DNA of 64,000 nt from a virus (taxonomy: Duplodnaviria > Caudoviricetes): IMG/VR virus record IMGVR_UViG_3300032219_002227, positions 109,247-173,246 of that record; one strand, 5' to 3'. Position 1 is the stretch's first letter. Each line of letters begins with the position of its first letter. Shown here piece by piece: positions 1 to 64,000 of the stretch. The position numbers and the translations under genes are program-made. The notes below the pieces were generated by a model. It had not been told where the DNA came from. It worked only from the letters and a program-made list of their open reading frames with translations, and searched no databases.

Positions 1-2
1 AA

Positions 3-1292
3 GAACTTAAAAAAATTGTTATTGTAGGAGCGGGTGTAGCAGGTATTAATGCTGCTACTAAATTAGTTGATAATGGTTATCCTGGAGAACTAATTACTAT
101 TATAGACAAAGGAAATAATCCACATAATCGTTTACCTGAAGAAGTAATGACAGGTATGCTTGGTGCTGGTGGTTGGTCTGATGGTAAATTAACTCACCAC
201 ACAGCAATTGGAGGACAACTAAACAAATATTGTGGTGATGAGAAAGCAATGGAATTGATGGATCAAGTTATTTCTAATTTTAGACGCTTCCATCCAAAAC
301 CAGAAGAAATATTTATGTCTGATCCACAAAAAGAACCTGAATTTATTAAACCATATTTTGGTTTGAGAATGTTTCCTGTATGGCATATTGGTTCTAATTT
401 CTTACATGAGATTGCTAAATCATGGTATCAATATTTAGTTGATAAAGGTGTTAAATTTGAATGGAATACTGAAGTGAATAATATTGACTTTAAAAATAAT
501 TACATAATAGGAGTATATAATAATAAAAATTGTGACTATTATTATGATGAATTAATATTCGCAGTAGGCAAATCAGGTATTGATTTTGCTCAAAAACTAG
601 CAGATAATTACAAATTACCTAATGAACCTAAATCAGTACAAATTGGAGTTCGATTTGAAGCACCACAAAAATACTTTCAAAAATTAATTGATGTATCATA
701 TGATTTTAAATTATACCAAAAATTTGATAACGTTAGTTTACGTTCATTTTGTACTAATAATAATGCTGCCTATGTGGCTGTTGAAGAGACTTACGGAAAC
801 ATTAGCTATAACGGACATGCTAAAAAAGGTAAGGAATTTGAGAATCAAATGACTAACTTTGGTATCTTAATGGAAATTAAAGGTATTGAAGATCCATTTA
901 AATGGAGTAGAGATGTAGTTAAAAAACTTCAATCTAATAAAACAGGATTATACTATTCACCTTCTCGCACCCCAGCATTAACATCAGAAGGAATGACAGT
1001 ATCTTCTACTCAAATAGATAATTTATCTCCTGTAAGAAAAGCAATGGGTAAATATTTTAATTATATTGAAGATTTTATCAATGATATGAACAAAGTATTT
1101 AACTTTGGTGATGATTGGGGAATGTATATTCCTGAAGTAAAATATCTATCACCTGAACCATTAATTAATTATAATGACTTATCACTTACAGAATATACTA
1201 ATGTACATTTTGTAGGAGATGCACTTTCAGCTCGAGGTATTACAGTTAGTGGAGCTCAAGGTATTTATGTAGCAGAATCACTTTTAAAATAA
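3..1292 (+). CDS. FAD/NAD(P)-dependent oxidoreductase (5'-truncated by window edge)
   Basis: The frame of the 147..1292 ORF stays open to position 3 and reads ELKKIVIVGAGVAG (Rossmann GxGxxG). C-terminal FVGD...GI...G FAD-binding motif. Confidence 0.85.
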   Translation, partial: ELKKIVIVGAGVAGINAATKLVDNGYPGELITIIDKGNNPHNRLPEEVMTGMLGAGGWSDGKLTHHTAIGGQLNKYCGDEKAMELMDQVISNFRRFHPKPEEIFMSDPQKEPEFIKPYFGLRMFPVWHIGSNFLHEIAKSWYQYLVDKGVKFEWNTEVNNIDFKNNYIIGVYNNKNCDYYYDELIFAVGKSGIDFAQKLADNYKLPNEPKSVQIGVRFEAPQKYFQKLIDVSYDFKLYQKFDNVSLRSFCTNNNAAYVAVEETYGNISYNGHAKKGKEFENQMTNFGILMEIKGIEDPFKWSRDVVKKLQSNKTGLYYSPSRTPALTSEGMTVSSTQIDNLSPVRKAMGKYFNYIEDFINDMNKVFNFGDDWGMYIPEVKYLSPEPLINYNDLSLTEYTNVHFVGDALSARGITVSGAQGIYVAESLLK

Positions 1293-1300
1293 AATATATT

Positions 1301-1537
1301 ATGTCCGGAGTAAAAAAATTAAAAACAGCAGATGGTACAGTAGCTTATTATTTAGATAATAAACTTCATAATTGGGATGGTCCCGCTCTTATCCCACAAG
1401 GTAATAAACGTTTAGCAGAATATTATCTATTTGGGCTTAAAAAAACTAAAGAACAATGGGAAGACAGTAAAAAAGACAGTAACGGAGTTCCTTTCTATAA
1501 AACATCAGCAGGTAAAGCAGCAGGCGCTCGTGTATAA
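1301..1537 (+). CDS. Small protein with one LHxxDGPA repeat
   Basis: YYLDNKLHNWDGPALI..EYYLFG resembles the LHRxDGPA repeats of phage and giant-virus proteins. Confidence 0.6.
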   Translation: MSGVKKLKTADGTVAYYLDNKLHNWDGPALIPQGNKRLAEYYLFGLKKTKEQWEDSKKDSNGVPFYKTSAGKAAGARV

Positions 1538-1567
1538 TGGTCAAAATAAAAAATATATCTTTATTAC

Positions 1568-1780
1568 ATGAAAGATAGAAAATTCACTCGTGTATATGAA
1601 GACGATGAAACTATAGAAACATGGATCTTTGATTTAGATAAATTCGACAAAGGTCCTATTTCTGTTGATATTAAATACAAAGCAGGGGCAGAAAAAAAAA
1701 TAAAAGCACGTGCTAAAGATAATAAACAAGTTAAAAAAATAGCACGGCAAATGAAAAAAATAAATAATAAAAATAAATGA
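1568..1780 (+). CDS. Hypothetical protein with basic C-terminus
   Basis: 70 aa ORF, tightly packed, overlaps the next start (ATGA). Confidence 0.6.
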   Translation: MKDRKFTRVYEDDETIETWIFDLDKFDKGPISVDIKYKAGAEKKIKARAKDNKQVKKIARQMKKINNKNK

Positions 1781-2295
1781 GAATAGGATTAGCAGGTACA
1801 ATGAGTGTAGGTAAAACTACATTAGCTAAAGTATTAGGTGAATTAGAACAATTTAAAGATTATACTATACAAACTGAACGTAGTAAATATTTAAATAGTT
1901 TAGGTATTCCACTTAATACTGATTCTACATTACGTGGTCAATTCGTATTTCTAGCTGAACGTGCTAGTGAATTACTTGCTGATAATATTGTTACTGACAG
2001 AACAATTTGGGATGTATGTTCATTTACATTATCAGCAAAATCAATAAGTGATTCTGAAAAGCGCGCTTTTGTCGAAGCAGCTATGTATCTTAGAGAATAT
2101 TATGATGTAGTGATTTATGTTTCTCCTAATGGTGTTAATATGGAAGATAATGGTATTCGTGAAACTGATTTAGATTATCGCATGAAAATTGATACTGCTA
2201 TTCAAATGGCATTAGAAGAATTTAAACCTAAAAAATTAATTAGTGTAGAGGGCTCAACTGAGCAAAGAATAAATACTATATTAGCAAATATTTAA
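1777..2295 (+). CDS. P-loop NTPase / nucleotide kinase (AAA_28/NadR-like)
   Basis: N-terminal GTMSVGKTT Walker A, VTDRT motif, DNGIRE lid. Confidence 0.75.
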   Translation: MRIGLAGTMSVGKTTLAKVLGELEQFKDYTIQTERSKYLNSLGIPLNTDSTLRGQFVFLAERASELLADNIVTDRTIWDVCSFTLSAKSISDSEKRAFVEAAMYLREYYDVVIYVSPNGVNMEDNGIRETDLDYRMKIDTAIQMALEEFKPKKLISVEGSTEQRINTILANI

Positions 2296-2300
2296 AAGTT

Positions 2301-3470
2301 ATGGATATAATAAATGATATAAGCAAAGTTGCAAAACAACTTATGTTAAAGGAACCTTTTTACGGAGTTTTTCTCTCAACATTAAACAAAAAAGTAGGTA
2401 CGACTACTCCTACCGCTGGTGTTTGTTTAAATAACATTAATTATGAATTAATTGTTAATGAAGAGTTTTGGAACTCATTAGATAATGATAATAAAAAAAT
2501 AGGATTACTTAAGCATGAATTATTACATATTTGTTTTAATCATTTGATTGATCGAGAAAATTATCCCGATCATATTTTACATAATATTGCTGCTGATATT
2601 GAAATAAATCAATATATAGACCCACAATATTATCCAACAGATCAACTTCTTCTCCCATCATCATTTCCAGAATTAAGTTTACCTGATAAAATGGGTACTA
2701 AATTCTATTATGATGCTTTAAATAAAGCTAAACAAGATGGTAGTAGCCCAACATTAGATGGTATGCTAGATGATGATTTTCATTCAACTTGGGGAGAATT
2801 TGAATCATTATCTGAAGCAGATAAAAAATTAGTTAAAGCTCAAATCGACCATCAAATAAAAAGTATAGTAGAGTCTCAAAAAGATAGTGGTAGAGGTTTT
2901 GTACCGAATGAATTAAAAAATTATATTGATGGTTTATTTGAAATAATACCACCATCATATGATTGGAGATCATATTTTAGAAGATTCTTTAGTTCATCCT
3001 CTAAAGTATATACTAAAAAAACACGCCGTAAATTAAATAAACGTTTCCAAGAAAACCCAGCATTAAAAATAAAGCCAAAAAAGAAAGTATTAGTTGGGAT
3101 AGATACTTCAGGATCAGTTGGTGAAAATGATATAAAGGAATTCTTTAATGAATTACATCACATGCATAAAACAGGAGTATCAATTAATGTAGCAGAAGGG
3201 GATGCAAAAGTTCATAAAGTATATGAATACAGAGGAATGACTCCTGAATATATTACAGGTAGAGGTGGTACAAATATGGATGTTTTTATAGACTATATAA
3301 ATGAACATCGTGAATATAATAGTTTAATAATATTAACTGATGGATTTATAGGTAAAAGAGAATCCAAATCATTCAAACCAGTATTAACTGTAGTAAGTTC
3401 TAATGGTGAAAAATTAGAAACAGTAGTAGAAAATGAATGGGGAAATGTTATCAAGATAAATAAAAAATAA
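2301..3470 (+). CDS. HExxH metallopeptidase-like + vWA domain protein (DUF2201-type)
   Basis: LKHELLH, NIAADIEINQ, MIDAS motif IDTSGS, GRGGT, ILTDG. Confidence 0.85.
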   Translation: MDIINDISKVAKQLMLKEPFYGVFLSTLNKKVGTTTPTAGVCLNNINYELIVNEEFWNSLDNDNKKIGLLKHELLHICFNHLIDRENYPDHILHNIAADIEINQYIDPQYYPTDQLLLPSSFPELSLPDKMGTKFYYDALNKAKQDGSSPTLDGMLDDDFHSTWGEFESLSEADKKLVKAQIDHQIKSIVESQKDSGRGFVPNELKNYIDGLFEIIPPSYDWRSYFRRFFSSSSKVYTKKTRRKLNKRFQENPALKIKPKKKVLVGIDTSGSVGENDIKEFFNELHHMHKTGVSINVAEGDAKVHKVYEYRGMTPEYITGRGGTNMDVFIDYINEHREYNSLIILTDGFIGKRESKSFKPVLTVVSSNGEKLETVVENEWGNVIKINKK

Positions 3471-3518
3471 GGCGGTCGAGACTCTTATTTTAAATTTAAA
3501 TCATTAAAAAATTAAGTT

Positions 3519-4703
3519 ATGTCAAATAAAACAAAACAGGTTTCGCTCAACGTTAATGAAACAAAAACGTTTCTTAAACACATTATTAACAATAATCGTT
3601 TTCTACAATCTAATAGTAAACCACCAGTTGCTGTTGAAGTAGTAGGAGATTCAGGTATTGGTAAAACATCAACTATTATTCAATTAGCAAATGAATTGGA
3701 TCTTAACTTTGTTAAACTAAATCTTGCTCAAATTGAAGAACTAGGTGACTTGGTTGGTTTTCCAATTCGTCAATTTGAAGTATGTAAAGATACAAATGAT
3801 TGTATTTGGATTGATGAACATGCTGTAGACGAATATACAAAACAAGGATATAGATTTACTGGTCAAAATCGTATGAGTTATTGTCCACCTGAATGGATTA
3901 GTGGTAAATCAAATGGTGGTATATTGTTATTAGATGACTGGAATCGCGCTGATGTTAGGTTTATTCAAGCTGTAATGGAACTAATAGATAGACAACAATA
4001 TATTAGTTGGTCTCTACCTAAAGATTGGCATATTATTCTTACAAGTAATCCTGATAATGGTGAATATTTAGTTAATAGTATAGATAACGCCCAAAAAACA
4101 CGATTTATATCTATTAATCTTAAATTTGATATTAATTGTTGGGGTGAATGGGCTGAGAATAGTCAAATAGATAATAGATGTATTAATTTTCTTCTTAGAC
4201 ATCCCGAATTAGTTAGTACAAATACTAATTCTAGAAGTATTACAACATTTTTTAATTCAATATCTTCATTATCTTCATTTGATTCTGAACTAGGTCTTAT
4301 TCAAATGATCGGAGAAGGTAGTGTCGGACCTGAATTCACTACTATGTTTACAATGTTTATCAATAATAAACTTGATAAAATTATATCTCCAGAGACTATT
4401 ATGACACACGAAAGTTTAGATTATATTATTAATACCTTAAAAGGAATTATAGGTAAAGATAAAGAATATCGTGCAGATCTAGCATCTATTATTTCAACTC
4501 GTATTATAAACTTTAGTTTGTTTTTTGCTAAAAATAATAAAATTGAAAAAAGTTTTATAGATAGATTAGCATCACTTATTAATGAAGAATTGTTTGCTGT
4601 AGATTTGAAATATAATATTGTCAAATCAATTTATAATGGTAATCAATCCTCGTTTAAAAGTTTGACTTTAAATAAAACACTTCTTAATTTTATAATTAAA
4701 TAA
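3519..4703 (+). CDS. MoxR-like AAA+ ATPase
   Basis: Walker A GDSGIGKT, Walker B LLLDD, TSNP sensor; adjacent to the vWA gene. Confidence 0.85.
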   Translation: MSNKTKQVSLNVNETKTFLKHIINNNRFLQSNSKPPVAVEVVGDSGIGKTSTIIQLANELDLNFVKLNLAQIEELGDLVGFPIRQFEVCKDTNDCIWIDEHAVDEYTKQGYRFTGQNRMSYCPPEWISGKSNGGILLLDDWNRADVRFIQAVMELIDRQQYISWSLPKDWHIILTSNPDNGEYLVNSIDNAQKTRFISINLKFDINCWGEWAENSQIDNRCINFLLRHPELVSTNTNSRSITTFFNSISSLSSFDSELGLIQMIGEGSVGPEFTTMFTMFINNKLDKIISPETIMTHESLDYIINTLKGIIGKDKEYRADLASIISTRIINFSLFFAKNNKIEKSFIDRLASLINEELFAVDLKYNIVKSIYNGNQSSFKSLTLNKTLLNFIIK

Positions 4704-4711
4704 TAAAGGTT

Positions 4712-5719
4712 ATGTATAAAGAAATAACTAGTATAGTACAATCAAATTATGGTATAAACAGTAATATTACTAAAACTATAAGTCCTAGTACTTCTTGGAG
4801 AGCGGTGAGTAGTCTAAAGTATATTACTAGAGAAATGATTGAAAAGTATAAAAATATATACCAAAAAAACGCAAATAATAAATTACAAAATAATTCTACA
4901 GTACATTTTAGTCCATTATCTAACTTACCTCGATACAAATATAATAATTATATTGAAGAGAATAAATTAAATATTAAAAAAGTAAGAACTAAAGATAAAA
5001 TAGATTCTTTAATAATTAGTAATACTCTAATAAATGAATATTATTTTAGTAATATAAATACTAGAAAATACTATCTAGTACCACTATCATTATTAAGTAT
5101 AAAAGAAAGTGAAAGAATTACTTCTTATTTTGTTAGAGAAGATCGAGTAGAAGAAGTTAAACAAGTTTCACCTCCATTGTATCAACAGCTAATTGAATGT
5201 CCTTCATTTACAGGAAGTATTATTGCTGATGGTTGGGGTACTACTCAAGGTTATGCATTATTTGAATATTTTTCAACTCTTATTAATAACTATGATTTAT
5301 CATCTTACAATATAATTTTTGATGAATCTATTAATAAAGAAATTAATCAAGGTTTAGTTATAGATATTGATACTTTTGACACACTATATAATATGCTGGC
5401 TAGTACTAATAAAGATAATTGGTCTTTAGCTTTAGAAATGATTGCTAATTGTGATATTGAAGCTTCAAAACCTTATATATTATATTTAATATGGAATTTT
5501 GATTATTTGAAAAAGTTCAATAATAATAATAATTATAAATTTTGTTTAAAACTTTTAGATAAATATAGAAATATATATCATTCATCAACAATTGAAAAAT
5601 TTATATCAAATCTAATCATAGTCAACCCAGAATTTAAACAAGATATATTTAATTGTTTTAAAATGCATATAAATGCGATAAATAAAAAGAATATTATACA
5701 GGAAATCAATGTTCTTTAA
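4712..5719 (+). CDS. Hypothetical protein (very AT-rich), possible partner of the MoxR/vWA pair
   Basis: 335 aa ORF starting 8 nt after the AAA gene. Confidence 0.6.
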   Translation: MYKEITSIVQSNYGINSNITKTISPSTSWRAVSSLKYITREMIEKYKNIYQKNANNKLQNNSTVHFSPLSNLPRYKYNNYIEENKLNIKKVRTKDKIDSLIISNTLINEYYFSNINTRKYYLVPLSLLSIKESERITSYFVREDRVEEVKQVSPPLYQQLIECPSFTGSIIADGWGTTQGYALFEYFSTLINNYDLSSYNIIFDESINKEINQGLVIDIDTFDTLYNMLASTNKDNWSLALEMIANCDIEASKPYILYLIWNFDYLKKFNNNNNYKFCLKLLDKYRNIYHSSTIEKFISNLIIVNPEFKQDIFNCFKMHINAINKKNIIQEINVL

Positions 5720-5730
5720 TATTTATTTAC

Positions 5731-6198
5731 ATGAGCAAACCAAAAACCATAGTTCTATTAAGTTGTGTTGCAACAAAATTACCAAAACCAGCACCAGCTC
5801 GTGAACTTTATGCATCACCTTTATTTAAACGTTCATTAGAATATGCATTATCGTTAAATCCTGATGATATTTTAATATTATCTGCTAAATATTATGTGAT
5901 TCCTTTAGACAAAGTAATTTCACCTTATGATAAGACATTGATAAACATGCCTAAAGAAGAAGTGAATGAGTGGGGTGTTAAAGTTTTAAATATTTTAGCT
6001 AATAAGTACGACTTAGAACATGATAAATTCATAATTTTAGCCGGAGAAAAATACAGAAAATATATTACTCCTCAAATAAAACATTGGACTGCTCCATTAA
6101 AAGGATTAAGAATTGGAGAACAGTTATCATGGTATGTTAAAAAACTAGCTAAAAAAGTGAAAGAGGGCTTTATTAAATTATTAAATTTATTAAAATAA
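5731..6198 (+). CDS. DUF6884-like protein
   Basis: LLSCVATK..PARELYASPLF, ILSAKY, PYDKTL, ILAGEKY and GLRIGEQLSW motifs. Confidence 0.65.
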   Translation: MSKPKTIVLLSCVATKLPKPAPARELYASPLFKRSLEYALSLNPDDILILSAKYYVIPLDKVISPYDKTLINMPKEEVNEWGVKVLNILANKYDLEHDKFIILAGEKYRKYITPQIKHWTAPLKGLRIGEQLSWYVKKLAKKVKEGFIKLLNLLK

Positions 6199-6437
6199 TG
6201 TCAAAACTAAATAAAATAATTGAACGCTATAAAGATGATGCAGATCATTTTGATGATTTTGATGATTCAATTATAGGTGAAGTACTAGATAAATTAAATG
6301 AATCTTTATCAGTGTTAAAAGAAAACGATAACGCTGGCTATGCCCGTGCTATAAAAGAATATACAAATTCTCTTAATGGGGAGCGTAAAGAAGTTATGGA
6401 AGATTTTATAGAATATTCTAAACATTATAATAAATGA
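6198..6437 (+). CDS. Hypothetical acidic protein
   Basis: 79 aa ORF, overlapping both neighbours (translational coupling). Confidence 0.6.
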   Translation: MSKLNKIIERYKDDADHFDDFDDSIIGEVLDKLNESLSVLKENDNAGYARAIKEYTNSLNGERKEVMEDFIEYSKHYNK

Positions 6438-7384
6438 AAAAATTACAACTCCAAAATTTAATTAAAGAAGCAATCCAAGAAATATTAGGTGAAAATTTAA
6501 AACAAGATGCTAGACAAAAGAAGTTAGTAGCTATTGATGCTGAAATTAAAGCACTCCAAGGTGATAAAGTAAATATTACTACTGGCAAAGACGATATAGG
6601 AGAATCTCGTGGTCCTATTAAATTCAAACTAGCTGATGATTACGAAAATAAAATATCAGAATTACCATACAATAGCTCTGAAAAGAGAATGAGATGGGTC
6701 AACGGTATTGTTGATTATGTAGAGGAAAATGGAGCAGACGATATTACCACTATCGCTAGAAAAAAGTTTAATGTTCCTCAACCACGCATAGCTGACTATG
6801 CTAGGGATATGATTAGACTTGGAATTCTAGTTCCTGAAACTGAAGGAGTAACACCTCAATTTATGAGACCTAGAGGTGAAGAAGACGAAGAATCACAAGC
6901 AGACCTAGGCCCAGAAGGTGGTATAGAAGGAAATATGAGTGATGAAGAAGTTGATGCTTCATTTGCAAAAACAATGGCTAGTCAAAATGATGACTTTATT
7001 GATCTTCAAGCTACTCAAAGAGCAGCAGGCAGTAGACAATCTGCAGCTAAGACTTCTTCTATGTCAGATGAAGAACGTAAAGCTTGGATGCGTTATCAAG
7101 ACTTAGAAACACGCTTAAGAGGAGTTGCCAGTAACTTAAATAGAGGATCTCGTAGTAAAAATAAACCAAGTGGTGATGATATTCAAGGTGGAGGTTCGCT
7201 ATATAATATACCAAGTTTGAAAGATCTTCAAACCAGGATAAAAGATGAAATGACAGCTATTGCTTCTAAATTTCCATCAGTTGTAAAAGGTGATAAAGAT
7301 TCTAAAAATGAAGCTTCAAAAGCAGAACCATTAGATGAATGGACAATTAATAGAATGCAGTATTATGCTGGTATTAAAAAATAA
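6434..7384 (+). CDS. Putative internal head protein
   Basis: N-terminal LIKEAIQEILGE; C-terminal RMQYYAGIKK resembles the scaffold end RWKMLAGITKF. Confidence 0.5.
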   Translation: MKKLQLQNLIKEAIQEILGENLKQDARQKKLVAIDAEIKALQGDKVNITTGKDDIGESRGPIKFKLADDYENKISELPYNSSEKRMRWVNGIVDYVEENGADDITTIARKKFNVPQPRIADYARDMIRLGILVPETEGVTPQFMRPRGEEDEESQADLGPEGGIEGNMSDEEVDASFAKTMASQNDDFIDLQATQRAAGSRQSAAKTSSMSDEERKAWMRYQDLETRLRGVASNLNRGSRSKNKPSGDDIQGGGSLYNIPSLKDLQTRIKDEMTAIASKFPSVVKGDKDSKNEASKAEPLDEWTINRMQYYAGIKK

Positions 7385-7387
7385 TTT

Positions 7388-8059
7388 ATGAAAAATTTAG
7401 CGTTTGTTTTAGTTATAGTAATTTTGTTAGCTTGGGTTTTTGTAGGCAAATGTAATTATAATGGTTTAAGTTCTGAATTTAAAGCAAAACAAGATAGTTT
7501 AAATCATACTGTGGATTCTTTAAAAGAAGATAATCATCAAAAAGACTTACAAATAGGTGCTTTAGAACATCTTGATTATGATTTACAATATCAATTAGAT
7601 CATCAAAAAACTAAAGTAATTACTATTACTAAATGGATTGATTCATCTAAAGGTAAAGTTGATACTTATTCTGAAGCAGAACTTATTACTTCATTTAATA
7701 ATCGCTACCCAGAAGACACTATTACTAATCCACTTCCATTAGCACAACCCTTATTAGTTAATGTTGCTAAAGATTTGATTGAATTAGATGGTGCTAAACA
7801 AACATTAGTAGTAAAAGATAGTGTTATAGTCTTAAATGAAAAAAGAATAGTAGGTAAAGATAGTGTTATAGTACTATTAAAAGAAAAAGATACTAATAAC
7901 CAAGTAGTAATAACAGCACGCGAAAATCAAATCAAAGACTGGCAAGACCAATACAAACAAATTGAACTCCAGAATAAAAAACTTAAAATACAAAATAAAT
8001 TTACTAAAATAGGAACTGGAATTGTGATAGGAGGATTAGTATTTTTATTGATTAAGTAA
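7388..8059 (+). CDS. Membrane-anchored coiled-coil protein, spanin-like
   Basis: N-terminal hydrophobic segment ending in Cys22, coiled-coil body, C-terminal hydrophobic helix GTGIVIGGLVFLLIK. Confidence 0.5.
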   Translation: MKNLAFVLVIVILLAWVFVGKCNYNGLSSEFKAKQDSLNHTVDSLKEDNHQKDLQIGALEHLDYDLQYQLDHQKTKVITITKWIDSSKGKVDTYSEAELITSFNNRYPEDTITNPLPLAQPLLVNVAKDLIELDGAKQTLVVKDSVIVLNEKRIVGKDSVIVLLKEKDTNNQVVITARENQIKDWQDQYKQIELQNKKLKIQNKFTKIGTGIVIGGLVFLLIK

Positions 8060-8081
8060 CCTTTTGCATACCCCATACATC

Positions 8082-8110
8082 AGCCTGATCGATAAGATCA
8101 GGCTTTTTTT
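8082..8110 (+). terminator. Rho-independent terminator
   Basis: AGCCTGATC-gataa-GATCAGGCT stem followed by a T run. Confidence 0.85.
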
Positions 8111-8112
8111 AT

Positions 8113-8120
8113 ATATTTAT
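8113..8120 (+). promoter_or_regulatory. Late promoter box ATATTTAT (terminase)
   Basis: Recurrent intergenic octamer, directly after a terminator. Confidence 0.7.
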
Positions 8121-8124
8121 ATAC

Positions 8125-9705
8125 ATGAGTCAAACGCAAATCAAGGAAATAATTAAGCAGGAATATTTAAAGTGTGCAGTTGATCCTGTACATTTTTTCC
8201 GCAAATATTGTTATATTAACCATCCAATCAAAGGAAGAGTATTATTTCATCTATATCCATTTCAGCAAGAAGTATTAAATGATTTTAGAAATAATCGTTT
8301 TTGTATTATTAATAAATCAAGACAGTTAGGTATATCAACGTTAGTAGCTGGTTTTTCTTTATGGATGATGTTATTTCAAAAAGATAAAACAATACTTTGT
8401 ATTGCAACAAAGCAAGAAACAGCTAGAGGAATGGTTGAGAAAGTACAATTTATGTATGAAAATCTTCCTAGCTGGTTAAAAGGTAATCAAAAACCTATAT
8501 CAAATAACAAATTATCATTTAAGTTAGCTAATAATTCTCAAATAGTAGCTACATCAGCAGCATCAGATGCAGGTAGATCTTACGCAGTATCTTTACTATT
8601 GATGGATGAGGCTGCATTTATTGAAGGTGTAGATAGAATCTATACGAGTATTAAACCAACAATTGCAACCGGTGGAGGAGCAATTGCATTATCTTCTCCA
8701 AACGGTGTAGGTAATTGGTTTCATAGAATGTATTCTGAAGCTAAAATAGGTAAAAATGACTTTAAAGCAATTAAGTTGCCTTGGAGTCTCCACCCAGACC
8801 GAGATGAAGCTTGGGAGCAAAGAGAAAGAGCAAACATGTCACCTAGAGAATTCGCTCAGGAGTATGATTGTGACTTTTTAGGTTCTGGTAATTCGGTAGT
8901 TGAACCTGATTTATTATTATTCTATGAAGAAACTTATATTCAAGAGCCTGTGGAACGTCGTTTTATGGGCGGTGATTTTTGGATATGGCAGTATCCTGAT
9001 TATAGTAAGCAGTATCTTGTTTGCGCTGACGTTGCTCGTGGTGATGGCAGCGATTATTCTGCATTTCACGTTATTGATGCAACAACGTGTGAGCAAGTGG
9101 CTGAGTACAAGTCCCAAGTGGATACTCGTACTTATGGAAATATGCTGGTATCTGTTGCTGCTGAGTATAATAATGCCTTACTGGTTGTGGAAAACGCAAA
9201 CGTTGGGTGGGATGTTGTTAATACCATAATAGAAAAAAATTATCCTAAATTATATTATTCACCTCGTGCTTATGGTGAAATGAGTATGGATAAATGGTTA
9301 GATAAAATGGATAAAGAACAAACAGTTCCTGGTTTTACTACATCAACTAAAACAAGACCTCTTGTTATCTCTAAAATGGAGTCGTATATTCGAGAGAAGG
9401 CTTTTATATTTCGTTCTAAACGTTTATTAGAGGAATTACGAGTATTTATCTGGCAAAACGGAAAAGCACAAGCACAGAATGGATATAACGATGATTTAGT
9501 AATGTCATTAGGAATTGGTTTATTTACTAGAGATACAGCAATGAAATTCTACGAACAAGGAATGGATTTATCTAGAAATATGCTAGCTAGTGTTACTAAA
9601 ACAGGCTATGTAGCCGGTCCAACTGCACCTTCAGGAATTTTAAATCCATATATGATCAATGATGGACATGGGGGGTTTGAAGACATATCGTGGGTGCTAA
9701 GTTAA
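8125..9705 (+). CDS. gp17: Terminase large subunit (T4 gp17-like)
   Basis: KSRQLGIST Walker A variant, LMDEAAF Walker B, SSPNG, FAQEYDC, ADVARGDGSDYS and NDDLVM nuclease motifs. Confidence 0.95.
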   Translation: MSQTQIKEIIKQEYLKCAVDPVHFFRKYCYINHPIKGRVLFHLYPFQQEVLNDFRNNRFCIINKSRQLGISTLVAGFSLWMMLFQKDKTILCIATKQETARGMVEKVQFMYENLPSWLKGNQKPISNNKLSFKLANNSQIVATSAASDAGRSYAVSLLLMDEAAFIEGVDRIYTSIKPTIATGGGAIALSSPNGVGNWFHRMYSEAKIGKNDFKAIKLPWSLHPDRDEAWEQRERANMSPREFAQEYDCDFLGSGNSVVEPDLLLFYEETYIQEPVERRFMGGDFWIWQYPDYSKQYLVCADVARGDGSDYSAFHVIDATTCEQVAEYKSQVDTRTYGNMLVSVAAEYNNALLVVENANVGWDVVNTIIEKNYPKLYYSPRAYGEMSMDKWLDKMDKEQTVPGFTTSTKTRPLVISKMESYIREKAFIFRSKRLLEELRVFIWQNGKAQAQNGYNDDLVMSLGIGLFTRDTAMKFYEQGMDLSRNMLASVTKTGYVAGPTAPSGILNPYMINDGHGGFEDISWVLS

Positions 9706-9736
9706 CAAATATTTATACATATAAACAACAATTATA

Positions 9737-11629
9737 ATGGCAGAAAATCAACCAAATTTTGGTTTATTTGATAGGCTAAGAAGATTATTCAGTACAGACG
9801 TTATCATTAGAAATGTTGGTGGAAATCAACTTAGAACAGTTGATATCGATAAAATTCAAGCCTACGGCAACGTAAAGACCAACGCTCTTATAGATAGATT
9901 TACAAAACTTCATCGCTATGGCGCTAACATGCCATATAACCCAACGATGAACTACCAAACACTTCGTATCCAGTTATACACTGATTATGAAGCAATGGAT
10001 ACAGAATCAATCATAGCATCTACTCTTGATATTATTTCCGATGAATCTACTTTAAAGAACGAAGCTGGAGAAGTATTACAAATTAAATCTTCAGATGAAA
10101 ATGTTCAGCGTATTCTCTATAATTTATTCTATGATGTATTAAACATCGAGTTTAACTTATGGTTATGGATTCGCAATATGTGTAAATATGGTGATTTTTA
10201 CTTACATCTTGATATTGCTGATAAATTTGGAGTATATAATGTAGTACCATTATCTGTTTATGATATGGTTCGTGAAGAAGGAGTTGATCCTAAAAATCCA
10301 TCTTTAGTACGTTTTAGAATTGATCCAATGGTAATTTCAAACGGCGGGATGAATTATGCTGATTATGAAAAAGATAAAGAAGGTAAAATTACATTCGATA
10401 ACTACGAAATAGCTCACTTCAGGTTATTAACTGATGCTAACTATCTCCCATATGGTAGATCATATATTGAACCAGCACGTAAAACTTATAAACAATACGT
10501 ACTAATGAAAGACGCGATGTTGTTACATCGCATCACTCGTGCTCCAGAAAAGCGCGTATTTACTGTAAACGTAGGTAATATTCCACCAAATGAAGTTGAC
10601 GGATTCATGCAGAAAATAATGCAGAAGATGAAGAAAACTCCATATATTGATCAACAAACTGGTGAGTATAATTTGCGTTATAATATGATGAACATGATGG
10701 AGGATTATTATCTTCCAACTCGTGGCAATGATACCGCAACTAAGATTGATACAATTAAAGGTCTTGAATATAATGCAATTGAAGACGTAGCATTTTTACG
10801 TGATGAAATGTTAGCTGCGCTTAAAGTACCTAAAGCATTTTTTGGATTTGAAAAAGATTTGCAAGGTAAAGCTACATTAGCTGCTGAAGATATTCGCTTT
10901 GCTCGTACAGTAGAACGCATTCAGCGTATTGCTATTTCTGAATTATATAAAATAGCACTTGTGCATTTATATGTTCAAGGATATGATGGTGAAGCATTAG
11001 CTAATTTTGAACTTTCATTAACTACTCCATCTGTTATATACGAACAAGAGAAAGTAGCGTTATGGAAAGAAAAAATTGACTTAGCTAAATCAGTACAAGA
11101 TACTAACCTAATGCCTTCAGATTGGATTTATCATAATGTATTCCAATTTAGTGAAGACCAATATGATGAAATGCGTGACTTAGTAATTGAAGATAAAAAA
11201 CGCGTATTCCGTTTAGCTCAAATTGAAAACGAAGGTAACGACCCAGCTAAAACTGGTAGATCATTTGGTACACCACACGATTTAGCAGCATTGTATGGTA
11301 AAGGGAGAGCAGGAATGGATACAAATAGTCCTGTCCCTGCAGGATATGATGAAAAGAAACCAGGTCGTCCTAAAGAAAAAGCATCTATTATTGGAACTCA
11401 ACGCGATCCATTAGGTAAAGATAGAACAGGTAAAATAGCAAATAATACTACATCAACACCAAACGAAACTGGAGAAGGTACACCTAAAGGGGGTTCACCT
11501 CTTGCATTAACTGAGTTGAAAAAACATAAAGGACTATTTAAAGGATTTAATGTAGTTCGTAAAGAATTATCTATAGAACCTATTCAGGAATCGTCATTAT
11601 TAGACGAAAAAAATATCAAGAACATATAA
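9737..11629 (+). CDS. gp20: Portal protein (T4 gp20-like)
   Basis: RITRAPEKRVF, EDYYLP, ALKVPK, EDIRFAR motifs; directly after the terminase. Confidence 0.92.
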   Translation: MAENQPNFGLFDRLRRLFSTDVIIRNVGGNQLRTVDIDKIQAYGNVKTNALIDRFTKLHRYGANMPYNPTMNYQTLRIQLYTDYEAMDTESIIASTLDIISDESTLKNEAGEVLQIKSSDENVQRILYNLFYDVLNIEFNLWLWIRNMCKYGDFYLHLDIADKFGVYNVVPLSVYDMVREEGVDPKNPSLVRFRIDPMVISNGGMNYADYEKDKEGKITFDNYEIAHFRLLTDANYLPYGRSYIEPARKTYKQYVLMKDAMLLHRITRAPEKRVFTVNVGNIPPNEVDGFMQKIMQKMKKTPYIDQQTGEYNLRYNMMNMMEDYYLPTRGNDTATKIDTIKGLEYNAIEDVAFLRDEMLAALKVPKAFFGFEKDLQGKATLAAEDIRFARTVERIQRIAISELYKIALVHLYVQGYDGEALANFELSLTTPSVIYEQEKVALWKEKIDLAKSVQDTNLMPSDWIYHNVFQFSEDQYDEMRDLVIEDKKRVFRLAQIENEGNDPAKTGRSFGTPHDLAALYGKGRAGMDTNSPVPAGYDEKKPGRPKEKASIIGTQRDPLGKDRTGKIANNTTSTPNETGEGTPKGGSPLALTELKKHKGLFKGFNVVRKELSIEPIQESSLLDEKNIKNI

Positions 11630-11665
11630 TAAATACATATTTATAGTTAGTGTACACTATTTCAT

Positions 11666-12520
11666 ATGAAAATCAAACACAGTAAGTTTAAAAATACAGG
11701 TATCTTATTTGAGCTATTGGTTCGCCAAATTGCTTCTGATACTGTATCTAATAAAGATTCTGCTGCTATTGGATTAGTTAAAAAATATTTTGGCAAATCC
11801 GAGTTAGCTAAAGAATATAAATTATACCAAACATTAGTATCTCCTAAATCATTAAGTGAAGCTAAAGCTGAATCGTTTATTAATGTAACGCTTGAAGCTT
11901 CTTTACGTTTAAATAAAACAGCTTTACGTAAAGAAAAATACAACTTAATTAAGGAAATACGTGAGCATTATAATATTGAAGACTTCTTCAAAGCCAAAAT
12001 CAATAACTATTCACAGCATGCTGCTGTATATAATTTAATTGAAGCTCATAATTCACTCGAATTCATAGCACCTCAGCAAATTATTGAAAATAAGATTACA
12101 TTATTAGAGCATATTACACGTAAAGAAGTTGATAAGGAAGGTGTTAAGGATCGCGTAATGGAAGAATATCTTAAAATGGATAAAGGCTCTCGCATATTAG
12201 CTTATCGTGTTTTATTAGAAAAGTTTAACAACAAGTACTCTACTTTATCTGATCGCCAAAAATTAATATTAAAAGAATTTATTAATAATATCACTAATAC
12301 AACTAAATTACGTGAATTTGTTAATACTAATTTTAAAACTATTACTGAAGAAATTACCCAGTTAATCCCTTCAGTAGCTGACAAGACTACTCAGATTAAA
12401 TTAGCTGAAGTAACTAATTTACTTCAACCATTAGATAAAAATCAAACTGTAAAAGATGAAAATATTATTTCATTATTGCAGTATTATCAATTGATTGAAG
12501 AATTAAAAGCAGTTAAATAA
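11666..12520 (+). CDS. Hypothetical head-module protein
   Basis: Long helical ORF between portal and protease, preceded by the late box. Confidence 0.6.
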   Translation: MKIKHSKFKNTGILFELLVRQIASDTVSNKDSAAIGLVKKYFGKSELAKEYKLYQTLVSPKSLSEAKAESFINVTLEASLRLNKTALRKEKYNLIKEIREHYNIEDFFKAKINNYSQHAAVYNLIEAHNSLEFIAPQQIIENKITLLEHITRKEVDKEGVKDRVMEEYLKMDKGSRILAYRVLLEKFNNKYSTLSDRQKLILKEFINNITNTTKLREFVNTNFKTITEEITQLIPSVADKTTQIKLAEVTNLLQPLDKNQTVKDENIISLLQYYQLIEELKAVK

Positions 12521-13029
12521 TGGATATTAAAGAATATATCAAACAGCTTGTTCGTGAATTGCTAGACGAAGAAACTACATCTGGCGATGCTGGTCCTTAT
12601 TCTACTCCATTAGCCTTTGCTAAAAAAGGACAAGGTCCAAATGCAGCAACTAAACAAGCACAAAGATCAGGTTGGAAGTTAGCTAAAAAACCAACTACAT
12701 CTGATATAGTTGATTATAAAAAAATATTTCAAGAAGTGAAACTAAATACATTAATTAAGCAAGAATTACTTAACGAAGTAACTTATTCTAAGTTTAAGAA
12801 CGACGTAAAACATAGAACTAAATCTGAACAATTACATAAAGCTATTCGTGAAGTAAAACGTAAGCTTCAAGAAATTGATCGTATCGTAGAATATACTTCT
12901 CGTATGAAACAGGAATTAAGTTTAGATGAAGGTGGTGTTTCTTATTGGAAAACTACTGAATCTAATATTGGAAAAATTTCTGAAATGATGAATCATTTAA
13001 ATAACAAAATTAAAAACTTGCATCAATAA
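12520..13029 (+). CDS. Hypothetical protein, putative prohead core/internal protein
   Basis: IKQLVRELLDEE and IKQELLNE L-x-E motifs; coupled to the upstream gene. Confidence 0.55.
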   Translation: MDIKEYIKQLVRELLDEETTSGDAGPYSTPLAFAKKGQGPNAATKQAQRSGWKLAKKPTTSDIVDYKKIFQEVKLNTLIKQELLNEVTYSKFKNDVKHRTKSEQLHKAIREVKRKLQEIDRIVEYTSRMKQELSLDEGGVSYWKTTESNIGKISEMMNHLNNKIKNLHQ

Positions 13030-13157
13030 TGGCTAAGGGATCTAAAGGCGGAGATGCTCGCAAAGTTACTTTTGGTAAAAGAAAAAAAAGTAAAGCACAA
13101 AAATCATTTAACAAACATGATCGTTCAGAAAAGAACTATCGTGGACAAGGAAGATAA
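13029..13157 (+). CDS. Small basic 42 aa protein ending YRGQGR (absent from the ORF track)
   Basis: MAKGSKGGDARKVTFGKRKKSKAQKSFNKHDRSEKNYRGQGR. The ATG overlaps the upstream TAA and the ORF fills the gap exactly. Confidence 0.8.
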   Translation: MAKGSKGGDARKVTFGKRKKSKAQKSFNKHDRSEKNYRGQGR

Positions 13158-13159
13158 CT

Positions 13160-14692
13160 ATGAAAAGTATAGCAAACCAATATCGTGATTTGAAAGAAGG
13201 CAAAATGTCACAATTTAATTTTATGCGTAATTTACGTATGACTATGCCTCAATATATTACTAATGTAACTTCATTTAAAGATGCTGTTAAAATTCTTAAA
13301 AATAAGTCTATTTTAAATGAAGCTGACGTTGCAGAAATGCGTTATCAATCCTCAGGCGGAGTAGATAATCCAGGAAGAGAAGATCAATCTAATTATGACA
13401 TGGATAGTTTTATTAGAGAGCTGGATAGAGAACTAGAATACTATGAAAGAGAATATCCGGGTCTTGTAGCTTTTGTTGATAAATTAGGTAATAATGATGA
13501 AACAAATCCTAAATATCTCGATATTACAGATAGATACTTTGACGACCCAGCAGGCGCTGCTGCTGAATTTATTACCTTATTTAATAAACAAAACATTAAT
13601 GAATTAGGCCCTGACGCAGAGAGAATGGCTGGTAACCCTGAAGAAGAGGCAGAATATAGAGCAACTGCTATTAGAAAAAAAAGTAATGATGATGAAGATG
13701 ATGAATTAGATGCTATTATTAAACAAATGGAAGATGAATTAGATAGTCCTGACAAATATAAAAATCAAGACTCTGAAGATGCATTAGGTGAGGATTTAAA
13801 AACTGTTAAAGAACCAAATCCAAATGCTGGTAAATGGAGATTGATGAGTATTGATGGAAAAAGGGCATTAGCTAATAATTTTTTTGATTCTGAAAAAGAT
13901 GCAAAAGAATACGCTAGAAAAAATATAAGAACAGATTATAAAACCGTAAAATTAAAGGATGAAAGATCTGTATACAGAAATATAGATGAAAGTAGAAAGA
14001 AAAAAGAACCAAAAAAAGAATTACATCCAAATCAAATTCATCCACAAGAATTAAGGATGGGTATTAAGGTTGAATTAGAACATACCGCTGATTTAGATAA
14101 AGCAAGAAAAATTGCTTTAGATCATTTAGCTGAAAATCCATTCTACTATACAGCTTTAAAATTAGCAGGTATTGAATCACCCTCAGCTCCTAAAGTTAAA
14201 GCACCTGTAGAGAAAAAGGCTAAAAAGAAAAAAGAAACAGCTGAATTAGTCGATAAGGATAACCAAATGCAGAAGGTAAAAATGCCTAAAATTGTTAAAG
14301 AAGTTAGGTATAATACTTTAAAAGAACCAAGTCCTTTTATGAAAGAAGTTGAAGACTTTATTGATAATACTCTTGGTTTAAATGTTATGTCTAAAAAACT
14401 AGAATTACAAGATACTCAAGATCCAAATAGAGTACTTTTAAGATATCAATACTGGGAAAAACTTCCTAAAGAAGCTCTTGATATTTTTAAAAACTCAGAT
14501 AAGTTTAAAGTTGAAGAAGATATAGATGTAGAAGAAGAAAAAGCAGATTCATATCTTTACTTTATAGAACCTAAATCTTCTTTATCTGAAAATCATTCTC
14601 GTCTTATGGCTAAATTAGAAGCATTAGTACGTGAAGCTATTAATGAATATTATGATGGGCGTGATAATTTAGATGCCGAAAACGAATACTAA
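13160..14692 (+). CDS. Mosaic charged protein with DUF5661-like domain, putative internal head protein
   Basis: GIKVELEHT..ARKIALDHLAENPFYYTAL; many L/I-x-E motifs. Confidence 0.6.
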   Translation: MKSIANQYRDLKEGKMSQFNFMRNLRMTMPQYITNVTSFKDAVKILKNKSILNEADVAEMRYQSSGGVDNPGREDQSNYDMDSFIRELDRELEYYEREYPGLVAFVDKLGNNDETNPKYLDITDRYFDDPAGAAAEFITLFNKQNINELGPDAERMAGNPEEEAEYRATAIRKKSNDDEDDELDAIIKQMEDELDSPDKYKNQDSEDALGEDLKTVKEPNPNAGKWRLMSIDGKRALANNFFDSEKDAKEYARKNIRTDYKTVKLKDERSVYRNIDESRKKKEPKKELHPNQIHPQELRMGIKVELEHTADLDKARKIALDHLAENPFYYTALKLAGIESPSAPKVKAPVEKKAKKKKETAELVDKDNQMQKVKMPKIVKEVRYNTLKEPSPFMKEVEDFIDNTLGLNVMSKKLELQDTQDPNRVLLRYQYWEKLPKEALDIFKNSDKFKVEEDIDVEEEKADSYLYFIEPKSSLSENHSRLMAKLEALVREAINEYYDGRDNLDAENEY

Positions 14693-14693
14693 T

Positions 14694-15302
14694 ATGAAAT
14701 TATTACTGATTGACCATACCCCATTTCAGCAAGCAAACCTTACCTTATTAGAAGGTAAAGGTAATAAAGATGGTTTAGTTACTCTTGTAGGTAAACTGCA
14801 AGCAGCTAACCAAGAAAATGGTAATAATCGTAAATATCCTTATAAAACTCTTAAGCGTGAAGTAGATAAATATATAGATGGTCCTATCAAAACACGTACT
14901 GCTTTAGGAGAATTAGATCATCCTGAAGCATCTGTTGTAAATTTAGCAAATACTTCTCACATTGTTACTAGTGTTTGGTGGGATGGAAATAATGTTATGG
15001 GTAAAATTCAATTATTACCTACACCTGCTGGCAACATTGCTAAAGCATTAGTAATGGCTGGTATTCCACTTGGAATATCTTCACGCGGTATGGGTAGTGT
15101 TAAACAAATTGGAGAGGCAGTTGAAGTACAAGAAGATTTTGAATTATTATGTTGGGATCTAGTATCGGTACCATCAACACCAATGGCATACATGCAATTA
15201 GCTGAATCAAAGAAATTTAGACCCACAAAAGATTATAGTAAAGTAAATAGTTTAGTAACTGAAATTATTTGTAACCAAACAGGAGTTTGTCCTATTTGTT
15301 AA
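14694..15302 (+). CDS. gp21: Prohead core protease (T4 gp21-like)
   Basis: N.NNRKYP, GELDHP, GISSRGMGS, WDLVSVPST; ATG 14694 preferred over 14673. Confidence 0.92.
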   Translation: MKLLLIDHTPFQQANLTLLEGKGNKDGLVTLVGKLQAANQENGNNRKYPYKTLKREVDKYIDGPIKTRTALGELDHPEASVVNLANTSHIVTSVWWDGNNVMGKIQLLPTPAGNIAKALVMAGIPLGISSRGMGSVKQIGEAVEVQEDFELLCWDLVSVPSTPMAYMQLAESKKFRPTKDYSKVNSLVTEIICNQTGVCPIC

Positions 15303-15330
15303 AATAATTCACGTCTTTACATATCTACAT

Positions 15331-15338
15331 ATATTTAT
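15331..15338 (+). promoter_or_regulatory. Late promoter box ATATTTAT (scaffold-capsid)
   Basis: Recurrent intergenic octamer. Confidence 0.7.
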
Positions 15339-15449
15339 AAGCATCCTAAATAGGTTGCTAATTCTTATGCAACCTGGGTATATTACAAACCCCCTATTAA
15401 GATTGTCTAATAATCTTATTTCCTCAATTAAATTTAAGGAGAACAATTT

Positions 15450-16547
15450 ATGTCAAACAAAGACTTATTCAAAGAGGCTATCGCCGACGCTAAAGCTGTC
15501 CGCGAAGCTGCGTTAGCAAACGCAAAAGCTGCTCTTGAAGAAGCTTTAGCTCCAGCAATTCAAAATATGATTTCTAGTAAATTACAAGAAATTGATGAAG
15601 ATTTGGATGAAGTTGAAGATCTTGAAGAAGTAGATTTTATCTCAGCTAATGACAAAAGGAATGATTCTGATTTTATCAGAAAAAGAGCTATTGATGCAAG
15701 CCAAATGTCAGAAGGCGAAGAAGACCTAGAAGAAGATTTCGATTTATCTGAAATTTTAGCTGAATTAAGTGAAGAAAATGAACTTGAAGAAGCTAAAGAT
15801 AAGGATGAAAAGAAAGAAAATCTCTACGAAGATGAAGATGAAGAATCTGAATTAGAAACTGTAGGTGATTTAACCGTTGATGAATTTAAAGATGAAATCA
15901 GAGACATGATCAAAGATATTATCTCATCAGAAATGGGTGGTGGCGAAATGGCTGCTGCTGATGATGTAGTAGATGATGCTGAAGAAATGGCTGTTGATTT
16001 TAGCGATGAAACCGGCGGTGATGACTTACGTCAAGACACAGATGATGCTATAGCAAATGCTGAAGAAGATGACGAAGAAATCAACTTAGAAGAATTACTA
16101 GCTGAACTTGATTCTTTAGACGAAGCTAATGATACTGATGAAGTATATGAAGCTAAGAAAAAGAAAAAAACACCACAAGGCGAAGATAAAGAAGAAGAGA
16201 TAAAAGAAGCTCTTAACACTATCAATACCCTTCGCACTGAACTTAACGAAGTAAACTTGCTTAATGCTAAGTTACTTTATGTTAACAAAATTTTCAAGTC
16301 TAAGAACTTGAATGAATCACAAAAACTCAAAGTAATTGCTCAATTCGACAAAGCAACTACTGCGAAAGAAGCTAAAGTTATTTATGAATCTATGAGTAGT
16401 GCTATTGCAAAATCTGCTAAAAGCACAATCAAAGAATCATTAGGATTTGCTTCAAAAGCTGCTGGTATGGCTCCACAAAAACCAATTGTAGAAGTAAATG
16501 ATACAGTTGCTAGATGGAAAATGTTAGCAGGTATTACTAAATTTTAA
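15450..16547 (+). CDS. Prohead scaffolding protein (gp22-like)
   Basis: Highly acidic coiled-coil protein between protease and major capsid. Confidence 0.8.
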   Translation: MSNKDLFKEAIADAKAVREAALANAKAALEEALAPAIQNMISSKLQEIDEDLDEVEDLEEVDFISANDKRNDSDFIRKRAIDASQMSEGEEDLEEDFDLSEILAELSEENELEEAKDKDEKKENLYEDEDEESELETVGDLTVDEFKDEIRDMIKDIISSEMGGGEMAAADDVVDDAEEMAVDFSDETGGDDLRQDTDDAIANAEEDDEEINLEELLAELDSLDEANDTDEVYEAKKKKKTPQGEDKEEEIKEALNTINTLRTELNEVNLLNAKLLYVNKIFKSKNLNESQKLKVIAQFDKATTAKEAKVIYESMSSAIAKSAKSTIKESLGFASKAAGMAPQKPIVEVNDTVARWKMLAGITKF

Positions 16548-16578
16548 TTAACAAAACCCTCAATTTAAATCGTTTAAA

Positions 16579-18183
16579 ATGAACGTACAACAACTCCTCG
16601 AATCATCTAACCAATATAAAGTGGTGATGGATGACGCTAAAAAGTTGTCAAACAAGTGGGCTAAATCTGGCCTTTTAGAAGGTATTAGATCTACTAATGA
16701 CAAAAATACAATGGCTATTTTGCTTGAAAACCAAGCTAAGCAATTAGTAACCGAAGCTAACGTAACTGGCGGTACTAATAGTATGAATGGTGCTGGATAC
16801 AATGCTGAGAACTGGGCTGGCGTAGCTTTGCCTTTAGTTCGCCGCGTATTTGGTGAAATCGCAGCTAAAGAATTCGTTAGTGTACAACCAATGAACTTAC
16901 CTTCTGGTCTTGTATTCTATCTTGATTTCAAGTATGCTAATAACATCAGACCTTTCCGTTCTGGTGATTCACTTTACAGTGCTAATAACAGCACTAACGT
17001 AACTGATTTTGCTAACACCGCTTCTCTTTATGGTGCTGGTCGCTTCGGTTACTCTATCAATCAGTATACAGCTTCTGTTACTAATGCTTCTACAGGATCT
17101 GCTCAATGGTCTGATTTTAATCTTGATTCTAACTACTCTGCTTCTGCAGCTTCTAGTCAGTACAAGAAAATTTCTGTTCCATTACCTTCTAACTACGACG
17201 TAAACGCGGTTCGTGGATTTGTAATTGTTTCTGGTACAATTGCTGCTACTGATGTATTGCAAGCTTTCACTACTGTAACTAACAACACTGCTTCTTTCAT
17301 TGTTACTGGTTCTTTAGTAGCTAGAGACATGTCTCCCGCCGCTGCTACTGTAACATTGTTCTACGATATCCAGAACACTCCTGAAAGTCGTGGTGATTTC
17401 GAAGATGGTAAAGCTAAAACAAATGCTCCTACCACTATCGATATTCCTTCTATTGACGTTCAGTTAAAATCTGAAGCTATCGTTGCTAAAACTCGTAAGT
17501 TGAAAGCACAATGGACTCCAGAATTCGCTCAAGATTTGAATGCTTATCATTCAATCGACGCTGAAGCTGAATTAACTGGTATCCTTTCTCAATATATCTC
17601 TATGGAAATCGATCTCGAACTCCTTGATATGTTAATCCAAAACGCTTATACTGTTGATTATTGGACTGCTGTTAATAACAAGTCTATCACTTCTGCAGGT
17701 GTAACTTCTGATTTGGGTTACTACAACACTCAAGGTGGTTGGTTCCAAACTTTAGGTACTAAGTTACAGAAAGTTTCCAATATTATCCATCAGTTAACTT
17801 TACGTGGTGGCGCTAACTTCCTCGTAGTTTCTCCAACCGTAGCAACTGTATTAGAATCAATTCCAGGCTTTGCTACTGATGGTGATGGTGAGAAAATGGA
17901 ATTCAACTTCGGTATCCAAAAGATTGGTCAGTTGAATAGCCGTTACAAAGTATACAAGAACCCATACATGACTGAGAACGTAATTCTTATGGGTTACAAA
18001 GGTGCTCAGTTTCTTGAGTGTGGTGCTGTATTTGCTCCATATGTTCCATTGATCATGACTCCACTTCTTTACGATCCTAATACCTTCACACCAAGAAAAG
18101 GTTTGATGACTAGGTACGCTAAGAAGATGATCCGTCCTGACTATTATGGTAAAGTATATGTTGCTGGTTTAAATACTCTTTAA
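16579..18183 (+). CDS. gp23: Major capsid protein (T4 gp23-like)
   Basis: LLENQ, VQPMNLPSGLVF, AKTRKLKAQWTPEFAQDL, FAPYVPL, TRYA motifs. Confidence 0.97.
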   Translation: MNVQQLLESSNQYKVVMDDAKKLSNKWAKSGLLEGIRSTNDKNTMAILLENQAKQLVTEANVTGGTNSMNGAGYNAENWAGVALPLVRRVFGEIAAKEFVSVQPMNLPSGLVFYLDFKYANNIRPFRSGDSLYSANNSTNVTDFANTASLYGAGRFGYSINQYTASVTNASTGSAQWSDFNLDSNYSASAASSQYKKISVPLPSNYDVNAVRGFVIVSGTIAATDVLQAFTTVTNNTASFIVTGSLVARDMSPAAATVTLFYDIQNTPESRGDFEDGKAKTNAPTTIDIPSIDVQLKSEAIVAKTRKLKAQWTPEFAQDLNAYHSIDAEAELTGILSQYISMEIDLELLDMLIQNAYTVDYWTAVNNKSITSAGVTSDLGYYNTQGGWFQTLGTKLQKVSNIIHQLTLRGGANFLVVSPTVATVLESIPGFATDGDGEKMEFNFGIQKIGQLNSRYKVYKNPYMTENVILMGYKGAQFLECGAVFAPYVPLIMTPLLYDPNTFTPRKGLMTRYAKKMIRPDYYGKVYVAGLNTL

Positions 18184-18196
18184 TCCGATCCATATA

Positions 18197-18249
18197 ATTT
18201 AACCCCGTAAGGTTAAATAGGCCCGAGCGTAAACTCGGGCTTTTTTTTT
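18197..18249 (+). terminator. Tandem hairpin plus rho-independent terminator after the capsid gene
   Basis: ATTTAACC-ccgtaa-GGTTAAAT, then GCCCGAG-cgtaaa-CTCGGGC followed by T9. Confidence 0.9.
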
Positions 18250-18277
18250 ATATTTATATATAACCAAACAATTGTTC

Positions 18278-18946
18278 ATGAAGGAACCTAATCGTGAAAG
18301 AAAAAACGACATTAAAATTATCAATGCCGTTCAGTTAAATGAAGAGCAAAAGGAAGCAAAACGATTAATAGTAGAAAACCAAATTGTTATAGTAACAGGT
18401 AGAGCAGGATCAGGTAAATCATTAGTATGTGCTCAAGCCGCCTTAGATTTCCTTAAGAAAAAACAAATTAGCTGTATTTACAATACAAGAGCAGCCATTG
18501 AAGTAGGTAAAAGCCTAGGTTATTTACCAGGAGCATTAAGTGAAAAGTTTGATCCCTATATGGAAGCACTTGTTGAAAATCTTAATAAATGTTGTTCAAA
18601 TAAAAACGAAGTACCTAACCTTATAGCTGAAGAAAAAGTAAAAGCATTACCTGTTCAGTTTATTCGTGGTAAAACAATTGACGATATTTTAATTGTAGAA
18701 GAAGCACAAAACCTAACTAAAGGTGAAATGCTAGCTATATTAACTCGCTTAGGTAAAACAGGTAAAATTGTCATTAATGGTGATAACGAACAAACTGATA
18801 TCAAAACGTCAACGGGTGAAATAAACGGTTTAAGTTATGTTATCGAATTATCTAAAAAAATCGAAGAAATTAAGTGGATTAAATTGAAAGAGAACCACCG
18901 TTCCGACCTAGTAGGTAAAATACTCGAATACGAATACGGGAAGTAG
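18278..18946 (+). CDS. phoH: PhoH-like ATPase
   Basis: GRAGSGKS, LGYLPG, FIRGKT, EEAQN, LTRLG, GDNEQTD, HRS motifs. Confidence 0.93.
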   Translation: MKEPNRERKNDIKIINAVQLNEEQKEAKRLIVENQIVIVTGRAGSGKSLVCAQAALDFLKKKQISCIYNTRAAIEVGKSLGYLPGALSEKFDPYMEALVENLNKCCSNKNEVPNLIAEEKVKALPVQFIRGKTIDDILIVEEAQNLTKGEMLAILTRLGKTGKIVINGDNEQTDIKTSTGEINGLSYVIELSKKIEEIKWIKLKENHRSDLVGKILEYEYGK

Positions 18947-18979
18947 TTATATTTATATGTGTTAAATACTACTTAAATA

Positions 18980-20602
18980 ATGGGCGCTCAAGCAATCAAT
19001 TTAAAAAGACTATGGGATGAATATTATGGCGACACGTCATATTTAAATCCTGTCAAATGTAATACACCATTTGAATATTACGACAATGATCCTGAGTTTG
19101 TTCGTGATGCAAAAAGCTGTACACGCTTTGTTGCACAACGATTAGGCGCTAGTGGATTAGGTCTTACACAACTTAATATTAGTGACCTTACAGTGTATGC
19201 TGCTTTTGAAGAAGCAGTTACTACATATGGTAACTTAGTTTATCAATATAAAATCAGAGACAGTTATATCAATATTGAAGGATCACCTTCAGCTCCATTT
19301 AATAACAATACTGTTACTTATGTTAATAGTATTGATATAAACGCACCAGTAACTTGGTCAAGAGCTAGATTAGCTACTTGGACTAATATAGACAATAATG
19401 CTGCATTCTCTCAGTCTATTGTTGATCAAAACATATATGTAATTTCAGCTTCAGTTTCTAATTTTGTTTTACCAAATGAAGATTATGTAAAATCACTTAC
19501 ATTTGCTACTGAATATTACGATTCAAGCTCATTACAAACTATTGATTTAAGTGCTTATGTTTATAATCAATTAAACAAAATAGGAGGTCCTACAAGCGGC
19601 TCTACTATTACTTCTGGTAATAGTTTTGTTTATGTATTTACTACTTCACCTCAAATAGCAGGTGGATCTGCAGTATTTGGTTCTGGATCTATTCCTACAG
19701 TTTATATTCAAGATAGTTTAGAACCTGAACTCAATAATAAAATATTAAGTAATAATTTAGCTACTTTAACTACTACTATTGCTGAAGACTATGCTGCAGA
19801 AGCTGGAGTAGGAGGATATTATAATGTTATAACAGGAGCTATACCAATGGAAAGAGGAGTTCAAGACTATGATTTAAATACTTGGGCCGCTCAATCAGCA
19901 TCATTAGAACCAGGCGATAGAATAGAAATTAGAAGAATATTTTATGAAGAACCACCTGCAATTGTTCGTTACTTTGACCCATATGCCGGTACAGGTACTG
20001 GTATTCAATCATTGCTTGAATCGTTTGGCTTCGGTCAATTCTCTCCTGGTATTAACTTCTTATTAATGCCTATTAACTTTGATGTACAAAAAATCCAAGC
20101 AATTGAATTTAATGATCAAATAAGAAAAGCAGCATATTCATTTAATTTAGTAAACAATAAATTAAAAATATTTCCTATACCTGGTAGGGATATGAATTTA
20201 TTTTTTGAATATGTAAAAATTAGTGATAAATTTAGCGTAATTAAGGATACTAGAAATAATGTTGTAACAGATATCATGAATGTACCTTATAGAAACCCAA
20301 TTTATTCTAAAATTAATACTGTAGGTAGAACTTGGATATTCAAATATACATTAGCTTTAAGTAGAGAAATTGAAGCACATATTCGTATTCAATTTGCTAA
20401 TGTTAATGTTCAAGGTGTAGGTTCACTTCAAGGATCTGAATTAGTAGCTGACGCTAGAACAGAAAAAGAACAATTAGTAACGGAGTTAAAGGAAATGTTA
20501 AATGAAACATCGCGTAAGGGACAATTAGAGCGTAAGCAACAAGAAGCCCAATTCCAGCGTGATACTTTACAACAAGTTCCTTTACCAATTTATATTTTCT
20601 AA
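18980..20602 (+). CDS. Neck/head-tail adaptor protein (gp13-like) with a Ser/Thr-rich insertion
   Basis: Synteny; RLGA N-terminus, NKLKIFP, WIFKYTLA, and a C-terminal helix ending PLPIYIF. Confidence 0.7.
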   Translation: MGAQAINLKRLWDEYYGDTSYLNPVKCNTPFEYYDNDPEFVRDAKSCTRFVAQRLGASGLGLTQLNISDLTVYAAFEEAVTTYGNLVYQYKIRDSYINIEGSPSAPFNNNTVTYVNSIDINAPVTWSRARLATWTNIDNNAAFSQSIVDQNIYVISASVSNFVLPNEDYVKSLTFATEYYDSSSLQTIDLSAYVYNQLNKIGGPTSGSTITSGNSFVYVFTTSPQIAGGSAVFGSGSIPTVYIQDSLEPELNNKILSNNLATLTTTIAEDYAAEAGVGGYYNVITGAIPMERGVQDYDLNTWAAQSASLEPGDRIEIRRIFYEEPPAIVRYFDPYAGTGTGIQSLLESFGFGQFSPGINFLLMPINFDVQKIQAIEFNDQIRKAAYSFNLVNNKLKIFPIPGRDMNLFFEYVKISDKFSVIKDTRNNVVTDIMNVPYRNPIYSKINTVGRTWIFKYTLALSREIEAHIRIQFANVNVQGVGSLQGSELVADARTEKEQLVTELKEMLNETSRKGQLERKQQEAQFQRDTLQQVPLPIYIF

Positions 20603-21213
20603 TGGGACAATTTAGAGGAGTACAACGATATATTAATTTAGGAGACTGTGCTCTAGCAGATTTCCCGGATAGTGCTCCGACTGCTTCAGCAACAAAACCA
20701 GGTGTTCCTTCTGCTCCTCCTGAACCACCACCTGGAAGTAAAGGTGAAGGTGGAGGGCCAAACAATTATATAGATCAAGCAGCACAAGCTGCAATCAACT
20801 ATTCTAATATGAAAGTTGGTTATTTTAAAATCGATTTGTATAAGACTAAAGTAAATATGTATGGTGAATCAATTGAAAAGTGGTACTATCTACCATTTGA
20901 AATTAAATGTATGATTGAAAGAGGTGATTTTGCCTATACAGACACTGAATATGGACCTGATGTTAATCAAAGTATAAAAGTAATTATACCTAAATTAAAT
21001 CTAATTGATTTAAATTTTACTCCTGAAGTAGGAGATATAATGACTGACCAAGAAAAATATTATGAAGTTCATACTGTAGATAGATCATTTATAACAATAC
21101 CAGGAAGTGGCTATGCAGGTTCTTCTTTAGGAACTCCAGGTCAAGTAGTACTATTTACATTGAATGCTCATCTAACAAGAACAACAAAACTTAACTTAAT
21201 TCAATATAGCTAA
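20602..21213 (+). CDS. Neck/head closure protein (gp14-like)
   Basis: NMYGESIEKWY and PEVGDI..YYEV motifs; Pro-rich N-terminus; follows the gp13-like gene. Confidence 0.65.
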   Translation: MGQFRGVQRYINLGDCALADFPDSAPTASATKPGVPSAPPEPPPGSKGEGGGPNNYIDQAAQAAINYSNMKVGYFKIDLYKTKVNMYGESIEKWYYLPFEIKCMIERGDFAYTDTEYGPDVNQSIKVIIPKLNLIDLNFTPEVGDIMTDQEKYYEVHTVDRSFITIPGSGYAGSSLGTPGQVVLFTLNAHLTRTTKLNLIQYS

Positions 21214-21554
21214 TGGGATTATTAGGTAAAATATTATTAAACGAAGGAATCACAGTTTTTAGATGTGATGTACTTATTAAAACATCTGCTGAACAAAATA
21301 AGGTAGAGATTTACAATGAGATCAGAGCTCTAGAAGGAGTAGTTGTTGTAACTATTCAGCAAAGTGATTTTTTAGATGCTAAAGCAACTGATAGATATGA
21401 ATATTCTTTACTTAAAATAAAATATATTGGTAGAGGAGACGCTAAAGGTTCGATTAAAGAAATTGGTATAGACGCTGTAACTAAAAATAAAATTTCTGGT
21501 TTATTACAGTTTATACCTCGTTATAATACTATTACTAAAGTTGGATCATACTAA
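21213..21554 (+). CDS. Hypothetical protein
   Basis: 113 aa coupled ORF starting LLGKILLNE. Confidence 0.6.
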   Translation: MGLLGKILLNEGITVFRCDVLIKTSAEQNKVEIYNEIRALEGVVVVTIQQSDFLDAKATDRYEYSLLKIKYIGRGDAKGSIKEIGIDAVTKNKISGLLQFIPRYNTITKVGSY

Positions 21555-21559
21555 TTATT

Positions 21560-21958
21560 ATGAAATTATTAGACCTTTTAAAAGAATTAGACAAACCAAA
21601 GAATATTTATGTTCCTGGTGCCGAAGAAGATAATGTAGTGAGTTCTAGTGGTAAACTTACAATAGCTGATTTAAGTCCTAAACAGCGTGATGAACTATTT
21701 AGTAAAGGATCTATTATGGTATCTGTTAAAGATCCTAGTCGTCCTGAAGTTACTAGTGCTTCTCAAGTAATTAATCTACCTAGAATTGATCAAATAAGAA
21801 AAGATGTAAATAAAAGTAAACAAGAATTTAATGTGTTTATGTATTCTTCAGATGAAAATCTAAAAAATGCAGCTAAACAAGTAAATAAAGCTCATAATGA
21901 TTTGCTTAACGCAATGAATGTTCTTGATAAAATGCTTAATCTTAAAAGAAAAGAGTAA
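21560..21958 (+). CDS. Hypothetical protein, putative internal head protein
   Basis: Starts MKLLDLLKE. Confidence 0.55.
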   Translation: MKLLDLLKELDKPKNIYVPGAEEDNVVSSSGKLTIADLSPKQRDELFSKGSIMVSVKDPSRPEVTSASQVINLPRIDQIRKDVNKSKQEFNVFMYSSDENLKNAAKQVNKAHNDLLNAMNVLDKMLNLKRKE

Positions 21959-21964
21959 AGTATA

Positions 21965-23203
21965 ATGAGAGAAAGAAAACCAATACCAAAAAATCAATCA
22001 GAAATAGTACAAGATACTATTCATCCTTATTATCAGAATAAACCGATTAGTCAAAATGTATTTACTCATCGTGAAAATAGAGCATTAAACATTACTCGCA
22101 AAACTGATAAGATAAAGGATATTACTATTGGTTTAGAGGATATTGATTATGCTTTAATGTATTATTTTCAAAATGTTATTAAACCGACCGTAATACAAGA
22201 TGGAAATAGACTAACAGTTCCTATAATGTATGGTTCTCCTGAACGTTGGCAATCAGTTCAAGCAGATGGATATTATAGAGATACAAATGGTAAAGCTATT
22301 TTTCCTCTTATAATGTTTAAAAGAAGCGGTATTGAAAAAAATAGAAATTTAGGTAATAAAATAGATGGTAACTTAGCTTCTTTATTTCAAGTATTTGAAT
22401 CTAGATACAACCAGAGAAATCAATACGATAATTTTTCTGTTTTAACAAACAGAATACCATCAAAACAATACTACGTTTCTGTAGTGCCTGATTATGTTAC
22501 TATAACGTACGAGTGTGTTTTATTAACAAATTTTGTTGAACAAAATAATAAATTAATTGAGGCAATTGAGTATGCTGCTGACTCGTATTGGGGTGACGCT
22601 AATAGATGGCAATTTAGAACATCATTAGATAGTTTTGGAGTAACTAATATTATTACTAATGGAGAAGATAGAGTATCATCCACTACTGTTAATTTAAAAG
22701 TAAATGGGTATCTTATAGCAGATAGTATCAATCAACATTTATCTGATACTAACATGCATTACTCTCCAGCTCAAATTAAATTTACATTTGAAACTAGTGA
22801 AGCTGATTTAGATACTTTAGTAACAGCTCCTGCTCCTAAAACAGCTATGGGTGCTACTTCATTTGCAGATTCATATAATACAAACGTAACTACTCAAACT
22901 ACAGTAGATGTAGATGCTGCTGTATTAGAATATTTAAATACTAGTATAACAAAATACGCTACTACTATTACTTCAAATACAGCTTTATTTGCAGGTACTT
23001 TCCGTACGGCTCCATCACCATTACCTGCCACTTCAGTGACTAATTTTACTTTTTTTGTAAATGGTCAGTTAGTAGATTATAATTCAATAACTAGCTTTAT
23101 TGATAATGGGAATGGAACTTGCTTATTAACAGTTAACACAGCTAATTTACAATATAGTCTCGAATCAGATGATCAAGTTATAGCAGTAGGTAAATTTGTA
23201 TAA
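21965..23203 (+). CDS. Tail terminator/sheath stabiliser (gp15-like) with C-terminal beta-rich extension
   Basis: VPIMYGSPERW, PLIMFKR, VPDYVTITY, NKLIE motifs; synteny. Confidence 0.65.
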   Translation: MRERKPIPKNQSEIVQDTIHPYYQNKPISQNVFTHRENRALNITRKTDKIKDITIGLEDIDYALMYYFQNVIKPTVIQDGNRLTVPIMYGSPERWQSVQADGYYRDTNGKAIFPLIMFKRSGIEKNRNLGNKIDGNLASLFQVFESRYNQRNQYDNFSVLTNRIPSKQYYVSVVPDYVTITYECVLLTNFVEQNNKLIEAIEYAADSYWGDANRWQFRTSLDSFGVTNIITNGEDRVSSTTVNLKVNGYLIADSINQHLSDTNMHYSPAQIKFTFETSEADLDTLVTAPAPKTAMGATSFADSYNTNVTTQTTVDVDAAVLEYLNTSITKYATTITSNTALFAGTFRTAPSPLPATSVTNFTFFVNGQLVDYNSITSFIDNGNGTCLLTVNTANLQYSLESDDQVIAVGKFV

Positions 23204-23205
23204 CA

Positions 23206-23421
23206 ATGGCACAACTAAAATTAAAACAAGTATATTCTAGCTTAGCCTACCTTAGCGGTTCTCTTATCGTTAGTAGTAGTGGTAATATTCCAGCTATAGT
23301 TGTATCTGGTTCAACTATTATTGCTTCTTCTCCTAATTCTACAGGTTCCCTTACAATTAATGGTGTAAATACTTTTGGGGACAGTACGGACTTCTTCGGA
23401 ATGGATTTAGGAAGCTACTAA
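23206..23421 (+). CDS. Small S/G-rich virion protein
   Basis: 71 aa with three (S/T)GS; ends MDLGSY. Confidence 0.6.
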   Translation: MAQLKLKQVYSSLAYLSGSLIVSSSGNIPAIVVSGSTIIASSPNSTGSLTINGVNTFGDSTDFFGMDLGSY

Positions 23422-23448
23422 TTACCCATGTTATAATATATTTATATG

Positions 23449-23487
23449 TAGGTTATATATATAACCTAGAACCATTAGTATATACTA
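23449..23487. repeat. Two perfect palindromes in a fibre-gene leader
   Basis: TAGGTTATATATATAACCTA (20 bp) and TAGTATATACTA (12 bp). Confidence 0.85.
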
Positions 23488-23494
23488 GACATAA

Positions 23495-24241
23495 ATGGCT
23501 AATCAATTTTTAAAATTACGCCGTAGTAGCGTACCCGGCAAAAGGCCTGATACAGGCTCCTTAGATTACGGTGAGATAGCTCTTAACACGTATGATGGTT
23601 TAGCCTTCATAAAAAAGTCTGGTTCTAATGGTGAAGAAATAGTTGCAATTGGTTCTACAGGTTCATTTACAGGTTCGTTTTTTGGGTCATTACAAGGTAC
23701 TTCGAGTTGGGCTACTAATGCTCTAACAGCATCTTCAGCTGATAATTTTACAGTAAGAGGTACATTAACTGCTCAAACTATAGTAGTACAAGTTATTACT
23801 TCATCAACTGAGTTTGTTACTGGATCTTTAATTGTAAGTGGTGCTTTAAATGTATTTGGTGGTATTACTGGTTCTTTAAATGGTACCGCTAGTTGGGCTA
23901 CTAATGCAATATCTGCATCTTATGTTCCTGCTTCTGCTATTGTCGGATTAAATCTATCTAGAATAACAACGGGCAGTATTACTGCTAGTGTAGATGTAGA
24001 TCCTAATAATTTATTTTTAATTAAATCAGGAAGTAACACTTATTTTAATATTGCTAATAATAGTAATATAACATTATATAGCAATCAATTCATCGTAAAA
24101 AATTTCACAACACAAGAACCTATTTTAACTATATCACAAAGTATAGTACAATTCGCAACTCAATCATTAAACCCTACTAACCCAGCAAAAGGTGGAGATG
24201 TTTGGTTTACTTCAACAGAATTGTATGTAGGTCTAAACTAG
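23495..24241 (+). CDS. Fibre protein with Mtd-N-like N-terminal domain
   Basis: LKLRRS..GKRP..L.YGEIALNTYDG N-terminus; carries the shared SSADNFTVRGTLTAQT module. Confidence 0.65.
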   Translation: MANQFLKLRRSSVPGKRPDTGSLDYGEIALNTYDGLAFIKKSGSNGEEIVAIGSTGSFTGSFFGSLQGTSSWATNALTASSADNFTVRGTLTAQTIVVQVITSSTEFVTGSLIVSGALNVFGGITGSLNGTASWATNAISASYVPASAIVGLNLSRITTGSITASVDVDPNNLFLIKSGSNTYFNIANNSNITLYSNQFIVKNFTTQEPILTISQSIVQFATQSLNPTNPAKGGDVWFTSTELYVGLN

Positions 24242-24280
24242 ATAATATTTATTAACGTACAAATCTAAAATAAAAGTATA

Positions 24281-26302
24281 ATGCCAACTTGGAAAAAAGT
24301 CATAGTCTCCGGCAGTCAAGCTGAGCTAGCTACATTAAAAGTAGATAATTTAGTAAATGGTATTGTAACCGGTAGTGCTAACGGATCACTAGGAATAGCC
24401 CCAGTAAATGGTACCGGTGCTGTTACATTGACAACAAACGCTACTGGATTAGTCCATTCTGGTTCATTTAGTGGCTCATTTAGTGGATTACTTATTACTG
24501 CTTTACCTGCAGCTAGCCAACCTAACTTTGTTGCCTATAATGTTTCTACTGGACAATTATCATATGCTGGTACTGGTTCATTTACAGCTGCAACAGCATC
24601 TTATATAACTTCTTCTAACGTTGATGGTCCTTTTGGACGTAATAGTATTTTAACTGCCTCATATGCTGTGTTTGCTACTTCAGCATCATATGCTATAAAT
24701 TCAGGCAACGCTCAAAGTGCTTCATTTGCAACAAATACAGTAAGTGCTTCTTATGCATTAAATGCAGGCAACGCTCAATCAGCATCATTTGCAACAAACG
24801 CAGGTAGTGCTTCATATGCACTTAATGCTGGTAATGCGCAAACAGCATCTTTCGCTACAAACGCAAATAGTGCCTCATACGCTGTAAATGCTGGTAATGC
24901 TCAAACCGCTTCATTTGCTACTAATGCTGGTGCTGCAGTAACTGCTCAAACAGCATCTTCAGCAGATAACTTTTTAGTTAGATCAAGTATTACAGCAACT
25001 GGCTCTTTCAACATATCAGGTAGTATTACTTCAACTGGTACTATTACCGCTCAAACACTTGTAGTTCAAACAATTACTTCAAGTGTTGATTTCGTAACTG
25101 GTTCAACTCGCTTTGGTACTTTAGCTTCTAATACACACTTATTTACAGGAAGTGTTAGCATCAGTGGTAGTTTGACCGTTCAAGGTGCTGTTAGTGCCTC
25201 TAGCTTTACAGGTAGTTTATTAGGTAATGTAACTAGTGCCTCATTTGCTACAACTGCTGTTTCATCTTCTTACTCATTAACAGCCACTTCAGCATCATAT
25301 GCTGTAAATGCTGGTAATGCAATTTCAGCTTCATTCTCTACTAATGCTGTTTCATCATCATACGCATTAAATGCAGGTAATGCTATTTCTGCTTCATTCT
25401 CAACAAACGCAGGAAGTGCATCATATGCTCTCAACGCAGGTAATGCAATTTCAGCTTCGTTTGCTACAAACGCAGGAAGTGCTTCATATGCTCTTAATGC
25501 AGGTAATGCTCAGAGTGCTTCATTTGCTACAAATGCTGCAAATGCTGCTACAGCGTCGTTTATCACATCTTCTAACGTAGTTGGTCCTAATGGTCCTAAC
25601 ACGATATTAAGTTCATCATTTGCTATAACAGCATCGTTTGCTCAAAACGGAGGTTCACTTACTAATGCCTTAACATTTGGTGTAGGCTTATCTGGTAGTG
25701 CTGCTTCATTTAATGGTGCTGCTGCAGTAACAGTTGCAATTTCAGGATCTAATTCCTTAACAACAGGTAACCATCCAAAATGGACAGGTACTGGATTCAC
25801 AAATAGTCTTATTAGTGATAACGGTACTACAGTTACTATTGCTTCTGGATCTACAATTACTGCTGGTGGATTAACAGTAACAGGTAATTCAACGTTTAAT
25901 AATAATGTAACTATAGCCGGTGACTTAGCAGTTAATGGTACTACAACATTTATTAATACTACTAATACTTTTATTAAAGATCAGTTTGTATTAATTAATA
26001 GTGGTTCTAATACATTAAGTGATGGTGGTATTATAGTACAATATAGTACTGGTTCTGGAGCTGGACCTGTAGGTTCTGCAATTTTCCTTGAATCAGCAGC
26101 AGCTGGAACTTTTGGAAGATGGGCAGTTGCTTATGGAGTAACTGGTTCTCAAACTGTAGTAGCTGCTGATGAATATATAGTAAGTACTATAATATCTGCT
26201 TCTTCCGCTTTACCAACAGCTCCAACTTGGGGTGGTGCTACAAACGGATTAGGTAACATGTTTATTAATAGTGTAAACGGTGATATATTTATTTATTCTT
26301 AG
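24281..26302 (+). CDS. Fibre protein (MPTWKKVIVSGS type) with x-Ala-x repeats
   Basis: 21 aa repeats such as NAQSASFATNAGSASYALNAG; beta-rich distal part. Confidence 0.7.
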   Translation: MPTWKKVIVSGSQAELATLKVDNLVNGIVTGSANGSLGIAPVNGTGAVTLTTNATGLVHSGSFSGSFSGLLITALPAASQPNFVAYNVSTGQLSYAGTGSFTAATASYITSSNVDGPFGRNSILTASYAVFATSASYAINSGNAQSASFATNTVSASYALNAGNAQSASFATNAGSASYALNAGNAQTASFATNANSASYAVNAGNAQTASFATNAGAAVTAQTASSADNFLVRSSITATGSFNISGSITSTGTITAQTLVVQTITSSVDFVTGSTRFGTLASNTHLFTGSVSISGSLTVQGAVSASSFTGSLLGNVTSASFATTAVSSSYSLTATSASYAVNAGNAISASFSTNAVSSSYALNAGNAISASFSTNAGSASYALNAGNAISASFATNAGSASYALNAGNAQSASFATNAANAATASFITSSNVVGPNGPNTILSSSFAITASFAQNGGSLTNALTFGVGLSGSAASFNGAAAVTVAISGSNSLTTGNHPKWTGTGFTNSLISDNGTTVTIASGSTITAGGLTVTGNSTFNNNVTIAGDLAVNGTTTFINTTNTFIKDQFVLINSGSNTLSDGGIIVQYSTGSGAGPVGSAIFLESAAAGTFGRWAVAYGVTGSQTVVAADEYIVSTIISASSALPTAPTWGGATNGLGNMFINSVNGDIFIYS

Positions 26303-26310
26303 TAAAATTT

Positions 26311-26544
26311 ATGTTTAATAAAATAAAAAAGTTTATGGGTTTCAGTTCAAAAAATATGGTTGTGACTAATGATAGTAATACTCAACAATCTCAAAATACT
26401 CCAGTTCCTCATAGCGAATTTTCGCTACAGGAACTGGAGATTCTTTTAATTGCTTTAAAAGAATGTAATCTAAAAGGATCACAAATTGAGTTATTTTACA
26501 ATTTAGTATTGAAAATACAAAATAAGTATTTAAGTCAAAAATAA
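26311..26544 (+). CDS. Small protein, possible fibre chaperone
   Basis: Short helical ORF between two fibre genes; the true start may be 26335. Confidence 0.5.
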   Translation: MFNKIKKFMGFSSKNMVVTNDSNTQQSQNTPVPHSEFSLQELEILLIALKECNLKGSQIELFYNLVLKIQNKYLSQK

Positions 26545-26569
26545 TTAAAAGAGGTTATATATTTATACC

Positions 26570-26648
26570 CACAACCATGTTGGCCCGAAAGGGAAGTAGG
26601 CATATACACGGCATAAGTGTATGTATCTAACCGCAGTATAAAGTTGTG
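26570..26648 (+). ncRNA. Candidate structured 5' leader RNA (multi-stem junction)
   Basis: CACAAC/GTTGTG outer stem, CCC-GAAA-GGG GNRA hairpin, and TAGGCATATACAC/GTGTATGTATCTA 12 bp stem; starts 4 nt after the ATATTTAT box. Confidence 0.55.
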
Positions 26649-26659
26649 AACAAATTAAT

Positions 26660-29600
26660 ATGCCAAACTGGAAAAAAGTCATTGTATCTGGCTCAAATGC
26701 TACTTTAAACTCTTTATTCGTTAGCACTAGTGTTACGGCTAGTATATTTTCTGGTTCGGCCTTTACAGGTTCATTATTTGGTACTGCAAGTTGGGCTAAT
26801 AATGCTACAACATCATCATTTGCAACAAATGCAGGAAGTGCATCTTATGCTCTTAATGCTGGCAACGCCCAATCCGCTTCATTCGCAGCAACCGCATCCT
26901 CAGCAGATAATTTCTTAGTTAGAGGCACGTTAACGGCTCAAACAATTGTAGCTCAAGTTATAACATCGTCTACTGATTTCGTAACTGGTTCTACTAGATT
27001 TGGTACATTACTTTCTAATACACATCAGTTTACTGGTAGTGTTAGTATTACGGGTAGCCTAGCAATGAATGGGGATATTAATGTAACACCAGATAAAATT
27101 ATATCTGCAGGAGGTAATGGCTCCGCTCAAGCTGGTGTTTCTATGTGGGGTACACAAAATGCTAGTCTTGGATGGGATGGATTTTTTGGTAGAAGTTTAT
27201 ATTATAGTGGATCTAACTATATATATTCATCAACAAATGCTGCTTCTTTATGGGGAACAGTAGCTGGAATTAGAGTTTTAGGATCAGTAGCAAGTGCTTT
27301 ACAATTTATAGCTAGACCGGCAACTGAACAAGGGTTAAACGTAACTGCTTCTGATATAGGTTCTTATACTAGAATGACTATATTATATGATGGTAATATT
27401 GGTATAGGTACAACATCACCAACAGCTACTCTTCATGTTTCTAACAGTACAACACCATCAGTTTTCCGAGTAGATACTGCTGGAGGAGTAGGAAGTTTAT
27501 TTGTTAGTGCAAGCAGTAATGTTGGTATAGGTACTACAACTCCATCAGCAAAACTAGATGTTAATGGTAATACTGTAATTACAGGTTCCCTTACAGTCAT
27601 CACAGGCAGTAATATTGAACTTCAAGTACTAAACACAGGAGTTAGAATAGGAAACATCATTACTGATGTTCACACCGTAACAGGTTCACTTGGCGTTAGT
27701 GGTAGTGTAACTGCAACCAATTTTACAGGTTCTCTCTTCGGTACCGCTAGTTGGGCTAATAATGTTGTAAGTTCATCTTATGCACTGAATGCAGGTAATG
27801 CTCAAACAGCTTCGTTTGCTATAACTGCTTCTTTTGCTTTAAATGGAGGTGGAGGCCCCTCAGGTCCATCATCCGGAGCAGCATACACACATACTCAAGC
27901 AGCACCTTCTACAACTTGGACTGTAGATCATAATTTAAATAATTCATATCCGGTAGTTACTGTTTATGATTTTAGCGGATTTGTAGTTGTTCCTTTAAAT
28001 ATATCTTCGTCAAATGTAAATAGAACAACAATAACTTTCTCTTATGGAGCAACAGGTTATGCTACTGCTGTAGCTGCTGGAGTATCAAATATTATTTCAG
28101 CATCGTTTGCTACCAATGCAGCAACTGCTCAAACTGCTTCATTCTTTGGTGGTTCTATTTCAAGTGCAGTATCAGCATCATATGCTTCCTCTTCTACTTC
28201 AGCATCATTTGCTACAAATGCTGTAACAGCTCAAACTGCTTCTTTCTTTAGTGGAACTGTTACATCAGCATCATATGCTCTTAATGCAGGTAATACTCAA
28301 ACTGCTTCATTTGCAACTAATGCAAACAGTGCTTCATATGCTTTGAATGCAGGTAATACTATCTCAGCATCATTCGCTACTAATACAAACAGTGCTTCAT
28401 ACGCATTAAATGCTGGTAATGCTCAATCAGCATCATTCGCTAATAATGCAGGTAGTGCTTCATATGCTCTGAATGCCGGTAATGCTCAATCATCATCGTT
28501 TGCAGCAACAGCCTCATCAGCAGATAACTTTACAGTTAGAGGTACATTAACTGCTCAAACTATTGTTGTTCAAACAATTACCTCAAGTACTGATTTTATA
28601 ACTGGATCAACTAGGTTTGGTACTTTGGCTTCTAATACTCATGTGTTTACAGGTAGCGTTAGTATTAGTGGCAGTCTTACCGTTCAGGGAGCAATTAGTG
28701 GTTCTAATATTACTGGTAGTCTTTTAGGAACAGCATCATACGCTAACAATGCTCTAAGTTCATCTTATGCAGTAAATTCCGGTAATACAATTTCCGCTTC
28801 ATTCTCAACAAATGCAGGTAGTTCATCATACGCTCTTAATGCTGGTAATACAATCTCAGCTTCGTTTACTACAAACGCAGGCAGTGCTTCATACGCATTG
28901 AATGCTGGAAATTCTATTACAGCATCGTTTGCAACAAATGCAAACAGTGCTTCATATGCATTGAATGCAGGTAATGCTCAAAGTGCTTCATTCGCTACAA
29001 ATGCAGCAAATGCCTTTATACAAAATGGTAATTCATTTGGTGCACAAGCATTACTTGGTACTAATGATGCTCAAAACTTAGCTTTCGAGACTAATGGTAC
29101 GATTAGGATGACTGTTGATTCTAATGGAAATGTTGGTATTGGAACTAATGTACCTACTAGATCATTAGATATTAGAGGTGCTGCAAGAATTGAAACTGCA
29201 AGTACTACTGAATTTGATTTTATTGGTGGGGGAGGTAATATACTTCGTATTTCATGTGGAGCAACCATACCATTTATTGGAACATTAACAAACGCACCCT
29301 TAGGCTTTTTTACTGGTGCAACTGAACGTGCACGTATTGATGCTAATGGAAACTTTGGTATAGGTACTACAGCTCCATCTGCTAGACTAGATGTTAGTGG
29401 TAGCACAGTAATTACAGGCTCACTTACAGTCATTACCGGTAGTAATATTGAACTTCAAGTACTAAATACAGGAGTAAGAATAGGAAATATTATTACTGAT
29501 GTTCATACTATAACAGGCTCACTCGGTATTAGCGGTAGTGTTACAGCAACTAATTTTACAGGTTCATTATTAGGCACTGCTTCATTTGCAACATCTGCTT

Positions 29601-30193
29601 CTTGGGCACCAGGAGGTGGAGGCGGAGGAACACCAGGAGGTTCAAATACACAAATACAATATAATAATGCATCTACTTTTGGTGGAGTGCCAGTATTAAC
29701 TTATGATGGTACTACATTAAGAGCAACAGGTTCATTTACTGGATCATTAACAGGAGCATTAATTGGTACAGCTTCATTTGCAACATCGGCATCATGGGCC
29801 CCAAGTGCTGGTGGATCTACATTTCCTTTTACTGGTACTGCTGTTATAACAGGCTCATTAGTTGTAACTGGATCTTTTGATCTTAATAATACTAGATTTA
29901 ATTCTACTTCATCCGCAACAACAGCAGGTACAACAATAGTATCTTCTAATGCTACTGGTTCTTTTAATTCAGCATTCTATAATTACTATATATCATCTGG
30001 TTCAAATGCTAGAGCAGGACAAATTATGTCTGTATGGAGTGGTAGTACAATAAATTATACTGAAGTAACAACTACTGATATAGGAAATACAAATACAGCT
30101 TCTCTTGCTGTAACATTAGCTACAGGAAATGTGCGTTTAAGTTTTACAGCACCTGGTGTTTGGACAGTAAGATCAATTGTTAACCTATTATAA
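26660..30193 (+). CDS. Long modular fibre protein (MPNWKKVIVSGS type)
   Basis: x-Ala-x repeats, GNVGIGTT.P repeats, WTVDHNLN..YP module, GTNDAQNL.FETNG module, internal duplications. Confidence 0.75.
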   Translation: MPNWKKVIVSGSNATLNSLFVSTSVTASIFSGSAFTGSLFGTASWANNATTSSFATNAGSASYALNAGNAQSASFAATASSADNFLVRGTLTAQTIVAQVITSSTDFVTGSTRFGTLLSNTHQFTGSVSITGSLAMNGDINVTPDKIISAGGNGSAQAGVSMWGTQNASLGWDGFFGRSLYYSGSNYIYSSTNAASLWGTVAGIRVLGSVASALQFIARPATEQGLNVTASDIGSYTRMTILYDGNIGIGTTSPTATLHVSNSTTPSVFRVDTAGGVGSLFVSASSNVGIGTTTPSAKLDVNGNTVITGSLTVITGSNIELQVLNTGVRIGNIITDVHTVTGSLGVSGSVTATNFTGSLFGTASWANNVVSSSYALNAGNAQTASFAITASFALNGGGGPSGPSSGAAYTHTQAAPSTTWTVDHNLNNSYPVVTVYDFSGFVVVPLNISSSNVNRTTITFSYGATGYATAVAAGVSNIISASFATNAATAQTASFFGGSISSAVSASYASSSTSASFATNAVTAQTASFFSGTVTSASYALNAGNTQTASFATNANSASYALNAGNTISASFATNTNSASYALNAGNAQSASFANNAGSASYALNAGNAQSSSFAATASSADNFTVRGTLTAQTIVVQTITSSTDFITGSTRFGTLASNTHVFTGSVSISGSLTVQGAISGSNITGSLLGTASYANNALSSSYAVNSGNTISASFSTNAGSSSYALNAGNTISASFTTNAGSASYALNAGNSITASFATNANSASYALNAGNAQSASFATNAANAFIQNGNSFGAQALLGTNDAQNLAFETNGTIRMTVDSNGNVGIGTNVPTRSLDIRGAARIETASTTEFDFIGGGGNILRISCGATIPFIGTLTNAPLGFFTGATERARIDANGNFGIGTTAPSARLDVSGSTVITGSLTVITGSNIELQVLNTGVRIGNIITDVHTITGSLGISGSVTATNFTGSLLGTASFATSASWAPGGGGGGTPGGSNTQIQYNNASTFGGVPVLTYDGTTLRATGSFTGSLTGALIGTASFATSASWAPSAGGSTFPFTGTAVITGSLVVTGSFDLNNTRFNSTSSATTAGTTIVSSNATGSFNSAFYNYYISSGSNARAGQIMSVWSGSTINYTEVTTTDIGNTNTASLAVTLATGNVRLSFTAPGVWTVRSIVNLL

Positions 30194-30204
30194 AATAAAG
30201 GTAT

Positions 30205-31809
30205 ATGGCATTTCATTGTGGACCAAGACCAGAAAATATACTTCCTGTATTTTTATTAAATAATTACCCAGGAGCGTCTGCTGCTTATTCTCTTAGAAAA
30301 GTAGATTCTGCATATGCTGGATCTGCTATTAAAGTAAGAAGATCGTCTGATAATACTGAACAGGATATAGGATTTGTCAATAATCGATTAGATACCGGAT
30401 CTCTAACTACTTTTGTTGGATCTGGAAATGGATTTGTTTCTGTATGGTATGATCAATCTGGAAATGGTAGACACGTAAGTCAATCCGTTTTGACTAGTCA
30501 ACCTCGAATAGTAAGTGCTAGTGTAATAGAAAATATAGGAGGAAGACCAGTATTAAATTGGCATACTTCTTCTGTCTATTTAAATAGACAAAATACAACA
30601 TATAGTGCAAGTGCAGCTTTTTTTGTTGCACGAGCTAGTAGTTCTCATTTTAGTGCTTTTGCGCCTGTTTTTGGTGGTGCTAATTTAGGAGCATCAGCTG
30701 GAGCAATACGACTACAATTAACAACTACATATTATGCTGCTGTTTCTACTGGTGTTAATACTGGAGGTGATTTAACATTTTCTGATGGTCAGTTTTATAT
30801 TAATGATAATATAATTAGTGCTAGTTTTGATAATAATAGAAAATATCATATAGGATCTGTTATGGCCGGAAGTGCAAGTAGAGTCTTAACTGCTGTGCAA
30901 ATAGGAGTAGAAAATCTAACTACTAGAACATGGGCTGGACAAATTCAAGAAATGATTCTATATCCTAACGACCAATCAGCTAGTAGGGTTAACATCCAGA
31001 ATAATATAAATAGCTACTACGTAGTATATGATACTACAGGATATAGACTAATAGATCCATACATACGTGTTCCTGCAGCTTATTCTTTACGTTTAGTATC
31101 GTCAACTTATTATGATAGATTTGCTATCAGAGTAAGAAGATCATCTGATAATGCTGAACAAGATATTGGATTTGTAGGTGATGATTTAGATACAGCTTCC
31201 TTACTTTCATTTGCTGGTGCTGGAAGTGCATTTGTTACTACATGGTACGACCAATCTGGTAATCAAAACCATGCTATACAAACAACATCAGCTAACCAAC
31301 CAAGAATAGTAAATACAGGAAGTCTTGATACAGTAAATGGCAAACCAGCATTGTACTTCTCAGGTACTTCAAGTACATTAAGTATAACTACAAATGTTTC
31401 ATATACATCTAATAATGTTGTTTTTGTTGCAAAAACAGATACATCACCTACTGCATATGCTGCTGTATATGCTGGTCAAGCCAATTCAAGAATCATACGA
31501 TTAGAATTAACAAATGCCTATTATAGACTAAATGGAGTAACATCTGATAGTAATGATTATTATTTCGGAGCTAGCATGTTTTTTAATGGAGGAGCAGCTT
31601 CAGTTAGTAATAATGCTTTAAACCAACATTTAGTATTTGCTAATAATGGATCTCCATCTACTTTAAATACTATAGTAGGAATTGGTTCTTATAATAATGC
31701 TGCTTTTTGGAAAGGTCATATTCAAGAATTAGTTGTATTTACTCAAAATGTATCTAGCAGCAGAGCAATAATAGAATCAAATATTAATTCATACTATTTA
31801 ATATATTAA
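30205..31809 (+). CDS. Tandem ConA/LamG-like (arabinofuranosidase-B-like) domain virion protein
   Basis: Two copies of AAYSLR..AI.VRRSSDN.EQDIGF..WYDQSGN..QPRIV. Confidence 0.7.
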   Translation: MAFHCGPRPENILPVFLLNNYPGASAAYSLRKVDSAYAGSAIKVRRSSDNTEQDIGFVNNRLDTGSLTTFVGSGNGFVSVWYDQSGNGRHVSQSVLTSQPRIVSASVIENIGGRPVLNWHTSSVYLNRQNTTYSASAAFFVARASSSHFSAFAPVFGGANLGASAGAIRLQLTTTYYAAVSTGVNTGGDLTFSDGQFYINDNIISASFDNNRKYHIGSVMAGSASRVLTAVQIGVENLTTRTWAGQIQEMILYPNDQSASRVNIQNNINSYYVVYDTTGYRLIDPYIRVPAAYSLRLVSSTYYDRFAIRVRRSSDNAEQDIGFVGDDLDTASLLSFAGAGSAFVTTWYDQSGNQNHAIQTTSANQPRIVNTGSLDTVNGKPALYFSGTSSTLSITTNVSYTSNNVVFVAKTDTSPTAYAAVYAGQANSRIIRLELTNAYYRLNGVTSDSNDYYFGASMFFNGGAASVSNNALNQHLVFANNGSPSTLNTIVGIGSYNNAAFWKGHIQELVVFTQNVSSSRAIIESNINSYYLIY

Positions 31810-31811
31810 TC

Positions 31812-32687
31812 ATGGGAATAACAGGTGGACCAAATATAGTAAGAGATAGCAGTTTAATACTGGATTTAGATGCATCTGATGACAACAGTAATTATAGAAC
31901 TAATGGTAGAATATGGAATGATTTAAGTGGAAATAGTAATACTGGATCTATTGTAAATGGAGCTGCTTTAAATAATGATAGTCTTGGTAGCTTTACCTTT
32001 AATGGTATAAATAGTTATATACTCCTACCAGCTAATTTTTTTAACAACAATGCAGGAACTCCTTTTACTGTTTCATTATGGTTTAAAACATCTACTGCTG
32101 GAATTATATTGGGGCAACAAGATACTAGTTCTCCTAATAGTGCATCTGGATATGTTCCTGCAATATACACCGATACTAATGGAAAGATTAGAACATCCTG
32201 TTTTTGGGGAGGTTCCACTACTAACCAATCAATATCTACATTAACTGTTACTGATAATGCATGGCATAATATAACAGTTACTTTTGCTTCTAATTCTCAA
32301 ATTAGTTATTTAGATGGAAATTCTTTTGCTACTTTAGCTAAAACTCAAACTACTTATGCTTCTGTATATTATTATTTCATAGGAACAGGAGCCTGGGTTG
32401 GTTGGCCATTCCCAGTGTTTAGTCCATTTTTTAGTGGAAGTATAGCAAACATGCTTTTCTATAATCGTGCCCTTAGTGCTACAGAAGTACAAGCAAACTA
32501 TAATCAATTTCAATCTCGCTTTAGTTCAACAACATCAAATATAATCACATATGTAACATTAAACCAAGCAACAGCTATAGGTATATTCAACAATGATGGT
32601 ATAGAATTTTCAAATATAATAGTTGGATACCCTTCATATGCATTAGCAAATGCTTTTGTTTTAGTAAATGAACAATCTACAATTTAA
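31812..32687 (+). CDS. LamG/ConA-like lectin domain virion protein
   Basis: LILDLDAS, WNDLSGN, FTVSLWFK, WHNITVT, YNRALSATEV. Confidence 0.8.
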   Translation: MGITGGPNIVRDSSLILDLDASDDNSNYRTNGRIWNDLSGNSNTGSIVNGAALNNDSLGSFTFNGINSYILLPANFFNNNAGTPFTVSLWFKTSTAGIILGQQDTSSPNSASGYVPAIYTDTNGKIRTSCFWGGSTTNQSISTLTVTDNAWHNITVTFASNSQISYLDGNSFATLAKTQTTYASVYYYFIGTGAWVGWPFPVFSPFFSGSIANMLFYNRALSATEVQANYNQFQSRFSSTTSNIITYVTLNQATAIGIFNNDGIEFSNIIVGYPSYALANAFVLVNEQSTI

Positions 32688-32728
32688 CAGATATGTATTG
32701 TAAAGTATATATCCACAAATCAATATAA

Positions 32729-35700
32729 ATGGCAAAAAATTTAGTAAGAAATTATACCTTTAATGCAGCTGCAAAAACAGTAGCATTCTCAGGTCACTAC
32801 ACTTTGAATCAATTATTATTGATTACAAATGCTACTCGCAACATTATTATCTATAACTTTGCAGATGCTACTTTAGGAGCTACTAGAAGCTATAATAGTA
32901 CAACTGACATTACAACATTTACATTAACATATAATACAGCAGCAGCTATGGCTAATGCTGATATAATTCAAATATATGTAGATGATTTATACAATGAATT
33001 TAGACCGGATGCTGTATTATTAGATCCAGTTGATAAACAAAGGGTATCTACACCCCAAGCCTTAATTGATACTGACTTTGAATATGGTACTCAAATTACA
33101 AAATGGGAAAATCTCATCTTAACAAATAATAGACCGTTTGCTTTTGCTATTCCTACTCAGATACCTAGTGTTTCTAGTATGACAATGAATACTAACTCTA
33201 GAATTGTAACTGCATCATTATCAGCGGGTGTAGCACCTGCAAACGGTACTCCAATTACAGTTCAAGATACTATTTTAATTATAGCAAATGGTAACTATTT
33301 AATTGAAACTGGTGGTGGTACAAGTACATTTACATACACAGCTAGAGGCACAAATACAACAACTATTACTTCTATATTTGATGCTAATAAAACAAATATA
33401 TTTAGAGGCCAACTTTTTACAGGAGTTAATATTGGTGGTGCTCCTACAATGGCTTTTACTTCTTCAAAGATTGATGTTACAACAACAGTTCCTCATGGTC
33501 TTTCATTAGGTAATGAAATTGCAATAACTGGATCAACAGCTTCTACTAATGCTCCAAATGGGTCATTTATTGTTTCAACAATACAATCACCAACTCGATT
33601 TTCATATTATGTACCTACAGGATCTATTCCAACAGGTACTCTATCAGGAACTGGAGCTATAATATACGTAAGACCACCAGGCCAAGTATTACATAGACCA
33701 TTCGATGGAGGTGTTCAGTTTTCAAGTAATGGTAGCTCAAATTATTCCCATACTCTTCGCCAAACAAGAAGGTATTTCCGTTACCAGTCAGGTAAAGGTA
33801 TTCAAATAAGTTCTGGTACTATTTTAAAACCAAATTTCCAAATTGATAGTTTAAGATCATCTGGTACAACAGTAACTGTTCAAACAAAAGAACAACATAA
33901 TATTATACCAAATGATACAATTACTGTTTTAGGTGCTAATGAATCTGCTTATAATGGTACTTTCGTTGTATCAAACGTAACAGGATACAATACCTTTACT
34001 TATACTGCCTTAACAACTCCATCTGCCGCTATTGCATCTGGTCTTTTCTCTTTATCAGTAGTAAACTGGTTTGGTGCTGTAAATAGATTAGGTATATTTG
34101 ATAATCAAAATGGATTATTTTTTGAGTATGACGGTCAGACTCTAAGTGCTGTTAGAAGAACCTCTACATTTCAACTTTCAGGAGAAGTAACTGTAACTTC
34201 TGGTTCAAATACAGTTATTCAAACAAGTACTTCTTTTCCTACAATATTCTCAAAGCAATTAGTTCCTGGTGATAATATTGTAATTCGAGGTGCCTCTTAT
34301 AGAGTAATAGATATAGCTAGTGACGTAAGTATGTCTATTAATCCATCTTATAGAGGAGCAACTTCCCAATTTGCTATTGTATCTAAAACACAAGATATTA
34401 AATTCCCTCAATCAACTTGGAACTTAGATAAATTGGATGGTACTGGACCTTCAGGCTATAATATAGATTTATCTAAAATGCAAATGTTCTATATTGATTA
34501 TAGTTGGTATGGAGCTGGTTTTATTCGTTGGGGACTTAGAGGAGCTAATGGACAAGTTACATATTGCCATAAAGTAATAAACAATAATACCAATACAGAA
34601 GCATATATGAGATCAGGTAACTTACCTGCTCGTTATGAATCTTTAACTCAACCTCCAATTACAATATTATCAGCATCTTTTGATACTGCTGCTACAACAT
34701 TGTTTGTTTCAAGTTCAGCTGGCTTCCCACTTTCAGGCACATTGTGTATTAGAGATGCAAGCAAATATGAATTTGTAACTTATCAAGGCACAGGTTCAAA
34801 TTCATTTAGTATCGTAAAAAGAGAACAATCTGGTTCCTTAGCCTTATCAATGACTATGAATAGTGGCTCTAATATAGCCTCAATTGCTCCAGCAGCAACA
34901 GCAAGTTTACAAATTGGACAAAGAATTATAGGTCCTGCCTTTCCAGATGGGACATTTATTAGTGCAATTTCAAGTTCATTTATAATACTTACTCAAGCAT
35001 CAACAGGTTCAAACCCAATAGCAATAGCAGCACCAATGGGTGTAGGTACAGCATCTAACTTTACATATGCAGCCGATGCTCCTGTAGCAGTTGAATTAGC
35101 ATATCCAACATTTGCACCTTCAATATCACACTGGGGTACATCGATTATTATGGATGGTAGATTCGATGATGATAAATCATTACTATTTACCTATGGCCAA
35201 TCTATAGCTACAAATATTCCTGTTGGGCAAACAAGAGCTCTATTCTCAATTAGAATTTCTCCTTCAGTTGATAGTGGAATACCGGCAGCATTTGGTGCTC
35301 GTGAATTAATAAACAGAATGCAGTTAGTATTAAGACAGTTAGGTGTTGCTACAAACCAAACAGTTAGTGGTAGTAATATTAACCTACTTGTAAGAGCTAA
35401 TCTTAACGGAACACCAAGTGGATCTGTAGCAAGAGCATGGACAAACGCAGTATCAGGTTCAACAACAGCCGTTAACTCATCTTTAGCCCAAATCGCTGAC
35501 TATGCAGGTCAAAACTACCAAGTAGATGGTGGTGAAACAATAGCTGGTTTCTTTGTAGATGGTACAGGTACATCAGATCTTTCGCTAGTACGAGATTTAG
35601 GTAATTCAATCTTAGGTGGAGGTGGTGCTACATCAAATATTCAAATTTATCCTGATGGTCCTGATATAGTAACTTTTATCGCACAAAACGTAGGTTTAAA

Positions 35701-35749
35701 TACTGTAAACGTATTTGGTCGTATATCATGGACAGAATCACAAGCATAA
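32729..35749 (+). CDS. Large beta-rich virion structural protein
   Basis: LLLITN..IIYNFAD, RVSTPQALIDTDFEYG, RQTRRYFRYQSGKG, IDYSWYGAG motifs recalled from large-phage structural proteins. Confidence 0.65.
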   Translation: MAKNLVRNYTFNAAAKTVAFSGHYTLNQLLLITNATRNIIIYNFADATLGATRSYNSTTDITTFTLTYNTAAAMANADIIQIYVDDLYNEFRPDAVLLDPVDKQRVSTPQALIDTDFEYGTQITKWENLILTNNRPFAFAIPTQIPSVSSMTMNTNSRIVTASLSAGVAPANGTPITVQDTILIIANGNYLIETGGGTSTFTYTARGTNTTTITSIFDANKTNIFRGQLFTGVNIGGAPTMAFTSSKIDVTTTVPHGLSLGNEIAITGSTASTNAPNGSFIVSTIQSPTRFSYYVPTGSIPTGTLSGTGAIIYVRPPGQVLHRPFDGGVQFSSNGSSNYSHTLRQTRRYFRYQSGKGIQISSGTILKPNFQIDSLRSSGTTVTVQTKEQHNIIPNDTITVLGANESAYNGTFVVSNVTGYNTFTYTALTTPSAAIASGLFSLSVVNWFGAVNRLGIFDNQNGLFFEYDGQTLSAVRRTSTFQLSGEVTVTSGSNTVIQTSTSFPTIFSKQLVPGDNIVIRGASYRVIDIASDVSMSINPSYRGATSQFAIVSKTQDIKFPQSTWNLDKLDGTGPSGYNIDLSKMQMFYIDYSWYGAGFIRWGLRGANGQVTYCHKVINNNTNTEAYMRSGNLPARYESLTQPPITILSASFDTAATTLFVSSSAGFPLSGTLCIRDASKYEFVTYQGTGSNSFSIVKREQSGSLALSMTMNSGSNIASIAPAATASLQIGQRIIGPAFPDGTFISAISSSFIILTQASTGSNPIAIAAPMGVGTASNFTYAADAPVAVELAYPTFAPSISHWGTSIIMDGRFDDDKSLLFTYGQSIATNIPVGQTRALFSIRISPSVDSGIPAAFGARELINRMQLVLRQLGVATNQTVSGSNINLLVRANLNGTPSGSVARAWTNAVSGSTTAVNSSLAQIADYAGQNYQVDGGETIAGFFVDGTGTSDLSLVRDLGNSILGGGGATSNIQIYPDGPDIVTFIAQNVGLNTVNVFGRISWTESQA

Positions 35750-35756
35750 AAATGTT

Positions 35757-36416
35757 ATGGCAACACAATTCGCATTTGGTAAAATAGTAACAGACGGATT
35801 AGTACTAGCATTAGATGCTGCTGATTCAAATTCATATGTTAGTGGAAGCACCACATGGGTTGATATGAGTGGAAATAATAATAGTGGTAGTTTAACTAAT
35901 GGACCTACTTTTTCAAATAATAGTATTGTATTTGATGGAGTAGATGATAGGATTACTTGTACAAATAATGCAAGTGTTCAAATAACAGTTGGAACTATCG
36001 GAGCATGGATAAACGCCAATTCAAATAATACCGGTTTTAGAGGTATAATAACAAAACAAAGTGCTTGGGGATTGTTCTTATCTGATAACGTATTAGTAAC
36101 TTATGATTGGGGAGGAGGTGGAACACGTTCTACGGGAATTAATATAGGAAATAATACTTGGAACTATGTGGCTATGAGTTTTACTGAAACCATCGGAACA
36201 CCATCAAATAATGCAATTGTATATCTTAATGGAAATCCTATTTTAACTACAACTGTGAGGCATAGTAGTCATACAGTTACAGTACAAATAGGAGATGGAA
36301 ATTCCGTTCAGTATTTTTCTGGAAGAATACCATCCGCACATATATATAATTTAGTTTTATCACCACAAGAAATTCTACAAAACTATAACGCACAAAAATC
36401 ACGCTTTAATTTATAA
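35757..36416 (+). CDS. LamG/ConA-like lectin domain virion protein
   Basis: IVTDGLVLALDAA, FDGVDD, IYNLVLSPQEILQNYNA; ATG 35757 preferred. Confidence 0.8.
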   Translation: MATQFAFGKIVTDGLVLALDAADSNSYVSGSTTWVDMSGNNNSGSLTNGPTFSNNSIVFDGVDDRITCTNNASVQITVGTIGAWINANSNNTGFRGIITKQSAWGLFLSDNVLVTYDWGGGGTRSTGINIGNNTWNYVAMSFTETIGTPSNNAIVYLNGNPILTTTVRHSSHTVTVQIGDGNSVQYFSGRIPSAHIYNLVLSPQEILQNYNAQKSRFNL

Positions 36417-36419
36417 ACT

Positions 36420-36677
36420 ATGGCATACGAAAACAGAGAATTTATGATCTTCGATGTATCCGAATTAGATACAATTAACTTTAATGAAGTGCTAGAAACA
36501 TCAATTGATACAGTAAGAAAATCAGTAGATGGAACAAAAACATTTGTTAAATGGGATGGAACAACTATCCCCTCATCAGTAGACTCATTAACAACTAAAG
36601 AAGGACCATATACCTACAACGAAATATTAGACATCCTCGCAACATCAGAATGGAATCAGCCTATGCCAATGTTATAA
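36420..36677 (+). CDS. Small phage protein next to LamG genes
   Basis: VLETSIDTVRKSVDGTKTFVKW..YTYNEIL..EW. Confidence 0.6.
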   Translation: MAYENREFMIFDVSELDTINFNEVLETSIDTVRKSVDGTKTFVKWDGTTIPSSVDSLTTKEGPYTYNEILDILATSEWNQPMPML

Positions 36678-36725
36678 TCTGTTATATTTATTCGTAGCTG
36701 TTGGACAGTGAAAACAGTATAAATT

Positions 36726-37745
36726 ATGCCAAACGAATTCAAAGTCAAAAATGGCCTACTTGTCAGTGGGTCTGCAAATATTAACTCCTCCGGATCAAGT
36801 GTATTCACTGTTGACGGCACATCAGGCCGCCTATTTTCTGTTGATGATTCACTTTCTGGATCCTTATTTTCAGTCAATACAGCAGCTGGTCTTCCTATAA
36901 TTGAAGCTTTTTCAGATAATACTGTTCGTATTGGACAGTTTGGACAAAGAGCACTTTTTGTTTCTCAATCTAGAGTAGGTATAGGTAAAGAAACAGGATT
37001 AAATGCAACCTTAGATGTTAGTGGAAGTGCTATTTTATCTGGATCCTTTACTGTTTTTACTACTGGTAGTGGGGCAGAATTTCAAGTACTAAATACAGGT
37101 GTTAAAATTGGTAATATTATTACTGATATTCATGCAATAACTGGATCTATAAGTGTTTCTGGTTCAATTACAGGTTCATTATTTGGAACTTCTTCATTTG
37201 CTTTAACTGCTTCTTTTGCTTCAAATGCAGGCGGTGGTGGTACTGTAACAGGCCAAATCATACTAACTGCAGGTGGTGGTTGGCCTTCCATTACATCAGG
37301 ATCTAATGCACCAATATTAGCAGAAACGGCAACTAATAGAGTCAACTTTTATTATATAGGTTTTCCTGATACTGTTCAAACATTTGCAAACTGGGCAATG
37401 CCAATGCCCTCTGATTATAATGGTGGTACTATAACCGCAGTATTTTATTGGGTAGCAGGTAGTGCATCAACAAATAGTGTGCGTTGGGGGTTAGCAGCTA
37501 GGGCATACGCTGATAGTGACGCATTAGACCAAGCATTTGGTACCGCACAAGAAGTAACAGATGCAAACCAAGCGAATGATGACGTTAATATATCCGCAGC
37601 GACTTCGGCAATTACAATTGGAGGTACACCTACAGGAAGTAACTTTGTACAATTTAGAGCTTTTAGAAACCCAGCAGATGCTGCTGACACTTTAGCGGCA
37701 ACTGCGGAACTTTTATCGATAAGAATAACATATACAAGAGCTTAA
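36726..37745 (+). CDS. Fibre protein (MPNEFKVKNGL type) with a distinct C-terminal domain
   Basis: GRLFSVDDSLSGSLFSVN module; shared QVLNTGVKIGNIITD module; C-terminal MPSDYNGGTITAVFYW domain. Confidence 0.65.
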   Translation: MPNEFKVKNGLLVSGSANINSSGSSVFTVDGTSGRLFSVDDSLSGSLFSVNTAAGLPIIEAFSDNTVRIGQFGQRALFVSQSRVGIGKETGLNATLDVSGSAILSGSFTVFTTGSGAEFQVLNTGVKIGNIITDIHAITGSISVSGSITGSLFGTSSFALTASFASNAGGGGTVTGQIILTAGGGWPSITSGSNAPILAETATNRVNFYYIGFPDTVQTFANWAMPMPSDYNGGTITAVFYWVAGSASTNSVRWGLAARAYADSDALDQAFGTAQEVTDANQANDDVNISAATSAITIGGTPTGSNFVQFRAFRNPADAADTLAATAELLSIRITYTRA

Positions 37746-37748
37746 AAT

Positions 37749-39041
37749 ATGCCATTAAATTTCGCACATGGTTCAGTTCAATGGTTAACAACAGATATAT
37801 TAAATGCAACTAAAGTTGTAACCGGATTAGGATTTACTCCTAAAGCATTAAGATTTTATTGGGTTGGTTTACAATCTAACTCACCAACAAACGCAGTAGC
37901 AGGTAATGTAAACGAAAGACGTGGTGTTGGATTTGCAGTAAGTGCTGCAAGTAGAAGATGTGTTGGTACTTTTTCATTAGATAATGATAACGGAGGTGCT
38001 CAGTGCGGTTCAGTTGCTATGAATACTTGTATTGCAGTCACAGTAACTGCGGCAGGTGCTGTTGACGGACAATTAGATCTAAGTAGTCTTGATGCGGACG
38101 GATTTACTTTGATTGTAGATGACGTAACACCTGCAAACATTACAGTATTTTGGGAAGCTTGGGGAGGTAGTGATATTACATCGGCTGTGATAGGAGATAT
38201 TGCAGAACCTGCAGCTACAGGAACACAAAACTATACTGTAAGTGGTTTTACAAGCGATGGACTGAATCAGTGTGTTATGTTTGCCGGGGTACAATCCGTA
38301 AATGCTGTTAATACAGGACAGGCTCAAGACTCAGGTTTGTGTGTTGGATTTGCAAGTTCAACAGCATCTGCAAACAACGTTGTTGTAGTTGGCAACTCAG
38401 ACGTAGGTTCAGACTCGACTGATACAGACGGATATTGTCAACAAGGAGAATGTTTAGCTCAAATTGTTATAGCAGGTGGTAACCCAGATGCAAGAGCAAA
38501 TCTTTCAGCGTGGGGAACTGATCTATTCACTCTTAACTGGACCAATAGAGCAACCACGAATAGAAGAAATATTTTTTTAGCAATCAAAGGTGGAAGTTGG
38601 ACAGCATCTTCATATACAATTGCTGGTAACACATTAAACTCAACTACTACAGTCTCTGAATTACCTTTTTTCTTAAAAGGTATATCTCTTATTGGTAGAA
38701 TGACAGCGCAAAGTACTGCTGGGACTTCAACAGCCCAAGATAGAATTGGCTTTGGTAGTGGATTATCAACAGCATCAAGAAACTCAGCAGGAATTATAGA
38801 CGCGAATAACCAAGATCCAACAGAAATTGGTACAATTGTACAATATAACTCTGTTCTATCTTTTCCAACCTCAGCTGGTGGTGTTACAACAACTTATGAT
38901 ATAAATGCATTTAATTTAAACGAATTTCAGATTATTGTTGATACAGCTGGCGGTGTAGCATCAGAGTTTCATGGATATTTAGCTTTCGGTGATCAAATGT
39001 TTCCGAGAATCCAAAGTGTTGGACATCCGTTTATAATTTAA
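37749..39041 (+). CDS. Beta-rich virion protein with internal repeats
   Basis: 430 aa; repeated units such as TGLGFTPKAL and SELPFFLKGI; more GC-rich codons than neighbours. Confidence 0.55.
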   Translation: MPLNFAHGSVQWLTTDILNATKVVTGLGFTPKALRFYWVGLQSNSPTNAVAGNVNERRGVGFAVSAASRRCVGTFSLDNDNGGAQCGSVAMNTCIAVTVTAAGAVDGQLDLSSLDADGFTLIVDDVTPANITVFWEAWGGSDITSAVIGDIAEPAATGTQNYTVSGFTSDGLNQCVMFAGVQSVNAVNTGQAQDSGLCVGFASSTASANNVVVVGNSDVGSDSTDTDGYCQQGECLAQIVIAGGNPDARANLSAWGTDLFTLNWTNRATTNRRNIFLAIKGGSWTASSYTIAGNTLNSTTTVSELPFFLKGISLIGRMTAQSTAGTSTAQDRIGFGSGLSTASRNSAGIIDANNQDPTEIGTIVQYNSVLSFPTSAGGVTTTYDINAFNLNEFQIIVDTAGGVASEFHGYLAFGDQMFPRIQSVGHPFII

Positions 39042-39053
39042 AAATATAACAAT

Positions 39054-39329
39054 ATGAGTTACACTACAAACGATTTTATTTACATTAGTACAGAATTAAC
39101 AGGAGAAGAATCTACTAAGATTGTTACTTTTGAGTATATGAATTTTGTTTACTCTGTTAGATGTTTTGAAAACATAATTCAATATATAGGAGGACAAAGA
39201 CATACCGAACCGCTAACAAATGGAGACATTCCTACCTATGAACAAGGCTTAGAACATGACCTCAGAAGAGAATTGTACAATGGAGATCATCAACCATTAC
39301 AAGAATGGATAGATAGTAATAATTACTAA
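39054..39329 (+). CDS. Hypothetical protein
   Basis: 91 aa ORF within the operon. Confidence 0.55.
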   Translation: MSYTTNDFIYISTELTGEESTKIVTFEYMNFVYSVRCFENIIQYIGGQRHTEPLTNGDIPTYEQGLEHDLRRELYNGDHQPLQEWIDSNNY

Positions 39330-39373
39330 TAACATAACTTTAAAATATTTATACTAGATAATCACAATACAAT

Positions 39374-42300
39374 ATGTTAATAGATAGTGGATTTGTCACG
39401 AGTTCGTTTAGAGTTAGTGGATCATATGCCCAAACTGGAAATGCTGTAATTACAGGATCTTTAAATGTAACTGCAGGCATCACTGGATCTCTATTTGGAA
39501 CTTCGTCTCATGCTGTCACTGCTTCTTTCTTTGGTGGATCTATTTCATCAGCAACATCCGCTTCATATGCTTCATCCTCTACATCAGCATCATACGCAAT
39601 AAATGCAGGCAATGCTCAATCAGCTTCGTTTACAACAAACGCAAACAGTGCATCATATGCTTTAAATGCAGGTAATACTCAAACTGCATCTTTTGCTACT
39701 AACGCAGCAACTGCCTTTATTCAAAACGGAAATAGTTTTGGAGCAGCTGCGCTTTTAGGTACAAATGATTCTCAATCATTACAGTTTGAAACTAGCGGCT
39801 CTATTAGAATGACTATTAGCGGTAGTGGACCTATTGGTATAGGTACTACTACTCCAACTCTAGCATTATTACAAGTTCAAGGTAACGTATCTGCTTCATC
39901 TTATTCCGGCTCATTATTAGGTACAGCATCATTCGCTACTAACGCAATATCTTCTTCTTTTCCAATAACAGTAACAGGAAGTACTTTAAGATCTGTTAGT
40001 CCTGAAGCTGGAGTTGGTGCTAATATTAATACAAGTATATTTTTAGGACTTGATGCTGGAGGTCAAGCAACAAACGCATCTAATTCAATTTTTTTAGGAT
40101 GGTACGCTGGTGCTTCAGCATCAAACTCGTCTAATTCAAATTTTTTAGGAACCGACGCTGGATCCCTTGCAACTGAAGCAAATCAATCAAACTTTTTAGG
40201 AAGAGAGGCTGGAATTCTTGCAATAAATGCTTCTAGTTCAAATTTCTTTGGAAATAGAGCAGGATACCAAGCATTCAAAGCAAATCATTCAAACTTTTTA
40301 GGAAAAGATGCTGGAATGAGTGCAATTAGCGCATCATACTCTACTTTAATAGGTTATCAAGTTGGACGTAATGTAGTAGGCTTAGAGGGAACTAGTATTA
40401 AATCTAATAATATTATTATTGGTACTAACATAACTTTACCTAATGGAACACAAAATAGTATTAATTTAGGAGCAATCATATTTGCAACTGGTTCCTATTC
40501 AACAATAACAGGAACCCCATTTTCAGGATCAGCAAATGGTAGAGTAGGTATTAATGTAATTAATCCTACAAATACTTTAGAAGTAGCAGGTAATGTATCT
40601 GCATCTGCTTTTACAGGATCTTTATTAGGTACAGCTTCATTTGCAACAAATGCTAATAGCTCCTCGTATGCATTAAACGCAGGTACTACTATTTCATCAT
40701 CTTTTTCAACAAATGCAGGTAGTGCATCATATGCAACAAATGCAGGTACTACTATTTCATCATCTTTTTCAACAAATGCAGGTAGTGCATCATATGCAAC
40801 AAATGCAGGTAACGCTCAATCATCTTCATTTGCTTCAACAGCCTCTTCAGCTGATAACTTTACTGTAAGAAATACTCTTACTGCTACTACAATAGTAGTA
40901 CAAACTATAACTTCAAGTGTTAATTTCGTAACTGGTTCAACTCGCTTCGGTATTTTAGCCTCTAATACTCATGTATTTACAGGAAGTGTAAGTATATCAG
41001 GTAGCTTAACAGTTCAAGGTGCTATAAGCGGATCTAATATTACAGGTAGTCTTTTAGGTACTGCCTCATACGCTAATAATGCTCTTTCATCTTCATATGC
41101 AGTAAATGCAGGAAATGCTATTTCAGCATCCTTCTCAACAAATGTGGGGAGTGCATCTTATGCTTTAAATGCAGGTAATACCCAAACTGCTTCGTTTGCA
41201 ACAAATGCAAATAGTGCTTCGTATGCCCTAAATGCAGGTAATGCTCAAACTGCTTCGTTTGCTACTAACGTAGCAAACGCCTTTATCCAAAACGGAAATA
41301 GTTTTGGTGCTGCTGCTCTTTTAGGTACTAATGATGCTCAAAACTTACAATTCGAAACTAATGGTACTGTTAGAATGACTATTAGTTCTAGTGGTGATAT
41401 TGGTATAGGTACTACAGTAACAGATGCAAGATTAAGAGTAGCAGGTACTATTAATGCAACACATTCAATATTTGGTAATACAGATGGAAGAGGATTAGCA
41501 ATTCAAACAGTACTCGTAGCAGGAACAAATGAAGCCGGTAGTATTTTAAATGCAAGGGGTGTAGGAGCAGGTACATTAATATTTCAAACAGATAATACTG
41601 AAAGAGTACGTATTGCTGCTGATGGTAAGGTTGGTATTGGTACTACTTCACCCAGTAGCTTACTAGATGTAAGAGGACAAACAACTATTATCTCAAACGC
41701 AGCTACTCTTCAACTATCTGGAAGTGATCATACTTATATAGAATTATATCCATCAAACTCTATTGGTAGACAAGCATATATTGGATTCCCAGCAGCTGGC
41801 TCTAAAGATTTACAAATTGTTAATGAATCAACAACAGGTAATTTAAATTTATTTACTAATAATTCAACAAGAGTAACAATATTAACTAATGGTAATGTAG
41901 GTATTAGCACTACTTCACCAGCTTATAAATTAGATGTTAGTGGTACTTTAAGAACAACAGGTAATGTACTTGCAAGTAATGTAATAAATTTAATAGGTAC
42001 TGAAAATAGTTCTGCTAAAATCAAAGCTGGTAAGTTTTTATCAATAGCTGATGATGGATTTACTGTAGGTATAAACTATAACTCAGATTCAATACCTTTT
42101 GGCGGGTTTATTACCATGATAAGTGGTAGTACTTATAATAGTGGAAATATTGTAGCAAATGGAAATATTGGTGTAGGGATTACAGCACCTACTTATAATC
42201 TTCATGTTTCTAGCTCATCTAGCCCTACTATAATGGTTCAATCAGCTAACAATATAGGAGGTCAATTTAGAGCAAAAAATACAACTGGTGAATATGTTAA

Positions 42301-43948
42301 AGGTATAGAAGGTAATACTAGTGGTGGTTGGATGGATTATGATATAATTAATAGTCAGTATATAACTTTATATAGAACTGGGTCAGCCGGTTATTATGCT
42401 ATATACACTAACGGCGGTGAAAGAATAACAGTAAGTGGTAGTGGTAATGTAGGTATAGGCCAAACATCACCAGCATCAAAACTAGACGTTAATGGAATTA
42501 TATTTGCTGGTAGTAATTCAGCAACAGAAGGAACTCTTATATTACAAGATCAATATAGTTCAGGCCATTTAACAAATTTTGGAACTAATAGATCATCAGG
42601 AGGTCCTGTAATAGGATATGGAGTATATCCTAGTGCTGGTGCTACTAATGCCTTTAGCTCTTCTGTACATTCAACAATTACTATAGCTAGATCTGCGTTT
42701 TCTATGGATAGTGAGTTTAGATGGTATACTGGAGGTTCACAAACAGTAAGTATAGGAGCTGCTGCTACTCTATCTCAAAGAATGGTTTTAGATAATAATG
42801 GTAATCTAGGTATAGGAGCTACATCACCGGGGGCAAGATTTGAAATCAAATCATCTGCAGCAAATAATCTTGGTGGATTATTATTACGAGCTACTTCTAC
42901 AGCCAACTTCCCGGCATTATTATATGAAAATTCAACTAATGGAGGTGCATTAGATTTATATAATAATGCTACTTTAGTTTCTCGTATAGCAGCAAATGGT
43001 GATTCTTATGTTAGTTCTAGTGGTAATTTTGGTGTAGGTACTACAACACCTACTGAAAAACTCCATGTAGTAGGAGGCAATATAAAAGTAAATAATGCAT
43101 ATGCTATGTATTTTGGCGATTCCGCCAATAATAATGGAGGTAGAATATATTGTGCGAGTGCAACTAATGATTTCTATATTAATCAAGTTAATAACAGCCC
43201 ATTATATTTAGCTACAAATAATAATGTAAGACTTACAATACTTGGTGGTGGTGATGTTGGAATAGGTACTACCTCTCCATATGATAAATTAGAAGTATTA
43301 GGAGCTATAGCAGCAACTGGAGCTTCTACTGGTACTAGCGCACAAGGCACAGCTACTATAATATCAGTAGAGAGTGGAGTAGGTTATTTACGAGCAGTTG
43401 ATTGGGGTGCCGAATATAAATCTTTAGTTGTAGAAGGACAAACTATCTCCTTACAAACAGGGGTTGGATCTACTACTCCTAGAGTGATTATTACCTCTGG
43501 AGGTAATGTTGGTATAAATACTACCCCTTCGTATAGACTAGATGTAAGTGGAAGTGCTAGAATTACAGGTTCACTAGCAGTAGGTAATATTGCTCCAAGC
43601 GCAACAGCAGGTAGAATAGATGCCTCAAATGATGTAGTAGCATTTAGTACTTCAGATGCTCGTTTTAAAACTAACATAACCCCAATTTCAAATGCATTAA
43701 ATAAAATAACTCAAATTGGTGGATATGAATTTGATTGGATACCAAATCAAGAATATCACGGATTTGAAGGACATGATGTTGGAGTTATAGCTCAAGAAAT
43801 AGAAAAAGTATTACCTGAAGTAGTAAAAGAAAGAGATAATGGTTATAAAGCAGTAAAATATGAAAAAATAGTACCATTACTTATTGAAGCAATTAAAGAA
43901 CAACAAAAACAAATAGACGAATTAAAATATTTATTACAAAGCAAATAA
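39374..43948 (+). CDS. Long tail fibre with C-terminal intramolecular chaperone (peptidase S74) domain
   Basis: SDARFKTNI...GVIAQEIEKVLPEVV...V.YEKIVPLLIEAIKE; NSNFLG..AG repeats; GNVGIGTT.P repeats; x-Ala-x repeats. Confidence 0.88.
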   Translation: MLIDSGFVTSSFRVSGSYAQTGNAVITGSLNVTAGITGSLFGTSSHAVTASFFGGSISSATSASYASSSTSASYAINAGNAQSASFTTNANSASYALNAGNTQTASFATNAATAFIQNGNSFGAAALLGTNDSQSLQFETSGSIRMTISGSGPIGIGTTTPTLALLQVQGNVSASSYSGSLLGTASFATNAISSSFPITVTGSTLRSVSPEAGVGANINTSIFLGLDAGGQATNASNSIFLGWYAGASASNSSNSNFLGTDAGSLATEANQSNFLGREAGILAINASSSNFFGNRAGYQAFKANHSNFLGKDAGMSAISASYSTLIGYQVGRNVVGLEGTSIKSNNIIIGTNITLPNGTQNSINLGAIIFATGSYSTITGTPFSGSANGRVGINVINPTNTLEVAGNVSASAFTGSLLGTASFATNANSSSYALNAGTTISSSFSTNAGSASYATNAGTTISSSFSTNAGSASYATNAGNAQSSSFASTASSADNFTVRNTLTATTIVVQTITSSVNFVTGSTRFGILASNTHVFTGSVSISGSLTVQGAISGSNITGSLLGTASYANNALSSSYAVNAGNAISASFSTNVGSASYALNAGNTQTASFATNANSASYALNAGNAQTASFATNVANAFIQNGNSFGAAALLGTNDAQNLQFETNGTVRMTISSSGDIGIGTTVTDARLRVAGTINATHSIFGNTDGRGLAIQTVLVAGTNEAGSILNARGVGAGTLIFQTDNTERVRIAADGKVGIGTTSPSSLLDVRGQTTIISNAATLQLSGSDHTYIELYPSNSIGRQAYIGFPAAGSKDLQIVNESTTGNLNLFTNNSTRVTILTNGNVGISTTSPAYKLDVSGTLRTTGNVLASNVINLIGTENSSAKIKAGKFLSIADDGFTVGINYNSDSIPFGGFITMISGSTYNSGNIVANGNIGVGITAPTYNLHVSSSSSPTIMVQSANNIGGQFRAKNTTGEYVKGIEGNTSGGWMDYDIINSQYITLYRTGSAGYYAIYTNGGERITVSGSGNVGIGQTSPASKLDVNGIIFAGSNSATEGTLILQDQYSSGHLTNFGTNRSSGGPVIGYGVYPSAGATNAFSSSVHSTITIARSAFSMDSEFRWYTGGSQTVSIGAAATLSQRMVLDNNGNLGIGATSPGARFEIKSSAANNLGGLLLRATSTANFPALLYENSTNGGALDLYNNATLVSRIAANGDSYVSSSGNFGVGTTTPTEKLHVVGGNIKVNNAYAMYFGDSANNNGGRIYCASATNDFYINQVNNSPLYLATNNNVRLTILGGGDVGIGTTSPYDKLEVLGAIAATGASTGTSAQGTATIISVESGVGYLRAVDWGAEYKSLVVEGQTISLQTGVGSTTPRVIITSGGNVGINTTPSYRLDVSGSARITGSLAVGNIAPSATAGRIDASNDVVAFSTSDARFKTNITPISNALNKITQIGGYEFDWIPNQEYHGFEGHDVGVIAQEIEKVLPEVVKERDNGYKAVKYEKIVPLLIEAIKEQQKQIDELKYLLQSK
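40679..40811 (+). repeat. Perfect 63 bp tandem duplication inside the fibre gene
   Basis: gcaggtactactatttcatcatctttttcaacaaatgcaggtagtgcatcatatgcaacaaat occurs twice in tandem. Confidence 0.9.
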
Positions 43949-43949
43949 T

Positions 43950-44267
43950 ATGGCAATAACTTACACATGGAATTTTAACCCACTAGAATCATATCCTACA
44001 GCATCAGGACAAACAGATGTAGTATTTTTAGTGCATTGGCAAGCATATGGTTCTACAGGATCATATCAAGGATCATCAATTGGAACTCAACCAGTAACTT
44101 ATGATAGTGGTTCTGCATTTGTTCCATTTGAAGAATTAACATACCAAATCGTATATGATTGGGTAAGTAGTTCTATGGATATGAGTAGAATAGAAGAAAA
44201 TATAGCTCAACAAATAGAAAATCAAATTAATCCACCCGTATTAGTTCAACAAGCCCCTTGGCTATAA
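43950..44267 (+). CDS. Small fibre-associated protein
   Basis: TYTW..DVVFLVHW..FVPFEELT..V.DWV..APW pattern, typical downstream of S74 fibres. Confidence 0.65.
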   Translation: MAITYTWNFNPLESYPTASGQTDVVFLVHWQAYGSTGSYQGSSIGTQPVTYDSGSAFVPFEELTYQIVYDWVSSSMDMSRIEENIAQQIENQINPPVLVQQAPWL

Positions 44268-44277
44268 AATTTAAATT

Positions 44278-44460
44278 ATGTATATTGTATTAATGCAATT
44301 TATCCCAGGAAACGATCAGATTTGGGTAGCTAAACTTAACCTAGAAGATCCAGAATATATCTATCCTACTGAACAAGAGGCAATAGATAAAGCAGCTGAA
44401 TTACAAGCTGCTGATCTTAATGGAAGAGAATATAAAGCTGCTCCTTACGGTCAAATATAA
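44278..44460 (+). CDS. Hypothetical protein
   Basis: 60 aa ORF within the operon. Confidence 0.55.
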   Translation: MYIVLMQFIPGNDQIWVAKLNLEDPEYIYPTEQEAIDKAAELQAADLNGREYKAAPYGQI

Positions 44461-44466
44461 AATAAT

Positions 44467-45147
44467 ATGGCATTACCAAGTAGTGGACAAATATCGTTTA
44501 ATGATGTAAGAACAGAAACATCTCAAAGTACATTTACTAGCTATACATTTTCAAAATGGGCTTCAGGAACTAATTCTGGGTGTATTGGTCTTGGAGCTAA
44601 TGCAGATTATGCTCCTATTAATTTAATATCTTCAGGAAGCGGAAGTGGAACTAATGCTCTTAGATATTCTCCTAATATGACAATGAGTGCTCCTTTAAGA
44701 TTATCTGATTGGTATTTGTATGACCACATAATAGGTATTAATACAGAAGCAACTGCTAGTTTATATAGTCATTTTGATGGAGTATTAAATTTTCAATGTA
44801 ATGGATTTACATCTATGGTACCTGTTGATGTTGGCACATCAGCTACAACTTTAAGTCTTAATATATCGGGAAGTCCTATTACAGGAAGCAGTGCAGATAC
44901 TGGCTGTTGGATGATATTTTATGGAAAACCATGGACACAAACAGGAGTAAGTGATACTACTATGACTGGCTGCGGATATGTATATTCATCAGCAACAGCA
45001 ATTCTTATAGATAGTGGATCTATAAGAGATAATGTTAATAAAAAAATATCATATAATTACAATTATAATGCTACTTACGGGAATTACATATATTATGTAG
45101 TAATTCGTCAATTAAATGATTGTTTTTGTGTACCTGGTGGTTGTTAA
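44467..45147 (+). CDS. Putative fibre tip/adhesin protein
   Basis: N-terminal MALPSSGQISFNDVRTE..LSDWY fibre-capping motif; Cys-containing C-terminus. Confidence 0.55.
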   Translation: MALPSSGQISFNDVRTETSQSTFTSYTFSKWASGTNSGCIGLGANADYAPINLISSGSGSGTNALRYSPNMTMSAPLRLSDWYLYDHIIGINTEATASLYSHFDGVLNFQCNGFTSMVPVDVGTSATTLSLNISGSPITGSSADTGCWMIFYGKPWTQTGVSDTTMTGCGYVYSSATAILIDSGSIRDNVNKKISYNYNYNATYGNYIYYVVIRQLNDCFCVPGGC

Positions 45148-45168
45148 TAATAATTAAAATAATTAAAT

Positions 45169-45537
45169 ATGCCTGCTTCTTTTAAAATATGGGTACAAAC
45201 AACACCAAGTTATTTAGTAACAATATATGGTAAATTAACTGGGATTGGTCTTCCTATTACATTTGAATATTCATTAGATGGTGGAACTAACTGGCTTAGT
45301 GCTGGTTCTTCATTTGATAGTACTAGTTGTGCTTCAAGAGGATCATTTTTAGTAGTATCAGGAAATTCAGCTTCAATAAGAGGATCAGATGGATCCAATA
45401 CATATTTTATGTCTAGAACACTTAACTCAACTACTTGTCCTGGCAGTCCATATACTTCCTGTGAAGTTTTAGTATCTAATGTTACTTCTAATAGAAACGT
45501 AGCTATTACAGTAGATACTAATGGTTCTACTTGTTAA
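45169..45537 (+). CDS. Small Cys/Ser-rich virion protein
   Basis: EYSLDGGTNW motif; four Cys. Confidence 0.5.
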   Translation: MPASFKIWVQTTPSYLVTIYGKLTGIGLPITFEYSLDGGTNWLSAGSSFDSTSCASRGSFLVVSGNSASIRGSDGSNTYFMSRTLNSTTCPGSPYTSCEVLVSNVTSNRNVAITVDTNGSTC

Positions 45538-45543
45538 AATAAA

Positions 45544-45576
45544 TTTGGTTGTTTTCTACTTTCTTTATATATTTAT
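45544..45576 (+). promoter_or_regulatory. Bacteroidota-type -33/-7 promoter overlapping a late box
   Basis: TTTG (45544), 20 nt spacer, TATATTTA (45568). Confidence 0.55.
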
Positions 45577-45602
45577 ATACGTAAACCAAAAAATAAAAAT
45601 TT

Positions 45603-45923
45603 ATGTTACAAGTTATTATTGTTCTTGCTTTAGCCGTAGCTGCATTCATTGCTTTCTCTCTTAGAAAAAAATCATCTCATGATGATGTAAAAACATCTGG
45701 TCCTGTTAACCCAATTGTAGTTGAAAATGCAACTCCTGACCCAACAGTATTTGTTCCAGTAGTAGAAGAACCAGTAGCTACTCCAGAACAAAAAGCAGAA
45801 AGAAAAGCAAATGCTGCTAAACAAGGAGCCGCTAAACAAGGAACCGCTAAACAAGGAACCTCTAAACAAGGAACTGCTAAACAAAGTGCTGTTAAAAAAA
45901 CAGTTGTTAAAAAAACTAAGTAA
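45603..45923 (+). CDS. N-terminally membrane-anchored protein with a basic repeat tail
   Basis: Hydrophobic N-terminal helix; AKQG(A/T) repeats; KKTVVKKTK end. Confidence 0.7.
   Translation: MLQVIIVLALAVAAFIAFSLRKKSSHDDVKTSGPVNPIVVENATPDPTVFVPVVEEPVATPEQKAERKANAAKQGAAKQGTAKQGTSKQGTAKQSAVKKTVVKKTK
45816..45890 (+). repeat. 5 x 15 bp coding tandem repeat
   Basis: gctaaacaaggarcc-like unit repeated five times. Confidence 0.85.
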
Positions 45924-45928
45924 TTAGT

Positions 45929-46390
45929 ATGGAAAAAGTTACGTTAAAATTACAAGAATTTTATTCTTTAGAAAGTGAACTAAATGGAGTAGCTAACAAC
46001 CAAACTGGTGAAACTACATCTAAAGGTCTATTATCTGAAAAAATTAAACTTACTACTAAGTATTGGCTGTATGATCTTTTTAAAAAAGTTTCTACTGAGA
46101 AAGAATCAATAGAAAAACTTAGGGAAGAACTAATCAAAAAATACGGTGTTGAAAAAGACGGTGCTGTTAGCATCCCTGTTTATATCAATGAAGTAATTGA
46201 TGATGATACTAAAGAAATAATTTCTCGTGAAATAAATCCTAGTTTTGTCTTATTTCAAAATGACTTTAATTCATTACTTCAAGAAGAACGTGAATTAGAA
46301 TATCATCCATTCAAATTAGCAGAATTTGAAAATGTAGAAACAAATGGTGTCTATACTACTTTCTTCAAATTAATTAAAATTGATGAATAA
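45929..46390 (+). CDS. Hypothetical helical protein
   Basis: REELIKKYG motif; 153 aa. Confidence 0.6.
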   Translation: MEKVTLKLQEFYSLESELNGVANNQTGETTSKGLLSEKIKLTTKYWLYDLFKKVSTEKESIEKLREELIKKYGVEKDGAVSIPVYINEVIDDDTKEIISREINPSFVLFQNDFNSLLQEERELEYHPFKLAEFENVETNGVYTTFFKLIKIDE

Positions 46391-46613
46391 AATTTCAGAA
46401 ATATTTCAAGCGTGGGTAACAGCAGCTAATCCAACATCTGAAGAACAAGCACTGGCTGAATATAGATCTGGTATTTGTGATTCATGTGATAAAAAAACTC
46501 ATGTTCCTGCACTTAATATATTAGTATGCAGTGAATGTGGCTGTCCACTAAGTAAAAAAGTATTTAGTCCTAGAGGTCCTGAAGCTTGCCCATTAGCTAA
46601 ATGGGAAAAATAA
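46383..46613 (+). CDS. Small Cys-rich (Zn-binding, DUF6171-like) protein
   Basis: RxxICxxC...CxxCGCPL.KK...CP..KW. Confidence 0.7.
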   Translation: MNKISEIFQAWVTAANPTSEEQALAEYRSGICDSCDKKTHVPALNILVCSECGCPLSKKVFSPRGPEACPLAKWEK

Positions 46614-46620
46614 AAACGTT

Positions 46621-46887
46621 ATGGCACAATTAACACAAGAAGAATTACAACCAGTTAGAGATTTACAATCAAAGTACAACCAAACCTTATTTGAAATTGG
46701 TGTAGCTGAAGCACAGCGCTTAGCATTGTTAGAACAAGTTGAAAAACTTGAATCTAGTAAAAAAGCATTATTAGGTGATTTAGCTACAATCGAACAAAAA
46801 GAAAATGAACTAACTAAATCTCTTCAGGAAAAGTATGGTACTGGCTCAATTAATTCAGAAACCGGGGAAATCACACCTATTCAATAA
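46621..46887 (+). CDS. Small coiled-coil protein
   Basis: Coiled coil ending LQEKYGTGSINSETGE. Confidence 0.65.
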   Translation: MAQLTQEELQPVRDLQSKYNQTLFEIGVAEAQRLALLEQVEKLESSKKALLGDLATIEQKENELTKSLQEKYGTGSINSETGEITPIQ

Positions 46888-46915
46888 TAGTTCCGCGTTT
46901 TATAATAGTTTTTAG

Positions 46916-46923
46916 ATATTTAT
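46916..46923 (+). promoter_or_regulatory. Late promoter box ATATTTAT (sheath)
   Basis: Recurrent intergenic octamer. Confidence 0.7.
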
Positions 46924-46964
46924 CGATAGGTCAATCCTATTAAATTTCAAAAACAATTATAAAA

Positions 46965-48695
46965 ATGGGCGAAAAAATTTTATCTCCTGGTGTATTCCAA
47001 AATGAATCAGATCAATCGCTGGTTCAAAGAGGCATTGTAGGTTCAGCAACAGCTATTGTTGGTCCAACTGTATTAGGCCAACCATATGTTCCTACCTATG
47101 TTACTTCATATAGTGAATATGTATCTAAATTTGGAGAATCATTTAAAAGTGGTAGTTATTATTACGAATACTTTACATCATTAACCGCTAAAGATTTCTT
47201 CCAAAATGGCGGTCAAACCTTACTTGTTACTAGAATAATTAACGGCAGCGGCAGCGCAACTGTAAGTACTTATGCTAGCGCTTCTGTTCGTTCTATATTA
47301 CACCCAGACTCATCATCATTTGTTCTTGAAACTTTAGCTTGGGGTGATATTTTAAATAACGTTGGTCCTATTGTAAGTGGTGCTTTAGAAAGTGGAAGTG
47401 CTTCTAACGTTCGTTGGGAAATAACTAATGTAAATACAAGCAGTGGTGTATTTAATCTAGCTATTCGTTTAGGTAATGACAATACTGCTCAACCTAACTA
47501 TATCGAAACATGGCCTAATTTATCATTAGACCCAGCATTACCTAACTTTATTTCTCGCGTGATTGGTGATATTAAACCAGTTTATCGTGAAGATAGTAAC
47601 TTTGTTCCGTATATTGATTTTACAGGTTCTTATGCTAATGCTTCTCAGTATGTGCGTGTTAAATCAGTAAATAATATTCAAGTAGACTCTATTGATAATA
47701 ATGGTAATTTTAAATCAGGATCTTATGCAACTGGATTACCTCAAGCAGGTAGTGGTTCATTAGCTGGTGCTTTTGCAGGTGGTATAGCAGCTACAAGTAC
47801 TCAAGCATTAATGAATGAAGCTATTACTACAAGTAATATTCAAGGATTTTCACCAGTAAATTATATTAGTGCTTTTAATTTATTATCAAATCAAGACGAA
47901 TACAGATTTAATGTATTATTAGCTCCTGGTATTTCATTAGATAATAGTGCTGCATCTACTATGATTTCTACTTGTGAAGGTAGAGGCGATGCAATTGCTG
48001 TTTTAGATACTAAAATATACGGTGCAAATATTACATCAGCTGCTAACGCTGCTGCTGGTCAATCTAGTAATTATGCTACAACATATTGGCCTTGGGTTCA
48101 ATTGTTTAGCTCAACATTAGGAAAATCAGTATGGTGTCCTCCAACTACAGTAATTGGTGGTGTTTATGCATTTAATGATCAAGTTGCTGCTAGCTGGTTT
48201 GCTCCTGCAGGTTTAAACCGTGGTGGTGTTCCTTCAGTATTACGTGCTGAAAGAAAATTATCTCAAAATGATCGTGATTTATTATATCAAGCAAATGTTA
48301 ATCCATTAGCTACATTCCCTGGAGAAGGTGTTGTAGTATTTGGTCAGAAAACATTGCAGAAAAAATCAACAGCTCTTGACCGCGTAAATGTTCGTCGTTT
48401 ATTGATTGCATTGAAAGATTATATTGGTCAAGTAGGTAATAACTTAGTATTTGAACAAAATACAAATGTAACTCGTAATAGATTCTTATCTCAAGTTAAC
48501 CCATATCTTGAATCAGTAGTACAACGTCAAGGCTTATATGCTTATAAGGTAGTAATGGATGATTCCAACAACACACCTGATGTAATCGATAGAAATCAAT
48601 TAGTAGGTCAGATTTATATTCAACCAACTAAAACTGCTGAATTCATTATCTTGAACTTTAACGTACAACCAACTGGCGCTACATTCCCTGCATAG
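46965..48695 (+). CDS. gp18: Tail sheath protein (gp18-like)
   Basis: SPGVF.NE.D, WFAPAGLNRG, GQKTLQ, DRVNVRRL, NNTPDVIDRN, PTKTAEFI. Confidence 0.95.
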   Translation: MGEKILSPGVFQNESDQSLVQRGIVGSATAIVGPTVLGQPYVPTYVTSYSEYVSKFGESFKSGSYYYEYFTSLTAKDFFQNGGQTLLVTRIINGSGSATVSTYASASVRSILHPDSSSFVLETLAWGDILNNVGPIVSGALESGSASNVRWEITNVNTSSGVFNLAIRLGNDNTAQPNYIETWPNLSLDPALPNFISRVIGDIKPVYREDSNFVPYIDFTGSYANASQYVRVKSVNNIQVDSIDNNGNFKSGSYATGLPQAGSGSLAGAFAGGIAATSTQALMNEAITTSNIQGFSPVNYISAFNLLSNQDEYRFNVLLAPGISLDNSAASTMISTCEGRGDAIAVLDTKIYGANITSAANAAAGQSSNYATTYWPWVQLFSSTLGKSVWCPPTTVIGGVYAFNDQVAASWFAPAGLNRGGVPSVLRAERKLSQNDRDLLYQANVNPLATFPGEGVVVFGQKTLQKKSTALDRVNVRRLLIALKDYIGQVGNNLVFEQNTNVTRNRFLSQVNPYLESVVQRQGLYAYKVVMDDSNNTPDVIDRNQLVGQIYIQPTKTAEFIILNFNVQPTGATFPA

Positions 48696-48706
48696 GGGAA
48701 TGTAGT
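48678..48706 (+). other. Hairpin spanning the sheath stop codon
   Basis: GCTACATTCCC / GGGAATGTAGT stem with no T tail. Confidence 0.5.
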
Positions 48707-48744
48707 TGCTAATATTTATTAATAGCAATAAAACACAACATAAA

Positions 48745-49230
48745 ATGGCAGTATTAGACGCTAACGAAATAATGTTTACAGCATTCGAACCTAAAGTTCA
48801 GAATCGCTTTATCATGTATGTCGATGGTATTCCAGCATATTTGATTAAAGCAGCAGCCGCTCCTGGATTTGAAGCTGGTGAGATTATTTTAGATCACATC
48901 AACGTTTACCGTAAAGTAAAAGGTAAAGTTAGATGGAATGATATGCAATTAAGTTTATACGATCCCGTAACTCCATCTGGTGCACAAGCCGTAATGGAAT
49001 GGGCTCGTTTAGCACACGAATCAGTAACAGGCCGCGATGGTTACTCTGATTTCTACAAGAAAGATTTAACATTAGATATTTTAGGACCAGTAGGTGATGT
49101 AGTAGGTGAATGGATTATTAAAGGCGCTTATGTAAAAACAGCTACATTCGGTGAATACGATTGGGCTAACGAAGCAGCTATTAACTTAACCGTTAACATT
49201 GCTATGGATTATTGTGTACTCAACTTCTAA
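48745..49230 (+). CDS. gp19: Tail tube protein (gp19-like)
   Basis: EPKVQNRF, GKVRWNDM, VMEW, TGRDGY..YKKD; follows the sheath; ATG 48745. Confidence 0.88.
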   Translation: MAVLDANEIMFTAFEPKVQNRFIMYVDGIPAYLIKAAAAPGFEAGEIILDHINVYRKVKGKVRWNDMQLSLYDPVTPSGAQAVMEWARLAHESVTGRDGYSDFYKKDLTLDILGPVGDVVGEWIIKGAYVKTATFGEYDWANEAAINLTVNIAMDYCVLNF

Positions 49231-49254
49231 TCTACATTTCATATTTTTTTCTTT

Positions 49255-49283
49255 AAGTGTCTGCTTTCGCAGACACTTTTTTT
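49255..49283 (+). terminator. Rho-independent terminator after the tube gene
   Basis: AAGTGTCTGC-tttc-GCAGACACTT followed by a T run. Confidence 0.88.
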
Positions 49284-49319
49284 CTGCGTATATTTATATA
49301 TATAAAAATAAAATAGTTT

Positions 49320-50057
49320 ATGGCCGAATTAAAAATCCCAACAGAAACAGTTTCGTTACCTTCAAAAGGATTATTGTATCCCGAGACATCACCACTCGCT
49401 AAAGGTGAAATTGAAATGAAATATATGACAGCAAGAGAAGAAGATATTCTTACTAATGCTAACTATATTCGTCAAGGTACTGTAATTGATAAGTTACTCC
49501 AATCATTAATTATTACATCAATCGATTATAATGAATTATTAATTGGTGATAAAAACGCAATTATCATCGCAGCTCGTGTTTTAGGTTATGGTAAAGATTA
49601 TAAATTTAATTATGGGGGAAAAGAATACACAGCAGATTTATCTAAATTAGAAGATAAAAAAGTTGATTATTCATTATTTAAAAGAGGAATGAATGAATTT
49701 TCATTTACTCTACCTCAATCAGGTAATAATGTTACTTTTAAGTTACTTACTCATGGTGATGAACAAAAAATAGAAGCTGAAATTAAAGGCTTACAAAAAA
49801 TTAATCCTAATTCATCTCCAGATCTTACTACTCGTTTAAAATATATGATTACCTCAGTTGAAGGTAGACGTGAACAAAAAGATATTCGTGATTTTGTTGA
49901 TAATTATTTATTAGCTCAAGATTCAAGAGCATTACGTAAATACTACAACGAAATAACACCAGATGTAGATACAATTCATTATCCTGAAGGCGATGACTAT
50001 ACAGAGGAGGGTATAGATATTCCGGTATCTATTAACTTTTTTTGGCCTGACGCCTAG
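49320..50057 (+). CDS. gp26-like baseplate hub / tail assembly chaperone
   Basis: LPSKGLLY, MTAREEDIL, GDKNAI..AR..GYG, ends NFFWPDA; lies between tube and tape measure. Confidence 0.8.
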   Translation: MAELKIPTETVSLPSKGLLYPETSPLAKGEIEMKYMTAREEDILTNANYIRQGTVIDKLLQSLIITSIDYNELLIGDKNAIIIAARVLGYGKDYKFNYGGKEYTADLSKLEDKKVDYSLFKRGMNEFSFTLPQSGNNVTFKLLTHGDEQKIEAEIKGLQKINPNSSPDLTTRLKYMITSVEGRREQKDIRDFVDNYLLAQDSRALRKYYNEITPDVDTIHYPEGDDYTEEGIDIPVSINFFWPDA

Positions 50058-50325
50058 TTATAGACTGCAGTTATTTTCTCAAATACATGAAATAGTATTT
50101 CATGGAAATGGTGGGTATGATTGGAATACTATATATAATATGCCCATATGGTTGCGTAGATTTACGTTTGAAACATTAAAGGAGCATTATGAAAAACAAA
50201 GAGAAGAAGCAGAAAAACAACAAAATCTATTAAGAAATACAGCACCCAATGAAATAGCACGACCAAATGTATCTTCTGCTAATACTAAAAAACCCACATA
50301 TGTAGCTAAAGCGCCCAAGAAATAG
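50041..50325 (+). CDS. Frameshift-accessed extension of the tail chaperone (gp51/GT-like)
   Basis: The +1 frame is open across the T7 run and reads FGLTPSYRLQLFSQIHEIVFHGNGGYDWNTIYNMPIWLRRF; no ATG before 50140. Confidence 0.65.
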   Translation, partial: FGLTPSYRLQLFSQIHEIVFHGNGGYDWNTIYNMPIWLRRFTFETLKEHYEKQREEAEKQQNLLRNTAPNEIARPNVSSANTKKPTYVAKAPKK

Positions 50326-50334
50326 GGCGCTTTA
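50307..50334 (+). terminator. Terminator-like hairpin before the tape measure gene
   Basis: TAAAGCGCCC-aagaaata-GGGCGCTTTA. Confidence 0.65.
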
Positions 50335-50360
50335 ATATTTATACGTAGTATTGTTTACTT

Positions 50361-53210
50361 ATGGATCCTAAAGAACAATTAGAACAACTCAGAAAACAGA
50401 TAGATGATCTTAACAGACGAGTAGCATCGTTAGGAGGATCATTTTTTAAAGATGTAGACCAAGCTATAGCTAGTTTTGGAGGCGGTGTTGCTGGAGCAGA
50501 AGCTGCTTTAAAGTCTATTAGAAAAGAAATGAGTGGTTTAGATACTGATACTAACTACTTTTATGAATCGTTAAAAAGAGTAACAGGGGAATTAAAAGGA
50601 CAAAAAAGTTTTAATAGAGATATAACTGCTTCTTATTCTAAATTATCATCTATAGCAGGCAAATTAAAATTTGACCAGGATGGTATATCAGAATTATCTA
50701 AAAAAGATCTTGATACAATCAAGAAAAAAATTGGTGCTCAACGTACTGAATTACAAGAATCTTTAAAACTAAATCAAGAATCTTTAGCAGCATCTATAAT
50801 AGAAGAACAAAATTTACAAGCTAGATATGATAGATTAGTAGCAATAGAAAAACAACAAGGTTACTTAACAGCATCACAGCAGAAACAAGCTGATACTTTA
50901 ATAAATTTAATATCTAAAGAAGAAAGTCTACAGAAAAAAATAGCTCAAGCAAACGCAGAAGTATTAAACTTTTTAGACGATGAAGAAATTGGTTTACGCA
51001 AATTAGAGCAAGTTACTGAAGAAAGACTTGCTACAGAAAAGAAAATTCAAAAAACTTTAGGATTTACTGGACAAATAACAGACGGTATTGTAGGTTCTTT
51101 AGGTAAATTGGGAATTAGTAGTGGTTTCTTTGAGGATCTCAAAGATGATATGAGAGATGTTGCTAAATCTGGAGACAAATGGGCAGTTGTATCTACAGCA
51201 ACTAAAGGTATATTTAAAGGCATAGGAGAAGCTCTTAGAGATCCAATTACTCAGCTTGGTATTATTATAAAACTAGCTAATTTCTTCTTTAAAGCAGCTC
51301 TAACTGCAAACGCTCAATCTGTAGAATTAGGAAAATCTTTAGGATATGGTGCTGAACGAGCCGATGAGTTTAGAGAAAAATTAGTAGGAATAGAAAGTGC
51401 TTCAAATAATTTAAATGTTAATACTGCCAACTTAACAGAAGCGTTTGGACAATTAACCGAAGCAACAGGATTTGCTTATGAATTTACAGCAGATCAACTT
51501 GAAACACAAATTAAATTAACTAAACAAGTTGGTTTAACAGCAGATGAAGCTGCTCAAGTACAAAGATTTTCAGTTTTAACTGGTAAATCCTCAGAACAAA
51601 CATATAAAAGCTTTGTTAAAGGATTAAATACTACTGCTAACCAACTTAAAGTTGGAATTAATTTTAAAGCCACATTAGCAGAAGCAGTAAAAGTATCAGG
51701 ACAGTTAGCAGCTAACTTAGGATTTAACCCAGAACGAATTTCTAAAGCAATAGTAACTGCTAAAGCATTTGGAATGACTTTAGAACAAGTTGCTAAAGCA
51801 GGTGAATCGCTTCTTAATTTTGAAACATCAATTGATAACGAGTTAAAAGCTGAATTATTAACTGGTAAACAACTTAATCTAGAAAGAGCTAGAGCAGCCG
51901 CTTTAGCTGGTGATCAAGCTACATTAGCTGAGGAATTAGCTAAAAATATAGGAACCGCTAGAGATTTTACTAAAATGAATGTGTTACAACAGAAAGCATT
52001 AGCTGAATCTGTTGGAATGACAGCTGATGAGCTTGCTAATACATTAAGGAAAAGAGAAGAAGCTATTGCTAGTGGAAAAACAATGGCTCAAATAACAGAA
52101 GAAGAAAGGATAGAGGCACTTGAAAGACAAAACATACAAGATAAGTTCAATGCTGCTATGCTTAAATTACAAAGCATAATTGGTAATTTACTAGCAGGAC
52201 CTCTTGGGTCATTTGTAGATTCATTAGCTAGTGGTTTAGATACTGTAGCTAAAATATTTGGCTACTTTGGTAAAATAGGATCTTTTATTAAAAGCATTCC
52301 TGGATTAGGAGGATTATTAGGTGGAATTGCTTCTGTAGCTACAATTGGTACTTTAATAGCATTGGTTGCTAAATCAATGACTAAAGGTACTATTTTAAAT
52401 CCAATGGTTACAAAAGATATTAGTGCTGCTGGTGGTGGGGGTGGTTTAGGAGATTTATTAGGTGGAAAAGAAGGAAGTGTAACTAAAAGTAGAGGTGGAG
52501 TTTTTGGAAGATTAAAACAAGCATATAAGGGAGGAGGAATAAAAGGTGCTGGGAAATCATTATCAAGAATGGTTAAACCTGGTAAATTAGTTAAAGGAGC
52601 AGGTAAACTTTTAGGAAAAGCATCTGTTGGTGGTATATTAGGAGGTATGGCTTTAGATTATGGAGCTGAAAAAGCAGCCGAAGCTGGAAATAAAAATTTA
52701 GCTAAAGGATTAGGAGTAGGTAGTAGTGCATTAGGTGGAGCTGGTATAGGAGCAATGATAGGAAGTATTATACCTGGTATAGGTACAGCAATCGGAGCCG
52801 GCGTTGGTGGATTAATAGGAGGTTTAGGTGCTTTACTTTCAGACGATAAAGAAGAGGAAGAAGTACAAGAAGTAGAAGATGGAATTACATCTGCAAGTAA
52901 TGGACCATTCAAAATTAAAGATAAATTTGGAAAAATGGCCATCACTAAACAAGGTGATAGATTAGCCGTTTCCCCGAATGTTAGTACAGTTCCCGCAAAT
53001 GGTTTTGATTCAATAACCGCTGCTGTTGATAAAATAAAAAATATATCTTTAAATAACAATACGCCTGCATTAGATATTAACCCAATGATATCAGCTATTG
53101 ATAAAGTAACAGCAGCTATTGATAAGTTATATGGTAAAGATACATCTATTAATATGGATAGTAAACAAGTTGGTTCATTATTAGTCCAAGGTTCACGTAA
53201 ATTTGCCTAA
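50361..53210 (+). CDS. Tape measure protein
   Basis: 949 aa helical, Ala/Lys-rich; LLNFETSI..EL.AELLTGK.LNLERAR; C-terminal glycine zipper; synteny. Confidence 0.85.
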   Translation: MDPKEQLEQLRKQIDDLNRRVASLGGSFFKDVDQAIASFGGGVAGAEAALKSIRKEMSGLDTDTNYFYESLKRVTGELKGQKSFNRDITASYSKLSSIAGKLKFDQDGISELSKKDLDTIKKKIGAQRTELQESLKLNQESLAASIIEEQNLQARYDRLVAIEKQQGYLTASQQKQADTLINLISKEESLQKKIAQANAEVLNFLDDEEIGLRKLEQVTEERLATEKKIQKTLGFTGQITDGIVGSLGKLGISSGFFEDLKDDMRDVAKSGDKWAVVSTATKGIFKGIGEALRDPITQLGIIIKLANFFFKAALTANAQSVELGKSLGYGAERADEFREKLVGIESASNNLNVNTANLTEAFGQLTEATGFAYEFTADQLETQIKLTKQVGLTADEAAQVQRFSVLTGKSSEQTYKSFVKGLNTTANQLKVGINFKATLAEAVKVSGQLAANLGFNPERISKAIVTAKAFGMTLEQVAKAGESLLNFETSIDNELKAELLTGKQLNLERARAAALAGDQATLAEELAKNIGTARDFTKMNVLQQKALAESVGMTADELANTLRKREEAIASGKTMAQITEEERIEALERQNIQDKFNAAMLKLQSIIGNLLAGPLGSFVDSLASGLDTVAKIFGYFGKIGSFIKSIPGLGGLLGGIASVATIGTLIALVAKSMTKGTILNPMVTKDISAAGGGGGLGDLLGGKEGSVTKSRGGVFGRLKQAYKGGGIKGAGKSLSRMVKPGKLVKGAGKLLGKASVGGILGGMALDYGAEKAAEAGNKNLAKGLGVGSSALGGAGIGAMIGSIIPGIGTAIGAGVGGLIGGLGALLSDDKEEEEVQEVEDGITSASNGPFKIKDKFGKMAITKQGDRLAVSPNVSTVPANGFDSITAAVDKIKNISLNNNTPALDINPMISAIDKVTAAIDKLYGKDTSINMDSKQVGSLLVQGSRKFA

Positions 53211-53239
53211 TTTTTAATATTTATACTAAACGATAAACC

Positions 53240-53542
53240 ATGGCCTTATTAAGTAAATTAAAAGACAGTATTTTAGGATTAGGTGGAAATAAACCACCAC
53301 AATTTGGTGTTGACCCTGTTCCTCCAGGCACATTACATAACTTATATTCAGTTGATGGAAACCCTGATGTAAGATGGAGAACAAGTAATGGTAATTTAGG
53401 TATAAAACCACAACCATCAACAATAGATGAATTAGATCCTATTGCCCCTAACCTTAAACCAGTTGGAGTTGTATCACAAGTATACAAATCTAAATCAGGT
53501 CGTCGCTACAAAGATTTGGGTCCTACTGAAGGACGTTATTAA
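53240..53542 (+). CDS. Hypothetical tail/baseplate-associated protein
   Basis: 100 aa ORF after a late box. Confidence 0.6.
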   Translation: MALLSKLKDSILGLGGNKPPQFGVDPVPPGTLHNLYSVDGNPDVRWRTSNGNLGIKPQPSTIDELDPIAPNLKPVGVVSQVYKSKSGRRYKDLGPTEGRY

Positions 53543-53548
53543 TATATT

Positions 53549-56092
53549 ATGCCCCTACTCGACTTAAAAACGAACTTAAAATCACTTAAGTACGGACAAG
53601 ATCAACCAGGAGGAGGCAGTAGCGGACAACCATATCAACAAGTAGATATTAATACAGTTGATATTGGCTTTAACCGTTTTCGAATGACTAAATTCGATGA
53701 TGGATTAGTTAGAGGAGGAGTTGTAGGTGCTGCTAATGCTTCAATTGTTGATACTTTTCGTATAGGGAAATTTCTTACGGACTTTCCAAAAGGTCCTTTA
53801 TTTATTGTTAAACAAATTGGATTACAATTATCTAATCCAAAGCTAGAATTTAAAAAACTTAATACTGATAACCCAACATCGGGACAAGGATTTTTAAGTA
53901 ACGTAGGGAATCTTATCGCTAATACAGCAAATAAAATAGTAAATGCTGTAGGACCTACTCGCATATATAACTTAGGAATTAATACCTTAGCTCAAGTACC
54001 CGTTAATGCTTTTGGACAACATATAGTAAGACATGGTCTTCTTCCTAGAATGGATGATAATACTAAATATTTAGCTGTTGCTGAAGCAAATAATCAAGGA
54101 GTAAATGCACCTAATAATAGATTAGTAGGATTAAAAACTAGGTTTAGACTTGGTGATATGAAATCAAGTACTAATCCTCAATTTTACACTAATGCTCAAA
54201 GAAGAGCTGCTGGACAAGCTACATCAGGCTTATTTTTACGAGTAGGTATTATTACTAAACCTAAACCAATAGGATTTCTTAATGTTAATGGTGAATTAGC
54301 AATAGATAGATATATAGGTGGTGCTCAATCAGTATATGGTATAGGTAATACTACTATATTAAGAAGAGCATTTACTGAAGATGCTACTAAAATAGACGTT
54401 GCTTTTAAACAAAGTAAAATATGGGCTGGTAAATCTCATTTAGATCAGGGTCCAACTGAAATACAACTTATTGGAAATAATATTTTACATCCTATTTCTT
54501 CTAATTATACTGGATCTGATTTTTATAAATCAGGCAAAGAACTATTTGATGGTAAGCTTTTATTTAAATCTAATTTAAACCTTAATATAGGAAGTGAAAG
54601 TGATATTCAAACTAGTTTACTAGATGGTGATTCTAGACTTAAAGATTCTTTAGCTAGTCAAAGAATAAATAGTTTTTTACAAGTATCTAATAAACAATCA
54701 TCTAGACTTGCTGAAAATTTCTTTTTAAAAGACTTTAAACCTATTATTAGTGGATCTGGATCTCTTAATAGACAGGGGTTATATGATTATAATATATTTA
54801 ATAATTCTACTCCTGATGTTCTAATCAATAACACAAAAAAAAGAACAACTAGTTATACACAAATTAATAATGAAATCCGCTCAGGTTCATTTTCTGGATT
54901 TAGTAATTATTCTGGATCTGCTTTTGCTTCTTTAAAGTTTAGTAGTGATATTAAAGACACCCCATTAGGGTTAAATGATATAGATAAACTATCTATATAC
55001 TCTGGATCTAATACATGGATTCCAATACATAAAGATGGAAATCAAGATCATTCTTTATCCTTACTATCTGATTTAGGTAAAGGAAACGAATCTATTTCTA
55101 AATACTCTGGAGTAGTATCTGATGAATTTAGTATAGCAACCGGTATTGATAAGTCAGCTATTGGATCTGTAAAAACATATGCTAAATTATTAGAAAGAAT
55201 TGAAGGTAATAAGTTTAGAGGTAAGGTTAAAGTTGATGGAATTGATCAAAATGTAAATAGTTTTAATATATATGGTGATACTAAATTAAAAAGAACTGGT
55301 GATTTTTCAACATACAACCCAGTATCTACTGATATTCCTGTTTATTATAATGGAAAATCTGTAGTAAAAATTAATATACCTTGGGATAAAGTTAATCGTG
55401 AAAATAGAGTAGGTAGTGGATTACAAGATCAAATTAATCTAACACCATTGTTTGAAAATGCAACAGGCACAATGGGAGATAAAGTAACTATAGGGGGAAA
55501 ACCATATAATATAAGAGATTTAGTAAAATTTAGAATCCAATCAGTAAACTATGACAACCCAGGTTTAGGTAAATGGATGATATTTAGAGCATATTTAACC
55601 CAATTTTCTGACGGAGTAAATGCTCAATGGAATGATATTAAATATGCAGGTAGAGGTGATAAATTCTATATATATGATGGATTTACTCGTTCCGTAAATA
55701 TTGGATTTAAAGTAGCAGCATTATCCGCTCAAGAAATGCAACCAATGTATCAGAAATTAAATTATTTAATGGGTAATTTAATGGGTAGCTATGAAAATAA
55801 TGTTTTACATGGTGCATTAGTTAAAATGACTGTTGGTAACTGGTTTGATGGACAAGATGGTATATTAAATAGTTTAACATATACTGTTCCTCAAGAATCA
55901 CCTTGGGAAATAGCTATTAATGATACTGAATTAATATTACCTCATATTGTAGATGTTCAAATGACATTTACGCCTATTGGTTCTCAAACTAAGGGTGTTA
56001 ATAAGATATCTGAGAAAAATTCTGAGACATCTCATATAGCACAAAATATTAATGATATTCAATATGCCACTAAATTTTCTAAAGTAGGATAA
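53549..56092 (+). CDS. Baseplate protein with C-terminal tube-initiator-like domain
   Basis: C-terminal FRAYLTQFSD..W..IKYAGR..FYIYDGFTR..F.V..KLNYL..PWEI pattern. Confidence 0.6.
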   Translation: MPLLDLKTNLKSLKYGQDQPGGGSSGQPYQQVDINTVDIGFNRFRMTKFDDGLVRGGVVGAANASIVDTFRIGKFLTDFPKGPLFIVKQIGLQLSNPKLEFKKLNTDNPTSGQGFLSNVGNLIANTANKIVNAVGPTRIYNLGINTLAQVPVNAFGQHIVRHGLLPRMDDNTKYLAVAEANNQGVNAPNNRLVGLKTRFRLGDMKSSTNPQFYTNAQRRAAGQATSGLFLRVGIITKPKPIGFLNVNGELAIDRYIGGAQSVYGIGNTTILRRAFTEDATKIDVAFKQSKIWAGKSHLDQGPTEIQLIGNNILHPISSNYTGSDFYKSGKELFDGKLLFKSNLNLNIGSESDIQTSLLDGDSRLKDSLASQRINSFLQVSNKQSSRLAENFFLKDFKPIISGSGSLNRQGLYDYNIFNNSTPDVLINNTKKRTTSYTQINNEIRSGSFSGFSNYSGSAFASLKFSSDIKDTPLGLNDIDKLSIYSGSNTWIPIHKDGNQDHSLSLLSDLGKGNESISKYSGVVSDEFSIATGIDKSAIGSVKTYAKLLERIEGNKFRGKVKVDGIDQNVNSFNIYGDTKLKRTGDFSTYNPVSTDIPVYYNGKSVVKINIPWDKVNRENRVGSGLQDQINLTPLFENATGTMGDKVTIGGKPYNIRDLVKFRIQSVNYDNPGLGKWMIFRAYLTQFSDGVNAQWNDIKYAGRGDKFYIYDGFTRSVNIGFKVAALSAQEMQPMYQKLNYLMGNLMGSYENNVLHGALVKMTVGNWFDGQDGILNSLTYTVPQESPWEIAINDTELILPHIVDVQMTFTPIGSQTKGVNKISEKNSETSHIAQNINDIQYATKFSKVG

Positions 56093-56093
56093 T

Positions 56094-56399
56094 ATGACAC
56101 GTTACGAAGATACACCTGTACTAACAACAATTGATTATAATCCATATTATAAAGGAAAATATTATCCTAATATTCCATTATCAGAATCGGATATATATGT
56201 TATTACTACAGTAGGAGATAGACTTGATTCATTAGCTTATAGTTATTATAATGATGCTACTTTATGGTGGGTGATTGCAGCAGCAAACAATAATGCTACT
56301 AAAGGAGCCTTATATCCAGCCCCAGGTACTCAATTAAGAATACCAACTGAAATAAATAGGGTATTACAACAAATTAATAATTTTAATCAAGTTAGATAA
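56094..56399 (+). CDS. LysM-like baseplate wedge protein (gp53/tail X-like)
   Basis: GDRLDSLAYSYYNDATLWWVIAAAN..PGTQLRIP. Confidence 0.85.
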   Translation: MTRYEDTPVLTTIDYNPYYKGKYYPNIPLSESDIYVITTVGDRLDSLAYSYYNDATLWWVIAAANNNATKGALYPAPGTQLRIPTEINRVLQQINNFNQVR

Positions 56400-56404
56400 A
56401 TGTT

Positions 56405-59212
56405 ATGTCAATATTTAAAGATACATTCCCAGACGGTGTTAGATACCAAATAAAAGCCAGACAAGAGGCTATAAATGAACGTACTCCTAGCAGTATACAT
56501 TACTATAACTCTCGTACAGCTTGGATTAGAATGACTTCTGCTGTAGACGTAGGAGGAGATAATGGTACTTTAGCTAAATCTTATGTTTTATTAGGAGGTA
56601 CATTATACAATAATCAACTAAAATCAGGAGTAGGAACAACTCCAGCAAGTGCTTATAGTACAGTTACTCCTGCTGGAAATCCTAATAGGTTAGGTATTAG
56701 ACCAATGCCTGGTATTACATCTCTTGATGTTAAATCTAGAGGTGCTTATGGTTCTTTAAGAGACGTAACTGTTAATTTTCAATGTTGGGATATTAGACAG
56801 CTAGAAGAATTAGAATTACTTTATATGCGCCCTGGTTATTCTGCCTTAGTAGAATGGGGATGGACTCCTTACTTAAATAATAGTAAAGGACTAGAACAAA
56901 ATGTTCCTTTTGAAGATATATTAACAAAAGGAAAAACTAAAGAACAAATTTGGAAAAATATCTTTGAAAAAGCTTCTAAAAGTGGTAATTATGAAGGCCA
57001 TTATGGTATTATAAAAAACTACAGCTGGGCTGCTCGTCCTGATGGAGGTTATGATTGTTCTACTACTCTTATTTCAATAGGTGAAATATTAGAATCATTA
57101 AAAGTAAATTTCGGAACAACTACTACTCAAGCTGCTACTGCTGGAACTTTTAATGTATTAGATGTTAGTTATTTTGGGAAAGATACATTAATTACTAAAG
57201 CATATAGTGAAAATATTATAGCAGGTATTTGTGCTGAATTACATGAAATTGGAGTTAAAAATATTACTACTTCTAAAACTGAAGGAAAACTAAATAATTA
57301 TACTCTTTTTAGATACGATGTTGAAGTATCAGGAAAATCAGAAGGGGATAAGAATATTGTATCCGATGCAGCTCAAATATATATTCCATTAAAAGATTTC
57401 CTACAGATATTAAACGATAAAGTAATACTAAAAGATTCTAATAGTGGAAAACCTATCCCTGAACTTTCAGTAAATTGTGGTGCTCACAATGGAGGCGAAA
57501 ATACTCCACTACTATGTCTAGGAGATATACATCAAATATCAACAGACCCTACCATATGCTTAATCAAAAATCCAGCATGGGAAAATCCACAAAATTTAGG
57601 ATTAGACGATATAGCTTCTACTAGTGATTATACTACTATAAAAGAAATTATAACTGCTTTATCTCAACCCTACTGGCAAGATGATTGGAAAAAAAGTCAA
57701 TTAGCTATTATAGGAAATATTTACATAAATGTAGCTTATATATATTCTATTGCTACTAGTGTTAATGTTGAATCACAAGATAAAAAAGAAAAAAACGATA
57801 TAGCTTTATTTGATTTCCTTAAAACACTAATGGCAGGTGTATCTACTGCAATAGGAAATGCTTCTAATTTTGATATATTTTTAGATTCTACAGATGGAAA
57901 AGCTAGAATTATTGATATAAATTATACTGGTAATAAAGATGAAGATTGGAAAAAAGTAACTGAAGTACCAATAGAATTACAAAATACTAAATCTATAGTT
58001 AGGTCATATAAGCTAGAATCACAAATATATCCTGAACAAACCGCTATAATAGCAATTGGTGCTCAAGCACAAGGAGGAGCTTTAGCAGCTGATGTCAATA
58101 CATTAATTGACTTCAATCAGAATCTAATAGATAGAATCATGCCTGAAAAAAAGGATGCTAGTGATACTAGTAATTCTCCTAATTATGATGAAGCAGAAAT
58201 AAAAGAAAAAGTTCAAAATCTAAAAAATAATTTATCTATACTAGTTCAATATATTGTTGATTTAAAACCAAACATTCTTGAAAGAATATTTCAAAGTGGA
58301 CGAGGTGATTTTGATGCTGCTGAAGCATCTAAATACTCTAATGCTTTAAAAGATGTAATTAATTATTATAGAACTTTTACTGATGTTGATACTAAAAATA
58401 GATCTATTATCCCTACTAAATTATCTCTTACTATAGATGGTATAGGCGGAATGATAATAGGAAATCTATTTAAAATACCAGATGAATTACTTCCTAGAGG
58501 ATATAGAGGAGGAGGAGCAGGCCCTAAAAAATTAGCATATACCGTTAATGGTCTAAATCATTCAGTTCAAAATAATGATTGGACTACTAATATAGAAAGT
58601 CAATTTATAATTTTAGATGAAGCAACAGGACCAATTCCTATAGGAGATTATAACGCTATAAAAGCAATAAATAAAGCCGCTACTTCTCAAAATACAACAA
58701 CAGCAACTAACGTGGTTAATCAAGAAAAAAATAAAGCAAACATAAAAGCAGACCCGGGAGATAAAAGTATTGTATCTAAATACGGAGAAATAGGAGATAC
58801 AAGTCAATTAACAACTTTAACTTTCCCTTATCCTATGTATTATGGAGGAAAGTTAGTTAAAACAACTACCGTTCATAAGTTAGCTAAAAATGATTTAGAA
58901 GCTATACTTAAAGAAATTTTAACAACATTTGGTCTAAAAAGAATTAAAGAATTAAAATTAGATCAATTTGATGGATTATATAATGTTAGAAATAAAAGAG
59001 GAGGCTCAACACCTTCTATCCATTCCTGGGCTATTGCAATTGATATAAATGCTGCAGATAATTCTTTAGGAGCTAGAACAGGTACTGCTCTATTCTCAAA
59101 ACCCGAGTATAAAAAATTTGTAGACATTTGGTATAAACATAATTGGAAAAGTTTTGGTAGAGAATTAGGATATGATTGGATGCATTTTCAAGTAAAAGAC
59201 GCACATTTTTAA
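56405..59212 (+). CDS. Baseplate hub-like protein with C-terminal M15 Zn-peptidase (peptidoglycan hydrolase)
   Basis: N-terminal RPMPGITS, LYMRPG..VEWGW; C-terminal R..RGG..SIHSWAIAIDIN..DWMHFQ. Confidence 0.78.
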   Translation: MSIFKDTFPDGVRYQIKARQEAINERTPSSIHYYNSRTAWIRMTSAVDVGGDNGTLAKSYVLLGGTLYNNQLKSGVGTTPASAYSTVTPAGNPNRLGIRPMPGITSLDVKSRGAYGSLRDVTVNFQCWDIRQLEELELLYMRPGYSALVEWGWTPYLNNSKGLEQNVPFEDILTKGKTKEQIWKNIFEKASKSGNYEGHYGIIKNYSWAARPDGGYDCSTTLISIGEILESLKVNFGTTTTQAATAGTFNVLDVSYFGKDTLITKAYSENIIAGICAELHEIGVKNITTSKTEGKLNNYTLFRYDVEVSGKSEGDKNIVSDAAQIYIPLKDFLQILNDKVILKDSNSGKPIPELSVNCGAHNGGENTPLLCLGDIHQISTDPTICLIKNPAWENPQNLGLDDIASTSDYTTIKEIITALSQPYWQDDWKKSQLAIIGNIYINVAYIYSIATSVNVESQDKKEKNDIALFDFLKTLMAGVSTAIGNASNFDIFLDSTDGKARIIDINYTGNKDEDWKKVTEVPIELQNTKSIVRSYKLESQIYPEQTAIIAIGAQAQGGALAADVNTLIDFNQNLIDRIMPEKKDASDTSNSPNYDEAEIKEKVQNLKNNLSILVQYIVDLKPNILERIFQSGRGDFDAAEASKYSNALKDVINYYRTFTDVDTKNRSIIPTKLSLTIDGIGGMIIGNLFKIPDELLPRGYRGGGAGPKKLAYTVNGLNHSVQNNDWTTNIESQFIILDEATGPIPIGDYNAIKAINKAATSQNTTTATNVVNQEKNKANIKADPGDKSIVSKYGEIGDTSQLTTLTFPYPMYYGGKLVKTTTVHKLAKNDLEAILKEILTTFGLKRIKELKLDQFDGLYNVRNKRGGSTPSIHSWAIAIDINAADNSLGARTGTALFSKPEYKKFVDIWYKHNWKSFGRELGYDWMHFQVKDAHF

Positions 59213-59214
59213 GT

Positions 59215-59727
59215 ATGAAAGTACCATCAAACATAATACAAACAGGCAAATATACTATTGGTAAGGAATTTATTGATAAAAAAACACATAAACCTTATCA
59301 AGGATATTACTACGAAATAAGCAATGGATTCTTTGCAGGAAAAGAATTCAATGTTAATGCTCCTGAACTTATAAAAGTACAATCAGATAAAGTAAATAAT
59401 TTACTTCTTCAAGCTGCTACTTATACTTTTGGTCTACTATCTAAAGTTAAAATATCTAGTACCGCTCCTATTCCTTCTATTATTAGCAAAGGAGATATTA
59501 ATGGAAAAATAAGATATTTTTCTAAAAAAATTAATACTACTCCTGTAGTAATAAAAGAAATAACTAAAGAAACATTTAATGACTATCAAAAAAATCCTTT
59601 ATACCAAACAGTTAGTATTACTTTCCCTGAAGGTGGATATTTTGGAAATCAACAAAGTCTAGATGATGCTGATAAGCAAATGCCTGGTATAAAAACATTT
59701 ATTTTAAGTGAACTTCCTCCAGATTAA
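59215..59727 (+). CDS. Hypothetical protein
   Basis: YTIGKEF..Y.GYYY; ATG 59215 directly after the hub stop. Confidence 0.6.
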   Translation: MKVPSNIIQTGKYTIGKEFIDKKTHKPYQGYYYEISNGFFAGKEFNVNAPELIKVQSDKVNNLLLQAATYTFGLLSKVKISSTAPIPSIISKGDINGKIRYFSKKINTTPVVIKEITKETFNDYQKNPLYQTVSITFPEGGYFGNQQSLDDADKQMPGIKTFILSELPPD

Positions 59728-59780
59728 AGTTTTTTAGTCTAGGAATTTATATTATATTTAGATTATAAAGGTTATATACT

Positions 59781-61085
59781 ATGTTTTACATTATCGAACG
59801 TCTCGATCAATTAGAACAATTAGGTCCATTTGGTGATTGTTTTATTCATTTAATTCCACACAATAGCAATTTTCATCCGGCTCTTACTCAATTGAGTTTA
59901 ATTTATATTAGACCACTTGATGGAAGGAAAGGATACATATTATGTATTGATCATAATGAAGCATTTAAGTTAAATAAAATTGATGTTGTAGATTGGCTAA
60001 CAAATAACACTGTTAGATTATGGTTGTTAGATAAGAAGTCTGCTATGCATTGGCTTTATTCAATGCGACATAAATTATTTGATGCTCATTTGCTTGAATT
60101 TGTTGATTTAATTGATGCATTATCTAATTCACCTTGTCTTGATTTCTACTATACACACCATCGGAACTTACCAAACATAAATTGTCTGATTCCAATTAGT
60201 AAACATTTTGAAGAATGTGAAAAGATATTTACTGCTACACTACCAATAACTAAAAAATATACTCTAACTAATACTCAGTTTCAATTTCAGAATTTTCAAA
60301 CAACACATATATTTTATGAAATTGAGAAAAACGGCATTCAGTTGGATAAAAAATGCTTTATAGAACATTATAAAGATAAGATGGACTATCCCGAATATAA
60401 TGTTAGTAAGGGCAGAATATACACTCAATATAATTTATATACAACTACCTCACGTCCATCTAATACATTTAATAACATCAACTTTGCAGCATTAAACAAA
60501 GATAATGGTGAGCGAGCATGTTACAAACCAGAAAATGATATGTTTATTGAAATTGATTTTCAAGGATATCATCCACGATTAATAGGTGAATTAGTTAATT
60601 TTGAATTTCCTAAAGATAAAAATACATATGAATATCTTGGTGAAATATTAGGTGTATCTAAACAAGAAGCCAAAGAATTAACATTTAAACAATTGTATGG
60701 TGGTGTTTGGAATGAATATAAAAATAAGCCATTCTTTGAGAAGGTGGATTTATATGTAGATGATTTATGGGATACATACCAATACAGTGGACGCATTACA
60801 GCAGCAAATAAAATATTTATACGTGGCGATGAAAATATTGCTCGTAACAAATTATTTAATTATATTGTTCAAAGCTATGAAACATCAACTAATATTGAAT
60901 TACTTAAATTAGTATTAAATTATTTAGATGATAAAAAAACAAAATTAATATTATACACATATGATGCGTTTTTATTTGATTATAATAAAGAAGATGGTGA
61001 AATTTTTACTACCATCAAAGAAATGTTGCAATATCCGATAAGCATAAAACAAGGCAAATCATATCACGGTTTAATTAACTTTTAA
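59781..61085 (+). CDS. Compact family A DNA polymerase-like protein
   Basis: TTTSRPSN, motif A EIDFQGYHPR, motif B AKELTFKQLYGG, NYIVQS, motif C YTYDAFLFD. Confidence 0.8.
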   Translation: MFYIIERLDQLEQLGPFGDCFIHLIPHNSNFHPALTQLSLIYIRPLDGRKGYILCIDHNEAFKLNKIDVVDWLTNNTVRLWLLDKKSAMHWLYSMRHKLFDAHLLEFVDLIDALSNSPCLDFYYTHHRNLPNINCLIPISKHFEECEKIFTATLPITKKYTLTNTQFQFQNFQTTHIFYEIEKNGIQLDKKCFIEHYKDKMDYPEYNVSKGRIYTQYNLYTTTSRPSNTFNNINFAALNKDNGERACYKPENDMFIEIDFQGYHPRLIGELVNFEFPKDKNTYEYLGEILGVSKQEAKELTFKQLYGGVWNEYKNKPFFEKVDLYVDDLWDTYQYSGRITAANKIFIRGDENIARNKLFNYIVQSYETSTNIELLKLVLNYLDDKKTKLILYTYDAFLFDYNKEDGEIFTTIKEMLQYPISIKQGKSYHGLINF

Positions 61086-61091
61086 ATATTT

Positions 61092-61511
61092 ATGATGGAA
61101 AATATATTTTTCGATTTGAATAAATTATTCTGTACATTTACTACGCCTGACGAGCTAGACACAGTGCTTTCTGATATTAATCGTCGATATACAATTATGT
61201 ATAATAAAATATTTGTTCTTGAGTCACCTCAAAGCAAAGAATTAATATGTACGTATAATATCGATATGGGAAATGTATCAGATGCTCCTCTACCAAATAC
61301 TATCCTATTGCATCGCAAAAAGGAAAGTAATACATTATATACTATCAATGCGCTCAATGCATTGATTAGAACATTAAATAATGGTGTGTTAGATACTAGA
61401 TTTATTATTAATTGGGCTGATTATAAAAACTGTATATTACTTAATACAGGTCCTGAATTACGTCGTTTAGATACAGCTATCTACAAGATAGTAGATTTAT
61501 CATCTCATTAA
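61092..61511 (+). CDS. Hypothetical phage protein
   Basis: KLFCTF..CTYN..NTILLHRKKESNTLYTINALN. Confidence 0.65.
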   Translation: MMENIFFDLNKLFCTFTTPDELDTVLSDINRRYTIMYNKIFVLESPQSKELICTYNIDMGNVSDAPLPNTILLHRKKESNTLYTINALNALIRTLNNGVLDTRFIINWADYKNCILLNTGPELRRLDTAIYKIVDLSSH

Positions 61512-61523
61512 ACTTAATAAATC

Positions 61524-61868
61524 ATGGCTACATACACAGCAGCACAACTTTATGGTAGTGGATCAATAGGTGAAAACTTATCTGGATTAAAAACATTTAC
61601 TTTTACTAACTCAAGTGTATCTTCTTACTTTACTTTAGAAGCAGTAAGAACACCAAATGGTTTTTACACTGGCAGCTCTGCTATTGTATCTTCAGGTTCA
61701 TTTACTATCTCTGCTTCTATGGTACCCGGATTTGTAACATCGTCCAATGTATTTTCACTTGCTATCCCTCCAGGTACTTCAGCATTTACGTTTACTCCTG
61801 CAAATGCTATAACAGGAACTACTTATTATTTAAGAGGAACAGGAAATTTTAGCCTTACTATATCTTAG
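61524..61868 (+). CDS. Small Ser/Thr/Gly-rich protein, probably on the virion surface
   Basis: GSGS, TGS, SGS, SAS motifs as in the fibre cluster. Confidence 0.55.
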   Translation: MATYTAAQLYGSGSIGENLSGLKTFTFTNSSVSSYFTLEAVRTPNGFYTGSSAIVSSGSFTISASMVPGFVTSSNVFSLAIPPGTSAFTFTPANAITGTTYYLRGTGNFSLTIS

Positions 61869-61900
61869 TTTGGCCACTCAGATAAGGATTCTTATATTTA
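61869..61900 (+). promoter_or_regulatory. Bacteroidota-type -33/-7 promoter upstream of SSB
   Basis: TTTG (61869), 20 nt spacer, TATATTTA (61893). Confidence 0.65.
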
Positions 61901-61921
61901 GTTATTAAAATACAAACAGTT

Positions 61922-62749
61922 ATGGATTTAAATCTAGTAAAGCAGAAGTTAGCCGCTGCTCAAAATAAAGGGCAACAACGTGAAAAAATCGATTACACAA
62001 AGATTTTCTGGAAACCAAAAGCAGGTAAGTACCAAGTACGTCTATTGCCATCTGCATTCGACAAATCATGGCCTATTCGTGAAGTACAATTCCATTATGG
62101 TTTTGCTAAAGGTCCAATCTTGTCATTGACAAACTGGAATGAAGCTGATCCAATTGCAGACTTTGCAAAGCAACTTCGTAAATCAGGTGATAAGGAAGAT
62201 TGGCAGTTAGCTAAAAAAATCGAACCAAAATCTCGTTATTTCGCTGCTGTAGTAGTACGTGGTGAAGAACATTTAGGTGCTCGTTTATGGGAATTTGGTA
62301 AATTAACTCATGATCAACTTCTTGGTATTGCTGCTGATGACGATTATGGTGATTTTACTGACATTACAGATGGTAGAGACTTTACAATTGAAGCAACTGA
62401 AGATGTTATTGCTGGTAGAAAAGGTATTAAATGTAACATTCGTGTTAAACCTAAAACTACTCCAATTTCAGAAGATGGTGCTTTAGTAACTAAATTACTT
62501 GAAGAACAACCAGACATTTTAGCTATTAATCGTAAATACACTTACGATGCTCTTAAAGACATCTTATCTAAATGGTTGAATCCTGAAGATGAGGCCGCTA
62601 CTGAAGCTCCAATCGCATCTGCTGATGCTGATGATGAAGATTCTTTTATTAAAGAAATCAATCAACCAGTAGTACCTGCTTATTCTTTAGAAACAAATGC
62701 TGCTAAAACTAGCAACGCAGACAAATTCAATGATTTATTTAACGACTAA
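61922..62749 (+). CDS. Single-stranded DNA-binding protein (gp32-like)
   Basis: FWKP..G...VRLLP, LWEFGK, DITDGRDF, acidic tail ending FNDLFND. Confidence 0.82.
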   Translation: MDLNLVKQKLAAAQNKGQQREKIDYTKIFWKPKAGKYQVRLLPSAFDKSWPIREVQFHYGFAKGPILSLTNWNEADPIADFAKQLRKSGDKEDWQLAKKIEPKSRYFAAVVVRGEEHLGARLWEFGKLTHDQLLGIAADDDYGDFTDITDGRDFTIEATEDVIAGRKGIKCNIRVKPKTTPISEDGALVTKLLEEQPDILAINRKYTYDALKDILSKWLNPEDEAATEAPIASADADDEDSFIKEINQPVVPAYSLETNAAKTSNADKFNDLFND

Positions 62750-62751
62750 TT

Positions 62752-63861
62752 ATGGCAAAAAGTAAAGACAGTCTTACAGCAGTAGTATCAGAATCGCTTA
62801 AAAAGTCTTTTGATATTGATGCATTCAAGAAATCTAAATTCCTCGATTCAGCATCAAAATTTAAAAAACAAAGGTGGATTCCATTTTCACCCGCAGTAAA
62901 AAATGCTCTTTCTATTCCAGGAGTACCAATGGGACATGTTACAATTGCCCGTGGAGGATCCGATACTGGAAAAACCACATTAATGATTGAAACAGCTGTA
63001 GCCGCTCAAAAAATGGGCGTGCTACCTGTTTTCATCGTTACTGAAATGAAATGGGATTTTGAACATGCTCAAAAGATGGGATTAGAATTAGAATCTATTC
63101 CTGATGAAGTAACAGGTGAAGTAATGAATTATAAAGGTTTCTTTATCTATGTTGATAGAGGATCTTTAAATACAATTGAAGATGTATCTGCATTCATAGC
63201 TGATATTCTTAATGAACAAGCAAAAGGTAAATTACCATATGATTTATTATTCCTTTGGGATTCAGTAGGATCTATTCCATGCGAAATGAGTGTTAAACAG
63301 GGAAATAATAATCCAATGTGGAATGCTGGAGCTATGGCTACACAATTTGGTAACTTTATCAACCAACAGTTTCCATTATCACGTAAAGAAAAGTATCCAT
63401 ATACAAATACATTCTTTGTAATTAACAAAACAGGCGTTCAACCAGCACTTACTCCAATGAGTCAACCTCGTATGACAAATAAAGGTGGTAACGCAATGTA
63501 TTGGGATGCTTCAATTGTAATTACATTTGGTAATGTAACTAATAGCGGTACTTCAAAAATACACGCACAAAAAGATGGTAAGAAAGTTGAATTTGCTAAA
63601 CGTACTAAAATAGCAATTGACAAAATACACGCTGATTGTGGTGTAGCTACTTCATCTACTATTATTGTAACACCTCATGGTTTTATACCTGATGAAGATA
63701 ATGATATTAAGAGTTATAAGAAGGAATATGCTAAAGAATGGTTTGAAGGAATAACTAACGCTGATGATTTACAAATTTTTGAAGATACTAGCGAATGGGA
63801 AGAAAGCAGAAGCATATCCCCAATGGTAGAGATAGATAATGATGAGATAGAAAATAAATAA
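62752..63861 (+). CDS. uvsX: RecA/UvsX-like recombinase
   Basis: GVPMG, Walker A GGSDTGKTT, FLWDSVGS, KGG.A motifs. Confidence 0.85.
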   Translation: MAKSKDSLTAVVSESLKKSFDIDAFKKSKFLDSASKFKKQRWIPFSPAVKNALSIPGVPMGHVTIARGGSDTGKTTLMIETAVAAQKMGVLPVFIVTEMKWDFEHAQKMGLELESIPDEVTGEVMNYKGFFIYVDRGSLNTIEDVSAFIADILNEQAKGKLPYDLLFLWDSVGSIPCEMSVKQGNNNPMWNAGAMATQFGNFINQQFPLSRKEKYPYTNTFFVINKTGVQPALTPMSQPRMTNKGGNAMYWDASIVITFGNVTNSGTSKIHAQKDGKKVEFAKRTKIAIDKIHADCGVATSSTIIVTPHGFIPDEDNDIKSYKKEYAKEWFEGITNADDLQIFEDTSEWEESRSISPMVEIDNDEIENK

Positions 63862-63866
63862 ACAAA

Positions 63867-64000
63867 ATGAAGAGTAAATACGAACAATTACTCTCCAACG
63901 TACAACCAGACATTCGTAAAGAACTAAGTTCGATTTTAATCATAGACGGCCTCAATACATTTTTGAGGTCGTTTACTATGATTAACCATATGAATCCTGA
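63867..64000 (+). CDS. 5'-3' exonuclease / RNase H-like protein (3'-truncated by window edge)
   Basis: MKSKYEQLLSNVQPDIRKELSSILIIDGLNTFLRSF matches the PolI 5'-nuclease N-terminal motif. Confidence 0.75.
   Translation, partial: MKSKYEQLLSNVQPDIRKELSSILIIDGLNTFLRSFTMINHMNP

Follow-up and report, generated by a model that had tools for sequence, protein, structure and literature searches.

A new family of three-way-junction RNAs precedes a tail-fibre gene in aquatic Flavobacterium-type phages

The interval 26578-26635 on the + strand of the analysed phage DNA (a stretch of 64 kb, hereafter the window) belongs to a widespread family of three-way-junction RNAs of approximately 58 nt. Well over 100 aquatic Flavobacterium-type phages carry such an RNA, always before one and the same fibre gene. 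The family is new, being absent from Rfam 15 and, as far as our literature search went, from published papers. Most likely, the RNA governs the amount of fibre protein that is made. We consider it somewhat better than an even bet that it is a cis-acting translational operator of the fibre gene with a putative effector; we infer both translational control and its putative direction.

The window makes up the final 64 kb of a virus record that is 173,246 bp long and carries direct terminal repeats. All of the large ORFs lie on the + strand. The closest named relative of this phage is Flavobacterium phage vB_FspM_immuto. The RNA region fills a 115-nt gap between an ORF of 77 aa (26311-26544, +) and an ORF of 1177 aa (26660-30193, +), and the RNA occurs in a single copy in its own 173-kb genome. 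The GC ratio was 0.40 at 26550-26649 versus 0.18-0.27 immediately upstream, so that the GC-richer stretch described in an earlier account drawn from the letters of the window (the sequence-only reading) is indeed present. The 1177-aa ORF is a repeat-rich fibre gene that begins MPNWKKVIVSGS and whose start resembles that of the annotated 'putative tail fiber-like protein' of immuto. As a side observation, proline codon 2 of the fibre gene (26663-26665 in the window) is CCA or CCG in 104/108 members, compared with 52% for these two codons together (and 40% for CCT) among the proline codons elsewhere in the same ORFs; this bias is independent of the nucleotide in the P2 bulge described below. A paralogous fibre gene with an MPTWKK start (MPTWKKVIVSGS, 673 aa) is located at 24281-26302 and has its own promoter-like box and a plain 28-nt leader. 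The RNA was found neither before this paralogue nor before the MATWKK genes of relatives with enough upstream sequence, and because the relatives have these MATWKK genes at the paralogue's position, the RNA is limited to the second fibre gene of the pair. Further upstream, ORF 23495-24241, whose N-terminus matches a tail-fibre PHROG, has a 49-nt leader (23446-23494) containing the perfect 20-nt palindrome TAGGTTATATATATAACCTA.

The family was collected separately by protein and by RNA. Viral contigs scanned with the first 247 fibre residues yielded 79 loci, 38 of which, together with immuto, contained a gene starting with MP[NS]WKK. The 160 nt upstream of these genes shared a clear common motif, and a covariance model (R1) matched all 38 MP[NS]WKK loci with scores of 30.9-68.4 bits and nothing else in those loci; the window's own RNA scored 58.6 bits. 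On the RNA side, a pattern composed only of conserved RNA positions retrieved at least 120 viral stretches. Among the 120 matches listed, an MP[NSA]W..-type ORF began 12-27 nt after the motif in at least 112, and four were unrelated GC-rich chance matches. Two loci (L142 and L087) kept the motif in front of either a different ORF (241 aa, MSNSENF...) or a short MPNY... ORF, and their fibre genes may have been replaced or broken. The protein-only and RNA-only collections agreed, which means that the conservation is independent of how the loci were found. The family-wide consensus of the fibre N-terminus was MP[NS]WKK..SGS. Applied to bacterial genomes (596 Gb), the same RNA pattern gave at least 120 stretches. 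Of the 120 listed, not one preceded an MPNWKK-type gene, and the 100 of them that were scored with the model reached at most 22 bits and included no true copy, so the listed bacterial matches look like chance matches; rare prophage copies may exist beyond these. The only cultured carrier is immuto, whose host is Flavobacterium sp. LMO8, and the hosts of the carriers are presumably Bacteroidia.

The fold was recovered without guidance by RNAalifold from a MAFFT alignment of 108 distinct cores (A1). In this alignment, 95.9% of the cells were paired versus 30-43% when the partners were slid, and 306 double changes were counted versus 92 in shuffles, with 0/500 shuffles reaching the observed number. 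Since the pattern scan had fixed the conserved positions, the count was redone on 27 protein-anchored cores from sequences collected by protein alone (A4), where 94.5% of the cells were paired versus 32-41% with slid partners and 52 double changes were observed versus 14.6 in shuffles, again with 0/500 shuffles reaching the observed value. The sequence-only reading had proposed an undescribed cis-regulatory RNA and staked this proposal on conservation and covariation among homologous leaders; both were looked for and found (38/38 loci, 0/500 shuffles). What emerged is a conserved and covarying fold of the sense strand; it goes with a single gene family and lies between a promoter-like box and a start codon. 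The term undescribed cis-regulatory RNA fits these findings, while the feedback on fibre stoichiometry that was offered as an example is a conjecture.

The 5' strand of helix P2 (26578-26583, +) consists of U-G-U, a bulged U26581 and G-G, and pairs with 26631-26635. It corresponds to the inner stem UG(U)UGG/CCGCA of the sequence-only reading, which is present and is supported by the relatives as a helix with a bulged nucleotide. Pair counts were AU 62, GC 41 and UA 4 at one position and AU 74, GC 14 and UA 12 at another. When pairing in cis was compared with pairing in trans, the bulged register paired 5.43 of 6 positions and the register without a bulge 2.14 of 6. The bulge lies two pairs below the junction and is U in 71 members, A in 28 and C in 9. 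Hairpin P3 (26584-26593, +), the CCC-GAAA-GGG hairpin that had been picked out by eye and that the relatives confirm, directly abuts P2 with a 0-nt junction. Its two basal C-G pairs are invariant, its third pair covaries (CG 67, UA 20, UG 4), and its loop is variable and often a GNRA tetraloop. The AAG that follows (26594-26596, +), previously described as a linker, is junction strand J3/4 in the relatives as well; its family form is RAG, and in A4 the A-G was invariant and the first A nearly so, with GAG in L028 and L069.

Helix P4 (26597-26629, +) starts with three basal pairs (26597-99 with 26627-29; U-A, R-Y and G-C), followed by a bulge of A26625 and U26626. Above the bulge are the pairs G26600.U26624 and C26601-G26623 and then a variable hairpin, P4b (26602-26622, +), which covaries freely. 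The R-Y pair 26598/26628 was GC in 70 members and AU in 38 and never GU or AC, while the search pattern permitted all four, and the G.U pair of P4 was kept in 98/108 members and replaced by AU in the other 10. The fold is completed by J4/2 (A26630) and the P2 3' strand CCGCA (26630-26635 together, +), where the junction A and the CC are conserved and the next positions covary with the P2 5' strand. A U.G pair occurred in P2 in 48/108 members. Because this U.G and the G.U of P4 would be C-A mismatches on the opposite strand, the fold belongs to the sense strand. Overall, approximately 25 conserved core nucleotides are arranged in a compact junction with two conserved bulges. Resemblances to the 23S GTPase-centre RNA, 16S helix 45 and S15 sites were considered and rejected, as the shared words were short and the strand order was different.

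Two stems of the sequence-only reading had to be revised. Its 12-bp stem with one C-A mismatch coincides with the long hairpin at 26597-26629, and that register is possible in the window; the family, however, uses the bulged register, the only one that members with other P4b sequences fit. Its outer stem CACAAC/GTTGTG (26570-26575, +, with 26643-26648) lies outside the conserved element and did not hold up, since complementarity across the family showed no excess (the best helix averaged 5.17 bp in cis, against 5.10 bp when arms of unrelated members were combined and 5.27 bp for shuffled sequences). The last stem of that reading does end 11 nt before the ATG at 26660, as had been stated.

Folding of the single sequence was no better than chance, and the structure is visible only by comparison with relatives. 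On the + strand, the MFE z score against shuffles was -1.47 when the intergenic region was folded, -1.12 when the core was folded and -0.51 when the gene start was included; on the minus strand it was -0.54. Thus, the description of a compact multi-stem RNA stands for P2, P3, AAG and P4 on the strength of the relatives, but not on that of the single-sequence scores (z of -1.1 to -1.5). The Rfam scan that had been proposed as a check returned no known family: Rfam 15 gave no match in the whole window at gathering scores, none overlapping 26545-26659 at E values up to 10 (hammerhead included) and none at E values up to 1 in 15 other family members. A literature search found no description of the motif or of Flavobacterium-phage late promoters. 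The RNA's hairpins are not followed by a T-run, and the region is absent from the terminator list, which does not fit an intrinsic terminator. Nor does the RNA qualify as a hammerhead: it lacks the CUGANGA core, as the sequence-only reading had already remarked, and it has junction strands of 0 nt, RAG and A.

The RNA is immediately preceded by the box ATATTTAT (26559-26566, +), present exactly where that reading had placed it. The window contains 26 copies of ATATTTAT. The + strand carries 24 of these, and approximately 19 copies were located 4-111 nt before an ORF start, several right behind a hairpin and T-run. The copies (e.g., at 8113, 18250, 24245, 26285, 26559, 49290 and 50335) precede most structural genes, and this strand bias and positioning suggest that ATATTTAT is likely a -10-like element of the late promoter in this phage group. 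In most relatives, the distance from the end of a TATTTAT-type box to the first pair of P2 is 5-11 nt. The RNA, which would be transcribed from the ATATTTAT box, would therefore begin at about the base of P2. With the box acting like a -10 element, the 5' arm of the rejected outer stem would fall at or before the expected transcript start. Contigs carrying the motif of relatives occurred in two lake metatranscriptome libraries, one contig spanning box, motif and gene start; they offer weak support for transcription, as DNA carry-over is possible and transcript ends are not visible in contigs. In a contig from RNA library X19, an Illumina adapter was joined at 26591/26592, inside P3, and the contig continued into the relative's gene start. 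Most other late leaders in the window are approximately 15-50 nt in length and lack such a fold. Separately, a 111-nt late leader (15339-15449) follows ATATTTAT before ORF 15450-16547; it had a z score of -3.3 against shuffles and pairs an SD-like AAGGAG with UUUCCUC.

A helix at about the first bases of the transcript could also be a 5'-terminal stabiliser or processing element that blocks 5'-end-dependent decay or marks a processing site and leaves initiation untouched. No + strand intrinsic terminator was found between 18243 and 37000, so overlapping long transcripts would be expected, in line with such a role, and the adapter-joined fragment end inside P3 could be taken as a very weak pointer in the same direction. 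However, any stable hairpin would serve this purpose, and the invariant junction nucleotides, bulges and G.U pair argue for specific recognition; moreover, the other late leaders of the window are short and plain, and this role would leave unexplained why only one of the two paralogous fibre genes has the RNA. We consider this explanation quite unlikely.

The same fragment end might suggest a new class of self-cleaving ribozyme cutting the late polycistronic RNA just 5' of the fibre gene, and as a small three-way junction that has a conserved core, occurs commonly in phages and is missing from Rfam, the RNA would be a candidate for such a class. Yet the end lies in the variable P3 loop, outside the conserved core, no known ribozyme model matches at E values up to 10, the hammerhead core is absent, and a strict tie to one gene start and one promoter position would be unusual among phage ribozymes, which together make cleavage very improbable. 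Equally improbable, in our estimation, is a put-like processive antitermination RNA that modifies the transcribing polymerase for read-through of the long fibre operon. It would account for a multi-hairpin RNA placed right after a promoter-like box with more than 10 kb of large structural genes ahead, but the interval between 18243 and 37000 offers no + strand intrinsic terminator to be read through, although it may hold Rho-dependent sites, the tight distance between motif and ATG is not needed for antitermination, and the window's other late units with the same box lack the motif.

A homologue of the 77-aa ORF (26311-26544, +) was located directly 5' of the RNA in 102/108 loci, and the module therefore includes this small protein gene. 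Its conserved order is a small helical protein gene, the ATATTTAT late-promoter-like box, the RNA and the fibre gene. In the AF2 model of the 77-aa protein, the N-terminus was disordered and helices 39-50 and 58-76 had pLDDT values >90, indicating a small helix-loop-helix protein family; a bare helix-loop-helix of this kind is below the size useful for a fold search. The protein matched no Pfam or PHROG family, and its Atlas matches were viral hypotheticals alone. Its family comprises two subtypes, each found with both RNA classes, and co-variation between RNA class and homologue subtype was not apparent when judged by eye from the locus lists.

The motif, the small gene and the conserved fibre N-terminus recur as a set in phages that differ widely from one another, and the fibre bodies downstream are of highly variable length (81-2526 aa among the RNA-pattern loci listed). 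This would also suit an element acting at the DNA level, or else an RNA with a structural role or a role in trans, for example a boundary for the recombinational exchange of fibre modules or an assembly RNA released from the leader. Compensatory changes and a strand-specific G.U pair would be unexpected for a duplex-DNA site, however, and there is no terminator or processing signal to free a separate small RNA; we regard this as extremely improbable.

The position of the RNA relative to the fibre start codon is constrained. The ATG lies 12-27 nt after the CC of P2 (mode, 15), except for five loci in which the motif is 114-125 nt from the ATG, and the core ends 24 nt before the ATG in the window and 5-24 nt before it in most members. 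This is the leader structure close upstream of the initiation region that an operator would have. Because P2 ends 24 nt before the ATG in the window, simple steric occlusion by P2 is inapplicable there, and with P2 ending at -25, another link to the start is needed. In short-leader members, the A-rich P2 3' strand itself lies at about -10 to -17. In the window, the linker up to the start codon (26636-26659, +) is A/U-rich and carries adenines at -3 and -6. In the family as a whole, A made up 41-68% at positions -14 to -2, and an SD-like tetramer occurred in only 14/103 leaders. Ribosomes of Bacteroidia ignore Shine-Dalgarno sequences (PMC7797042), and initiation in Flavobacterium johnsoniae is tuned by local mRNA structure and by adenines at -3, -6, -12 and -13 (PMC6847099). 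A-rich leaders with few SD tetramers thus fit Bacteroidia hosts.

In the window, the required link may be provided by the P4b loop. This loop reads GGCAUA (26610-26615, +) and is complementary to the start site UAUGCC (26659-26664); the partner (U)AUGCC spans the start codon and extends two bases into the proline codon. GGCAU was invariant in 23/23 distinct long-P4b members, the window included, while the stem beneath it varies. All 23 could form 5-7 Watson-Crick pairs between loop and start site, compared with 2-4 in the other subgroups, and shuffled loops reached at least 6 bp in 2.5% of trials. The duplex was calculated at -8.9 kcal/mol. On these grounds of complementarity, the P4b loop may pair with the start site in the long-P4b subgroup. 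Since loop and start site are both invariant, this pairing is beyond the reach of a covariation test, and changes at its sixth position showed no compensation.

Other pairings with the start region are confined to single members or subgroups. By nearest-neighbour prediction, the core pairs had a median probability of 0.2 in context with the gene start, and 0.00 in the window; such marginal predicted stability suits an element that requires a partner or a kinetic window. In the window only, the 5' strands of P2/P3 and P4 are complementary to the start region (-10.3 and -10.2 kcal/mol, respectively). A helix of UUGGC (26580-84) with GCCAA (26662-66) had a pairing probability of 0.87 in the window and a family mean of 0.04-0.07; it did not covary with the bulge nucleotide and was rejected as a family feature. 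In the long-spacer subfamily (L062 (1387-1503), L070, L071, L072, L092 and L157), motif and ATG are approximately 118 nt apart. This spacer contains a hairpin, a UUCUAUCG segment with complementarity to the 3' strand of P2, and then another hairpin, which reaches to within a few nt of the ATG. In these variants, the P2 3' strand consequently has a second downstream partner (CGAUAGAA/UUCUAUCG). Mutually exclusive pairings are candidates in such subgroups, where they lack covariation, and are not general across the family.

A constant core with varied links to the start is the pattern typical of regulatory leaders, whether protein- or ligand-binding. In the translational operator that we favour, a putative effector, perhaps a small ligand, the ribosome or a protein of phage or host origin, would recognise the conserved junction core. 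This core takes in the upper part of P2 and its bulged nucleotide, the basal part of P3, RAG, and, in P4, the basal pairs, the 2-nt bulge and the G.U/C-G step. The lineage-specific periphery would then couple this core to the start site. In the window's subgroup, the P4b loop GGCAU(A) would pair with (U)AUGCC and hide the start codon, and in short-leader subgroups the P2 3' strand itself would cover about -10 to -17. The fibre N-terminus and the 77-aa neighbour are candidates for the binder in the case of a repressor.

The same architecture could be read as a metabolite or ion riboswitch, in which the core would be an aptamer reporting the state of the host and the periphery an expression platform for fibre synthesis. 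A conserved, covarying core of approximately 25 nt in a compact junction with two bulges, as found in both A1 and A4, a periphery that differs by lineage around it, the thermodynamically marginal fold in context and the alternative downstream partner of the P2 3' strand in long-spacer variants are all consistent with this explanation. On the other hand, a tail-fibre gene suggests no obvious metabolite, an exclusive association with one gene family is more usual for operators that bind proteins, the alternative pairings do not covary, the helix to the start is strong in the window alone, and a terminator-type platform is absent; a riboswitch therefore appears rather unlikely. Also unlikely, in our view, is the broader possibility that the core senses either a small ligand or the SD-blind Bacteroidia ribosome and that the lineages have wired this sensor to the start via different pairings. 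If the core were such a sensor, the phage could adjust how much of one of its two fibres is made to the state of the infected cell, and the RNA would represent a new class of riboswitch or of ribosome-recruiting element that acts on the equipment for host range.

The nearest parallels to an operator of the fibre gene come from phage T4, namely the operators of genes 32 and 43 and the start-site hairpins of gene e and I-TevI. The gene 32 operator is a pseudoknot with an A+U-rich linker and the gene 43 operator a hairpin, and gene e and I-TevI have sequestered start regions that are relieved in late-promoter transcripts (PMC3014915). Like these, the family places a gene-specific, structured leader element within approximately 70 nt of the start codon, with an A/U-rich single-stranded stretch reaching the initiation region and a late promoter at the edge of the structure. 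In contrast to the T4 operators, its fold is an unrelated three-way junction with two bulges, its effector is putative whereas operators of the T4 type are specifically bound by a repressor protein, often the product of the regulated gene, it spans more than 100 divergent uncultured phages rather than close relatives of T4, and its hosts do without Shine-Dalgarno pairing.

Translational riboswitches of the SAM-II and preQ1-II type hide the start region in a pseudoknot. The compact, aptamer-like core and the loop-to-start pairing would follow the same logic in the window's subgroup, except that the candidate partner is the start codon itself and not a Shine-Dalgarno sequence. With the hammerhead, the RNA has in common a small three-way junction, a short GNRA-capped arm and frequent occurrence in phage DNA; it differs in the absence of the CUGANGA/GAAA core and in its junction strands of 0, 3 (RAG) and 1 (A) nt. 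A comparative-genomics study of cyanophage-associated leader motifs reportedly described orphan motifs that are now in Rfam. Those motifs, too, are covarying RNAs found 5' of one phage gene type in metagenomes, whereas the present family matches no Rfam 15 model and is associated with a tail-fibre gene and another host group.

Overall, these results describe a large, cleanly covarying RNA family that stood outside every catalogue and that precedes the class of gene deciding which bacteria a phage attaches to. Because the hosts initiate translation without Shine-Dalgarno pairing, the action of structured leaders in them has been little explored, and since a cultured carrier (immuto) and reporter tools for F. 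johnsoniae exist, the function of the RNA is directly testable. Any mechanism operating here would be a new case of phage post-transcriptional control beyond the T4/E. coli model.
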